DNA of 64,000 bases. Source: Octopus vulgaris (lineage: Eukaryota). This document shows positions 1 to 64,000 of the stretch, piece after piece. Below the pieces are notes generated by a model that was not told where the DNA came from, ran no database searches, and saw only the letters and a program-made list of their open reading frames with translations. Where the stretch lies: NCBI GenBank assembly GCA_951406725.2, contig OX597832.1, positions 68,882,001 through 68,946,000 on the forward strand, written 5' to 3'. How positions within the stretch are numbered: the first letter of the stretch is position 1; each line of letters begins with the position of its first letter. A program made the translations under genes and the position numbers.

Positions 1-95
1 GTGTCACGCAGTGGGACTAAACCAGTAACCATGTAGTTGGGAAGCAAGCTTCTTACCACACCTGTGCCTATATACAAATATATACATATAAATAC

Positions 96-150
<55 letters not shown>

Positions 151-185
151 CATATACATATATATATATATATACATATAAATAC

Positions 186-225
<40 letters not shown>

Positions 226-233
<8 letters not shown>

Positions 234-684
234 ATATTTCGGAATGGTCATATTGCCAGTTTAGCCAATAAAAACACACGCACTATATATTTGGTGTTAT
301 TTTGCTTCAGTGATATTTATTTTTTACATTAATCTTAATCTTATTTCGGCCAAAGTTCTTTCGTCACACTCCTGTGACCGCATCAGTGGTCCTTTGTTTT
401 CTTCTCACTTACTTGTGTCTCTCCTTACTAACCATCAGCCATTTTGTATTTCTAATAGAAATACAAAATGGCTGACGGTTAGTAAGGAGAGACACAAGTA
501 AGTGAGAAGAAAACAAAGGACCACTGATGCGGTCACAGGAGTGTGACGAAAGAACTTTGGCCGAAATAAGATTAAGATTAATGTAAAAAATAAATATCAC
601 TGAAGCAAAATAACACCAAATATATAGTGCGTGTGTTTTTATTGGCTAAACTGGCAATATGACCATTCTGAAATATAACAATAT
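226..684. repeat. Near-perfect palindrome (arms 226-454 and 456-684, 1-nt loop), probable inverted Penelope-like pseudo-LTR pair
   Basis: Position i pairs with 910-i; only 2 mismatches seen (241/669 and 434/476). It explains the mirror ORFs 310..501+ and 409..600-. It is flanked by (TA)-rich tracts and each arm carries a hammerhead-like motif. Confidence 0.95.
521..560 (+). ncRNA. Minimal type I hammerhead-like motif with variant core (mirror copy at 350-389, minus strand)
   Basis: CCA-CTGATGCG-GTCACA-GGAG-TGTGAC-GAAAG-AA-CTT-TGG: stem I CCA/TGG, 6-bp stem II, 2-bp stem III. The core deviates from CUGANGA (A9>C plus an extra G). Confidence 0.45.
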
Positions 685-767
685 CTGTTTCAACACACGA
701 CTTCACATAAAAAATCTTGCACAACAAATATTTAAACGTATATATATATATATATTCATATAAATAC

Positions 768-811
<44 letters not shown>

Positions 812-857
812 ATACATATACATATATATATATATATATACATATAAATATATATAC

Positions 858-3800
858 ATCATCATCATCATCATCATCATTTAACGTCCGTTTTCCGCGC
901 TAGCACGGGTTGGACGCTTCGACCGGGGTCTGGGGAGCCAGGCTCCAGTCTGATCTGGCAGTATTTCTACAGCTGGATGCCCTTCCTAACACCAACCACT
1001 CTGCGAGTGTAGTGGGTGCTTTTTACATGCCACCTGCACAGGTGCCAGAGGGGTCTGGCATCGGCCACGATTGGTTGGTGCTTTTTATGTTCCACCGGCA
1101 CAGAAGCCAGTCGAGGCGGTGCTGGCATCGGCCATGTTCGGATGGTGCTTTTTATGTGCCACCGGCACAGAAGCCAGTCGGGGCGGTGCTGGCATCGGCC
1201 ATGTTTGGATGGTGCTTTTTATGTGCCACCGGCACAGAAGCCATTCGAGGCGGGTTTGGCATCGGTCACGTTCGGATTGTGCTTTTTATGTGCCACCAGC
1301 ACAGAAGCCAGTTGAAGCGGCACTGGCAACGGCCACAGGTGCCAGAGGGGTCTGGCATCGGCCACGATCGGTTGGTGCTTTTTATGTGCCACCGGCACAG
1401 AAGCCAGTCGAGGCGGTGCTGGCATTGGCCACGTTCGGATGGTGCTTTTTATGTGCCACCGGCACAGAAGCCATTCGAGGCGGGGTTGGCATCGGTCACG
1501 TTCGGATGGTGCTTTTTATGTGCCACTGGCACAGAAGCCAGTCGAGGCTGCACTGGCAACGGCCACGTTTGGATGGTGCTTTTTATGTGCCACTGGCACA
1601 GGTATCACAACTACTGTTTCCATTGATATTTGGTTCGATGTTCATGTACATGCACTTGACTCAACAGGTCTCCTCAAGCACAGCGAGATGTTCTGGGATC
1701 CAAGGTACTTTGAATGGGCAGGGGGTATGCGGAACTGGTGCCGGAAGTATCCCAGGTCTTAGTAGTCACAGCACATCTCCAGAGATCTCGGTCCTTCGCC
1801 ATTGCCTCAGTGAGGCCCAACACTCTGAGGTCATGCTTGACTAGCTCATCCCATGTCTTCCTGGGTCTACCTCTCCTCCTGATTCCTTCAACTGTTTGGG
1901 AGTGGCACTTCTTCACACATCTCTCCTCATCCATCCGCAGTACATGACCATACCATCGCAAGCGTCGCTCTTGCACACCGCATCTGATGCTTCTTATGCC
2001 TAGCATTTCTCTCAGGGTGCTTACACTCTGTCGTGCATTCACACTGACATTACACATCCAGCGGATCATGATAGCTTCATTTCTTTCAAGTCTACGCATG
2101 TCCTCTGCAGTCACAGCCCATGTTTCACTGCCGTGAAGCATGGCAGTTTGCACACATGCATCATACAATCTACCTTTCACTCTGAGTGAGAGACCCTTTG
2201 TCGCCAGTAGGGGTAGGAGCTTTCTAAACTATGCCCAGGCTATTCATGTTCTAGTGGTGACACTCTCTGAGCATCAACCCCCACTACTAACTTGGTCACC
2301 CAGGTAGCGGAAACTATCAACTACTTCTAGTTTCTACCCCTGGAGTGTGATGGAATCTGTTTTCTGAGTGTCTGTGGTGTCTATTGTCCCTGTGCATCTG
2401 CCGCACATGAAAGCTATCTTATCAGTTAATTTCCTTTTGATGTTGCTGCACCTCTTATACGTCCATAGCTTACACTGGGTGCATCTTATGGAGTTTCTAC
2501 CTACACCTTTCCTACAGCTCGAGCAGGGCCACCTGCCCGATGGGGTGTGTGCTGAGTTCACCTTTCTGCATACTATAACTTTGGTCTTCGCTACATTTAC
2601 TCTAAGGCCCTTTGATTCCACACCCGGAATTTCTTTTTTAGTTCCGGTAGTGATTCTGCTATGAGGGCCAGGTCATCAGCATAGAGGAGCTCCCAGGGGC
2701 AACCTGTTTTGAATTCCTCTGTTATTGCCTGGAGGACTATGATGAATAAAAGGGGACTGAGGGCTGAGCCCTGGTGTACACCTACTTCTACCCGGAATTC
2801 TTCACTATATTCGTTGCCAATCCTAACCTTGCTGACAGCCTCTCTGTATAGAGCCTGTACAGCCCTTATTAGCCATTCGTCAATCAACAGTTTCCGCATC
2901 GACCACCAGATAAGGGATCGGGGAACCCTGTCAAAGGCTTTCTCCAAGTTCACAAAAGCTATGTAGAGGGGTTTATCTTTAGCTAGGTACTTCTCCTGCA
3001 GTTGTCGGACCAGGAATATAGCATCAGTGGTGCTTCTACCTGGTACAAAACCGAACTGCATCTCATCTAAGCAAATTCTCTCCCTAATGAGATGGGTTAT
3101 GACCCTCTCTGTGGCCTTCATCACCTGATCCAACAGTTTAATACCCCTGTAGTTATTTCTATCTAGAGCATCACCCTTACCCTTGTAGCAGTTGACTATG
3201 GTGCTGCTACGCCAGTCATTGGGTATGACTCCATTATGAACTACCTGGTTAACAATACGGGTGACTAGGCCATAGCCCTCATAACCAACTGTTTTAAGCA
3301 TCTCAGCAGTGATACCTGATGGGCCGGGGGCTTTACTTGGTTTCATATCCTTAATTGCCTTAACTACAAGGGAGCTGTCTATTTGGATAGCTGGTCCCTC
3401 TACTGGGTCAACATTTGGCAGGCTCTCCTCCTCCCATTCATTCTCCACATTCAGCAGTCTTTCATAATGGCTTCTCCAAGCCTCTTTCTTTTCACCAACA
3501 TTAAAGGCAAGTGCCCCATCATCCATGCGGCCACATTTCTCTCCTGTAACATCACTATTTTCTCTCACACACTGTCTAGCAATACGAAATACTTCAGTTC
3601 TTTGGTCCTCACGTCACTGGACATTGGCAAACTTATTCTTTTCTGCTATATCTTTGGCTATGTATACCTGCCACCCGGCCTCCCTTTTGGCTACTTGGTA
3701 CGGTTCCCTGCTACCCCCATCCCTCCAGGCTCTCCAGGCCTGTTTCTTAGAACTAATGGCTTTGTCTACTGCACTATTCCACCACCACGTAACTCTAGGT

Positions 3801-5268
3801 CTGGAAGGAACTTTGCACCATCCACAGACTTGGTCTGTGGCACTCAGCAAGCTGTCCCGTAGGAATTTCCAGCTACCTTCTATGTCCGACGTCTGTAGCT
3901 CCTCCTCCCTCTCATCAAATTTCTTGATGAGGATGTCCCTAAATCTCTGACCATGTGAAGGGTTCTTTAGCTTCCAAATCCTTCTTTTCTGGATTGGTCT
4001 GTTTCTTGGAGTCCTTCTGGCCTCAAGCCTAAAGTCACTAATTATTAGCCTATGCTGAGGGATACACTCTTCACCCGGGAGGGTCTTTGTATTTAAGAGC
4101 GACCCTGCATCCCGCTGTCTGGTGAGGATGAAGTTTATTTGGCTAGCGGAGTCCCCTGACTGATAAGTTATAAGGTGGCAGTCAGGCTTCCTGAAGTTAG
4201 TGTTGCAGATTAAAAGGTTACATGCATCACAGAATTCCAGTAGTCTAGTTCCCTCCTCATTTCTGGTGCCAATACCATGGCCACCGTGAACCCCAGTGAA
4301 GATACCCGATTCCCGCCCAACATGCCCATTAAAGTCTCCACCCACAAAGATGAGGTCTTTGCCACTAGTCTTTGAGGTAGCCTGTAGAAGGGTATCATAA
4401 AAGTGATCCTTCTGATCATTTGGTAGGCCCGCTTGTGGGGCATAGGCGGAGATAATCGTAGCTGTGCCACTCTGTAGGACTGACCTGAGCTTAAGCACTC
4501 TATCGCAAACCCTGACAACCTCTATGACCTTATCCACCCATTTCTCCGCAAGGAGAATGCCTACATCCCCTACCCCATCCATGTTACCTTGCCAGAAGAC
4601 TTTATACCTATGTGCCTTGCCTGTGAGGACCCTAGCTGAAGCACCTCTCCACCTAACCTCTTGTATGCAGCATACATCAACCCGTCTTCTCTCAAGCATC
4701 TCTACAATCTCACTAGACCTACCTTTCAGTGTACCAACATTGACAGTGCCAACTCTGAAAACTGGGAAGGAGATGTGAGGGGGAGGGGTGTAATTCGGCG
4801 CCTGAAAAGAAGAGGGCTGTTGTGGTGGCGGTGATCGATTTTTAGGCATTTTCGTCTGATCTCTCTCTTCTGACCTGACAACATTCAAGCATTTAGGCAT
4901 GTTAAGGTTCTGGCCCCTGCGGTAGGCAGGGTCAGGTGTTAGCAGCATTGTAAGCACAAGCACTGAAGTCATTGATGGTGTAGATGTAACCTCTGTGGTA
5001 GAAATAGGTGTTAGTAGTATTCTAAGCAAGCATTATGGTCATTGAGCGATGTGGTTTAAGCAGTGTAGCAGAAACATGGATATTCTAGAGATGGGCTGGG
5101 GTGTGGGGGTTCTAGCAGGGAGAAGAGAGAGTGAGGGGGATGGGGAGAGGGTGCAGGTAATATAGGGGAGCACCAGTGGGGAGGGGTGTTAGGAGAAACG
5201 ATGACAGGTTCTAGACAAAATAGAACGTAGGATATCACGAGAGGGGTAATACATGGTGAAATAGCGTA
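858..5268 (-). mobile_element. Near full-length RTE-clade LINE (APE endonuclease + RT + Cys-rich insert), disrupted
   Basis: ORF 3614..5029 has APE motifs (TVNVGTL, CIQEVRW, SAYAPQ, GDFNGHVG). ORF 2597..3568 has RT motifs (QFGFVPGRSTTDAIF, GVHQGSALSP, LLYADD). ORF 2334..2621 has a CxxC..CxxC..C module; ORF 1674..2180 is the C-terminus (RRLRWYGHV). There is an in-frame TGA at 3614-3616, a frameshift near 2620, and an (ATG)n tail at 858-880. Confidence 0.95.
1016..1600. repeat. 67-bp minisatellite in the RTE 3' UTR with a ~297-bp higher-order duplication
   Basis: Unit GGTGCTTTTTATGTGCCACCGGCACAGAAGCCAGTCGAGGCGGTGCTGGCATCGGCCA(C/T)GTTCGGAT starts at about 1077, 1144, 1211 and 1278, then again at 1374, 1441, 1508 and 1575. 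Confidence 0.9.
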
Positions 5269-5269
5269 T

Positions 5270-5434
5270 TAAATACATATACATATATATATATATTTAT
5301 ATACATATAAATACATATACATATATATATATACATATAAATACATATACATATATATATATACATATAAATACATATACATATATATATATACATATAA
5401 ATACATATACATATATATATATAAATACATATAC

Positions 5435-5465
<31 letters not shown>

Positions 5466-5470
5466 TACAT
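5270..5470. repeat. Compound (TA)/(TACA) microsatellite with a ~30-bp periodic unit, the same motif as 70-229 and 740-857
   Basis: Repeated ATACATATAAATACATATACATATATATAT blocks. Confidence 0.85.
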
Positions 5471-6199
5471 GTAAATATATGGCTGATGACCTGACGTGGT
5501 TGATGAAAGGACCGTCTGATTGGCACTCATGCCAGTGGAACATTAAAAGCACATTCGAACATCAAAATGAATTAGAAAGCATCTCTTGACCATTTTGGAA
5601 AGAAATATTTTATGGAATTTGCTAGTTTAAATAGCTTCAACAAAGGAGGCAAATTGGCTCAAGGGGCCAAAATGGTTGAAACTGGTGATTTGCAACAATT
5701 ACTATTCTCCTCTCAATACTTGTCCTCTATTTATCATATTCACCAACTGACCCCCATTCTTCCCCATCTTTTACTTTGTCCTCTTACATTCATGAACCCC
5801 CTGCCTACCCACTCTCCTGGTTCTTTCTCAACCCCACCCCTCATTCATTTCTACTCATCTCATACCTTTAGGTTTGACACAGACATCTCATTACCAATGC
5901 TTTTATCTCCCCTTTGCCATTCCTCCCCAAACATCCCACTGCCCTCTCATATGAAATATGAGTAATCACGTGGCCCTTCTACAGCAAGCAACCTGTTCTG
6001 CTCTGGTATAAAGCTACCTCGCTTGGGGTTTGCAGTTTTGCAAGTTGCATGGTGGCCTCACAAGAGCTGGTGGCATTGAAAAGGGCACCAGGCCATAGAA
6101 ACCATGCTAAAGTAGACGGTGGTGTACAATGTATGACCTTGGGTCCGCTAGATACTGTTAAGCCATCAATCAGATGCCAGCATGGATCATGGACAATTA

Positions 6200-6402
6200 C
6201 TGATGATGATGACGACTAGGATGATGATGAAGAGGAGGAGGAGGATGATAAGGATGAAAAGGATGATGATGACGATGACTATGAGGAGGAGTAGGAGAAA
6301 AAGGATGATGATGGAAATGATGGCATTGATGATGACAATGACGATGACTATGATGACAATGATGATGGTGATTATGATAACTGTGATGATGATGATGATG
6401 AT
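6200..6402. repeat. Degenerate (GAT)n/(GAG)n trinucleotide tract
   Basis: Directly visible; source of the Met-rich and Ile-rich spurious ORFs. Confidence 0.9.
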
Positions 6403-6789
6403 GTCTCCTTCAGAAAGCATTGCATTTTTTGTTCAGAATCTGCCTTAAGTTCAACCCCTCAGAGATGTCAACTTTTATTTTCCTCCTTCAAAGGTAGATA
6501 AAAAGAAAAGCACCAATCCCAGCAAAAGCAGTGGATTGGTTCACCAATCCACGTTTAATATTCTTCTGGTTTCAACCAGAAGAATATTAAACTGAACATC
6601 TTGCAGTATTTGCCTTGATACTGGGCATCCTGAGTTCAAGTCCAACCATATCCTACGTGGATGATAGACTTATCTCATAGCCTGCATTAATGCCACCACT
6701 TGACACGTTTACTGATTTTTGTAGAGTTTTATTCTGTTGAAAGCATTTCATCCAGACTTTTGGTTTGTGTTGACATTGCTCCCACCCCA

Positions 6790-6990
6790 TTCAGTCATTC
6801 AGATGATGCCTTCCATCCTTTACATTCTGAGTTTAAATTCCACCCAGGTTCAATTTACCATTCATCTTTTCAGGTTTGATAAATTAAGTACCGGTTGTGT
6901 ACTGGGGTTGATCTAATCAACTGGCCCCCTCCTCCAAAATTTCAGGCCTTGTGCCGAAAGTAGGAAGGATCATCATCATTATTATTATCA
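6790..6990 (+). mobile_element. SINE family B copy, 5' truncated
   Basis: ttctgagtttaaattc...ttcatcttttcaggtttgataaattaagtacc...aaatttcaggccttgtgcc followed by an (ATT/ATC)n tail; reverse complement of the copies at 11438 and 14950. Confidence 0.75.
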
Positions 6991-7029
6991 TTTTTTTTTT
7001 GTTTATCAAAAGATAAACCTACATCTTCA

Positions 7030-7172
7030 GAGTGGTTGGTGTTTGGAAGGGCGTCCAACCATGGAAATCAAACCAAAATCAGACTGGAACCTGGTGCAGT
7101 TCTCCAGCTTACCAGTTCCAGTCAAACTGCCTCACCCATGCCAGCATAGAAAGCAGACATTAAATGATGACA

Positions 7173-7200
<28 letters not shown>
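7030..7200 (+). mobile_element. Short RTE 3'-end copy or RTE-tailed SINE (similar copies at 26040-26190+, 23760-23990-, 43395-43600-)
   Basis: gagtggttgg...ggaagggc...acccatgccagcat..aa.c.gacattaaatgatga matches the 3' terminus of the 858-5268 RTE. Confidence 0.7.
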
Positions 7201-7205
<5 letters not shown>

Positions 7206-8139
7206 ATGATAGCAATGATGGTGATGGTGATGGTGATGATGATGGTAGTGGTGGTGGTAATGATGGCGATGATGAAGCAATACTATAATTTAAGCTCAGT
7301 CGAATCTAGATTATTGTAATATTTCAACATTTGCATCTACACTTGGTTAATTAATACCTCATCAACTAATTAAAGAATGAGGAGAGAAAATATAACAGAC
7401 TTAGATATTTTTTTTTTAAATGAGAAAAGCATAACTGAAGGAAAAAAAAAAACTTCACATTTGAAAGGAAGATTTTTCTTAATTTTGATTTACCAAAAAG
7501 AGAAAACCCACATAAAATATCATTAACAATCATAACGATAATTATAACAACAATAAAATGATGATAATAATGACATTAAATAAATAAATAAATAAACGGA
7601 GGGTTTCTGGAATAATGAATAATACAATGTTATTAGAAATATTTTAAAAAGCAAAAGTTGTTTATCAAACTGATTAGTTTTATGATATTTTAAAACAGAG
7701 CCTCATCATTTCCATTACAAAGCAATTTCTATGGACTTGGCTAAAACTATGATAACAGTGTCTTGGAGGAAAAGGAAAAGAATGAAGTCATCCGATTTAA
7801 TTGGATTAAATAAATGAACATTAATTATTGTCGAGACAGTTATATTTAATGAGATCAACGAATCAATAATTGAGTATAAATTAATTGCATCACTAATTTT
7901 CTAGTGGTTAGCTCTGTCATTCATTACAATCTTAGTGATAAGTTCTATGACACTGACAACAATTCTGGTGGTTAGTGCCATGTTATTGACTACAATTCCT
8001 TTGTTTCTCTTTTACCACTTCATGGTTTCTTGTGTGTGTGTGTGGTTCTTAGCAACACAGCACTTTGTTGCACCTTACAGATGGACAGCTATGAATGTAT
8101 GTTTATATGTATATATATATATATACATATATATATATA

Positions 8140-8299
8140 GGCACAGGAGTGACTGTGAGGTAAGTAGCTTGCTTACCAATCACATGTTTCTGGGTTCAGT
8201 CCCACTCTATGGCACCTTGGGCAGGTGTCTTCTACTTTAGCCTCGGGCCAAACAAAACCTTGTGAGTGGATTTGGTAGATGGAAACTGAAAGAAGCCCA

Positions 8300-8330
<31 letters not shown>

Positions 8331-8529
8331 CTTTGTGTCTCTGTGTTCCCCTCCCCATTGCTTGACAACCAATGTTGGTGTGTTTATGTCCCCATAACTT
8401 AGCAGTTTGGAAAGAAACAGATAGAATAAGTACTAGGCTTACAAAGAATAAGTCCAGGGATCGATTTGTTTAATTAAAGGTGGCGCCCCAGCATGGCTGC
8501 AGTCAAATAACTGAAGCAAATAAAAGAAT
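8140..8529 (+). mobile_element. SINE family A, full length (tRNA-like head, central microsatellite, 3' ...cagcatggctgcagtcaaataactgaa...)
   Basis: A-box-like and B-box-like head (gactgtgaggtaag...gggttcagtccc); more than 10 homologous full or partial copies in the window. Confidence 0.85.
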
Positions 8530-8593
8530 GTATATATATTTATATTGTTGTTGTATGTATGTGTGCATAAACATCTATATAATATACATATAT

Positions 8594-8638
<45 letters not shown>

Positions 8639-8641
<3 letters not shown>

Positions 8642-9143
8642 TCATCATCATCATCGTTTAACGTCCGCTTTCCATGCTAGCATGGGTTGGATGGTTCAAC
8701 TGGGGTCTGGCAAGCCTGAAGGCTGCGCCAGGCCAGTCAGATCTGGCAGTGTTTCTACAGCCGGATGCCCTTCCTAATGCCAACCACTCCGAGAGTGTAG
8801 TGGGTGATTTTATGTGCCACCAACACAGGTGCCAGACGAGGCTGGCAGACGGCCACGCTCGGATGGTGTTTTTTATGTGCCACCAACACAGGTGCCAGAC
8901 GAGGCTGGCAGACGGCCACGCTCGGATGGTGTTTTTATGTGCCACCGACACAGGTGCCAGACGAGGCTGGCAGACGGCCATGCTCAGATGGTGTTTTATG
9001 TGTCACCGACACAGGTGCCAGACGAGGCTGGCAGACGGCCACGCTCGGATGGTGTTTTCTTATGTGTCAACGACACAGGTGCCAGACGAGGCTGGCGAAC
9101 GGCCACGCTCGGATGGTGTTTGTTACGTGCCCTCAGCACGGCG

Positions 9144-9148
<5 letters not shown>
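8639..9148 (-). mobile_element. 5'-truncated RTE 3' UTR with a ~62-bp tandem array (about 5.5 units, 8808-9140)
   Basis: Same 3' terminus and (ATG)n tail as 858-5268; unit TTTATGTGCCACCAACACAGGTGCCAGACGAGGCTGGCAGACGGCCACGCTCGGATGGTGTT. Confidence 0.85.
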
Positions 9149-9181
<33 letters not shown>

Positions 9182-9273
9182 TTAAGGGAGAACATAATCT
9201 TTTGTGGTGAATGACGATTTGACGTCTATATCTAGCATGTTGACTGTCCACTTTTCGTGTTCAGTCCTTAATT

Positions 9274-9309
<36 letters not shown>

Positions 9310-9314
9310 TATAT

Positions 9315-9345
<31 letters not shown>

Positions 9346-11437
9346 CATGTATCTATGTATGTATTGTCATATGCAGAAGCATATATGTGCACATGCTCAT
9401 ATACAAGAAAGAAAGAAAGAAAGAGATGAAGATCGTAACAAGGAAAATACAAACGCGAGAAGAGAGGGAGAGAGAGAGAGAGAGAGGGAGAGAGAGTGAT
9501 AGAAAGCTTATGTGTTACAACAACAACTTTTAGTAGCAGTGTTTGTTGTGTGCAGTCCTAGTGATGACATATTTTCTAAAAGATAAAAGTAGAATAGAAT
9601 TGCTGCTGGTGACACAAATTCTTTTTACTTGATGCTTTCAGCCTTGGAGCAACTGTTTCAGTCCCCAAATCATATTTATTCTTTATGAAGGCAAAATAAG
9701 CTGCTGTAATTCCATTATTGAAATGCAGCAAGGGGAAAATCCATAACGTAAAGAGAAAATGCCATTTTCTGACCACTTCAAATGTGACACATTTTCTTCA
9801 ACAAGTACATTTTCCAATCTTCAGCAAAATTCAATACTTCTTCGATGCATGCAAAGTACATTTTATTGGCAAATTCCTTGTCTACAAATCCACAACAACG
9901 GCATGCTAAACCATATTTTGTACAATTCAAAACTGGTTCTAACATGAATTCCTCTTTACCAATAAACTTCAACTGACAGCAAATCAGTGATGCCATTTAG
10001 AAGCCAGACAATTTCCATCTGAGGATTACAAATCATTTGCTTGGCATAAAATAAAAGACAAATACTTACCAATGCTTCAGATTAAATTTCTCATATCTTC
10101 AAGAAAATACTCGCATACATTATTTAAATTTTTTTAAACTTCTTCCCCCCCCCTTTTTTTTACATTTTTGTCTCTCTAAAATCATTTTCCATTTACTAAG
10201 CATGGGTGAGTGGCTAAGAAGCTTGCTTTCCATCTATGACATGTAGGGTTCAAGTCCTGCTTGGCAGCACTGTGCAAGGGTCTTCTATTATAGCCCCAAA
10301 CCAAATATAAGGCCGCCTTGTAAGTGGATTTGGGAGACAGAAACTGAAAGAAGCAGATTGTGTGTGTGTGTGTGTGTCTATACATGTATATGCATGTGCA
10401 TGTGCATCTCTGTGTAACCTTGACATCATGTGACAATTGTGAATGAATATCAACATCATTCCAACAATTCTGATCATTTCCTGTCTTGATCAGTGACAAG
10501 GTGAAGGTTGATGATTAGAAGGGAATCTGATCATAGAAAATTTACCTCCAACACATTCTGTGTGACACATACCAGTATGGAAAACTGGATGTTAAATGAT
10601 GATGATGATGATGACACCATATGGTTAGGTTAGTTGTTCTTGAATATTGGTGGGTGCATAAAGGATTATAAAATATCAGAATGGTTCCTGTAGTCACAAC
10701 CAACAAAATGCAAGACCTATGTTGACACAATTTGTGGAGAGCCTTAGCTTCAAGAAGAATTTTCGTTAATGTTCTACAACCAAAAGCAAAATTTGTGTAG
10801 AATATGTTGATGAAGAATGACATGGCAAGGGCAGGGGTGTCTTGCAGAAACTCTACCAAGAATTAAGATATTTGTTTGAAAGAAATAAACTCATCCATTT
10901 CATAAAAATCTAAGTTTGGATTAAACTGAATGATTTTTTTTTCCAGACACACAAGACGGGAGAAGCTGATTAATTACACTAATAAGAAATAACAGCTAAA
11001 TAACACCCTTCTGCCAGTGAAGAATGAATAATGTAACATTAGTGAATTATGTGAGATAAAATTGTTGTGTGGTCAAGGCTGGATTGTCTTTAATATTCAG
11101 AGTCCTGCTACAGAGATAACTTAACTAAGAGAAATTTAAATTTGCCTTTTTTGAATGAAACTTTCATGACAAAAACACATTTTCAAATTGTAACATTTAC
11201 TAATTAAAATTATTGAATGAATAATTAGTAATTTTTATATTAATTATTTAATAATTTTAATAATTAGAATTATGATTGCAAAATATATCAATATATAAAA
11301 TTATCGATTGGTCTTGATTCACTGGTCTATGCCTAATCACTAAAATATGTGGTTTTCATCGATTCTGTCTATAATACTAATATTTGATGATCATAATAAT
11401 AATAATAATAATAATAATGATAATAATAATAATAATA

Positions 11438-11876
11438 ACCCCTTCTAATAAAGGCACATGGCCTGAAATTTTGAAGGAGAGACTAGTCAATTACCTTGAC
11501 CCCAGTGTTTCACTGGTACTTCATTTATCGACCCTGAAAGGATGAAAGGCAAAGTCAACCTTGGTGGAATTTGAACTCAGAATGCAGTGATGGATGAAAT
11601 GATGCTAAGCATTTTGCCTGGCATGCTAACAATTCTGCCAGCTTCATAATAATAATAATGGTCTCAAATTATGCCACAAGGGCAACAATTTTGGGGGTAG
11701 GAGTTGAGTTGATTACATCGACCCCAGTGTTCAACTGGTACTTATTTTATCGAACCTGAAAGGGATGAAAGGCAAAGTTGACCTTAGAAGAATTTGAACT
11801 CAGAACATAAAGACAGATGAAACATCACTAAGCATTTTGACCATTGTGCTAATGATTCTGCCAACTCACTACCTTT
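11438..11876 (-). mobile_element. Two tandem SINE family B copies with (AAT)n tails (a further degenerate copy at 12168-12355)
   Basis: Repeated gaccccagtgt..cactggtactt..tttatcga.cctgaaaggatgaaaggcaaagt..acct..g.ggaatttgaactcagaa; tRNA-like head on the minus strand. Confidence 0.8.
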
Positions 11877-11899
11877 AATAATACCAACAATAATAATAA

Positions 11900-12153
11900 T
11901 AACGAGAATACTAAAAATGAACCCAACTGCTCTCAAAAATTAAGTGAAAAAACTGGAAAAAATAAATCAGAATCCTTGTTCAGCACCAGATCGATCCCAA
12001 AATTTAATCAGTTTGTGGCAGTCATGAGCCCAAACATCCCTGAAAGTTTCATCTGAATCCATCCCATGGTTCTTGAGATATCTTGTCCATGGACAAACAA
12101 ATAAACAAACATGACTGAAAACAATACCTCTGCCTTAGCGAAGGCAGGGGTAA
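11900..12153 (-). mobile_element. Non-autonomous Crypton-like element
   Basis: The minus strand begins TTACCCCTGCC..GCAGAGGTATTGTTTTC, the same start as at 50046 and 50670. The family assignment rests on recalled consensus features. Confidence 0.5.
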
Positions 12154-12695
12154 TAATAATAATAAATAATCCCTTCTGCTATTAGCACAAGGGATGAAAG
12201 TTTAAGGGGACAGGTAAGTCAATTAGATTGACCCCAGTATTTGAGCAGTGAGTTATTAAACCTGAAAGAAAGTTAAAGTTGACTTTGGTGGCATTTGAAC
12301 TAAGAATGTGTGGAACAAACACCACAAGGAATTTTCAATTTATTAGCCTACCACCTTTAAAAATAGTAACAACGATAATAATAAGGTTATTTGAGAATGA
12401 TCCCTTGCTTACCTTCTCCCCAAGAAGTGTAGAGAATTGTTTTAACTGCTATGTCACAGATATTGAGAAGGGCATCATCACTGTGAGAAGAGCATTGTCA
12501 CCCATGTCAATAGTTTTCCTTTTCCTTTCTTTTCCTGTTTCCTTTTTTCTTCTTTCACATAACTTGTAAATGAACAGTCTAGTGTTTAGTTTAATGCCCT
12601 ACCAATGTATACAGAGAAGTTCTTTGTCCTTGGTGTCGGGAAGACACTTACCAAGAAATGGAAACAAATTTGAAAGAATAAGAAATATCCTTTAT

Positions 12696-12698
<3 letters not shown>

Positions 12699-12726
<28 letters not shown>

Positions 12727-14933
12727 GTTTAACGTCCGTTCTCCATGCTAGTATGGGTTGGACGGTTCAACTGGGGATCTGGGAAGCCAGGAGGCTGCAC
12801 CAGGCTCCAGTCTTATCTGGCAGTGTTTCTACAGCTAGATGCCCTTCCTAACGTCAACCACTCCGTGAGTGTAGTGGGTGCTTTTTAAGTGCCACCTGCA
12901 CAGGTGCCAGGCGAGGCTGGCAACGGCCACGGTCGGAATGGTGCATTTTACGTGCCACCGGCACAGAAGCCAGTCGAGGCCGCGCTGGCATTGGCCATGA
13001 TTCGGATAGTGGTTTTTACGTACCACCAGTCCAGGGGTCCTGGCAACTGCCGGGTGCCAGTCATAGGATTGGTTCAATTTCGATTCCGATTTCAATTTCA
13101 CTTGCCCCAACAGGTCTTCATAAGCAGAGAAGGGGGGTTGGCATGGGTGCCTGTCGTCGGATGAGGTTCGATTTCGACTACGCTTGCCTCAACAGGTCTT
13201 TGTGTGTCCAAGGGAGGAAAGACATGCATAAGTGGGCTGGACTCACTTGTCCTGCCTGATCTTCTCCCGTACAGCATATTTCCAAAGGTCTCGGTCGCTG
13301 GTCATTGCCTAAGTGATGCCTAAAGTTCAATGGTCGTGCTTCACCACCTCGTCCTAGGTTTTCCTGGGTCTACCTCTTCCACGGGTTCCCTCAACTGCTA
13401 GGGATTGGCACTTTTTCACACACCTATCTTCATCCATTCTCACCACATGACCATACCAACGCAATCGTCTCTCTTGCACACCACAGCTGATGCTTCTTAG
13501 GTCCAACATTTCTCTCAAGGTAATAACACTCTGTCGAGTATGCACACTGACATTACACATCCGTCGGAGCATACTGGTTTCATTCCTCGCGAGCTTACGC
13601 ATGTCCTCAGCAGTCATGGCCCATGTCTCACTGCCATGTAGCATGGCTGTTCGTACACATGCATCATACAGTCTGCCTTTTATTCTGAGCAAGAGGCCTT
13701 TAGTCACCAGCAGAGGTAAGAGCTCCCTGAACTTTGCCCAGGCTATTCTTACTCTAGCAGTTACACTTTCAGCACCCCCACCCCCACTACTGACTTGGTC
13801 ACCTAGATAACGGAAGCTATCAACTACTTCTAGTTTTTCCCCCTGGAAGGTGACGGAAGTTGTTTTCTGCAGATTTTCAGAGTTTATTGCTCCTGTCTTC
13901 CCAGTTAGCCTTCCTTTGACATTGCTGCACCTCTTATATGTCCATAGCTTACACTGGGTACATCTTATAGTGTTTCTACCTACACCTTTTCTACAGATCG
14001 AGCAGGGCCATCTTCCTGAAGGCATTTGTGGATTGTCTACCTTCCTACTTATTAGTACTTTGGTTTTAGCTAGGTTGACTCTAAGGCCCCTCGATTCTAA
14101 TCCCTCCTTCCACACCTGGAACTTCTCCTCCAGTTCTGATAGTGACTCAGCAATTAGAGCAAGGTCGTCAGCATAGAGGAGCTCCCAGGGGCATCCTGTC
14201 TTGAATTCCTCTGTAATTGCCTGGAGGACTATGATAAATAGGAGGGGGCTGAGGACTAAACCCTGGTGGACCCCAACCTCTACCTTGAATTCTTCTGTGT
14301 ACATGTTGCCAACCCTAACCTTACTTACAGCATCCTTGTACATTGCTTGCACAGCTCTCACCAGCCATTCATCTATCCCTAGTTTCCTCATTGACCACCA
14401 GATAAGGGATCGGGGGACCCTGTCAAAGGCTTTCTCCATGTCAACGAAAGCCAGGTACAGGGGCTTATCTTTGGCTAGGTATTTCTTCTGCAGCTGTCTC
14501 ACCAGAAATATGGCATCAGTGGTGCTTTTCCCTGGCATGAAACCAAACTGCATCTTGTCCAAGTTGACTCTCTCCCTAATCAGTTGGGCTATGACCCTCT
14601 CCGTAACCTTCATTACCTGATCCAACAGCTTGATACCTCTGTAATTATTTGTATCTAGGGCATCTCCTTTACCTTTGTAGCAGTTGACTATTATGCTGCT
14701 ACACCAGTCATTTGGTATAACTCCTTCGTGTATCACCTGGTTAACTATACAGGTGACTAGGTTATAGCCGACACTGCCAGATATTTTGAGCATCTCTGCA
14801 GTAATTCCTGATGGGCCTGGGGCTTTCCCTGTCTTCATGCTTCTAATTGCCTTAACTACCAAAGAATTGTCAACTCGGATGGCTGGTCCCTCTGCTGGGT
14901 TGACATTCGGCAGACTCTCTTTATCCCATTCAT
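12699..14933 (-). mobile_element. 5'-truncated RTE LINE with an open 502-aa RT/C-terminal frame (13354..14862)
   Basis: RT motifs (LLYADD, GVHQG), Cys-rich insert, (ATG)n tail; candidate TSD TTTATAAT at 12691-12698 and 14934-14941. Confidence 0.93.
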
Positions 14934-14949
14934 TTTATAATAATAATAA

Positions 14950-15163
14950 TCCTTTCTACTAAAGGCACAAGGCCTGAAATTTTGGAAGAAAAGTCTAGTT
15001 GATTACATCAAACCCAGTATTTCACTGGCACTTAATTTTTCGACCTCCAAAAGGATGAAAGGCAAAGTCAACCTCGGTGGAATTTGAACTCAGAACGTAG
15101 TGACAGGTGAAATACTCCCAAACATTTCACCCAACGTGCTAATGATTCTGCTAGCTCGCAAGC
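14950..15163 (-). mobile_element. SINE family B copy
   Basis: Homologous to the 11438 copy, with an (AAT)n tail. Confidence 0.8.
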
Positions 15164-15539
15164 TTTTTTAGTGATAATGATAATAAAAATAATAGAGTTA
15201 CATAACTTAAATTAATATATTTAAAGCGTATCTTAAACTTGAAATCATAAATCATCCATCCAAATTCTTTAATTTTCTATTAGACAGCTAAATTATTTTT
15301 GCCAATCATTTCTAAGATTAAGTTTTGCAAAAGAAAAAAATATCTTCATTAAGACTTTATTATCTGAACAACAAGCTGTCATTGAATTTGCCTTATTTTA
15401 ATTTTAATATGTAATAACCACCACTAAAGTGATGACCCGTCTATTAATTAGATATTGCTGTTAAGAAAATTAGCTGAAGATAATAATTGTAGTAGTAGTA
15501 GAAGTGGTGGTGTTGGCAGTGGTGGTGGTGGTGGCAGTG

Positions 15540-15587
<48 letters not shown>

Positions 15588-17601
15588 TCATCATCATCAA
15601 TATCGTTTGATGCAATGCTTTAATATTTCCTTTTCGGTCTTTTCTTTCACCTTCTCCATATTAACTTGTTTTACAAATTGAATTTGCAATTAATTCACTT
15701 TTACCTTTATCTCATTTATTTCCATTTTACCAGGCTTCCAAAGGTTGGATTAATTTTACATCTTTTTCCACTTGCTGCCCCAATTGTAATTGTAGTTATC
15801 ATTTAAGCAACCCTCTCTTCACAGCTGGTTTTTTTTTTTTATCAAATGCTTTGCTTTTAAAGCCTGTAGTAAATGAATTGAAGGCATATAACTTGGCACT
15901 TTTTGTTGGTCCCAACAACCACATTTTTGGCTTCTTCGTTGCTTATGCACATCCTACTGCTAACCCTTAAAACTGGGGTTCTTGGATAGCAGGCTTAAAC
16001 CATCACCCATTTCAACAGCAGCATCTGGCCCCTGAATGTTCCTTTCACAAGAATTGATGGTTATGTCTCTAGTTTGAGTTTTACTTGCTCTCTTCCTGTT
16101 TTGGAATCCCTTGGAAATACACTATAAGGACACTACTTTTCTCTTTGATTGAGCTACATAAAAATAAATCTGAAGCCACCAGTGTGGGCCTATTGTATTA
16201 CTTAGAGACAGGGTTGTGAGGCAGCTCTGAGATTTGAAGTTATGTCCACTTTGTCAGAAGTGGAACACATTAACCTCTCAGACACTATATCTCTTCCTGA
16301 TTTAAACTCTTATAAGATTTGGTATCTAAATACTACAACAAGAAATATATTAAACTTTACAAAAGAAATTAATTGTTAAATTGTACAAGTGGTTATTCTT
16401 CTGGTTGCAGATGTGGCCACATTATTGAGAATTTTTTTTACACTCCTGTATTTGAACTCACTACCTGAAAACTTTGTACAATTGAGATTTTAGTCCCGCA
16501 TCAATTCACTCCACGTGAAATTTGATGAATGTAAACTTTGCTGGGAAACCATATGAATTTCTTATTGAGTAGCAGAGGCAATAATTAACCTAGTTTAACA
16601 TCATAACATGACCCTTTGCCGTTTTTGGCACTGTCTACAATACCATAAACAATGTAATGAGATCCCTGGGCTTATTGATAATTTACTATTGTTAGGCTCT
16701 GGTTTTTACTTTAACAACAAATCAGATATGATTTCGTCCACCTCACTTCCCCTTTTCCTGTCAGTTTTGACATGCCTGCATTGTCAAACACTTCACCAGT
16801 GTTACACATCTCAAAGTCATAAAATGGTAAAATAGAAACATCATAAAATGTAAGACACTAAGACCAGTACAGCCATCATCGTCATGAGTGGTATATAGTA
16901 GTTGTTGTATTGGGTATACTGTCACACCCAATGCCACCAAATTTCAAGCAGAGGTATAACAAAAGTTTCCAACTAAGATTTGTGATTTGCCCTTTCTGAT
17001 GAGTTTGCAGCACACTCCTAGCACATCCCGAATATACAGCCCTGAATGTCATTGTTTTAACATCCACATTTCAATGCTTGCATGGGTCAGACATAAGTTA
17101 CTGAGACAGATATTCTTTGGCCATATGTGCTCCCTCCCATAAAGCTTTACTTGTTTCCTAGCAAAGAAATATTTCCATGAGGGTGGGCATGTTTTTCGTG
17201 GAAGACAAGAAATGAATAGCATTGCATATATGATGTTGGTGCTTCTTTATAACTACCATATGAAGTCAAGGCAAGAACATCACACACAGATATATATTAT
17301 ATATGTGTATACACACACATGTATATATATATATATATATATAGGAAAGAGAGACAGACAGACAGACAGACAGACAAACACATGAATGGAGATAGATAGA
17401 TAGATAGATAATCAATGAGATTCTTTCAGTTTCCATTTTCCAAACTCACTCACTCTTGGTTGGTCCAAGATTATAGTAGAAATGTAGAAGTTATTTGTCC
17501 AAGTTGCTCAAAACCACACAGTCAGAAAATAAGCTTTGTAGGTACAGTGGTGCCTGTCCATCATAAAGAAATACACCTGAGAATACAATCAGGGAACTAA
17601 C

Positions 17602-17766
17602 CTTTAATCTATTTAGCTGTCCTTCCAGCATTTTATGAGTTGACTTTTTTTCTTCAAGTGCTTCAGTAAGAGACTTGATATCAGCTTTCTTTTGATTAAG
17701 ATCATCCAAATCAACCTCCCCCTCCATGCTGGCAATCCTTTTGTTCAAGCTATCAATAGCTAAATC
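17602..17766 (-). CDS. CCDC39: CCDC39 internal exon, 165 bp (DLAIDSLNKRIASMEGEVDLDDLNQKKADIKSLTEALEEKKSTHKMLEGQLNRLK)
   Basis: tttgcag| acceptor, |gttagt donor, phase 0/0. Matches CCDC39 [54 protein letters not shown]. Confidence 0.9.
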
Positions 17767-17896
17767 CTGCAAAGAAATAAAAACACACCATATATTGCAA
17801 TTATAGTTTAATAAATGATAAGATGTTTAACAAAATGGTTTTCTCATTCTGTAATAATGTAAAAACATTTCTGGAAAAGGAAAGGAAAAACAATGC

Positions 17897-18292
17897 TTAC
17901 TCTCTTTTACTCTCTTTTACTTGTTTCAGTCATTTGACTGTGGCCATGCTAGAGCACTGCCTTTAATCGAGCAACTTGACCCCGGGACTTATTCTTTTGT
18001 AAGCCCAGTACTTATTCTATTGGTCTCTTTTGCCAAACCGCTAAGTAACGGGGACATAAACACACCAGCATCGGTTGTCAAGCAATGCTAGGGGGACAAA
18101 CACAGATACACAAACACACACGCATATATATATACATATATACGATGGGCTTCTTTCAGTTTCCATCTACCAAATCCACTCACAAGGCTTTGGTCGGCCC
18201 AAGGCTATAGTAGAAGACACTTGCCCAAGGTGCCACGCAGTGGGACTGAACCCGGAACCATGTGGTTCCTGTGCCTATACAGCCACTCCTGC
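17897..18292 (-). mobile_element. SINE family A, full length
   Basis: Reverse complement of 8140-8529. Confidence 0.85.
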
Positions 18293-18473
18293 GAGGATAT
18301 TGAAAATCTTGCCCTTCATTAAACTATATCAGATTTATAATTGGTTTTATGTGGCCAAATTTGACTCTTGGTTGCATTATACAAAATAATAACGTCCACA
18401 AAGTATTCTTAACATGTTATAGAATTTGTGGGATTGTCTTTTATAATTTAATTTCAGAGTTATCTTAAGAGGA

Positions 18474-19129
18474 TTAATCCAAATTCTATTGAAAACATCA
18501 CCAAGAAAATAAATAATGATCAAAGGGAAACCATTCAATGAAATGATACTATAGATTCTCTAGCTAATAGACAAACAAATATGATAGCTAGAAAAAATAG
18601 TGACTATTATGAAAACAATAATAATAAAGATAATCATATAAAACAGAAAGCAAGCAAAAACATTATTAAATCTAATAACAAAAACATAGATAACTCTATA
18701 CATGGAAAATGTTATTGTGCAAGGAGAATGTAATGCAAACTTAAAGATAACTGTAAATTAAGATGTACCATCTATAGATGAGTAGTCATAACTGATAGAA
18801 ATAAATATTACTACATAGGCACTAGCTCATGCTTTATAAAACAAAGAATAGCAAATGATGAAAGTGCGCTTAGAAATAATACTAGAAAATTTTCAGTGGA
18901 TCTTAGTAAACTCATATCATTGCTGAAAGATGAAAATGTTAAATATTCATTAAAATGGTAAATTACTTGTACCGTGAAACCTTATAAGACTGGGGATAAA
19001 AGATGCAACTTGGGGCTGGAGGAATTGCACCAAATATTTGATTTGAAAAATAAATTAGTTAACACCAGACAAGAAAGAAGTTTTAATTGCTTACACAAAC
19101 AACATTTTCTTTTTAAAAAATGTTTCTAA
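18474..19129 (+). pseudogene. Penelope-like (Naiad-type) retroelement C-terminal GIY-YIG endonuclease relic
   Basis: One frame from 18701 reads HGKCYCARRM*CKLKDNCKLRCTIYR*VVITDRNKYYYIGTSSCFIKQRIANDESAL...LSKLISLLK...KW*I...PYKTGDKRCNLGLEE...LVNTRQE...CLHK. It has a CxCx5C linker, IY..YIG and CxL..E..CxH motifs, and an Asn-rich linker upstream. Confidence 0.8.
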
Positions 19130-19898
19130 CAGAATGCGTTAATTTATATAAACCTTTTATATATAATTTAACCTAGAAACACTTTAAAACAATTAAAAAG
19201 TAATAAGTTAGAAGAATCTAAAATACAACTGACTACTTCCTTTTAATAATCACATGATTCTTACCAATTAGCAATTATTCAATTCTACTAACCTTCACAC
19301 AATTCAAATAATATAATCAACTCTGAAATAAGCCTTGTAACTATAAAGTATGTAGAATAATTAAAAAATAAGTATTCTATAATCAACCAGTCACAGCCAG
19401 GGACAATTGCTGACCTCAACAACCACTGTTTCTGATGCTACTGAATTTCACCCAAACAGTTGAGAAAAACATCTCATTGTGGAATGTTCAGAGTTTATTA
19501 ACTCTCTACTACCAAGTCTAATTCAATCTAATTGAGGAGGAAAATTCCTCTTCAAACAATGCTATATTTATATGCCCAGAAGTGACCATACCAATAATGC
19601 ATAAGTCACTGCATATGAATATGCAACAATATGCGATTGGTGCAATCAAAACAGGAGTTGGACTATCATACTAACTGGAAATAAACTTAAAAGTATGAAT
19701 GTTCAAATTCTTCATTCTCCTTATTATCAATATTGTTACCAACACTCCAAGTAGTGAAGAAATAAATGGAATAGCAGATGAGAGCTAAAGGTAGATTACA
19801 AGAAAAGCACCATTGGAAGGAATCAGCTTTGGCATTTTACTCAGAGAAAGTTTGGTATCTGTGTAAATTTCATATCCTTCTGCTTGCTATATATGAAA

Positions 19899-19937
<39 letters not shown>

Positions 19938-19979
19938 ATATGCATGTGTGTATGTGTGTACGTATGTATGTATATATAT

Positions 19980-20475
19980 GTCAGGTCAATTTTGAGTGCT
20001 AGCAACTCCACCAAGCTTGCTTGGTGAGGAGGATGTTTATTGGACACCCTGAGGGATGAAAAACAAAACTCGTCAAAGGGCGAAGGAACTCTTGAAAGTC
20101 AACAGCCATCCAATAAATGTCTTAAGGCTGTATCATGCGCAGGGACATAGAAATAATCGGACTGAATACCCGATCGCGCGGTTAAGCCATTGGGAGTGAA
20201 GGACTCCTAGCCTTTGTTAGGGCATCCTTCTAGGAGAAGGCAACTCAGGTAACTGGGATAACTCCAACATAAAACCTGTGGCTCAGTGGTTACCGATGAT
20301 GTTGACTTGTTCTTCTTTTCGGATTATGGCTGCTGTTGCTTAGTGAGTGGGATTGACTCAGTACACAGCCTTTCCTCACTTTAAAAAAAATCTTCTTGCA
20401 CAGGCATTGCACGATAACAACATTGATTAAGCTTCGTGCAATGGCCATACTCGATAACGAGGGGGCAGCCACCAT
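19980..20475 (+). mobile_element. Non-autonomous bipartite derivative of the BovB-like RTE (5' UTR plus 3' terminus)
   Basis: The 5' part aligns with 35125-35650. The last ~45 bp (gcaatggccatactcgataacgagggggcagccaccat) align with the RTE end at 39286-39323. It is embedded in a TA/TATG tract. Confidence 0.75.
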
Positions 20476-21638
20476 GTATGTATGTATATATGTAAGTATG
20501 TATAGGGACAATCACTGCTAGAATGCTTATGGTCCTGGGTCTAATAGAATATGATGTTAAATGAGAACAACAATAACAACACTACAAACAATATTACTAC
20601 CCATAACAACGATAGTAGTAGCTTCAACCACAGTATATATGAGAAGCCATAGTAGTTGACAGAGGAGTCACCTTGTTTATTTTAAGGAAAATAAACAAAA
20701 TGTCCCTCTTTTTGTTGTCAGTATATATAGTAAAATTTAACAAGTTCTCATTATTGTCATTGTTCAGCTGCAAGTGAAGCTTAATCAGGAATCACTGAAT
20801 GAAAAGATGTTTCAATTGTGACCCTCAGGCATTCATCATATATATGACTGCATTGTCCAATTAATAATTCTTTAGGATTTTTAATGATCTTATATTTCAA
20901 GAAAGATGTCCTTTTTCAAGATGGTAAGATTTGAAGAAATTTTGGCTGTTATTTTTACCTAACTGAATATCCACATGCAGTTTACCTCAGAAGACTGAAT
21001 GCAATGAATTGTTGTCAGGAAAAAAGATCAGGGAATATTTGTAAAGAAATGGATCCTATTCTGATGATCTAAAACCAAAATGCAAGGAAAGATTCAGGTA
21101 TAGTTTAAACCCCTTTAATCTGTACCACAATGCAAGCAAGGGATTTCAAAAATGATGGTAATGAAAATGAGACGACTTCAGTCCAATGCCTTTATCCTTG
21201 AATAATTCCATTTGCCAAAAAGCCTGCTATCAAGTCACAGAATCCACAAAAGGTATTATTCATGCTATTATCTAACGTTAACAGTCAATAATAGTTTTAC
21301 AGCAATTTTATTTTGAGATTATGCCACAATAAGGATGAATACACAAGATGTAACTTTACTTTGGCCTAATCAAAGTCTCACACCTGTTTCTCTCAATGTT
21401 CACCTTTCTTAAGAAGAGAAATCACTTTCTTGGCTTTAATGATTAAAAATGTAACAACTCTGAACTAAAATAGATGAAGGATGTAAGAAGATTTTATATA
21501 AAATGAGTTTCTTTTTCATTGTGCTTTAGCCCTAAGTCAACCTTGATCAATAAAACTTATGATCAAAGGCTTCCCAAACATGACCAACCTGTCCTTTTAG
21601 GGACACAAAGGACTATATTAACACATGATCTTTCTTTG

Positions 21639-22569
21639 TTTAATTCTTTTGTTAGAATTTTTCTGTTGAAATGCACTGACTTTGTTTCAATCGATTTTAA
21701 AAATCATAACAAATTTAATAAAAGCAATATTGTCATTATTAATCTGATGTTTGGAATGTAAATTAATATGAAATTTTGATGGAGGAATTTAATTAAGATC
21801 ACCTGAATACAGGATGTTTGCATCATAGAACTGGAGGCAGTCTTGGACAGGGTGGCATAATAATGTTAAAATGGAATAGTGTGATTTGAAGGAAATTAAG
21901 CTGCTGTTTCAAGTAATTTGATCAAGCATGGAGCAGTTATTCCATTTTCTTGATTTATATCTACATAGGCTCTTATTTCAGTTGTTGCTTTTGTTGCTTA
22001 GTTGCAGATCAGATCTATGACCAAAGGTGTTCTAGTTATCACTATCCTTTCATTTACTTTCGGTTATAATCTTTTTCCTAACACCTTACCAAATTTGCTT
22101 TCCTTCTTTTACACTGTTAAGCAGAGATTGAGGTGGATTGGAGGCAGAATTCACTTACTTCTCGTATGTTGAGTAACAGCTGTTAATGGGCTCTGACACA
22201 AGTGCCATGCTCTGACAATCATGGTACTTGTGGCAGCCTGTAGGCTATGGTGTTGCTGTTTATCTCTTGACCAACTTTGACCCCGTAGATACAAGATCTA
22301 ATATATTTCTACTATGGCCATGTTGTCTGTTGCAGCAATCATAGAATGGTGTCTCTTGGACAAAATTTTTTAACCTTTTTCATATCAATGCACCAAAGAT
22401 TACTCTTGGCTCTCTGATACAAATTCCATATCTAAATGAAACTCTTCCATTGCAAGTTCATGTTCATTTGTACTCCAAATACCTGCTTAATAAGGACAAA
22501 GTTATTTTATTAAATTTTTCATAATTTTAAAAATGAATTGAGGCAGAAATATGCTAACAAAAGGATTAA
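21639..22569. mobile_element. Two oppositely oriented MITE-like copies (21639-21869 and 22370-22569) with TTAA ends, piggyBac-like
   Basis: 22470-22569 aligns to the reverse complement of 21639-21760; both copies are bounded by TTAA. Confidence 0.45.
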
Positions 22570-22869
22570 ATGTATTCTTAATATTTTAATGGAGAATGGT
22601 TTACCATTTGGGAGAGCAGTGAGATGGAGTATCTGTTGGTTAGCAGTGGGTGCCATTTGCAGGAATTGTCTTTGTATTGGCACTGGAATTGGTATCAGTG
22701 ACGATTATAGGTTTGATTCTATTGTTATTTGGGAAGAAAGACACATGCACAGTTACACTCATACACGTGTGTGTGTGTGTGAGTGTGTTTGTTTGCATGT
22801 ATATGTGTGTGTGCATGTATATGTGTTTTCTTTGAGATATATGAGGTTGTGTCAACAAGATCCTGAACT

Positions 22870-23755
22870 AGTTCTGTAGTGTGCTAATAGATGGCAGCAC
22901 ATGGCTGTGTGTACAGTGAGAACTAGCAGAGACTTTCGTGAGGAAGCATTCCAAGGGACATCACTGTGTTTACTCTGCAAATTGTGAAATTTGTGTTTTT
23001 GTGATCATGTGTGTCTGCTGTAGTTTGTGATTTGGTCATTCACTGGAACAAAGAGCCAACATTTTGTGTTAAACTTCAGAAGTCTGCTACAGAGACATTG
23101 AGCATGCTTTAGCAATCTTACAGCGATGGCACAATGGGTCATACACAATGTTTCGAGCAGCACTTCAAAAGTGGAAGAATGTCCCTGGAAGATGAGGAAT
23201 GACCTGGAAGACCTGCCACAAGTGTCACCCTCAGAAATGTGGCATTAGGCATGGAGAATTCGTCCCCAAAGGGCCAGAGCATCAATTGAGAATTCTACTG
23301 CAATGTTTTGAAGCTTTTGAGGGAGGACATTTGGTAAAAGTGTTTGGATTTGTGGAGCAGAAAGAATTGGATTCTTGATGATGACAACGCACCTTGTCAC
23401 TGAGCTTCCCTCACTCAGGAATTTCTTGCCAAAAATAACATTGCACATCATTTCCACACCCACCCTATTCGCCAGTATTAGCACCGGCAGACTTCCATCT
23501 TTTCTCCAAGATGAAAATTTAGCTCAAAGGTTACTGTTTTAACACTGTTGTTGAGATCAGAAGCAAATTGCAGGTCTGCGAATCACTTACAGAAAGCAAC
23601 TTTCAGTTTGGATTCCATAAGAGGCAGGAAAGCTGGGTTCAATGTATTGCTGTGCAAGGTGACTATTTCAAAAGGGATGATGTTATAACTTAGGTAAATA
23701 AGTTATTCTTTAATAAAATATAATTTGTCTGGGAACTTTTTGATACCATCCTGTA
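22870..23755 (+). mobile_element. Degenerate, internally deleted mariner transposon
   Basis: Fragments resembling EQRANI..CVKL.KSATET, D..R.GRP, DDNAPCH and PHPPYSP.LAP.DF; TIR-like right end GGGAACTTTTTGATACCATCCTG followed by TA. Confidence 0.75.
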
Positions 23756-24233
23756 TTTTTTCATCATCCTTAAACACCCACTTTCATTACTGGTATGAGT
23801 TGGTTTGACAGGAGCTGACAATCCGGAGAGCTGTACTAGGCTCCAACTGTCCATTTTGGCATGGTTTTTACGACACGATGCCTTTCCTAATACCAACTAC
23901 TTTACAGAGTGTACTGGGTGCTTGTTTTCATGGCACTAGCATGGTGCTTTTTAACCGGCACTGGAATGAATACGTTTTACATGGCACTAGCTAGGTATAT
24001 ATATATACACACACACACAAACATATATATACACTCACAGTGGGCTTCCACACAGTATCAGATTCATTCAATAAGTATTGGTCGTCCCAGATCTATCATA
24101 GAAGATACTTTCCCAAAAGTCTCACTAAGTGGGATTGAACCTGACACCACATGGACATGATGTAAACTTCTTAATCACACATCCATGCCTGCTCCAGGTG
24201 GGAAAAATAAAGCAAAAATACTGAAACATTTAC

Positions 24234-24323
24234 CTGTGTATAAAGAAGAGCTTCTTGCTTCAAAGCATCTTGGTCAAGTCTGTATATTTTATTTTCCATG
24301 TTACGGATTGCCACTCGAGAATT
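24234..24323 (-). CDS. CCDC39: CCDC39 internal exon, 90 bp (NSRVAIRNMENKIYRLDQDALKQEALLYTQ)
   Basis: ttgcag| acceptor, |gtaaat donor, phase 0/0. Matches CCDC39 [30 protein letters not shown] and continues directly from the 62337 exon. Confidence 0.9.
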
Positions 24324-25906
24324 CTGCAATGGAACATTGAGAAATGGAATGTAATTTGGGAATATATTAATACTGAAAAAAATGCAGACTTCCAGACATA
24401 ATAAATTCCGATTAGAATAAAACACAAATTTAAAAAAAAAACGTAAAAATGAAGAAAGTGAAGTAGCTTCAAATACATTTTTTATTCTTAATTGATTTTG
24501 TAATTAAAATTATGAAAACAAAAGAAAAAAAAAGATTGCTGAGCTTCCAGTCTGTGAGAAGCAAAATAACTAGTGCATATTTCAGTGTTAATTAAAGAAA
24601 TAATGAATCTTTTTTTAAAAAAACTCAAATAAAAACAAATGAAAACATTAGAAAGTATAGAATTAAAAATAACAATTAGAACAATTTTTTAAGCTTTACC
24701 GTCATATTTGTTTTTGTCTTTTTTCTTCTGACAAATATGAGTTTGAAGGAGAAAAATATAGACCCAAGTTTATTTCTGTCTGAGAAAGTCCCAGATGAAT
24801 TCTTCAGAACAAACAAATAGGGAAATGGGGTCAGAAGTTATTGTTACTGATAAGCCTCAGGTGATTTCTGATTCAGTAGAACCAGTATGAAAAAGATGGT
24901 CCAGTTCTGACCATCCCATTGACATTACATTATATCATAACATAACATACTCCTATATCATTCAATGTCTTTTTTCTTTCATATGTATAAAAGGATTTGC
25001 GGAATGCTTGGCTGCTTTTACTAGCACATAGAGCAATCTACTTCTTTGGCTTTTTGGAGAGGTACACTACATCTAGTGCTATATAATTCAATGTGTATCT
25101 TTCATAGTTTGAGGCAGATTTGGCTGCTACTCCTACCATGTCAAGTAAATATATTAAAATTCATTCATTGACTCTCATAGGAACACACTGTATCTATGAC
25201 AACAGTGCCCAATATGTCCTTCCCTTTCAAAGGAAAAGTCAGGCTCTAAAGAGACTATGCTGGTTATTCTAGCATGTCAAGTAATCACTACAGGATTCTT
25301 TCTTTATGCTTGTGAGAAGAAGTGTCAAGAAAGAACAAAGTTAGATTTCAGAGTGCTGGAATTTGCAAAATAGAAACTGGAAGATCACTTGTGACAAGAA
25401 TCTATAAGGTGTACTTAAAAGAAAATAGCACCATGCATCATCAGTATAAATTACATGTGTCTAAGAAATACTTGAGTGAGACTGGAGGAATATTTGGCTA
25501 TTACTTTCACTAGGTCACACTAGAGTGCAGAGGCTTTTCTTCATAAGAATCTGACTGGTCTCAATTGCCAAGAATAAATAAGGTTTCTCCTTTAAACAGT
25601 AGTTGAGTCTGTAAGCTGCAATGGCCACAGAATACTTAAGAACTGTGAGTTCTATTTACCATTAGTCTTGAAGATATGATAAGAGAATTCTAGAACTAAC
25701 ACAATTCTACCCTTAATTGTAATAAGTGGTGCTGCCTTCATATTTGCCGACACATGTTTATAGGTGAAGCTCTTTTTGTAATCCCAATTCTGGGTCCTGG
25801 TATCTATCTTCTTGATTTCTTTATGTGTTATATTATTACGTGTGTGTGTGTGTACACACACACACACATACATACATACATACTTATATACATACATACA
25901 TACATT

Positions 25907-25991
<85 letters not shown>

Positions 25992-27069
25992 CATAATATG
26001 CTTAAGAAGACCCATCAAGCTAAGCAAAATCGTAGTCATGGAGTGGTTGGTGTTAGGAAGGGCATCCAGCCATAGAAAGCAGGCCAGATGTGACTGGAGT
26101 CTGGTGCAACCCCTCAGCTTACCAGCCCTGGTCAAACCATCCAACCCACGTCAGCATGGATAACAGACATTAAAAGATAATGATGATGATATATCTATCT
26201 ATATATAAATATATATCTATGTATGTATGGAAATGTGCCCCCCACCACATGTATATAATAATGTAATAGGATTGGTCAAGTGGTCACGATAATTCACAGT
26301 TGATTAGCCTCTAGCCTAAACATGGGTTGTACAGAAAATATAGACGATTTGATAATTGATCAATAGAGTTTATTAATGAATGCATCAAATACAGTTTGCT
26401 CCATATCAAGACCAGACAGAAAATTCTGAATTGATGACAGGTGCTCTACATCTCCATTTCAAAAGCAACACATGTTGCTAATGTAATAAACAAATCTAAA
26501 AACCATAGCGATAACAGAAGTCTTTGAGTCCTAAATTATTTTAAAAGCACATTGGGTGTATCTTACACAACATTACAAATGTCATGTAACTGTCTAGTAT
26601 ATTTTTTTTTCTTGGGAAAATACTACATTTTAGTTGAAAATAGTCTGCTATAGAGGAAAATGAAAGATAGGCTCACAGAAAAAAAAAAAGATGAGAAGAC
26701 TGGAAGTGGGAGTGGAGATCCATAAAACCCCAGGAGTGGCAACATAGAGGAGTCCAGAGTTTGTGGTATACTAGTTGATAAGATAGGTGAAAAATCTACC
26801 AGGGAACATCAGATTTAGAGAGAAGGAGAAGTGAAGCACCTGGCAAAATTTTCAGTCTCTACAAATAAATATGAAATGACAGGAAGTGATTAACTGGGTT
26901 TTAGGGTTTGTAGCATAGTATGGCATTGAGTAATTTGTGTGTGCATTATCTAATGAATTATTTAGTGAGAAAAATTGAAGTTCCTTAAGATGTTATTATT
27001 AAATACAAAAGAGGAGGGATTAACCAGAAATGTTGAATGGGTACTAGAGCTTGTAGCAGAGGAAGGTGT

Positions 27070-27440
27070 TGCATAATTTATGTTTACATCATAAAATCAA
27101 GATCATCAAATCTATTTCTTTTCTTCTTTCTTTCAAGATCCTTATAGTCTCAACGGTGCATAATGAGCACCTATTATTAGAACCACATTGAGTGGTCGAC
27201 CATTTCTTACTGTAAATTCTTATTCTTATTGTAAATCCTTCTTTAATTCTCAAATTATTTTAAATAAAGATGTGCAAGCAGCCTTTGCTTTGAACTTAAA
27301 GGTCATTTTGTGATTTTGTAATCTAGATTTGAAGTCATTGCTAGTAGCACTTATATAAAAGTATCTAGCCTGATTTATAGTAATTATACATTGCTAAGCA
27401 ATGTTGTTCATAAGGTATTTGTTATCTAATGGACAGGAGT
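27070..27440 (-). pseudogene. Second Penelope-like GIY-YIG endonuclease relic
   Basis: Minus-strand translation SCPLDNKYLMNNIA*QCIITINQARYFYISATSNDFKSRLQNHKMTF...TSLFKII*ELK; after a frameshift, KWS...RCSLCTVE...CKHK. Confidence 0.7.
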
Positions 27441-27834
27441 AGATGAGGATGTATATTTATAGTTACAGAATCTACTAGACAATCTATATGGGGTATAGCT
27501 CAGGCTTCTGCACCTGGGGTCACTATTGCCTTCATAACACATACACAAAACAGAAAAGGGATCATAGAATTACTAGAGTTCTGGTTACTCCTGGTGGTTA
27601 GCCCAGCAGATTAAAATGTTGTATGGAGGTGAGGAGAAAGTAGACTGGATGGTTACAGGACATTTAAAATGTTATATATATGTGTGTGTTTATATATATA
27701 TATATGACAAGCTTCTTTCAGTTTTCATCAAACAAATCTATTTACAAGGTCCTGGCAGGATTGAGGCTATAGTAGAAGACACTTGTCCAAGATGCCATGC
27801 TGTGGGACCGAGCCTGGAACCATGTAGTTGGGAA

Positions 27835-27882
<48 letters not shown>

Positions 27883-28637
27883 GTGTGTGTGTGTAAAAGA
27901 AAACAGGAGCCTCTGTCCAAAAATTACTTAGTTACAGACTCCCCAGTTTGTTTTTTTCTCTCTACACTCTGTGGTCTTTCTAACTATGATGACCAGAGGA
28001 ATCTTGGTTTACAAAGCAAGAATTATTTTTAGATTATTGGTTTTGTATTTGAGAAGTGGAACTGGTAAATGCCATGTAGGAAATCATAAATTTAATGGTG
28101 TTGCAATATTTATTAAATCTTTCTATTCCTTTCGATATCTGGTTATATCGGTCAAGACAAGGTCTTCCAGTAACAAATTCTAGTCACTACGTATTTTGTT
28201 GATGCTTGGAGCTTTGTATATTAATTGGAACACTTAAGAAATAATGTATGGTAATGACATATTATTGATAAACTCTTGTGTTCTAAAGTTTCTGAAGCTT
28301 GCTTTCCCCAGCCATTATGTTCTAAGTCAAATTTATCTTTTTTTTCTTTTATTTTTCAGTTTTTACCCAAATCAAATGCTATATACATTTTAAAATATTT
28401 CTAGGTTCTTTGTCTTTTAAGAACTTTCTTAATCAAATGGCCAAACAAGCATACCAGTTTGGCAGGGTGGGAAAGGAAACGGTTCACTTCAGTTGTTGAA
28501 TGGTAAACATTTTCTAGGTCTCTCAAAAATGAAATGCAAATTTGCCAGACTTTGGCAACATTCAAACTCATAATTTAAGAAATACAGCATGACATTTTAA
28601 AATAATAATAATAATAATAATAATAATAGTAATAATA

Positions 28638-29320
28638 ATCCTTTCTACTAGAGTCACAAGGCCGAAGGTTTTGGGAGAGGGGACTATTTGATTGCATTGA
28701 CCCCAGTGTTTCACTGGTACTTATTTTACTGACCCCAAAAGGATGGAAGGCGAAGTCAACCTTGGCAGAATTTGAACTCAGAATGTAAAGACAGCTGAAA
28801 TGTTGCTTAGCATTTTAACTGGCAGCTAATGATTCTACCTGCTTACTACCTTAATGACATTGTAACAATAAAAATAATAATAATAATAACGATGATAATA
28901 ATGTTTCCAATTTCAGCACAAGGTTTGCAATGCAAGGGCAGTGGGTTAGCTAATGACATCCCACTACTTGAATGGTGTTAAACTTTTAAAAGAATGAATA
29001 GTAAAAGTTGACTTTAAAAGGATTTGAACTTAGAATGCAAAGAGAATGAAAGAAATGCTACAAAGCATTTTGCCTGACATTTCATATCCTTAATAATAAT
29101 AATTAATAATAATAATAAATAATAATCCTTTCTACTAATGGCACAAAGCCTGAAATTTGAGAGGAGGGGGCTAGTCGACCGCACTGACCCCAGTATTTCA
29201 CTGGTACTTAGTTTATCAACCCTGAATAGATGAAAGGTAGAGTCGACCTTGGCAGAACGTAAAGATGGATGAAATGCCATTAAGCATTTTGCCCAGCATG
29301 CTAACAATTCTGCCAGCTTA
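28638..29320 (-). mobile_element. Cluster of three SINE family B copies separated by (AAT)n
   Basis: Homologous to the 11438 copy at 28638-28852, about 28900-29090 and 29125-29320. Confidence 0.75.
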
Positions 29321-30234
29321 CCAAATCCATCAACTCTACAAACATGAAAGTCCAAATTGATCTCACCAGGATTTTAACTCAGAATGTAAAATGCCTGGTA
29401 AATTACAGCAAAGCATTTTGTCTACCATTCTAAGGATTCTCCTAATCCACAGTCCTAATATTTCTATTTCCAGGTGAGACATTTCAAAGGGAGGAGTTAA
29501 GTGATTGCATAGGTCAAACACATGACAAGCACTTTGTTTTATCCATCCACCTCTTCCATCCACTACTCCTGGGGAGTGGTGTTATAGGAGTAAACTCCTC
29601 AGGCCCCTCCTCCTCCTCTGTAGAGTCCTACCAGAAGCAGCTTTCATTACATTGTCCAGATGTATTCCTAGATGTGATCAACTATGACCATTATCCAACC
29701 ATTCAAATCTTGACCTGCTCTGAAATTATGAAAGGCATGATGAACTTCGGTGGGATCTGAACTTAAAAGCTAAAGGTCCAAAGAAAAACTCAAGTGTATT
29801 TTGTCTGACACCAATTATTCTACCACTTCATGGCATTGTGCTGCTATTTCTAGCACATCAAATGGATTAAAATAGCATGTAAGATTACTTAAAGCAAAAA
29901 ACAAACAAAAATACCAGACTGCATCAAAAAAAAAGAAATTAACAATGAATACAGAAACTTATTAAAGTCCGATAATAAGATTCCAGAATGTTCCAAAGTT
30001 CACATTCTTCATTTATACGTTGAGAATCCTCTAAAGATTTTGCCGAAACTCAGCACAAAAATCTCATTCAAGATATTTTATTATCTATTATGACATTAGG
30101 TCATAATTACATGCACCCAGCCCCAACAGCAGTAGCAGCTGCAGCACCTTCATCACAAACATGACCACCACAACTATGACCAGCCAACAATAACATTTTC
30201 CTATAGGGAGGTATGGTGAATATACAAATGCATG

Positions 30235-30309
<75 letters not shown>

Positions 30310-30412
30310 GTGTGTGTGTGTGTGTATACATATGTATATGCATACACATATTTGGGGACAGCAGAAACTCACATATTCTCTGTTGAGGTATGAAATACAT
30401 ATACATACATAC

Positions 30413-30455
<43 letters not shown>

Positions 30456-30476
30456 GTCTGTCTGTCTGTCTGTCTG

Positions 30477-30522
<46 letters not shown>

Positions 30523-30686
30523 CACACATACATTTATATATATATATATATGTATGTATATATATGTATATGTTTATATATATATGTATGTATATATATG
30601 TATATATGTATGTAGTAGTGGGTGGAAGAGGTGAATGGATAAAACGAACGGCGGTGCATCAGCATGGCTGCAGCTCTGAGCTGAAA

Positions 30687-30733
<47 letters not shown>

Positions 30734-30767
30734 GAGAGAGAGAGAGAGAGAAACATATACATGTGTT

Positions 30768-30831
<64 letters not shown>

Positions 30832-30870
30832 GTGAGTGAGAAACATATACATGTGTTTATATATATATAT
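30235..30870. repeat. Compound microsatellite block (CT, TA, CA, ATCT, GTCT, GA) with a local duplication of gagaaacatatacatgtgtt
   Basis: Directly visible. Confidence 0.85.
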
Positions 30871-31422
30871 AATCCATTCCTATTACGATGTTAGTCTCTT
30901 CAGAGGTTTGAAATCGAAAAAAAACAAAAAAAACAGAACCAACAACAACAATAATAATAATAGTAAAAAAAATTAAATATATATAAATATTGCAATGTTG
31001 TACTCCATAAGAGATGAATCTACTCATACTATTTATGTAACCAAACAAAAAAAAACGAAAGAAAAAATATACACATGTATGTGTGTGTGTGTGTGTATTC
31101 CTGTGCTGCTTTGGGCAGGCAAAGGTAATTTCTCGGTTAATAATCAGACTCACAAAAAAAGGCAATAAAAAGGAAAAAAAAATGTCTTTTTTAGTTTTTC
31201 GGATTCAGACATGACCCAACAAATTGTGTTGTGAGTTGATTTGTAAATAGGAAGAATTTGTAAATTCTAGAATTGTAATTAGACACTACAAGACAAGTGA
31301 AAAGTTGGTTGCAGATTTCTCATTTGTAACTCTCTGCAAAAGACATTTCCCAATTTGTTTTGTAAGTTCTGTATGTGTGTGTAGATCAATTGAGAGATAG
31401 ATAGATGGACAGAAAGACAGGC

Positions 31423-31464
<42 letters not shown>

Positions 31465-33619
31465 GTGGACAAACAGACAGACAGACATAGATAGATAGAC
31501 AGATAGAGAGACAGACAGACAGACAGATAGATAGATGTATATACATATAATGTGAACTAATATATGTCCAAGGGTATATATATAAAGTTGATCAAAGTGA
31601 TACAGCTATATAAATACTGAATGTCCCCTAAACAAGGGTGGAACTCAACTGCTAAATCAATCTCATCAACAGAAGATAACAATTATCTGTCTACATAGAA
31701 AAGTCCTTTCAATCCTGCCCTTTTAATATCCTGTCTGATTGTTAGTAGTGAGGGGATAAATCTGCCGTTTTATAAGCAGGATAAACAGAGAAGAAAGGGA
31801 AGTGTGTTCGACTTTTCAGTCTTTAATTTTTCAGGTTCTCTTGGAATGTTGGCAGCATGGAGGAATCTGTCTTGAAACAAAAATGCAGCTGACCTGACAG
31901 CTTACAGTAGAGTAAACTCTGCTAAACTCTCCCAAGGAATACAGAGTGGTGTTAAAATTCAGCAGTGTTTAAGGTCGACTTCACAATATTAAAATACCAG
32001 GACAAGTCCCTAAACCCATTTAATGCTCTAATAATTCTGCCATACCCCTATTTTAGACAGGTACTTATATTATCAACCTTGAAAATTTCAAGACTAAACT
32101 CCCCTCAGCTGGTTTTGAACTCAGCATGCAGAAGGGGGCAAATACCACCAAGCACATTCTTCATGCTCTAACGACTTGCCCAAATTGTCACCCATTTATT
32201 AATTACATTTATTGATTAGTTATTACAACTTATTAACAACCAGCATGGAAAATACTAAATGTACGTAACATTACTCTTTCACTCTTTTACTTGTTTCAGT
32301 CATTTGACTGCGGTCATGCTGGAGCACCGCCTTTAGTCGAGCAAATCGACCCCGGGACTTATTCTTTGTAAGCCTAGTACTTATTCTATCGGTCTCTTTT
32401 GCCAAACCGCTAAGTGATGGATGAAACATTTTATAAATAAAATGTTCTTATTAAGAAGGCATTGTTATGTGATTAGGAAGTTTTCTTCAGTCCTACAGCA
32501 AAATATCTTCGACTATGGTCCTGAGTAGACCAATGCCAGGTGACTGAACTTAGTACTGAAAGAAGTCTTATGTGCAAGCGTGTGTGTGTGTGTTCCGTCT
32601 CCTGTGCAGCTGTCGTAAATAAGCTTCCCCACCATACAAGCTGTGTTGCTTGTTTTGAATCTTCCATAAAGACAAGTGTTAAGCCATGGGGAAATATTAC
32701 TATTCTTGGAAGCAAGTGGCTGCTGGCGACAAGAAATGTATCCAGGTGAAGAAAAATTGTCTCTGCAAATTCCGCTTTATACATGCAAGCATAGAAAAGC
32801 GAATGTGATGATGATGATGATGATGACAATGATGATGGTGGTGGTGGTGGTGGTAATGATATTGATGAAATAGTGTGGTCTCAACAGGTTCTAAGTCCTA
32901 GGCTTTAATGCATAAATCCCTAATCATTTGAGATTCACACACACATACACACACACATATACATGGTATATAATCGAGACATCAAAATCATAATGAAGAT
33001 TGGAGAATTATACATCTTCAAACTTAATCATTTTCTTCATATTACACTCCAAACCATGTTTCTGCCAGGTGAATGCCTTTGTGAATTCCTTTCACCCACC
33101 TGTATGAGATACACCTTGAATAAAGCTGAATAGGATTGTCTACCTTTAGATTAGAACACGTACAGCAATTGATTTAATTTAAGTCAACTAAATGCACAAA
33201 ACAATCCTATCAAAGGGCTCCAAGACACTTAACCATGAGAAACACATGTTGAAATGTAATATAAAGAAAATGCTTTAATAAAAACGTTATGGAGATGTAT
33301 GACTCCCCATTCTTTACTCTGATATCTTGATTTTATTGTCTGTATTCTACAAGAAATCCATTGCAGCAAACTCTGGATTTTCCAATTGAAAGGAGTCTAA
33401 TTTATCTCAGATGATTCTAAATGCTTCCTATCTTTTAAGATGGTTAGCAAAGTCTGAATGTCATCCTGCTGCTAATATCTTGCTCAGATCTCTATCTGTA
33501 TTCCTTTACATTTTATGTATATTCCGTCTGGCCCCATGCCATCAAACATGACGGCTATTTATAGTATTTCATATATAAATAAGGTACAAAGCCAAGTTTT
33601 TCGTTTAATAAATCTTTTA

Positions 33620-33790
33620 TTGCCAATTTTTTTTGTGAAAAATCTATCTGCAACTAACATCCCTTGACTGCTTGATTCCTTCAAAAGAATTTTTAAGTTT
33701 CCTTTCCTTCATGCACGACTTAAGGCCACATAAAGCTGACCATGACCAAATATGGGAGCTGGCAAGTAAATACCAACTTTTTCAAAATGA
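33620..33790 (-). pseudogene. Helitron PIF1-like helicase C-terminal fragment
   Basis: The minus strand reads FEKVGIYLPAPIFGHGQLYVALSRA*RKGNLKIL, which contains the HGQLYVALSR motif of Helitron RepHel helicases. Confidence 0.75.
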
Positions 33791-34643
33791 TATTTCCTTT
33801 CAAATGTTCTCCCCATTATTGAAACCAACCTAAACTCATACAACTTAAAGCCACAAAAAATAGTCCGTGACTTATAGTTGATGTAAAAATTCCCTATTCA
33901 AAATATATTATATAAATTTTAATATAAATAAATTAGTCACATGTATGAACGGTTAAATGTTTTCAGTATAAATAATATACTTTTCAGCTGCAGTCGTTTT
34001 ATATTCTTGATACAATCAGGCAATAATTATTTTCTCTAATGAGTTTGCATATGTATATGTTTGTGTAGATGTGTGTGATTGTAATAATTATTTTTAACAA
34101 AACAGATAGAATATAGATGATAATTCAAATTAAAACACTTGTCAATGTTATCTAGTTTCCTTGTATACACACACACATATATTCACACAGAGTTGAAACA
34201 CTTTTGAAATGCGTCCCTTCATTTGGGATCACCAGCACTTTATTATCTCCCTTCCTTTCAACCTCTTCTTTCAAACCTTTTTTTCTAATCATATGCCATG
34301 CTTGACCACTAGATCTACAAGTTTTGTTTTCATTTTCTCTCTGTTTATTTTCTCTTATTTCTTTCTGTTGAAGTACATAACCTCGAAATGTAAGAGACTT
34401 TTCATTTACCTGAGCATCAAATTAATACACCTGTTTGTTATTCATGCATCTGTCTTCATCTTTTGCTTTTCTATAAATTTCAACTATATATATATTTATA
34501 TGTGTGTGTGTGTATGTGTATGTATACATACATACATATATATATACAAACACATATATAAGTGTGTATGAGTGAGTGTGTGTGTATATACATATATATA
34601 TATGTATATGTATATATATGTGTGTGCATATATATATATATAT

Positions 34644-34699
<56 letters not shown>

Positions 34700-34730
34700 G
34701 TGTGTGTGTATGTGTATATATATATATATC

Positions 34731-35114
34731 TTTACACTTTTACTTGTTTCAGTCATTTGACTGCGGCCATGCTGGAGCACCGCTTTTAATCGAGCAACTG
34801 GACCCCGGGACTTATTCTTTTGTAAGCCCAGTACTTATTCTATCGGTCTCTTTTGCCGAACTGCTAAGTAACGGGAACTTAAACACACCAGCATCAGTTG
34901 TCAAGCAATGCTAGGGGGACAAACACAGACACAAAAACACACACACGCATACATATATACGACGGGCTTCTTTTAGTTTCCGTCTACCAAATCCACTCAC
35001 AAGGCTTTGGATGCCCGAGGCTATAGTAGAAAACACTTGCCCAAGGTGCCACGCAGTGGGATTGAACCCAGAACCATGTGGTTGGTAAACAAGCTACTTA
35101 CCACACAGCCACTC
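34731..35114 (-). mobile_element. SINE family A, near full length
   Basis: Reverse complement of 8140-8529. Confidence 0.85.
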
Positions 35115-35124
35115 ATATATTTAT

Positions 35125-38100
35125 GTCAGGTCACTTTCGAGTGCTACTGGTAACATGTAACCCAGTACAACCTGTTGCATGGTCGGGTCATCGGTGACTA
35201 AAGCAGCAATCCCACCATGCTTGCTTGGTGAGGAGGGTGTTTATTGGACACCCTACGGGATAAAAAACAAAACCCGTCAAAGGGTGGAGGACCTCTTGAG
35301 AGTCAACGGCCATCCAATAAATGTTAGCATGGATACGCAGAAATTCCGGGATGGTGTCCGGCATGCTGAAAGACCACTGGGAGTGAGGCGCCCCTCAGCT
35401 TTTGTTAAAGCATGTCTCTAGGAGAAGGTCACTCTGATATAAAACCAGATATGCATGGAATGGCATTGGACATTTTGGGGATCTTTGGTTTGTGCTAGAG
35501 ATCACGGCACTCCCATATCCCTGAGCCTGCAACTCATATTGGTACTAGACATCTTGCTCCGGCTTGTGTCTGGATAATGTCAATAAAGTGGAAAGGGTCT
35601 ATAAGGTGTTGTGCAAGCCTTATTGGACATAAAACTCTGCACAGGCATTGCCGACCTCTGCTCGATATGTGCATATTTTTTTCCTCTCTATATATTTATC
35701 TTATTTTTAGTATATATTTTCTTCATTTTTAGTATATATTTTTATTTATTTTTTTTTTATTCGGAAGTCCTGCAGTGATGGGAAGGTGGTGAAGTATGCA
35801 GACCTGATGGGTTGGAAGCATGTAGTCAGCGACCTGCACGTAGGCAGACAATGCCAGATATAAAGTCGTCGCCTTGTCGCCCAAGACAGCGGTACGATTC
35901 AGTTGCTGCATGGGTGTCTGAGCAGCTCCATTTGGAGAGGGCACTGCTCACCCAGGTACCAGGAAGGTTCTAGAAAAGGTGAACCAAAATTGCCTGTCTT
36001 TCCATATCTGGTCAGTTTAGCGCGACTGACGGATGTCCACCCTGCGCTTGAAAAACAAAGAGTCTTTTATCTCTAAAATCTGAACAGAACTTAAACATTT
36101 CATGTTGGAATGTGTGCACTCTGTTGGACAACAAGAGTGATTGCAGGACTGAAAGACGCACTGCACTTGTTGCTCGTGAGCTGAACCGTTATAAAATTGA
36201 TATAGCTGCACTCTCAGAGACTCGTATAGAAGGTGATGGTCAGCTTGAGGAAGTAGGAGGCGGATACACCTTTTTTTGGAAAAGAAGGAAGAAGGAGGAG
36301 CGCAGAGAGGCTGGTGTTGGTTTTGCAGTCCGATCTGATATCCTGAAGAAGTTGGAAGAGCTCCCTGTTCCTATAAATGAACGTATAATGACCCTACGGT
36401 TGCACTTGAAAGGTAAGTGGTTTGCTACTCTAATAAGTGCCTATGCACCTACTTTGACTAGCTGTGATGAAGATAAAATAATCTTTTATACCCAGCTGAG
36501 AGCCATACTTAGAAAAATCCCCAATTCTGATAAAGTCATTCTACTGGGGGAATTTAATGCCAGAGTAGGAACAGACTGGCAAACATGGAACTCTCTAGGA
36601 CGTTTTGGAGTAGGGAAAATGAATAACAATGATCTCATACTACTGGAGCTTTGCGAAGAACATGGACTTTACATTGCAAGCACTCATTTTGTGCACAAAG
36701 GTGATAACACAACAACATGGATGCATCCAGTGTCCAAAGTTTGGCACTTGCTGGATTACGTCATCATCCGCAAGCGCGACATTTATGACATTTGTAATGT
36801 CAAGTCCTTGCCTGAATCAGAATGCTGGACAGACCACAGTCTGGTGCGAGCAAAGTTCCGAATGGTGATTAGGGCGAAAGAGAGAAGAGGACCAGTCAGC
36901 ATTCCTCGCCGTCTAAATATCCACAAGGTATATGATGTTGTGGTTAGGAAAGAGCTTCAGACTCGCTTGTCCAGCATTGAAACTGCTGCAGCATGGGAAG
37001 ATTTTCGAGACCAGGTTGTTCAATGTGCATCTGAAACACTGGGGTATGTTACTGCCAGACACAGAGACTGGTTTGATGAAAATGATGCTGAAATTCAGCG
37101 ACTATTAGTGGTAAAATGCCATGCCCACAGTGTGTTGCTGCACAGAGAACTGTCTACTGTGCAGCGAAGTCTAGCACTTGCCCACTATAACTGTAAAATC
37201 ACTACTGCAGCGATCTCTCAGGAAGATGCAGAACACTTGGTTGGAGGATCTTGCTCGTGATGTTCAGGCTGCTGCTGATGCAAATGACAGCAAGAAGCTT
37301 TACCATCTTATGAAGCGAGCTTATGGCCCTAAGAGCTCCACATTAGCTCCTTTGCTTTCCAAGGAGTCTTCCACTCTGTTTACTAAATCAACAGAAATCA
37401 CAGGTCGTTGGATAGAACACTTCTCTGAACTCCTAAACCATGAGTCAGTTGTGGATAAAACAGTGATTGATACTATGAAACAAAGACCTATCATTGGCTC
37501 TTTAGACTCCTCGCCCTCAATAGATGAAGTAATGACATCAATAAGTAAATTGAATCTTGGTAGGGCACCTGGAAAGGATTTAATTTGTGCTGAGGTCTTG
37601 CGATTTGGTGGTAATTACATCACACAGTCCCTTCATGAACTTATTAGTGCAGTCTGGAGGGATGGTGCAATCCCTAAAGACTGGAAGGATACAATTATTC
37701 TTCCTCTATATAAAGGAAAAGGAGCCAGAACAATGTGTGGTAACTACAGAGGTATTGCTCTACTATCAGCTGCTGGCAAGGTTCTGGCAAATATTATTCT
37801 TACCCGTCTGAATGGGTGTCTTATAAATGATGTCCTATCTGAATCTCAATGTGGCTTCTGGTCTGGTAGAGGGACAATGGATATGATTTTCACAGCAAGA
37901 CAGATGAAGGAGAAGTGCTAGGAGCAGAATATGGATCTTGTCCAGGTATTCATTGATTTAACAAAGGCTTTTCATACAGTAAATACGGCCTTTCTATGGA
38001 AAATACTTGGCAAACTTGGATGTCCAGATCACTTTGTATCTATAATTAAATCATTTCATGATGGGATGGAGGCTTGGGTCAATGTTGGTGGTACCATGGC

Positions 38101-39315
38101 GGGACCCATTCCTGTAGAGAATGGTGTCAAGCAGGGTGACGTCCTTGCCCCAAATCTCTTTTCTTTGTACTTTGCTTCTACTTTTACTCATGCTTTTGCT
38201 AAGGTTAGCTCTCTGGGAATATATGTTAGATATCGATCTTCTGGCCACCTCTTTAATCTTCGTTGATTTGCTGCCAATTCAAAGGTTTCCCAATCTATTA
38301 TTCGTGGCCTCCTCCATGCAGATGACTGTGACTTAGTCACTCATACAGTGGATGACATGAATTGCATTTCTGCTTCTTGCAGGACATTTGCACTCAGCAT
38401 TAGCCTGGACAAGACTGTTGTAATATTCCAGCCTGCACCAGGAAATCCATATATAGAACCAGCTATCTTGGTTGAAGGAACAATTCTGAAGGTAGTAGAC
38501 AAGATTGTCTACCTGGGCAGCACACTCAGCCGTTCTTGCTCCCTGGGTGAGGAAATATCTTTTAGGTTGCAGAGAGCAACTAATTCCTTCTGGTCTCTTC
38601 AGTCTCGTGTCTGGTCCCAACATGGCATCGCAAGGAGAACAAAAGTTGCTGTGTACCGTGCATGTGTACTGATATCGCTCCTCTACTCATGTGAGACCTG
38701 GACTCTTTACAAACGTCAGGTAAGGGTCCTTGAACACTTTTATCAGAGATGTCTCAGACACATTCTCAATGTTGGCTGGACTTCAAAAATTCCAGACACA
38801 CAGGTGCTGAGGACAGCTGATATCTTGAGTATTGAGACGATGGTGCACAAGCACCGGTTGCGTTGGACTGGACACCTTATTAGAATGAAGGATAGAAGGA
38901 TTCCTAAGCAGATGCTCTATGGAGAACTTGTGAATGGAAGGAGACTCCGGCAGAAACCAAGGCTGCAATTTAAGGACTGTGTCAAGCCCTCGTTAAAGGC
39001 CTGTGATATGCAGGACAATGACTGAGAGAACAATGCTTGTCATCGCCACAGATGGAGGAAGCAGGTTAAGGAGGGGATCGACACTTTTGAGAGAACACGT
39101 ATACAGCATGAAGAACTTAAGTGAGCTGCGCGAAAGTGCACGGCTCATATAGTGAATGGGGAAAGCTTGGTCTGCAATGTTTGTAGTTGTGTATGCTTGC
39201 CAGGAGCAGGGCTCATTAGCCACCAACGGAGCCGTAAGTGCTAAATATAAGTTAGTCCTAGAGCGCACAATGTTCCTGAAGGTTGGCAATGATCTTCCTC
39301 GGTCACAAGTGGGCG

Positions 39316-39323
<8 letters not shown>
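35125..39323 (+). mobile_element. Full-length BovB/RTE-1-like LINE with long 5' UTR, disrupted
   Basis: APE ORF 36112..37260 (RRTALVARELNRYKIDIAALSETR, SAYAPT, WTDH). RT pieces at 37178..37921 and 37931..38266 (GVKQGDVLAP), LHADD near 38315, and C-terminus at 38348..39025 (RLRWTGH, RIPKQMLYGEL). Several stops and frameshifts; it ends in (TA)n. Confidence 0.93.
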
Positions 39324-39388
<65 letters not shown>

Positions 39389-39415
39389 TTATTTTATATA
39401 TATATATATATGTAA

Positions 39416-39468
<53 letters not shown>

Positions 39469-39489
39469 TACATGTGTGTGTATATATAT

Positions 39490-39523
<34 letters not shown>

Positions 39524-39713
39524 TAATCAATATTAGGGTAGCAAAAAATTCATTGATTAATTGATAATTTTCTGATTAATTCCGAAATTGAATCGGCAGT
39601 TTATATTTGCTGCCGATAAGTTGGCGCAAGTACGATGATTTTGAAAATTTTAGGTCAGATATTACCGAGGCATGAAGGTAGCTGCCTCGTGTAATTTCTG
39701 TCCCTTCTGGTCC

Positions 39714-39824
39714 CTTTACTGATGAGCGCGTTGGCCTTTTGGAAGATTGACTTGATTAAGTTTAATTTAAATTAATCAGGCTGGTTTACCATTAAAAAAC
39801 GCCGAAACAATGCATTGTCTAAAG
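39714..39824 (+). ncRNA. Type I hammerhead ribozyme with canonical core, in a ~430-bp TA-flanked island (about 39520-39955)
   Basis: CTTTA-CTGATGA-G(C)GCGTT...AACGCC-GAAAC-AATGCATT-GTC^-TAAAG: stem I CTTTA/TAAAG, palindromic stem III, predicted cleavage after C39819. Confidence 0.8.
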
Positions 39825-40023
39825 AAGAACAGGGTAAATGTTTTTTTAAATTTTTCTCTGATTTCGGAATTACTACTATTTGCGGCTGGAGCCCTGGCTG
39901 CTATTTCTAGTGGGTCGAACGGCCTATTATAGCCGTTCCTCAATTGTTGTTGTTATATGTATATATATATATGTATGTATATATGTATATATATATATAG
40001 GCATATATATATATATATATGTA

Positions 40024-40094
<71 letters not shown>

Positions 40095-40152
40095 GTATAT
40101 ACATATATATATATTCTGTATGCATGAGTGTATGTATATAATATAAACATTT

Positions 40153-40385
40153 TCTTTTACTTTTCTTTTACTTCTTTCAGCTACTTGACTGTGGCCTTGC
40201 TGGAGCACCACCCTGAAAGACCTTAGTCAAACAAATCAATCACAGGAATTCTATTTTTTAAAGCCTAGTACCTATTCTATTGGTCTCTTTTGCTGAACTT
40301 CTAGGTTATGGGGATGTAAACACACCAACATCGGTTATCAAGCAATGATGGGGGACAAAGGGAACAAACACACACATAAATATAT

Positions 40386-40433
<48 letters not shown>

Positions 40434-40590
40434 GGCTTCTTTCAGTATCCATCTACCAAATCCACTCACAAGGCTTTGGTTGGCCTGAGGCTATAGTAAA
40501 AGACACTAGCCCAAGGTGCCACACAGTCGGACTGAAAATAGAACCGTGTGCTTTGGAAGCAAGCTTCTTGCCACACAGCCAAACCTGCAC
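40153..40590 (-). mobile_element. SINE family A, full length
   Basis: Reverse complement of 8140-8529. Confidence 0.8.
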
Positions 40591-40619
40591 CGAAATGATG
40601 ATGATGATGTGCATGTACA

Positions 40620-40664
<45 letters not shown>

Positions 40665-41460
40665 ACACAGAAATTGCATGAATTACACACATACTCACAT
40701 ATGGCCATGTGTGTGTGTGTGTTTAATTTTGTCTCTGAACTTACAGACTGGGTTGATGTTGTCTAAATTATAACACAAAAATAAAACAAAATGAAATACA
40801 AACAAACTCTTGTGCAGCCTTCCTTCATGTTTTATTTTGTAGATGAATGATTCTTTCAAAAAATAAACCACTATGGAATGGAGGACCAAGTGTATTTATC
40901 AGACATGTCACCTCTCCCACCATGCCCATCATTCTGAGACAGGTCATTTTTCTCAACTATGCTTTATATTTTAACTGTTTTATTGAACAAGTGGGAGGTG
41001 CATTGAGCACAGCATGGTTAAAGATATATGGCTTGTTTAGGAGAGAAAGAGAGAAAGAGAATTGGGAAAAAGGAAAGAGAATACAGCAATGTGGCTAGAA
41101 ATCTGGTGGGAGTGGGATGGGTGGAGATGGCGTGGACAAGTAGGAAGAACCAGAGAACACAGCAGGAATATGGTAATACAAGAAAGGAAGCAAAACAGAG
41201 GGGAAACAAAAGAAGAAATAAAGTACATGCAGACAATGGATACAGATTGAAGAATATGGACAGAGGTGGCAACATTGAATTCCGAAATGATAAAATGAAG
41301 ATGGCTGCTTGTGAGATTGGAATTAACTTCTACTAGGGGGTTGGGGGTGGGAGATGTAAATACACAAACACACACACAGGTGCAGTGCACTATACATGAT
41401 TATGCATTGCATCTTGTCTGAACTATGTCCTTCCCAGATCTATAATGGGCATATTCAATA

Positions 41461-41495
<35 letters not shown>

Positions 41496-41498
41496 ATG

Positions 41499-41536
<38 letters not shown>

Positions 41537-41708
41537 CATACATAATATATATATATTTATATATACATACATATATATATATAAATATACGTATGCATAT
41601 ATATATACATAAACACTCACACACACACACATATATATATATAAGTTAAAAGAATGCGATGAAAAATCCAAGGCTGTGAAAGATTTCAGAACATTTATAA
41701 AGAGAAGG

Positions 41709-41754
41709 TCTTACAGCTGTTTCAGGGATATTTTATATATCCCTTCATCGGAGA
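41709..41754 (-). ncRNA. Minimal type I hammerhead (U4C core variant) in a ~300-bp TA-flanked island (about 41643-41942)
   Basis: Minus strand TCT-CCGATGA-AGGGATAT-ATAAA-ATATCCCT-GAAAC-AGCT-GTA^-AGA: 8-bp stem II and palindromic stem III ACAGCTGT. Confidence 0.72.
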
Positions 41755-41958
41755 TGGTGTGAGAAATTGGTTAAGCAATAGTTATTATACAGAAGATATG
41801 GAATAGAGAGTGAAGTGGAGGAGTGAAAATAGACATGAGATATGCAGGGATATTGTTTCTGCAGTTCCAGTATTTAGGCAGAATGGTATACATATAAGAT
41901 TCCTGTACTTTGAATGTTCCAATAGTCCAATAGTATAGGTGTATGTATATACATACAT

Positions 41959-41991
<33 letters not shown>

Positions 41992-42072
41992 CATACATAC
42001 ACACACACGCACATATATACATATATATATATACATACATACATACACACACATATATATACATATATACAC

Positions 42073-43018
42073 ATCATCATCATCATAATCATTTAATGTC
42101 CGCATTCCATACTAGCATGGGTTGGACGATTTGACTGAGGTCTGGTGAACCAGACTCCAATCTGATCTGGCAGAGTTTCTACAGCTGGATGCCCTTCCTA
42201 ACACCAACCACTCCAAGAGTGTAGTGGGTGCTTTTATGTGCCACCGACATGAGGGCCAGTTTGGTGGTACTGGCAACGGCCATGCCTAAATGGTGCTTTT
42301 TATGTGCCACCTGCACAGGAACCAGTCCAGCGACACTGGTGACGACCTTGCTCGAATGTTTCACGTGCCACCAGCACAAGTGCTAGTAAGGCGACATAGT
42401 AACAATCATGCTTGGATGGTGTGCTTAACGTGCCATCGGCACAAAGGCCAGCTTGTTGCTCTGGCAATGATCTCACTCATATGCACTAGCAACAGATGCC
42501 AGTCACTGAGTTTGATTTCGACTTCAATTACACTTGCTTCAACAGGCCTTTGCAAGCAGATTTTAGTGTCCAATGAAGAAAATGCATGCATAAGTGGACT
42601 TGTTACACTCCTAGCATAGGCCACAAGGTTATGGTCACACTTGCACTTGCCGAGTCTTCTGCAGCACAGCATATTTCTAGAGGTCCCCTCACTAGTCATT
42701 GCCTTGGTGAGGCCCAATGTTTGAAGGTCATGCTTCACCACCTCATCCCAGGTCTTCCTGGGTCTACCTCCTCCACAGGTTCCCTCAACTGCTAGGGTGT
42801 GGCACTTTTTCACACAGCTATCCACATCCATTCTTGTCACATGACCATACCAGCGCAGTCGTCTTCTCTTCCACACCACATCTGATGCTTCTTAGGTCCA
42901 ATCTTTCTCTCAGGGCACTAACACTCTGTCGAGTATGCACACTGACATTACACATCCATCGGAGCATGCTGGCTTCATTCCTTGCGAGCTTACGCATATC
43001 TTCAGCAGTCACAGCCCA
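42073..43018 (-). mobile_element. 5'-truncated RTE LINE (C-terminus plus 3' UTR with about 4 diverged repeat units)
   Basis: [23 protein letters not shown] and RRLRWYGHV; (ATG)n tail; flanked by TA/CA tracts. Confidence 0.88.
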
Positions 43019-43136
43019 TATATACATACATATATAAATATATGTACATATATACATACACATATAATAATATATATACATATATACATACATATATATA
43101 TATACATATATACATAAATATATATGCATATAACCA

Positions 43137-43192
<56 letters not shown>

Positions 43193-44817
43193 CATACATA
43201 TATATACATATATATATATATATATACATACAAAAATGTATATGTATATATACAAAGATGTATATGACGGGAAGGTTTACGAAAATAAACAAAAGACGAA
43301 GGCAGGTGGAGTACAAATAAACAAATGTATTAGTATGGCACTCAGGAATAGAAATAGAACAAGTCTTTTACGTTTCGAGCCTGTTCATGTGGTATCATCT
43401 TTAAACATCTGCTTTCTATGCTGTCATGGGTTGGACAGTTTGACAGAAGTTAGCAAGCCAGAGAGCTGCACCATGTTCCAATGGTCTGTATTGGCATGGT
43501 TTCTGTAGCTGAATACCCTTCCTAATGCCAACAACTTTACAGAGTGGACTGGTGCTTTTCATGTGGCACTAGCACAGGTGTAATTTATGCAGTACCAGTG
43601 TGGATACTTTTCATATGACCCCAATACTGTTTCTGAGTATCTTGCAAGACAAAGACATCTCAGCTTAGAGGGGGAGTGCATGTGTATGTGTGTATGTGTG
43701 TGTGTGTGTGTGCGTGCATGTGCGTGTGTGTGTGTGTGAGTGTGTGCATGCGCGTGCGCGTGTGTGTGTGATGCTATCCTAGGAACAATTTAGCTCTTGA
43801 TAGTGTTGTAGATACACTGTTGTGATATATGCTATAATTGATGCATTTTTTATTTGAAGAATCCATCCATGCCCAACGTTGTTCACAGTTATTTTCTTGT
43901 AGGAGAAGAGAAAGTGACAGAAAGACCCCAGCACACAACTGGTACTTTATTGATCCAGAAAGAACAAAAGACAGAGTAAGTTCCAACAATGAGCCATCCA
44001 CTTGTTCAATCAACTGAGCCACTAACTTCACTGAATTTATGCATAAGTGGCTGAATATTCCATAGACACATGTACCCTTAATGTAATTCTCAAATAGAAT
44101 CAGTGTGATACAGTGGGTGATGAAACTGGACCTTTGAATCACAAGTGCAGTCCAGCCAACAGGATTCCACACAGTTTCTGTTAACAAAATTCCAATGACA
44201 AGACTTGAATTGACTTAAAGCTATGGTAACAGACATCTCTTCAAAATTCCATGCAGTGGGATTGAAACCAAGAATTCGGAATTGCGGAGTGAACTTCTTG
44301 GCCATTGGCCATGCTAGAGCATGGATATAGTTTATAGTTCTTTCAACTAACTTCATTAATTGACCCTCATTTATTGACTTGAATTTCCAGAGAAAGGAAG
44401 GTAGGAAACATTGCAAAATATGGTATCAGCTATGCATATAAAAATGTGTTAAGCATGGCGACTCTGCTTGTCTTTACAAATCTTCTTGATCAGGGTTGAC
44501 CATGTTTTGTTTCCAACATACAATTAAACAGACCAAAAACAATCAATGGAATTTGATGTTTTGTATTTGATGTTAACCTCTTCCTGTCAAGAATTAAAGA
44601 CACCGATGTCAGGTGGAAGGGAAAAGAAAAATATATCAGGAAATGATGGCAGATTTATTACTGATTCTATTGCAAATTTACTTCCAGGAAACCTCTGAAA
44701 GAGCCAGCCTTGTTGATAGTACTGTGTACTTAGGATTAATGAGTTTACACAAGACAGCACTCAAAATGAAAATTAAATACCTAGAGAGAGATGGAAAACA
44801 GGCATAAAAACATGTGT

Positions 44818-44868
<51 letters not shown>

Positions 44869-45185
44869 TGTGTGTGTGTATCCACATATACATATTTACA
44901 TATATGTATGTATGTATAATTAAAAATAAAAAATGCTGCAAACGATGACCTGAATGTAAATCTTAATGGATGCGTGCATTTAGTAATTAATGAAAGAAAT
45001 GATCATACACTCATATGGCAAATTTAATAACCTTCAGTAGATTTGCCAGAGCAAGTAGTCTAAGATGTGATGTTGTAATGGAGAGTGAGAATAAATAAAA
45101 CTGGAGCTAATTATTTCTTCCAAGTAGGAATGAATTTGGACCGAAAAAGAGAAGAGGCGAGAGACAAATGACAGTGATAAGGATT

Positions 45186-45216
<31 letters not shown>

Positions 45217-45222
45217 TTATTC

Positions 45223-45256
<34 letters not shown>

Positions 45257-45438
45257 TTTTATTATTATTATTACTAGTAATTGTAGTATTGTAGATGTCG
45301 TTTTTATAGTGGTGAGCCGGCAGGATTATTAGAGTGTCAGGAAAAATTCTTTGTGACATTTGTTCTGGATCATTATACTCTGAGTTCAAATCCTGCTGAA
45401 GTTAAGTTCAATTTTCATTCTTTTACAGTTGACAAAAT

Positions 45439-45949
45439 AAAGTGCCAGTCAAGTATTGAGGTTCATGTAATCAACCAGCCTCCCACCCCCCAATTGCTGG
45501 CCTTCTCTCTAAACACAGAACAAGGGGAAAGAGAAGTAAAAGACGAGCCCTATTTCCATATCTCTAATACACAGACTTCCTTTGTTCTATCGTTTAATGT
45601 TTCCTTTTGGTGGAAGAAGATAATTCAGCCAGAACAGAAAACAACAACAACAAAAAAATCCGAAAAACCATGGAACATTCTTTAAATGAACAGAATGGAA
45701 CAAAGAAATATTAATAATATACACAGTTCCACTGTTTTGTTTGAAGGAAAAAGTAATATTTCATGTGAGGAATGGTATTCAGTTCAATAGTTGGAGAATA
45801 GGAGAGGAATATCTAAATATTCTTCTCAGGCCATTCAGTAATTAAAAAATAGTTGGAAGGAAACATTTCTACATTTTTCCTACTTGTTTAAATATCGACC
45901 AGTTCTGAAAGACATCTTGGGAACTTTTGTGCATGCATGCACACACACT

Positions 45950-46026
<77 letters not shown>

Positions 46027-46581
46027 TGTGAGAAATAGAAAACTATAATAATAGTGATAATAATAACAACAACCTGGAGCAATAAATGGACTATAGTAAA
46101 TATTCTGCTGAATACCATAGATTTGCTGGTCAGTTGTTTGACCGTAGCCAGTTGAGCATGTCCCTTGTTGGCTGACAATATGTGCATCTCTGATCACAAG
46201 CAGAAGTAGTGGGGGAGCATCATAGCCATGTATTGAGAGGAAGTATTTGGTATTTGGATAAGTCCTCTATGGAAACATGGGTATTTCATTCATTGTCCTT
46301 AAACAAACCTTATTCAGGAACCTTTTTTGAGAGGGGTTACTCAACCTGAAAAAAATTCTAACAGGAATGTTGTTGTTTTCTATTCTGGCTGAATTATCTT
46401 CTTCCACCAAAAGGAAACATGAAACGATAGAAAAAAGAAAGTCTGTGTATTAGAGATATAGAAATAGGGCTCATCTTTCACTTCTCTTTCCCCTTGTTCT
46501 GCATTTGGGGAGAAGGCCAGCAATTTAGAGTGGGTGGGAGGCTGGTTGATTACATGAACCTCAATACTTGACTGGCACTTT
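45439..46581. repeat. Inverted duplication: 45439-45649 versus 46368-46581
   Basis: ~210-bp arms match as reverse complements (roughly 90% by eye) and span a SINE 3' part plus unique flank. Confidence 0.88.
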
Positions 46582-48013
46582 CCTATAATCTATCCGTGCT
46601 ATTGTTAGATTTTTCATTCTAACTTTTACTTCATTTAGAACTGCTTTGTCTATTCATGCATTCCTCAAACCTTCTTCCTGCAACCTTACTGTTCTTGTTG
46701 TTGAGGTGCTCGTAAATGCTTTCTGAAAGCATTCCTGTTAACAGCTTCTACACTAATGGTAAGCATGTCTATAGTTGCTAGCTGTATTACACTTGCTCTT
46801 ATCTTTCATAAGGAGTATTATTCTCCCTCTAGTAATCAAATCTGCTATTATTCCACCATTAAAGAAAACCTGAAGTTGTTCCCTCAGCATCCGATGTAAA
46901 CTATTGAATTTCTTTAGCCAGTAACCTTGAACTAAATCTGGTCCTGAGCCCTTCCAATTCAGCATTTTTTCCCAACACTTTACTCATTAATGCACTAATT
47001 AATCTTAGATCTGGCTGCTTCTCACTCACTATTTCTTCCTTCACTATCTTTAACCATACTGTATCTCCATTATGATTGACTGGCTTTTCCCAAATATTAC
47101 TCCAAAATTTTCTAGCTTCATCTACATTAGGTTTCTCATCTTCAGTACTTAGTTCTCCACTATTTATTTGGTAATAAAATCTACTCTGATCTGTCTCAAA
47201 TAGTCTATTCTGTTTATATTGATCTATTCTTTCCTGATATCTGGAGAACTTGCCTGCTACTGCTATGATACGCTATTTCAACTCTTCTATTACTGTCCCA
47301 AATCCTTTCTCTTTGACTAAATATCTTTCCTCGAGGAGAGATTTGCATCTTGTGCTTCCTAACTTGTTCGTTTTCCAGGCTTCTATTCTACTCAAATCTC
47401 GTCTTACAGTTTTAGTCATTTCTTGTAGCTTCCTTCTGTTGATGTCATTTTTTTCTTACTTCTTTACTCATTACTTCCTGCAACTCTTTTAAAATCTGAT
47501 CTTCCTCCTTTAAATCACTTAAGTCAATGGTGCCAGTTGTCCCTTCATTATTGGTAGCACTTTTATTATTTTTTCCTTTAGGTTCTCCTTTGGTTTGAGC
47601 TGTATCTCTTATGCTGTTGCTTGTCTTTTCCAGTTCTCTTGTGATCTCGTCTACCTTCATTTCTGTCATCCACTTTCTTCTCCCAATAGTATTAGCTTGA
47701 TCACCTAATCTCTGCTCAGTCACTTTAAACATACCCTTCTCTACACAAAGTGTTAATATCCGTTTTCTATAGCCCCTTCTATTAGGTTTGCTTTCTAAGT
47801 AGCTGCATCACTATCCTGTTTTCTTCACTAGTCTACTTCTTCCTCCTTACTCTGTTACCTACTGATGCTGTCTTAGGATAACATCTGTGTTCCCTCTGTG
47901 TCTTTACTGAACCACTGCTGAGTGAGAGGCCTTCTCTTAAAGGTCCAGCTTCAATTTCACTGTTATAACCAGAGTTTCTTTGGAAACACCTGTCTTTCAT
48001 AAACTAAGGTAAG

Positions 48014-48015
<2 letters not shown>
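46582..48015 (-). mobile_element. R4/Dong-clade RLE non-LTR retrotransposon, degenerate 5' half
   Basis: NWKGSGPDLVQGYWLKKF...TRGRIILLMKDKSK...SNYR (start of RT) and TEQRLGDQANTI.RRKW (N-terminal motif); the 5' end abuts (TAA)n. Confidence 0.75.

Positions 48016-48107
<92 letters not shown>
48016..48107. repeat. Pure (ATT)n microsatellite, about 30 units
   Basis: Directly visible. Confidence 0.95.
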
Positions 48108-48108
<1 letters not shown>

Positions 48109-48490
48109 TCATGTCTTGTAACTATAGTACAAAGGATTATAAATAGTGTTGTAATATTAAGAATATCAACATTATTACTATTAAACAATACTACTATTAC
48201 TGCTACTACTACCACTTATAACAATAACCACAACAAGAACAACAATAATAATGATAATAATAAATATAACAATCACACAGACCAAACAAAAAAGAACGTA
48301 AAAATTCTTTAATATTGAAGGTTCTCTTGGGTTTCATTCACAAATTTTATAGAATTCAATGTTATTATAAAATACAGAAAAATATTTCATGATATCAAAA
48401 CAAAACAAAACTAATATCTGCTTCTTCATTAAACAAAACAAATTGTTTGGCATTACCAAGAAAATATCAAGCAGCAGGAATAATAATAAC

Positions 48491-48534
<44 letters not shown>

Positions 48535-48938
48535 TCGATACTAATGAGTGAATGAAAATTACATTATGTAGTCAAAAAGAAAACATAGATGATATGTCTG
48601 GAAGATTGGATGTTTGAATAGCAGCAGCAGCAATGGCAGCAGCAACAGCAGCAGTTGTTGTTAAGTAAGAGCTTCACCATCTCATGACTAATAATACAGC
48701 AAAACACCATGTATTTAAATTACTGCTATGTACTATCAACTATTTTTGTCATTATTCTACTGAAGAGATTGGATTAACAATTGAAACACGGTGCAAATAT
48801 AGGATAAATTGATATTTTAACGAGAATACTTATAGTTCTGATTGCACATAGAGTGTACATCCTTATACACACACATGCTATATATATATGTATATGTGTT
48901 TATATATATATGTGTTTATATATATGTGTGTATGTGTG

Positions 48939-48990
<52 letters not shown>

Positions 48991-49549
48991 TGTATATACA
49001 CATACAAATTAGATGAGTTCACAGATTATGCTATTATTTTGATGCTCAACAGAAGAGAAAAAGTTAACGGCTATAATGCCTGCCTTCTCATCTGCTCTCT
49101 CACCAAATATCACCCATTTGATTCTACATCAAATTTCCAGTCAAACTGTAACCAAATATACTGAACAATACCAATTAACTTCTCTCACTTGGATTCTTTC
49201 CCGTTTTCATTTCTTCTTCCGTTTCCAGCTATCCAAAGATGGTTTAGACCAATCACTCAGTAGTAGAAGGCATCAAGTCCAAATAAGAAGGAGATATAAT
49301 CACTAGAATTAAGATTTCCCTGAAATTGACACGTCATTAGGCATAAGACAGGCTGTCATTGTTAAAAACAAGAGGACAGCTATTGACATGTGTTTCTGCT
49401 TCAGCAAGCATCATCTGCAAAATAATTGCCCTATCTTATCTTCAACAACTGAGACACCTCATCATTTTATATAAATACATACATAAATACATTTGTGTAT
49501 ATATACATATATATATGTGTGTGTGTATGTGTTTGTGAGTGTGTATACA

Positions 49550-49579
<30 letters not shown>

Positions 49580-49580
<1 letters not shown>

Positions 49581-51572
49581 TGGGTTGTCCTATAAATAAA
49601 GCAGATTTTTTATATTTGCTTTATGTTTCAAAATTTAGCTAAACAAAGTTCTTTTTTAATTTAAAACATACTCTCCTTCATTTTCTACAATACCCTTCTA
49701 TCTATCTGGTAGATTTGCAAGGCCCTGCTTCCAAAGTTCACTTGTCCATGATGAAAAATACTCCTCCAGTAAGGTTCTGACTTTATCTACCAAATTCATA
49801 ATTTTTTTGTCAAAATGATTTTGAAGATTGCAGAATAAATGACAGTGAGATGGGGCAATGTCCGGCGAATATGGTGGGTGGGGCATCGTTTCCCATTCAA
49901 ACTGCTCCAGCCTTTGGAATGTCATCCTTGCTGTATGTGGCTGAGCATTATCCTGATGAAAGAATACATCTTGAAATCAAAGATGGTTGTTTTCCTTCTA
50001 GCACCAACTTAAACCACTCAAGCTGCTCACAGTAGATTTCCTTTGTTACCTCCACAAAGGAAGGAGGTTATGTTTTCCTTGGCTTTGGTTTGTCCATCTG
50101 TCCATCTGTGTGCAAAATAACTCAAAAAGTTGTGAACGGTATTTGATGAAACTTGCAGGAAAAATTTTGGTAGTGATATGGGAATTTTTATGGATTCTTG
50201 AAGGATTTTTCATTTGTTATATTTACTTTACATGAAGTATTACAATGTTATGTTCTTTGATTACTTCCCTTGAAAAAATATCATTTCCACATAACCTATG
50301 GTGGCGTTGCTGTTTAGAGACAGTGTTGATGATGATGATGGTCGAGATAAGTATGGAAGGAGGATAAAATAGTATCGGTGGTTATAATGGCGACAGGAGC
50401 AGTGTGATGTGTGGTACTGAGGTGATGGTGGTAATAGTGGTGTTGATGATAGTGATAGTTGTGTGATGGTGGTATTGCAGTGGTTATACTAGTTGTGGTG
50501 GCAAAAGTGACTGTCAAAGTAACCACCATGATAACATTGATGGTGGTGTATATGGTTGAAGTGGAAGCAATGACAATGCTGCTGATGGTGTTGGCCATTG
50601 TGAACTGCTTCAGATGATTCCTGTTTTTAAAGGGTTTTTTCTTAAAATCATATGGCTGTGTTTTTTTTTTTACCCCTGCCAAGGAGGTTATGTTTTTGCC
50701 AATGTTGGTTTGGGAAATTGGGCGATTTTCAGCATGTGTGTGTAAGGGATGAAATGAGCTGCTTGGCAGGGACTGCACTCTCTGAGTGCTTTTCTAGTTA
50801 TCATTTGGTTTGGGTTTAAAAATTTAAAATTTAAACCTTCCATATCCCAACAAAGAAATAACATCTTACGTGGGTGAAGACCTTCTTTACTCTGGGGTGC
50901 CGGTGTTTTTTTTCCCTACCCACTGTCTTCAGTACTTAACATTTTATTCAGTCTAAAGAAGATTCATTCATGAGACATGACAGCAAAGAAGAGCACACAT
51001 TCACTCTCTGCACCTGATTAGACTCAGAAAGTTTGTGAGGAACTCATTGACCCAATTTGCTGACTTTTCTGATTGCATGCAGGTGTCAATGAATGGTTGA
51101 ATGACCAAATCCAAGCTTCTCTGCTAGTTCCTCAACAGTTATGATGGCATTTTGTTCCACCAGATTTGCAGGACATCCTCGTCGAGCTCTACAGATCTTC
51201 TAGGATAAGGCTTGTCTTCTAGGCTCTAGTTTCTAGTTCAGAATTTCTGAAACAACTTTTGTCACTAGCTTACACTTATTGTCCAATCCCCATATACTGC
51301 TTTCATATACCTCACACTTCTGATTGTGGGAGGTATATTGAACTCATAAGGCAAAATATGCTGAATATGCTCCTTTGTCACTTCCATTATAGCTTTCAAA
51401 AAATAATTGTTAAAATCAAACTGCACTCTTCAAACTTGCACTAAGAATAATGACAAGGTAAAATAAATGCCTGCGTTTATAGCAAGTTGATGCAGGTAGT
51501 TTATCCTGTCCCTCTCCAACTTTTAGTTCATACAATTGAAAAAAAAAATGCATTATTTGCGGGATGATCCAA
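49580..51572 (-). mobile_element. Mariner transposon with both TIRs and TA TSDs, degenerate and interrupted
   Basis: Left end TA|TTGGGTTGTCC..AAATAA.GCA versus right-end reverse complement TA|TTGGATCATCCCGCAAATAATGCA; ORF 49698..49925 contains WETMPHPPYSPDIAPS. Confidence 0.85.
50045..50800 (+). mobile_element. Crypton-like non-autonomous insertion (two starts, 50046 and about 50670) inside the mariner
   Basis: Begins TTACCTCCAC..GGAGGTTATGTTTTC and ends GCACTCTCTGAGTGCTTTTCTAGTT. GTTA is present at both junctions (50045-48 and 50797-800), and mariner sequence resumes afterwards. Confidence 0.55.
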
Positions 51573-51574
51573 TA

Positions 51575-52080
51575 CGGGATAGAAAAAAAATCTGTGCACT
51601 GTTGTGAAAATTAGCTGCCCAGCAGATGTTAACATATAAATTTGAAGATCAGTGAAAAAGAGAACCCCTATGCTGAACTTTTGAGAAATCTGCAGTTACT
51701 CAATTCAGATTACAAGTTCAGGTTTATATCTGTAATTATCGGAGCCCTGGGATATGTAACACACTGTCTAAATACCAATTTTGAGAAATTAGGCTTCTCA
51801 AAACCAGAAATGAGAAAGTTAAAAATCGAAGATTACAGATCCAATCCATCACTGGAACTGTAAAAATCTGTAAAACTTTCCAGAAGTTTATCATTTAAAT
51901 ATATATATGAGCAACTATATGCTTGAGAATACATACATAAAACATACAAATCTGCACATACATACATACAAAAATACCCTGTTGTTGAAGTTGAAATTCC
52001 AATGAAGGAGCCTTGGATCTAGGTTAGAAACCGGCTCTTTCTCTATTGGCAAGAAATCTTGAGAAAAAACTGAATAATGA
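51575..52080 (+). mobile_element. 3' fragment of an RLE (R4-like) non-LTR element ending in (CATA)n
   Basis: CTVVKISCPADVNI / KISEKENPYAELLRNLQLL..YKFRFISVIIGALGYV resembles the restriction-like endonuclease end; (CATA)n at 52081-52237. Confidence 0.7.
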
Positions 52081-52208
52081 CATACATACATACATACATA
52101 CATACATACATACATACATACATACACACATACACACACACACACACATACATACATACATACATACATACACGCATACATACATACATACATACATACA
52201 TACATACA

Positions 52209-52239
<31 letters not shown>

Positions 52240-52315
52240 GTAGTAAGGTAAACAAAAAGGTTAAGCTTGAGATAGATATTAACATAGAGTACAAGCTACA
52301 GATTACAAAATAAAA

Positions 52316-53045
52316 TAGCTGTATGGTAAGAAGCTTGCTTCCAAACCATATGGTTCCAGTTTCAGTAGCACTGCATGGCACTGTGTAACACCTTGGGCAA
52401 GTGTCTTCTACTGTAGCCTTAGGTTGACCAAAGCCTTGTGAGTGGATTTGGTAGACAGAATCTGAAAGAAGTTTGTCATGCATATATATATATATACTGT
52501 TTATCTCTTGCTCGGAGATTTAATATAACTTATCTCTCTCTTTTATGGGATCAGCGACATTGGGTCACTAGGAAAAGGATATAGTATTTTGCGAGTGAAA
52601 TGAGTTCTTCATCACTGGCCAGAGATTAACACACTGAAGATGGGTAAACACCCAGAAACTCAGGTTTGTGTGTACCATGTAAGGCTAGAAATGGGAGCCA
52701 TGACCTCCCTCACAAATACTAATGTGTCATTGACCTGCTGGAGAAGACTTCCTGGGGCTAGAAACAACAGTAGCACCATCTTCTATAGGACCGCCACATT
52801 TACTTGACAAACATGTGTGTGTGTGTGTGTGTGTGTGTGTCTTTGTCCCTCCTTCACTGCTTGACAACTGGTGTTGATGTGTTTATATCCCTGTAACTTA
52901 GCTGTTCAACAAAACGAACAGAAAGAATAAGTAGTAGGCTTACAAAGAATAAGTCCTGGGAACAAATTGATTGACTTAAAACCGTTGAAGATGGTGCTCC
53001 AGCATGGTCACAGTCAAATGACTGAAACAAGTAAAAGAAGTAAAA
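52316..53045 (+). mobile_element. SINE family A split in its central microsatellite by a ~315-bp hammerhead-bearing insert (about 52498-52812)
   Basis: Head and body at 52316-52480 and the 3' half at 52813-53045 are collinear with 8140-8529. Confidence 0.8.
52629..52671 (+). ncRNA. Minimal type I hammerhead ribozyme
   Basis: ACACA-CTGAAGA-TGGGT-AAAC-ACCCA-GAAAC-TCAG-GTT^-TGTGT: 5-bp stems I and II, intact core, GUU cleavage triplet. Confidence 0.75.
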
Positions 53046-53072
53046 TACACAGACACACATAGATATACATAC

Positions 53073-53115
<43 letters not shown>

Positions 53116-53295
53116 TATATACATATACATATATGTATGAATATATATATACATAAACATACATACATACGCTTATACATATATGCATGAATATATATAT
53201 ACATATATATAAATATATGTGTGTGTATATATATATATATACATATATATATGTATACACCTGTCTTCATCTTTTGTTATTCTATAAATTTCAAC

Positions 53296-53341
<46 letters not shown>

Positions 53342-55909
53342 CACACACACATACGCACACACACATATATGTATGTATGTGTATTGTATTGTCAAAACTT
53401 TTTTATGTTTCCTAACAGCAATAAATCTCTTTGTTGCTAGAATTCCACCTTCTTCCTATCAACAGTCTCACCAGAGTCTTTACTCATGGCACATGCCTGA
53501 TGTTTTGGCAAATATGAATATGATTAATAACTTGTAGCTCCAAAAAATACCAATAGTAATAATAATGATGATGATGATGATATGAAACTAAGAAAGTGAA
53601 TCTACTTATTCAGAGACATGGAACAAAGAAAAAAGAGAAAGGAAGATAAAAGAAAATGAATGAGTAATTAGGAGCAGAATTTGATTGGTAACATTCCTAA
53701 GTGGCATGTAGGTCAGGTAGATATTGGCTGCAGTTGTTATGGCCTTGGTTCCTTGCAGCTATGGAAATCTATTAGAAACTGAACAGTCATTTTACCAAGG
53801 CAACTGGTATTGAAAACTTTACAACAGGTAATTGGAAAGTATAAACTGATTATATACTGATGTGTGTGTGTGTGTGTGTATGTGTGTGTATGTGTGTGTG
53901 CGTGTGTATGTGTGCGTGTATATGCATGCATGTGTGCATGTCTGTGTATGTGTGCGTGTCTGTGTATGTGTGTGCCTACATGCGTGTGTACATGCGTATG
54001 TGTGTATATGTTGAGGAACTGCTACTAAGCATTTGAAATTGAATAAGTAAACTCATTTCCAACCTTATGTTTTGGATTTATTCTCTGCAATACCAAACTA
54101 ATAAAAAAAAACAAAACACATATCCTCTGATGGAAGAACTTATTGCAAGATTTGGTTGATGCGTTCTGATTTTCTTAAACCCTCTTGTTATCAACCCTCC
54201 TAACATTGCCTCTGGTTCTTAGATACAATTTTCTTGTTTAAGCCTTTAATATTTAATACAGCCTTATCCAGGCCAAATATTCGATCTGTTTTATGCTGAA
54301 AGGGACAAGATCTGACCAAAGCTTTATAACTGGTTTTGAAAGACAGTAATTGAAAGAGGTTCGTAATACAGGCCTTTGTGAGTGTACGCATATGTGGACA
54401 CGTATATGTGTACATGTGTGTGCATGTGTGAGCGTGTTTCTTCATTTTCAAATTGCACATTTGTTGTAAATGAGTGTCAACAACATGTAAATTGGTGTTG
54501 TTCGTCTCCATGACAACTGATCCAGCCATGGGGAAAACATTACTTAGAAACAAATGAGATTTGGCAATGGGAGCAGCTTCCAGCTCTAGAAAAATCTGCC
54601 TCAAACATTTCTTTCTGACCCATTCCAAATGTAGAAAAATAACAATGAAACAATGGTGATGAATCTTTTGTATGCTCCTTGCACAATATACTCTTTCCTG
54701 TTGTGGTCCTCCATCAATGAGAGAAATTCAACCTCTCTCTCTCATTTTTCAACACATAGTGTATAGATATAATTGAGAATGTGCTTGTAATTATCATTGG
54801 TCCAGGGAGGCTGTCCGTTTCAGATTGAACTTTAAGTTAATGAAAGATAATGTTTACATGCACATAACATGTTATGTCAAATGCCGTGTAGCAAATGTAA
54901 TTAATTGAAATTACAATAATTTGTTGAAAGCAATTGCAAGAGAGCTATTTCCTGCCTGACTGTGTGTGGTCTTACGACTGACAAAGGTAGATGGCACAGG
55001 TAGAGTGGTAAAGCCCATTTAATGATTGCTTCACAGCACGAAGAATCTTGAGAAATGCGATCATTATACATTGAGTTAATATCTGCATGTATTTACTAAA
55101 ACTAACAGATATTTAAATTGTATATATACACTTATTTACTCAAAAATACTCATAAGCATACATGCACATCAATACATATGCATATATACATATGTAAACA
55201 TACCCACACACACACACATACATACCATCGGAGGTGCGTGTATCTGTATTAAGTATTGGTGGCTTAAACCTGCTTTACTCTATGTTTTCCTTATACAAAA
55301 TATGTCGGGTTTTTTCAGATACTAAGATCAAATTTGCAAGAGTACTCATGAACATTAATCAAATTAGCCAAGCATTCTAATGAACATTGATTACCTTTAA
55401 CTGATGTATAAAGTTCTTTCTCATTTGTCAATTCAAGTCACATGATGTCGAATTGGTTTTTATCAACCAGTAACAACCTGAAGGCATTCTAACAGGTATT
55501 GCATGAGGATGGGGGAATCTAATACAATAAACACATAATTGTCTTTACTTTCAACAGACCCAGAACCAATTACTTCAGTGGAATATTCAGTCACCATTTC
55601 TAATTCTTTGCTGCAGAGAAACAGAAATTTCCCCTACTCCCTGTTATTTCATTCACAAATTTCAGAGCCTGGCATATTATCTGTTCAGCATTAGCCTGAC
55701 CAGTTGCTATGTTATAGTCTTGACTTCAATAATGCCATTTACATCTTTCTGAAAATCTCCACATATTAAAGCATTAATATGTATCCCTGAATTTTCAGAT
55801 TTGTATCATATGCAATGCAAGTTTAGAAAATATGATTGCATCTGACAGTTGCTTACAAGTTATCTCACAGTTTCCAATCCCATGACAGGAAGTCATTAAT
55901 ATTCTATTA

Positions 55910-56297
55910 TTCTTTTACTTGTTTCAGTCATTTGAGTGCAGCCATGCTGGAGCACGGTCTTTAATCAAAGAAATCAATCCTAGGACTTATTCTTTTTAAG
56001 CATAGTACTTGTTTTATTGATCTCTGGTGTTGAACAGCTAAGTTACAGGGATGTAAGCACACCAGCATCGATTGTCAAGCGATTGTGGGGGAACAAACAC
56101 AGACACACAAACATATATATATACATATATATGGGATGGGCTTGTTTCAGTTTCTGTCTACTAAATCCACTCACAAGGCTTTGGTCAGCCTGAGGCTACA
56201 GTTGAAGGCACCTGCCCAAGTTACCACACAGGGGACAGAACCATGAACCATGTGGTTGGGAAGCAAGCTTCTTATCAAACAGCCACTCCTGTGCCTA
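55910..56297 (-). mobile_element. SINE family A, full length
   Basis: Reverse complement of 8140-8529. Confidence 0.8.
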
Positions 56298-56959
56298 TGA
56301 AAAAAATTTTACATTATTCAACCATAATTAACATTCTGGTTGCCTACATATTATAAAACATAATAACTCTTGAGTCTATAAAATTCAGATAAAGTATACT
56401 TATGTCAACAAAAGTTAGTTTCCACAACATCTGTTTAATGGCAATTTGTGTGTGTGTGTGTGTGTGAGCGAAACAGCCTAACTGATAAGTGCATGGCCCA
56501 TTGGTTAGAGGGTAGCATTGACGATTGTGAGATCATGGTTTTAGTTCACAGACCAAGTGGTGCATTGTTCTTATGAACAAACTACTGCCTTTCATGTCCC
56601 TCCACAATCATTTCGACATCTACGAGATATGTCGACTTGACTACAAACATTTATTCATCTATAAACAGTATAGATATGTTCATTATATCACAAGTTGACA
56701 GTCAACTCTGACTTTTGCCCAAAGCTGGGCTGTTGATGACTGTAGGGTAGATGGGCTACTTTTTATATAAGGGTAGACTGACCTGATATGGGTGTGTGTG
56801 GGGGTGATAATTTAAAGATGGAAGATTTAACTTTTGTTCAAAATTTCTCTCTGCAATGAATCTTTTTTTCATCCTGTGCATGTGCAACTTGGCTCTCACT
56901 GTGTGGGTGGCCGGGTGTCAGCCATTGTCCCTTGGTCATTGTGTACCCTTCAGTATGTC

Positions 56960-57446
56960 CACATGCTAACCATCAAAGAATGTACGTTCTTAGTTGCATG
57001 GGTGTTTCAAGCTGGAAACAAATACACAGATACTGTGAAACAGAAGTTCAGTGAAACTTTTCCAAATACTGTTATTCCACATTGTGACAATGTGCAGGAT
57101 GTGATAAGAAAATTTAGAAACACAGGCTCAGCAAGAAGTGGTAGGCCTACTGTTCTTTCAGATGAAACACTCTCCAATATTTCTCATAATCTATTGGCAA
57201 GCCCATCGAAGTCCTTACGCAAATTGTCACAGGAAATGGAAATTAGCCTAGGAAGTGCTCACATCGCAGTAAAAAAGAAATTAAATTTTATGTATTGAAA
57301 ATGGAGGATGACACTTTCAACACATCTTCTGGAGTTTTTTAAAGTCTTGTAAAGTCTAATATATTCTTTTGTAGTCTTATACCATCTTATAAATATTTAT
57401 TTTGCAATAAAATGCTTACTGCAGAGAGACATTTTGAACACCCTGC
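56960..57446 (+). mobile_element. Tc1/mariner-superfamily relic (N-terminal HTH region, internally deleted)
   Basis: ORF 56834..57298 contains F..TFPNT..P....V..VIRKFRNTGS.RSGRP...SPSKSLRKLSQE; TIR-like end GACATTTTGAACACCCTG. Confidence 0.7.
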
Positions 57447-58162
57447 ATTAGATGTGCAAACAGCCATTAATCAAAACTTTTGATTCAAATTACTAACACC
57501 CATGAGACTGCACCAACCCTGCACACAAAAGTCATGATTAAGGAAAATAATTACGTTTAATTATTTATAACTGCATCTGTAAATTTATTTAAATGTATTA
57601 CATAAGTGTATGAAGAATGTATCCTGAGTTAAGGTGTTCATGCAGGATTTTGTTTATGTATGGATTTACATGATATGTGCATGTGCGAGAGTGTATCCAC
57701 AGATATAAATATGTGTGTGTGTGAGAGTGTGTGTATAGACACATGTCCACATATACATACACACACACATATATAGAGAGAGAAAGATGGATGTGTCTGT
57801 GTAGATGGAAGGAGGAAAACCATTGCAAAAGCAACCTTACTCAGAAAGGATTGTATTTTGAAGAAATTGATGGAGATCTTGGCTCAAAGCATTGAGGTTC
57901 ATAGTTTTCTCTTTGACCTGACTGATGTTTCTGCAACAAGTATCTACTTGGGTTGACATTGTCTCTCATCAGAACCCAATGAAAAATTTCAGTAAAAGAC
58001 TCCTGTTAACAACATTCAAATGCATTTCTCTATTAAAAGCCATTTGATCCCATCTCCCTGACTTTAAAATAATTCTATACATCGAAGAGGCCAGGGAACA
58101 GAAGAAAGAAGACATGCACCCAATACCAGAGCTGAAGACACTTCCGAAAGGTGGGGGCCCTG

Positions 58163-58225
58163 CCACGTCAAAACGGTAGAGGAGTAGGGGCTAAAACCGG
58201 ACGTGGTTCCTTCTGATGATGTCTT
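58163..58225 (+). ncRNA. Candidate non-circularly permuted hammerhead-like fold
   Basis: CCACGTC-AAAA-CGGT-A^-GAGGAG-TA-GGGGCT-AAAA-CCG-GACGTGG-TTCCTT-CTGATGA-TGTCTT. All three stems can pair, but the GAAA box reads AAAA. Confidence 0.4.
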
Positions 58226-61200
58226 GAGCTAACTGGATCCTATAAAGGAGCTGTTGTGGTAGCAGACCACGAAACACGGTTGTAATTGCTCAGATACTGA
58301 CTGCAGGGAAAGACTTGCTAACAATTCAGAAAGAGGGATGACAAAGCGGAGAGACGCTTGACAGTACGACAGCGTAACGAAGGATCAAATGGGCTGGCAG
58401 CCTGATCTGGGGAAAAATTGCAACGAAAAACATGGGTAATCATGGCCCCATGATCCCAGACCACGGGGGGAGAATAAAGGATCAAATAGGGCGGAAAAAA
58501 ACGAAATGGACTTGGACCGGAAATGGACAATGAGAAAGGAAACGGTATAGGGATGGTAGATGAGGAGTTCAGCTGCTGCGGAAAAGTGCTTGCTAGTTAC
58601 ATCGGGCTGAGAATCCACCAGGGGAAGGTATGTCAGAAGAAAGTAATTCAACAACGCGGGTTGATAAACCATAAGACGTGGCCAGAACCCCCTGGAAAAT
58701 AACCATAGCGAGGTTCATTCCACAGTTGAATTGGAACAGTCAAAAAGACTGATAGGCGTGAAGAGAACAAAGGTTAAGTGGCCGAAAGCAAATGACGCAG
58801 CGAAAATTTGACGACGAGGTAGCAAGAATGACCACCAAATCCAAAGGCGACGACGAACAAAAGCTCGAAAACCTGTCTAATACAATCTACCAGGAGGGAG
58901 AAAAAAGATTTGGACTGGAAACAACAGGGAAGGTAGATTCAATGGCAAAGAACAGACCATCGAGGAGAGAAAGATGGATCGCAAAGATTCGAGAAGAGAA
59001 GAAAAAACTCAGAACAACAGGGAGGGATGCAAAGGAGGAGGAAAGAGAAGAGATATATGAAGAGATAAAAAAAGAGGCATCGAGATCTGCTAAGAAAACA
59101 AAGAAGGAGGAGCAGAAGAAAGGAGAGAGAAAAAAACTATCGTAGCTTTGTGAACAATCCTTATCAATATGCGAAACATCTATTTACGGAAAGTAAAAGC
59201 GGAAAATTGGATTGCATGAAAGAAGAGCTCGAACAACATCTGAAAGAGACATACAGCGACTCGGACTGAAATGCACGGACTGAAGAAACCATCTGAACCA
59301 AGAGTACCATTTGATTTGGGCGACATCAAACGGAAAGAAATGGATGAGTTCATAAGGAAAGCAAGAGCAAAAAGTGCACCAAGGAACGATGGAGTGAGCT
59401 ACAAGGTATATAAATATTGCCCAAAATTATGCTTGCAGCTGCTTGCACTGATAAAGAAATGCAGAAGAAGAAAGATGTAGCAGAGCGATGGTGTATAGCC
59501 GAAGGTATCTATCTACCTAAAGAAAAAGAGGCAAAAACATTAGGTCAATTTAGACCAATTTCACTACTAAATACGGACGGGAAAATCATGTTTGGAATAA
59601 TTGCTAGACGAATCATAAGATTCGTACAGCATAACGGATATGTTAATGAAGCAATCCAAAAAGCAGGAATCCCCGGAATCCATGGGTGCATAGAACACGC
59701 ATTTTCCATCTGGGAAGCCATCACCTGTGCAAAACAAATGAATAAAAACCTGTATATTGTTTGGCTAGATCTTGCCAATGCTTATGGATCTGTTCCGCAC
59801 ACAATAGTAAAAACAGCGATGGACTTCTTTTGGATTCCAAAAGATGTTCAACAAATGCTCATGTCGTACTACGACAACCTGAGGAGGAGATTTACAGCAG
59901 GAAAGTTCACAACGGAGTGGCAATGGCTTGAAATAGGTATTGCAGCTGGATGCACGATATCAGTCATCTTATTCGTGCTAGTCATGGAAATGCTACTCAG
60001 ATCTACAAACTGTGAGAAAGCTGTTACAAAGACACCATTAAGGGCTTTTATGGACAACGTAACTATATTATCGGAAAGTACAGAAGCAGCAGAGGGAACG
60101 ATAGAGCTGTTGCATGAACTGATAGGATGGGCAAGGATGAAATTCAAAGCCAAAATATCTCGAAGTATGGCTTTCGTGAAAGGAAGGCAAGAAGAAGTGA
60201 AATTCAGGATAGGAAGTGAAAACATACCAACGGTGAAAGAACAACTAGTAAAGAGTCTCGGCAGATGGTATAGAGATATATTAAATGATAAGAAGCAAGG
60301 GAAAGAAACACACGAGTTAATAGAACAAGGATTAAAGGCAATTGACAGAACAACGCTGCCAGGAAAATTCAAGTGTTGGATACTGCAATTTGGGCTGTAC
60401 CCAAGAATATTGTGGCCATTGCAAATGTACGAAATAGCCTCGAGTAGAGTAGAAAGGATGGAACAAAGATGCAGTGTGTTTATCAGAAAATGACTTGGTC
60501 TGCCGAAACCATTGAATACAACTGCACTATATGGAAAACCCATGCTGCAACTACCAATAGCATCAATCGCCGAAGAATATAAGGCAGGAAAGGCAAGGAC
60601 AGAATGATGCTAAGGTATTCAAAACATCAGAGCATCCGGGAAAACCCTCCAAAGGTACGAACAGGGAGGAAATGGAAGGCGGAAGAGGCAGTAAACAGGG
60701 TGATCGGAAAACTAAGGCACGCAGATATAGTTGGAGCGACACAAGAAGTTAGAACCGGCCTAGGGTCGCAAAATTTCAGGCCATTTTGCGAGAGCAGTGT
60801 AAAAGAGATGAAAGAGGCAGTGGTATACGAAGTGAGAAAGGAGGAAGAAGAAAAAGGCAAAATATACATTTGGTGCAATGCAGTCAACAGGGGCAGTGCC
60901 TGAGATTGGAGGAATATACGATCAACCGCAGAATATCATGGAAGGAACTTTGGGCTTGGGAACAAGCAAGAACATCCTTCCTGATCAAGTCTACCTTCGA
61001 CATTCTACCCTCACCGGCAAACTTAGTGCGGTGGAACATAAAAACAACTAAAGGTGTGTAGATACGGAGAGAAAGCGACGGTTAGACATGTTCTGTCAAG
61101 TTGCAGACTAGCACTTGAAAGATATACATGGCGGCATGATCAAGTCCTCGGCGTCATAAGCGCAGCACTCAAGGAGAAGATCGAGAGGTCCAATAGGGGA

Positions 61201-61834
61201 GAGTACCCAAAAGTAGAAAAGCACAGGAAAGTATACTTCCACAAGGAGGGAAAAAGGTTATAAAACCAGGACTACAAGTAAAGTATACGAGATAGACGGA
61301 AGATGGAAGGGATACTGGGAGGTGGCCATGGACTTGGAAAGACAAGTAATATTTCCACTAATAAAAACAACAAAAAGACTGGATTTAATTCTATGGAACA
61401 GAGACCGGAGAATGGGAATTTTACTAGAACTGACAGTACCTTGGGAAGAGAACATCGGCAATGCAGAGGAACAAAAGGAGGAGAGGTATGAAAAGCTAAT
61501 CGAAGAATGCAGAGAACAGGGATGGAATGTTGAATATTATCACCTGGCAGTGGGGGCTAGGAGCTTCATTGAAAATGACAATGCTTTTCAAAAGAAGATT
61601 TGTTTTTTCTAGCCCCGAGCTGCGTAAACAAATAAGGGGAGTACAGGAGGCGGTCGAAAAAGCCAGCTTCTATATATGGCTGAAGCGGGTAGACCGAAAA
61701 TGGCTTGAAAGTCATAAACACGCCGACGGGAAATAACATCATTAGGTGAGACAAGCTGACTGAATCAGCTTCGCCGACTGACAGATGGCGGTCGTTTAGA
61801 AAAAACGCGGGCTAAAACTATGTGCCTTCACTGG

Positions 61835-62187
61835 TCAGTTAAGGTGAGACAGTGTCACGTGACAACTTGCTGGGGCTGCCTGCTGGAGCCTTGCAGCAGG
61901 TATTTAAAGGGAAAAATTTGACAAGTCAGTCAGTCACCGGCTGACACTCACTGTAGATACATCGAAGAGGCCAGGGAACAGAAGAAAGAAGACATGCATG
62001 GTGTCTTCAGCTCTGGTGTTTGGTGCATGTCTTCTTTCTTCTGTTCCCTGGCCTCTTCGATGTATCGTCAGTGAGTGTCAGCTGGTGACTGACTGACTTG
62101 TCAAATTTTTCCCTTTAAATACCTGCTGCAAGGCTACAGCAGGCAGCCCCAGCAAGTTGTCACGTGACACTGTCTCACCTTAACTGA
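61835..62187. repeat. 164-bp-arm hairpin (61835-61998 / 62024-62187, 25-nt loop)
   Basis: Position i pairs with 124022-i; 4 mismatches counted. Confidence 0.95.
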
Positions 62188-62336
62188 TGATGTCTTGAGC
62201 TAACTGGATCCTATAAAGGAGCTGTTGTGGTAGCAGACCATGAAACACAGTTGTAATTCCTGGAAACATGCAAGAACTCCTTATCAAAATATACAAGTCA
62301 AAATAAATCTGAAAATATTCAAAATATATGTCTTAC

Positions 62337-62574
62337 ATTTGCTTTCATTTCAAGAACTTTCAAGTCATCTTGATTAGCTTTTAATTCTTGTTCCTTTCGA
62401 TATTTCAATGACCGTAACTCTCGGAGGTCTGCTTCGAGTTTCTCTTTGTCTTTCTCTTCTTTTAAAAGTAATATCTCAAGTTGGTCGGCAGCCTCTTTTG
62501 CTGACATTGATGATTTCGTAACAATGTCCAGCTTTTCTTTCATCTCCTCATATTTCTCAGTGAGCAACTCGTTT
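62337..62574 (-). CDS. CCDC39: Coiled-coil domain-containing protein 39, internal exon (NELLTEKYEEMKEKLDIVTKSSMSAKEAADQLEILLLKEEKDKEKLEADLRELRSLKYRKEQELKANQDDLKVLEMKAN)
   Basis: Acceptor tttcag| at 62575 and donor |gtaaga at 62336. The peptide aligns by eye with the vertebrate CCDC39 segment [38 protein letters not shown] (recalled from memory). It ends in phase 0, matching the next exon. Confidence 0.88.
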
Positions 62575-64000
62575 CTGAAATGAGAATTAATAGATTAACA
62601 CATAAGCAGAAAAATTTAATATCAAAGAAGCAAATGAAATGGTAAATAAGTTAGAGAAAAGCAAAAAGAACTTGAATAGAAACTAAGTTTTAATTAGATA
62701 TATGCTGAGCAGATGTGATTATTAATAGATTACAAGAGCTTGTTTGTCGTATGTTTTAGGCAAAAATGTCAATCTCAACAAATAAGTTAATTGACTAATC
62801 AACACTAAATTTATTATAGTGTTAAGTAATATATTTTAAAAACAAAATGAATGAGCAGTGTTTAGAATTACTGTTTCATGAAGTGAGAAGAAGTGTTGTT
62901 TGCAACAAGGTTCTTTCCCAGAGAAGGAACCAATATATGATTTTGTTTTTACATCCATTTTTCTAGTTTTAACTTTGTATGATAGCTGTAAATGAGTGTC
63001 ACAATCATATGAGTGGCATCATTTCCTTTCAGTCTTGCATAAAATACACATCTGGTCGTTGGGAAATAGTACCTTGCTTTGAAACAAGTGATGTTTGGTG
63101 ACTAAAAGAGCTCTTGATGATAGAAAAATCTGCCACAACAAAATCCCTCTAACTCATGCAAGTATGGAAAAATGAACATTAAGACGATGATTATGATGAT
63201 GATGATGATGGTGATGATGATAGTATAGTTCCTGAGCTCAGATACTATTTGTTTCATTCTGCTTCAAATCTTCTGACAGGTTCTTCTTTTCTCCATGGCA
63301 TATGAATTTATCAGAACTTAAGGAACTTACAAACATACAGATGATTAAAAATAATATATATACACCCGCCTTCAGACATTAATAAAAAGCTATTCAACCT
63401 TAGATAATTACTCCAATATTTATATAATTATATTACATTATTCAGAATATGAAGAAAAAAATTAATGGTTTTCTACAAACTAAAAGCTTCTTTTGACATT
63501 TTGAGAAGCACCATTTTGTGTGTATATTCCTTTGGGAAAATGGTGAGAAAATGGCAGTAATATTTAGAATATCTGACGTGATGAATCACTGTATTTTCGT
63601 TTGCCTGTTATAGTTGTAGTTATTTTTGTAGCTTTTGTTTTTACTTTTTGCTATATTTGTTGCCAGTTACTACACAAAACAAGCTAGTCTCAGACCTATG
63701 ATCAAAGATGTTCCAGTCACAACAACCCTTTTTTTGTATATGTATGACTCCTCTGTCCAATATATTTTGTGGTTGATATTTAGCCCTGTATCAGCCCAGC
63801 TCAACTAGAATGATCAACAACTTTCAATCCATGTCCTTCCCATCTTATTTTCTAGACATATATTACTTAATGCATATATTTTGTTACTGTAGACCATGAT
63901 CGGAAGATTTGATTTAATATCTTAATAGATAAATATGATTAAAAACAAACTCTCATGTCAATATGATGTCTTACTTTAGATGGAAAGATGGACTTTGTCA

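Follow-up and report, generated by a model that had tools for sequence, protein, structure and literature searches.

A likely Hero-clade LINE of Octopus vulgaris with redundant termini and a predicted hammerhead-like fold

Introduction

Elements of the Hero clade (HERO-2_DR, HERO-1_BF and HEROTn) encode a single ORF in the order C2H2, RT, CCHC, RLE and leave copies that are truncated at the 5' end but share a fixed 3' end; the literature searched gave no account of Hero terminal repeats or of a Hero ribozyme. The clade is not known to have a strict multicopy-gene target, and RLE elements are under development for gene insertion. An RLE is also present in R2, whose RNA is processed by a self-cleaving ribozyme, as predicted for the element described here, although the R2 ribozyme is HDV-like and confined to the 5' end of an rDNA-specific element without a terminal repeat. 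Partial head-to-tail tandems with a hammerhead in the repeated end, for which copying of more than one unit from a circle has been proposed, are known from Penelope-like elements with pseudo-LTRs and from retrozymes; for Penelope, the circle model is put forward in PMC4209133. The partial tandem with a hammerhead in the repeat is for our element a likeness in workings only, its hammerhead-like fold being predicted. Where our element has a LINE RT and an RLE, Penelope has a GIY-YIG nuclease and a telomerase-like RT, with hammerheads of the minimal type I, and retrozymes encode no protein. According to PMC9004415, Hero relics are present in vertebrate genomes, human included.

The most similar described hammerheads are the type-SGC and type-CSG forms (Eckert et al. 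2023, PMC10085705), in which the order is S, G, then helix I with CUGANGA, the linker from helix I to helix II is short, a fourth helix joins the far sides of helices I and II, and all core letters are present. The same work assumed the A9-G10.1 block to be unsplittable, and in the pseudoknot hammerhead A9 and G10.1 likewise stay joined. No precedent for a break between them was found in the hammerhead literature examined.

Results and discussion

Organization of the element

The window analyzed here is a stretch of 64,000 nucleotides from Octopus vulgaris (contig OX597832.1, positions 68,882,001 to 68,946,000). By sequence comparison, positions 58077 to 62258 likely hold a decayed RLE LINE of the Hero clade with the order C2H2-RT-CCHC-RLE, organized as follows.

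58070 to 58076, plus strand: left flank TAATTCT, like the element's last letters (62254-62261), a single case that may be chance
58077 to 58287, plus strand: 211-nt direct repeat a-x-b at the 5' end, duplicating the 3' tail of the element itself (contigs of X1, X2 and X4 cross the left flank junction)
58288 to 58445, plus strand: 5' UTR, opening with a TGAC...GGAAAGAC motif (70% DNA match to locus L003 over UTR and ORF start)
58446 to 61736, ends approximate, plus strand: decayed single ORF with C2H2 finger, RT, CCHC knuckle and RLE (comparison with protein P0004)
61737 to 61956, plus strand: upstream 3' UTR, containing c
61957 to 61998, plus strand: a, the start of the repeat's 3' copy (sequence comparison)
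62001 to 62187, minus strand: inverted duplication of c-a-x', with CTGA microhomology at its right end (sequence comparison; related joint in X2 and X4)
62184 to 62261, plus strand: b, the element's 3' end, at the family's fixed terminus (loose contig ends)

The ORF aligns to P0004 in nine HSPs (eight frame changes) with five in-frame stops and keeps the Hero plan of one ORF, in which the RT is followed by a CCHC knuckle and the RLE. Family flanks beyond the 3' end are heterogeneous among contigs (agreement about 0.4), matching the absence of a strict target in Hero, and the CC with which the flanks commonly start possibly reflects a short target preference. In the alignment of PMC5678591 (supplement 6), the RT motifs agree by eye with the Hero rows but not with those of R2, NeSL, Utopia, Dong or CRE; the closest solved relatives are the R2 structures PDB 9nl3, 9dou and 8gh6 (E 3e-32). 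The element carries an RLE and a LINE RT instead of the GIY-YIG endonuclease and telomerase-like RT of Penelope, and with its RT-RLE ORF and variable redundancy it has neither the fixed-length LTRs and integrase of LTR retrotransposons nor the ORF-less plan of retrozymes. No tyrosine recombinase was found among the ORF pieces scanned and no relative among the viral contigs searched, and the prokaryote genomes searched gave no match to b and one distant contig (L081).

The repeat matches given by the sequence-only reading were reproduced: the two copies of a (58077-58118 and 61957-61998) differ at 0 of 42 positions, 58077-58141 matches the reverse complement of 62001-62065 with 2 mismatches in 65, and b (58213-58287 versus 62184-62258) differs at 2 of 75, both CpG-type (58270 and 58278), the match running on to 58290/62261 with one further difference. 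Compared with each other within the window, the repeats gave BLAST E values of 1e-15 to 1e-147. The earlier description of split repeats with a separate unit c was not upheld, as a-x-b is one contiguous repeat and c is upstream 3' UTR, its left edge at 61835 being merely the end of the inversion. Segments a, b and c all belong to the UTR of the element itself.

Contigs from three of four public runs (X1, X2 and X4, but not X12) cross both flank junctions with no differences at a depth of 42-70, which excludes an assembly artefact at the ends of the insertion; X12, only guessed to be RNA, was not used as a measure of expression. Loose ends past 58287 occur in 71, 88 and 67 contigs and past 62261 in 34 contigs of X1 and 34 of X4, and copies of the family share one fixed 3' terminus, the end of b. 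Apart from the TAATTCT likeness, no clean target-site duplication was found at the locus. Permuted and exactly overlapping contigs (55, 77 and 111 nt) were also observed, of a kind that assembly graphs through any repeat can yield.

Terminal redundancy in relatives

The earlier view of the element as an RLE LINE is supported, and its relatives show terminal redundancy to be a family trait and not a one-off. The end of the ORF, the UTR and the start of the ORF are contiguous in L005, L011, L021, L035, L042 and L054, and the fold described below lies upstream of the ORF in 9 of the 21 loci with enough 5' sequence. Many relatives have such redundancy, but its length varies: the 5' repeat measures 31 nt in L038, 37 nt in L019 and 211 nt in the window copy, begins about 65 nt ahead of the predicted cut in L055, and can also exceed 211 nt. 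Families with 37-65% protein identity to P0004 show redundancy as well, and the junction of b with the 5' UTR is homologous between the distinct families of the window, L003 and L011.

A hammerhead-like fold within the repeat

Ribozyme processing had been suggested from the sequence alone, and a conserved ribozyme-like fold was found inside the repeat. Its predicted layout in the window copy is given below.

58130 to 58230, plus strand: hammerhead-like pseudoknotted RNA
58130-58140/58220-58230, plus strand: closing helix P0
58156-58161/58187-58192, plus strand: helix II
58163-58169/58200-58206, plus strand: I-II interaction helix
58174-58177/58196-58199, plus strand: helix III
after A58178, plus strand: predicted cut site
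58179-58183/58208-58212, plus strand: helix I
58213 to 58219, plus strand: CUGAUGA

The core is that of a hammerhead (CUGANGA, GAAA, UH and G10.1-C11.1), while the 5' strand of helix II is supplied from upstream, so that the backbone is broken between A9 and G10.1. The window copy is predicted to be inactive because G12 (58193) reads A; another copy has CGAAAC after 58191 in the contig data. Two canonical candidates were rejected: a type I hammerhead in b (CUGAUGA..CGAAAC), which fails to form helices I and II, and the helix II of a canonical SGC arrangement. CUGANGA is not continuous with the 5' strand of helix II, as it is in block C of the six known or proposed permutations.

A descriptor containing only the core and helices I and III matched 25 times in 80 loci, always on the sense strand and 23 times outside the ORF, compared with 0-1 matches in each shuffled set. 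Among 29 UTR anchors (GAAA..CTGANGA, near-identical loci being counted separately), helices I and III formed in 20, the upstream helix II in addition in 19, all four helices in 17 and a canonical helix II in none, whereas 36 ORF anchors gave 2, 0, 0 and 0 in the same tests; four helices arose in 2 of 8700 shuffles. Each single case of helix II is weak, since this helix arises in 36% of upstream-only shuffles. When the columns of a structure-free MAFFT alignment of 14 hand-picked instances were scanned blind, precisely helices II, III and I came out, which are 92.3% paired, with two-sided changes in 10 of 14 pairs and a covariation of 0.655 (0 of 500 shuffles; slid controls at most 0.163). When the junction was left unconstrained, a 2-nt U-H appeared in 20 of 24 instances (UA 8, UC 7, UU 5, UG 0), which is the hammerhead cleavage rule. 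The relatives carry CUGANGA, GAAA and U16.1-H17 of the hammerhead core, with N7 of CUGANGA varying freely, and the same anchor letters in 44 viral contigs came with the helices in none.

Of 36 related loci, 22 have the fold 3' of the ORF; it was not found near the ORF end in the other 14, two of them with a variant core and a whole subclade included (L008, L012/13, L050 and L072); for these counts seven motif positions were added by hand and one ORF-internal match (L060) was dropped. Core variants occur in L035/L038 and L053-L055. In most relatives examined, the TGAC...GGAAAGAC motif follows 64-110 nt downstream of the fold's C3. The closing helix P0 is common, not universal, beating shuffles at p<=0.05 in 11 of 27 instances in a scan in which several automatic strand picks were wrong (L021, L036, L053, L068, L073, L076 and L077). 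Rfam returned no ribozyme on the window, with sub-threshold miRNA and snoRNA matches mostly on the fold-back hairpin and a microsatellite, and on relatives gave two chance-level matches in 17 loci and none in 18 loci; those scanned among the loci where the fold was not found showed no Rfam ribozyme instead. None of the minimum-energy folds computed for six segments reached significance (z 0.48 to -1.95).

Promoter-like motifs in the 3' UTR

Three kinds of motif were read in the window copy, which we take to be an E-box, a TATA-like and an Inr-like element.

61853 to 61864, plus strand: E-box palindrome TGTCACGTGACA
61901 to 61908, plus strand: TATA-like TATTTAAA
61926 and 61930, plus strand: Inr-like TCAGTC

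A 3' promoter feeding the next copy, as proposed from these motifs of the window copy, is not supported in relatives: of 21 examined, 2 have TATA-like words ahead of the fold and none has CACGTG. The window copy begins 25-29 nt short of the TATA/Inr-like start site.

Possible routes of replication

We give about even chances to a model in which the fold in the tail self-cleaves and the element RNA, cut in both repeats, is circularised and reverse-transcribed slightly beyond one turn. Read-through RNA would be cut in both repeats by the hammerhead-like fold, with catalysis occurring despite the break between A9 and G10.1, and the 3,880-nt monomer would be ligated into a circle of about 3.9 kb. 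Target-primed reverse transcription would then start internally, at one fixed position some 110-135 nt beyond the cut, and run round through the sealed junction, so that a variable 5' repeat would be remade each generation. The predicted cut is spanned at both ends of the window copy and at the 3' end in L017 and L019, and an active ribozyme would therefore require a resealed template. Against the circle, the missing G12 and the start of the window copy 25-29 nt short of the TATA/Inr-like site fit a linear uncleaved RNA equally well. That Hero LINEs as such are an RLE clade replicating via circular RNA, with a natural hammerhead of new topology (core from four strands, broken A9/G10.1), and that they converged on the Penelope pseudo-LTR strategy with unrelated enzymes, is a broader proposal to which we assign slightly less than even odds. 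If true, a LINE clade could keep terminal repeats and be copied from a circle, and the long-proposed circular-template model for Penelope-type tandems would become testable in a second, unrelated system. If the fold cleaves, it would represent a hammerhead architecture that is not among the six permutations so far considered possible and that is widespread in the repeat DNA of eukaryotes.

A rather doubtful alternative is that the fold, perhaps derived from a hammerhead, does not cleave but docks the Hero protein on a linear RNA, and that the RT, having copied one RNA, jumps to the 3' end of that RNA or of another, so that a second, truncated copy is left upstream. The R2 RT is known to synthesise across non-continuous templates, the fold keeps a roughly constant spacing to the 3' end, the region bound by LINE proteins, the site stays uncut in genomic copies, and a b-to-b joint (58287 to 58203) is present in X2 and X4. 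Such jumping nevertheless leaves unexplained the hammerhead-specific pattern, that is, the free N7, an H that is never G in 20 of 20 U-H junctions, and a G10.1-C11.1 pair kept by a strand from elsewhere; moreover, the b/5' UTR junction shared by the three families is homologous, not ragged.

Less probable still, and in our view unlikely, is a slow or regulated active ribozyme on linear RNA, whose upstream copy would trim the read-through 5' end in the manner of the HDV-like ribozyme of R2, whereas the 3' copy would often escape cleavage; the redundancy would be rebuilt, with no circle involved, when the RT jumps from one repeat to the other by homology. That ribozymes release LINEs from co-transcripts is established (PMC6765202), and rearranged hammerheads are slow, at 0.004-0.19 per min; however, 24 of 1853 loose-end rows, a sample of low power, had no pile-up of 5' ends at 58179, and the window copy and L055 extend upstream of the cut. 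A one-off tandem insertion, an unrelated repeat, a DIRS/Ngaro-like design or an assembly artefact is largely refuted and very improbable, since, although no read or contig shown covers the locus from end to end or the exact inversion junctions, three runs reproduce both junctions with the flanks, a, b and c belong to the element's UTR, redundancy recurs across families, and the relatives show no terminal inversion (0 of 80) and the scanned ORF pieces no tyrosine recombinase.

Inversion in the 3' copy

The CTGA microhomology noted at the junction of the inverted c with b is present, and a template switch replacing x is the best reading of the evidence, as first proposed. The inversion takes the place of x in the 3' copy, from which the ribozyme-like core is thereby gone. 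Inverted termini are not part of the element's architecture, a long inverted repeat at the element ends occurring in 0 of 80 related loci. None of the contigs listed spans the window's exact inversion junctions, an absence that proves nothing; a fold-back joint of 58153 to 62000 on opposite strands occurs in two contigs of X2 and three of X4, and we read it as the same inversion junction with 12 more nt of x. The depth of this joint is near single-copy, compared with about 1e5 for the family. With no terminal inversion in 80 loci and a joint at this depth, the comparison with DIRS/Ngaro fails; the scanned ORF pieces show no tyrosine recombinase, and inverted or split terminal repeats are not a family trait.

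The inversion is likely a rare later rearrangement. It may have arisen in an event of its own close to the time of insertion, by a double template switch at 4-nt microhomologies. The inverted arms of c and a (61835-61998 versus 62024-62187) differ at 4 of 164 positions and the repeats at 4 of 140, and on this basis the inversion would date from near the insertion.

Coding region and clade assignment

The ORF of the decayed element at 58077..62258 is broken, aligning to the intact relative protein P0004 in nine HSPs with five in-frame stops. It carries a reverse transcriptase (RT) domain (PF00078, E 6e-19), and alignment adds a C2H2 finger at the N terminus, together with a CCHC knuckle and an RLE domain. 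Among the 432 longer homologues found, the named ones come from molluscs, lancelets and a sea urchin, and the closest solved structures are R2 proteins. Compared by eye with a published alignment (PMC5678591, supplement 6), the RT motifs fit the Hero rows but none of those for R2, NeSL, Utopia, Dong or CRE, and on these motifs we assign the element, as likely, to the Hero clade.

Terminal redundancy in the window copy and its relatives

Segments a, b and c, named as repeats in a sequence-only reading of the window, were all recovered in place. A window self-comparison showed that the copies of a are identical (0/42 differences), and differences were found at 2 of 65 positions between a-x' and the inverted arm (x' being the part of x retained there), at 2 of 75 between the copies of b (both CpG-type) and at 4 of 164 between the c+a arms. 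The letters of the proposed CTGA microhomology at the rc(c)/b junction are indeed shared. No further copy of the element was found in the 64-kb window by self-search. The insertion is real, since contigs in three of four public runs span both flank junctions with 0 differences at depth 42-70.

The a-x-b block is the 3' tail of the element. Summed contig depth, which does not equal copy number, is 190,000-560,000 across 58006-58317 and 750-3,000 just behind b, rising again toward the 3' end, a shape typical of LINEs that have left numerous 5'-truncated copies. Heterogeneous loose ends (71, 88 and 67 contigs) stack behind 58287, which shows that the family terminates 3' where b ends, and the original insert was therefore a-x-b, ORF, c-a-x-b, or 1.05 units of a 3,880-nt monomer. 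The loose ends begin with CC, which hints that the target preference is short or that the terminus is slightly longer. Separately, contig joints from 58287 to 58203 show that some copies end 3' in two b segments in tandem.

From 133 confirmed metagenome matches, 80 related loci were retained. Direct repeats flank the ORF in L005 (391 nt, 93%), L042 (265 nt, 93%), L021, L016, L035, L034, L019, L038 and others, and in six contigs the end of the ORF is followed by UTR and then by an ORF start. Where contigs overlap exactly, by 55, 77 and 111 nt, the assembler is the probable source, and such overlaps only indicate graph closure through the repeat. Redundancy lengths differ among copies with their own left flank, being 31 nt in L038, 37 nt in L019 (only 9 nt of flank) and 211 nt in the window copy, while L055 begins about 65 nt 5' of the predicted cut. 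No motif was counted upstream in 12 of the 21 loci with enough 5' sequence, two having a variant core and several seemingly being 5'-truncated. Terminal redundancy is a real, family-wide trait of this Hero LINE, and because 5' truncation can only shorten the repeat, something would have to regenerate it.

The right copy has inverted c-a-x' in place of x. Two contigs of run X2 (depth 86) and three of run X4 (depth 148) contain a fold-back joint from 58153 to 62000, compared with a family depth of about 1e5. Long inverted repeats at the element ends occur in none of the 80 related loci, which makes the inversion rare. We infer that the fold-back joint is the window inversion event plus 12 nt of extra spacer, in which case there would be a second 4-nt microhomology; the joint may be present at more than one locus or allele. 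Split and inverted repeats had been proposed as the element's design, but this appearance is created by the rare inversion, which is incidental.

A hammerhead-like fold in the UTR

No Rfam ribozyme matched the window or the scanned related loci. The UTRs share GAAA followed by CTGANGA, around which a fold is arranged. Reading 5' to 3', it comprises the 5' side of helix II, the first interaction strand, the first strand of helix III with U-H, that of helix I, a short linker, the 3' side of helix II, GAAA, then the second strands of helix III, the interaction helix and helix I in turn, CUGANGA and, in many cases, a closing helix. A descriptor restricted to the core plus helices I and III matched 25 times, always sense and 23 times outside ORFs, compared with 0-1 in each of ten shuffled sets. 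At 29 fixed UTR anchors, helices I and III form in 20, upstream helix II also in 19 and all four helices in 17, with a canonical helix II in none; the corresponding counts at 36 ORF anchors are 2, 0, 0 and 0. The four helices formed in 2 of 8700 shuffled sequences. When only the upstream part was shuffled, helix II arose in 36% (19/20 seen), and in 12% it was accompanied by the interaction helix (17/20 seen). The unconstrained III-I junction is a 2-nt U-H in 20 of 24, and none of 44 viral contig matches to the anchor letters folds, so these letters alone are insufficient.

In a structure-blind alignment of 14 instances selected because their linkers are of similar length, every pair of columns was scanned and nothing but helices II, III and I emerged, with 92% paired and 10 of 14 pairs altered on both sides. 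The canonical register at 10.1-11.1 occurs in 0/14; the interaction helix is out of register in this alignment and was left uncounted. These sequence comparisons strongly support a hammerhead-like fold that is apparently undescribed.

In 22 of 36 loci (7 positions hand-added), no more than 700 nt separate the fold from the ORF end, and the fold covers most of the tree, being absent from one subclade and most deep branches. The window copy was recovered at 58130-58230 with one core change, G12 to A; CG had been predicted for the family at 58192-58193 ahead of the read comparison, in which a single joint row reads CGAAAC there. CUGANGA-internal core variants with helices kept occur in L035:1555-1630, L038, L053 and L055, and two loci of a distant branch (L076:2690-2795, L077:4320-4430) show, by eye, an extra 25-30 nt between helices I and II. 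The subclade of L050, L008, L012 and L072 has no hammerhead-like fold near the ORF end and no Rfam match, and may use another structured RNA; in L050:2657-2900 the 3' UTR still leads into sequence resembling a 5' UTR.

According to Eckert et al. 2023 (PMC10085705), hammerhead blocks C, G and S are by definition uninterruptible, and the SGC and CSG orders were validated. The four helices of the SGC form are also in the Hero fold, which differs in placing the helix II strand and its interaction strand 5' of the rest, so that the chain is open between A9 and G10.1. In the pseudoknot hammerhead (PMC11300833), the A9-G10.1 link is retained. For Penelope elements, PMC4209133, PMC6765202 and bioRxiv 2026.07.22.740005 describe hammerheads within pseudo-LTRs and propose a circular template for tandems. 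A Hero ribozyme, a Hero terminal repeat or an A9/G10.1-open topology was not found in the literature searched, subscription papers and Repbase reports lying mostly outside it.

Possible templates for terminally redundant copies

Genomic 3' ends lie about 110-135 nt beyond the predicted cut (after A58178 in the window copy) in the window, L017 and L019, and two copies reach upstream of it, which places the predicted site inside the copied RNA. If the predicted ribozyme were active, cleavage would be expected in both repeats, and the observed copies would then need either a circle that has been resealed or, alternatively, incomplete cleavage combined with a jump. We give a circle copied through more than one turn about an even chance. 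Against it, the core of the window copy is dead, and its 5' end falls 25-29 nt short of a TATA/Inr-like site in c, which would fit an uncleaved linear transcript equally well. A non-catalytic fold with RT jumps is the main alternative and less likely. An active ribozyme on linear RNA, for which partial cleavage and a jump would have to be invoked, is more doubtful still, and a one-off event is very improbable for a family-wide redundancy. The suggestion of a promoter in c did not extend to relatives, where TATA-like words precede the fold in only 2/21 and CACGTG in 0/21.

Surroundings of the insertion

Other features of the window were as follows.

62340-62570 (-), weak CCDC39 match (E 0.063) adjoining the insertion, a probable coiled-coil host gene exon
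56831-57298 (+), 155-aa frame with a DUF4817 helix-turn-helix (E 5e-5), presumably a Tc1/mariner-type transposase remnant
69-844, large inverted repeat (779 nt self-match, 87%), possibly a MITE or fold-back
1012-1601, 8800-9140; 1768-3442 versus 13271-14934; 17913-18267, 34585-35114, minisatellite-like arrays and several dispersed repeat families (350-1700 nt) from the window self-search

The element may sit in an intron of the coiled-coil host gene, on the opposite strand. Among the related sequences, L081 (JBNKJW010000171.1) is an RLE LINE-like contig inside a Bacteroidales MAG and is probably eukaryotic contamination.
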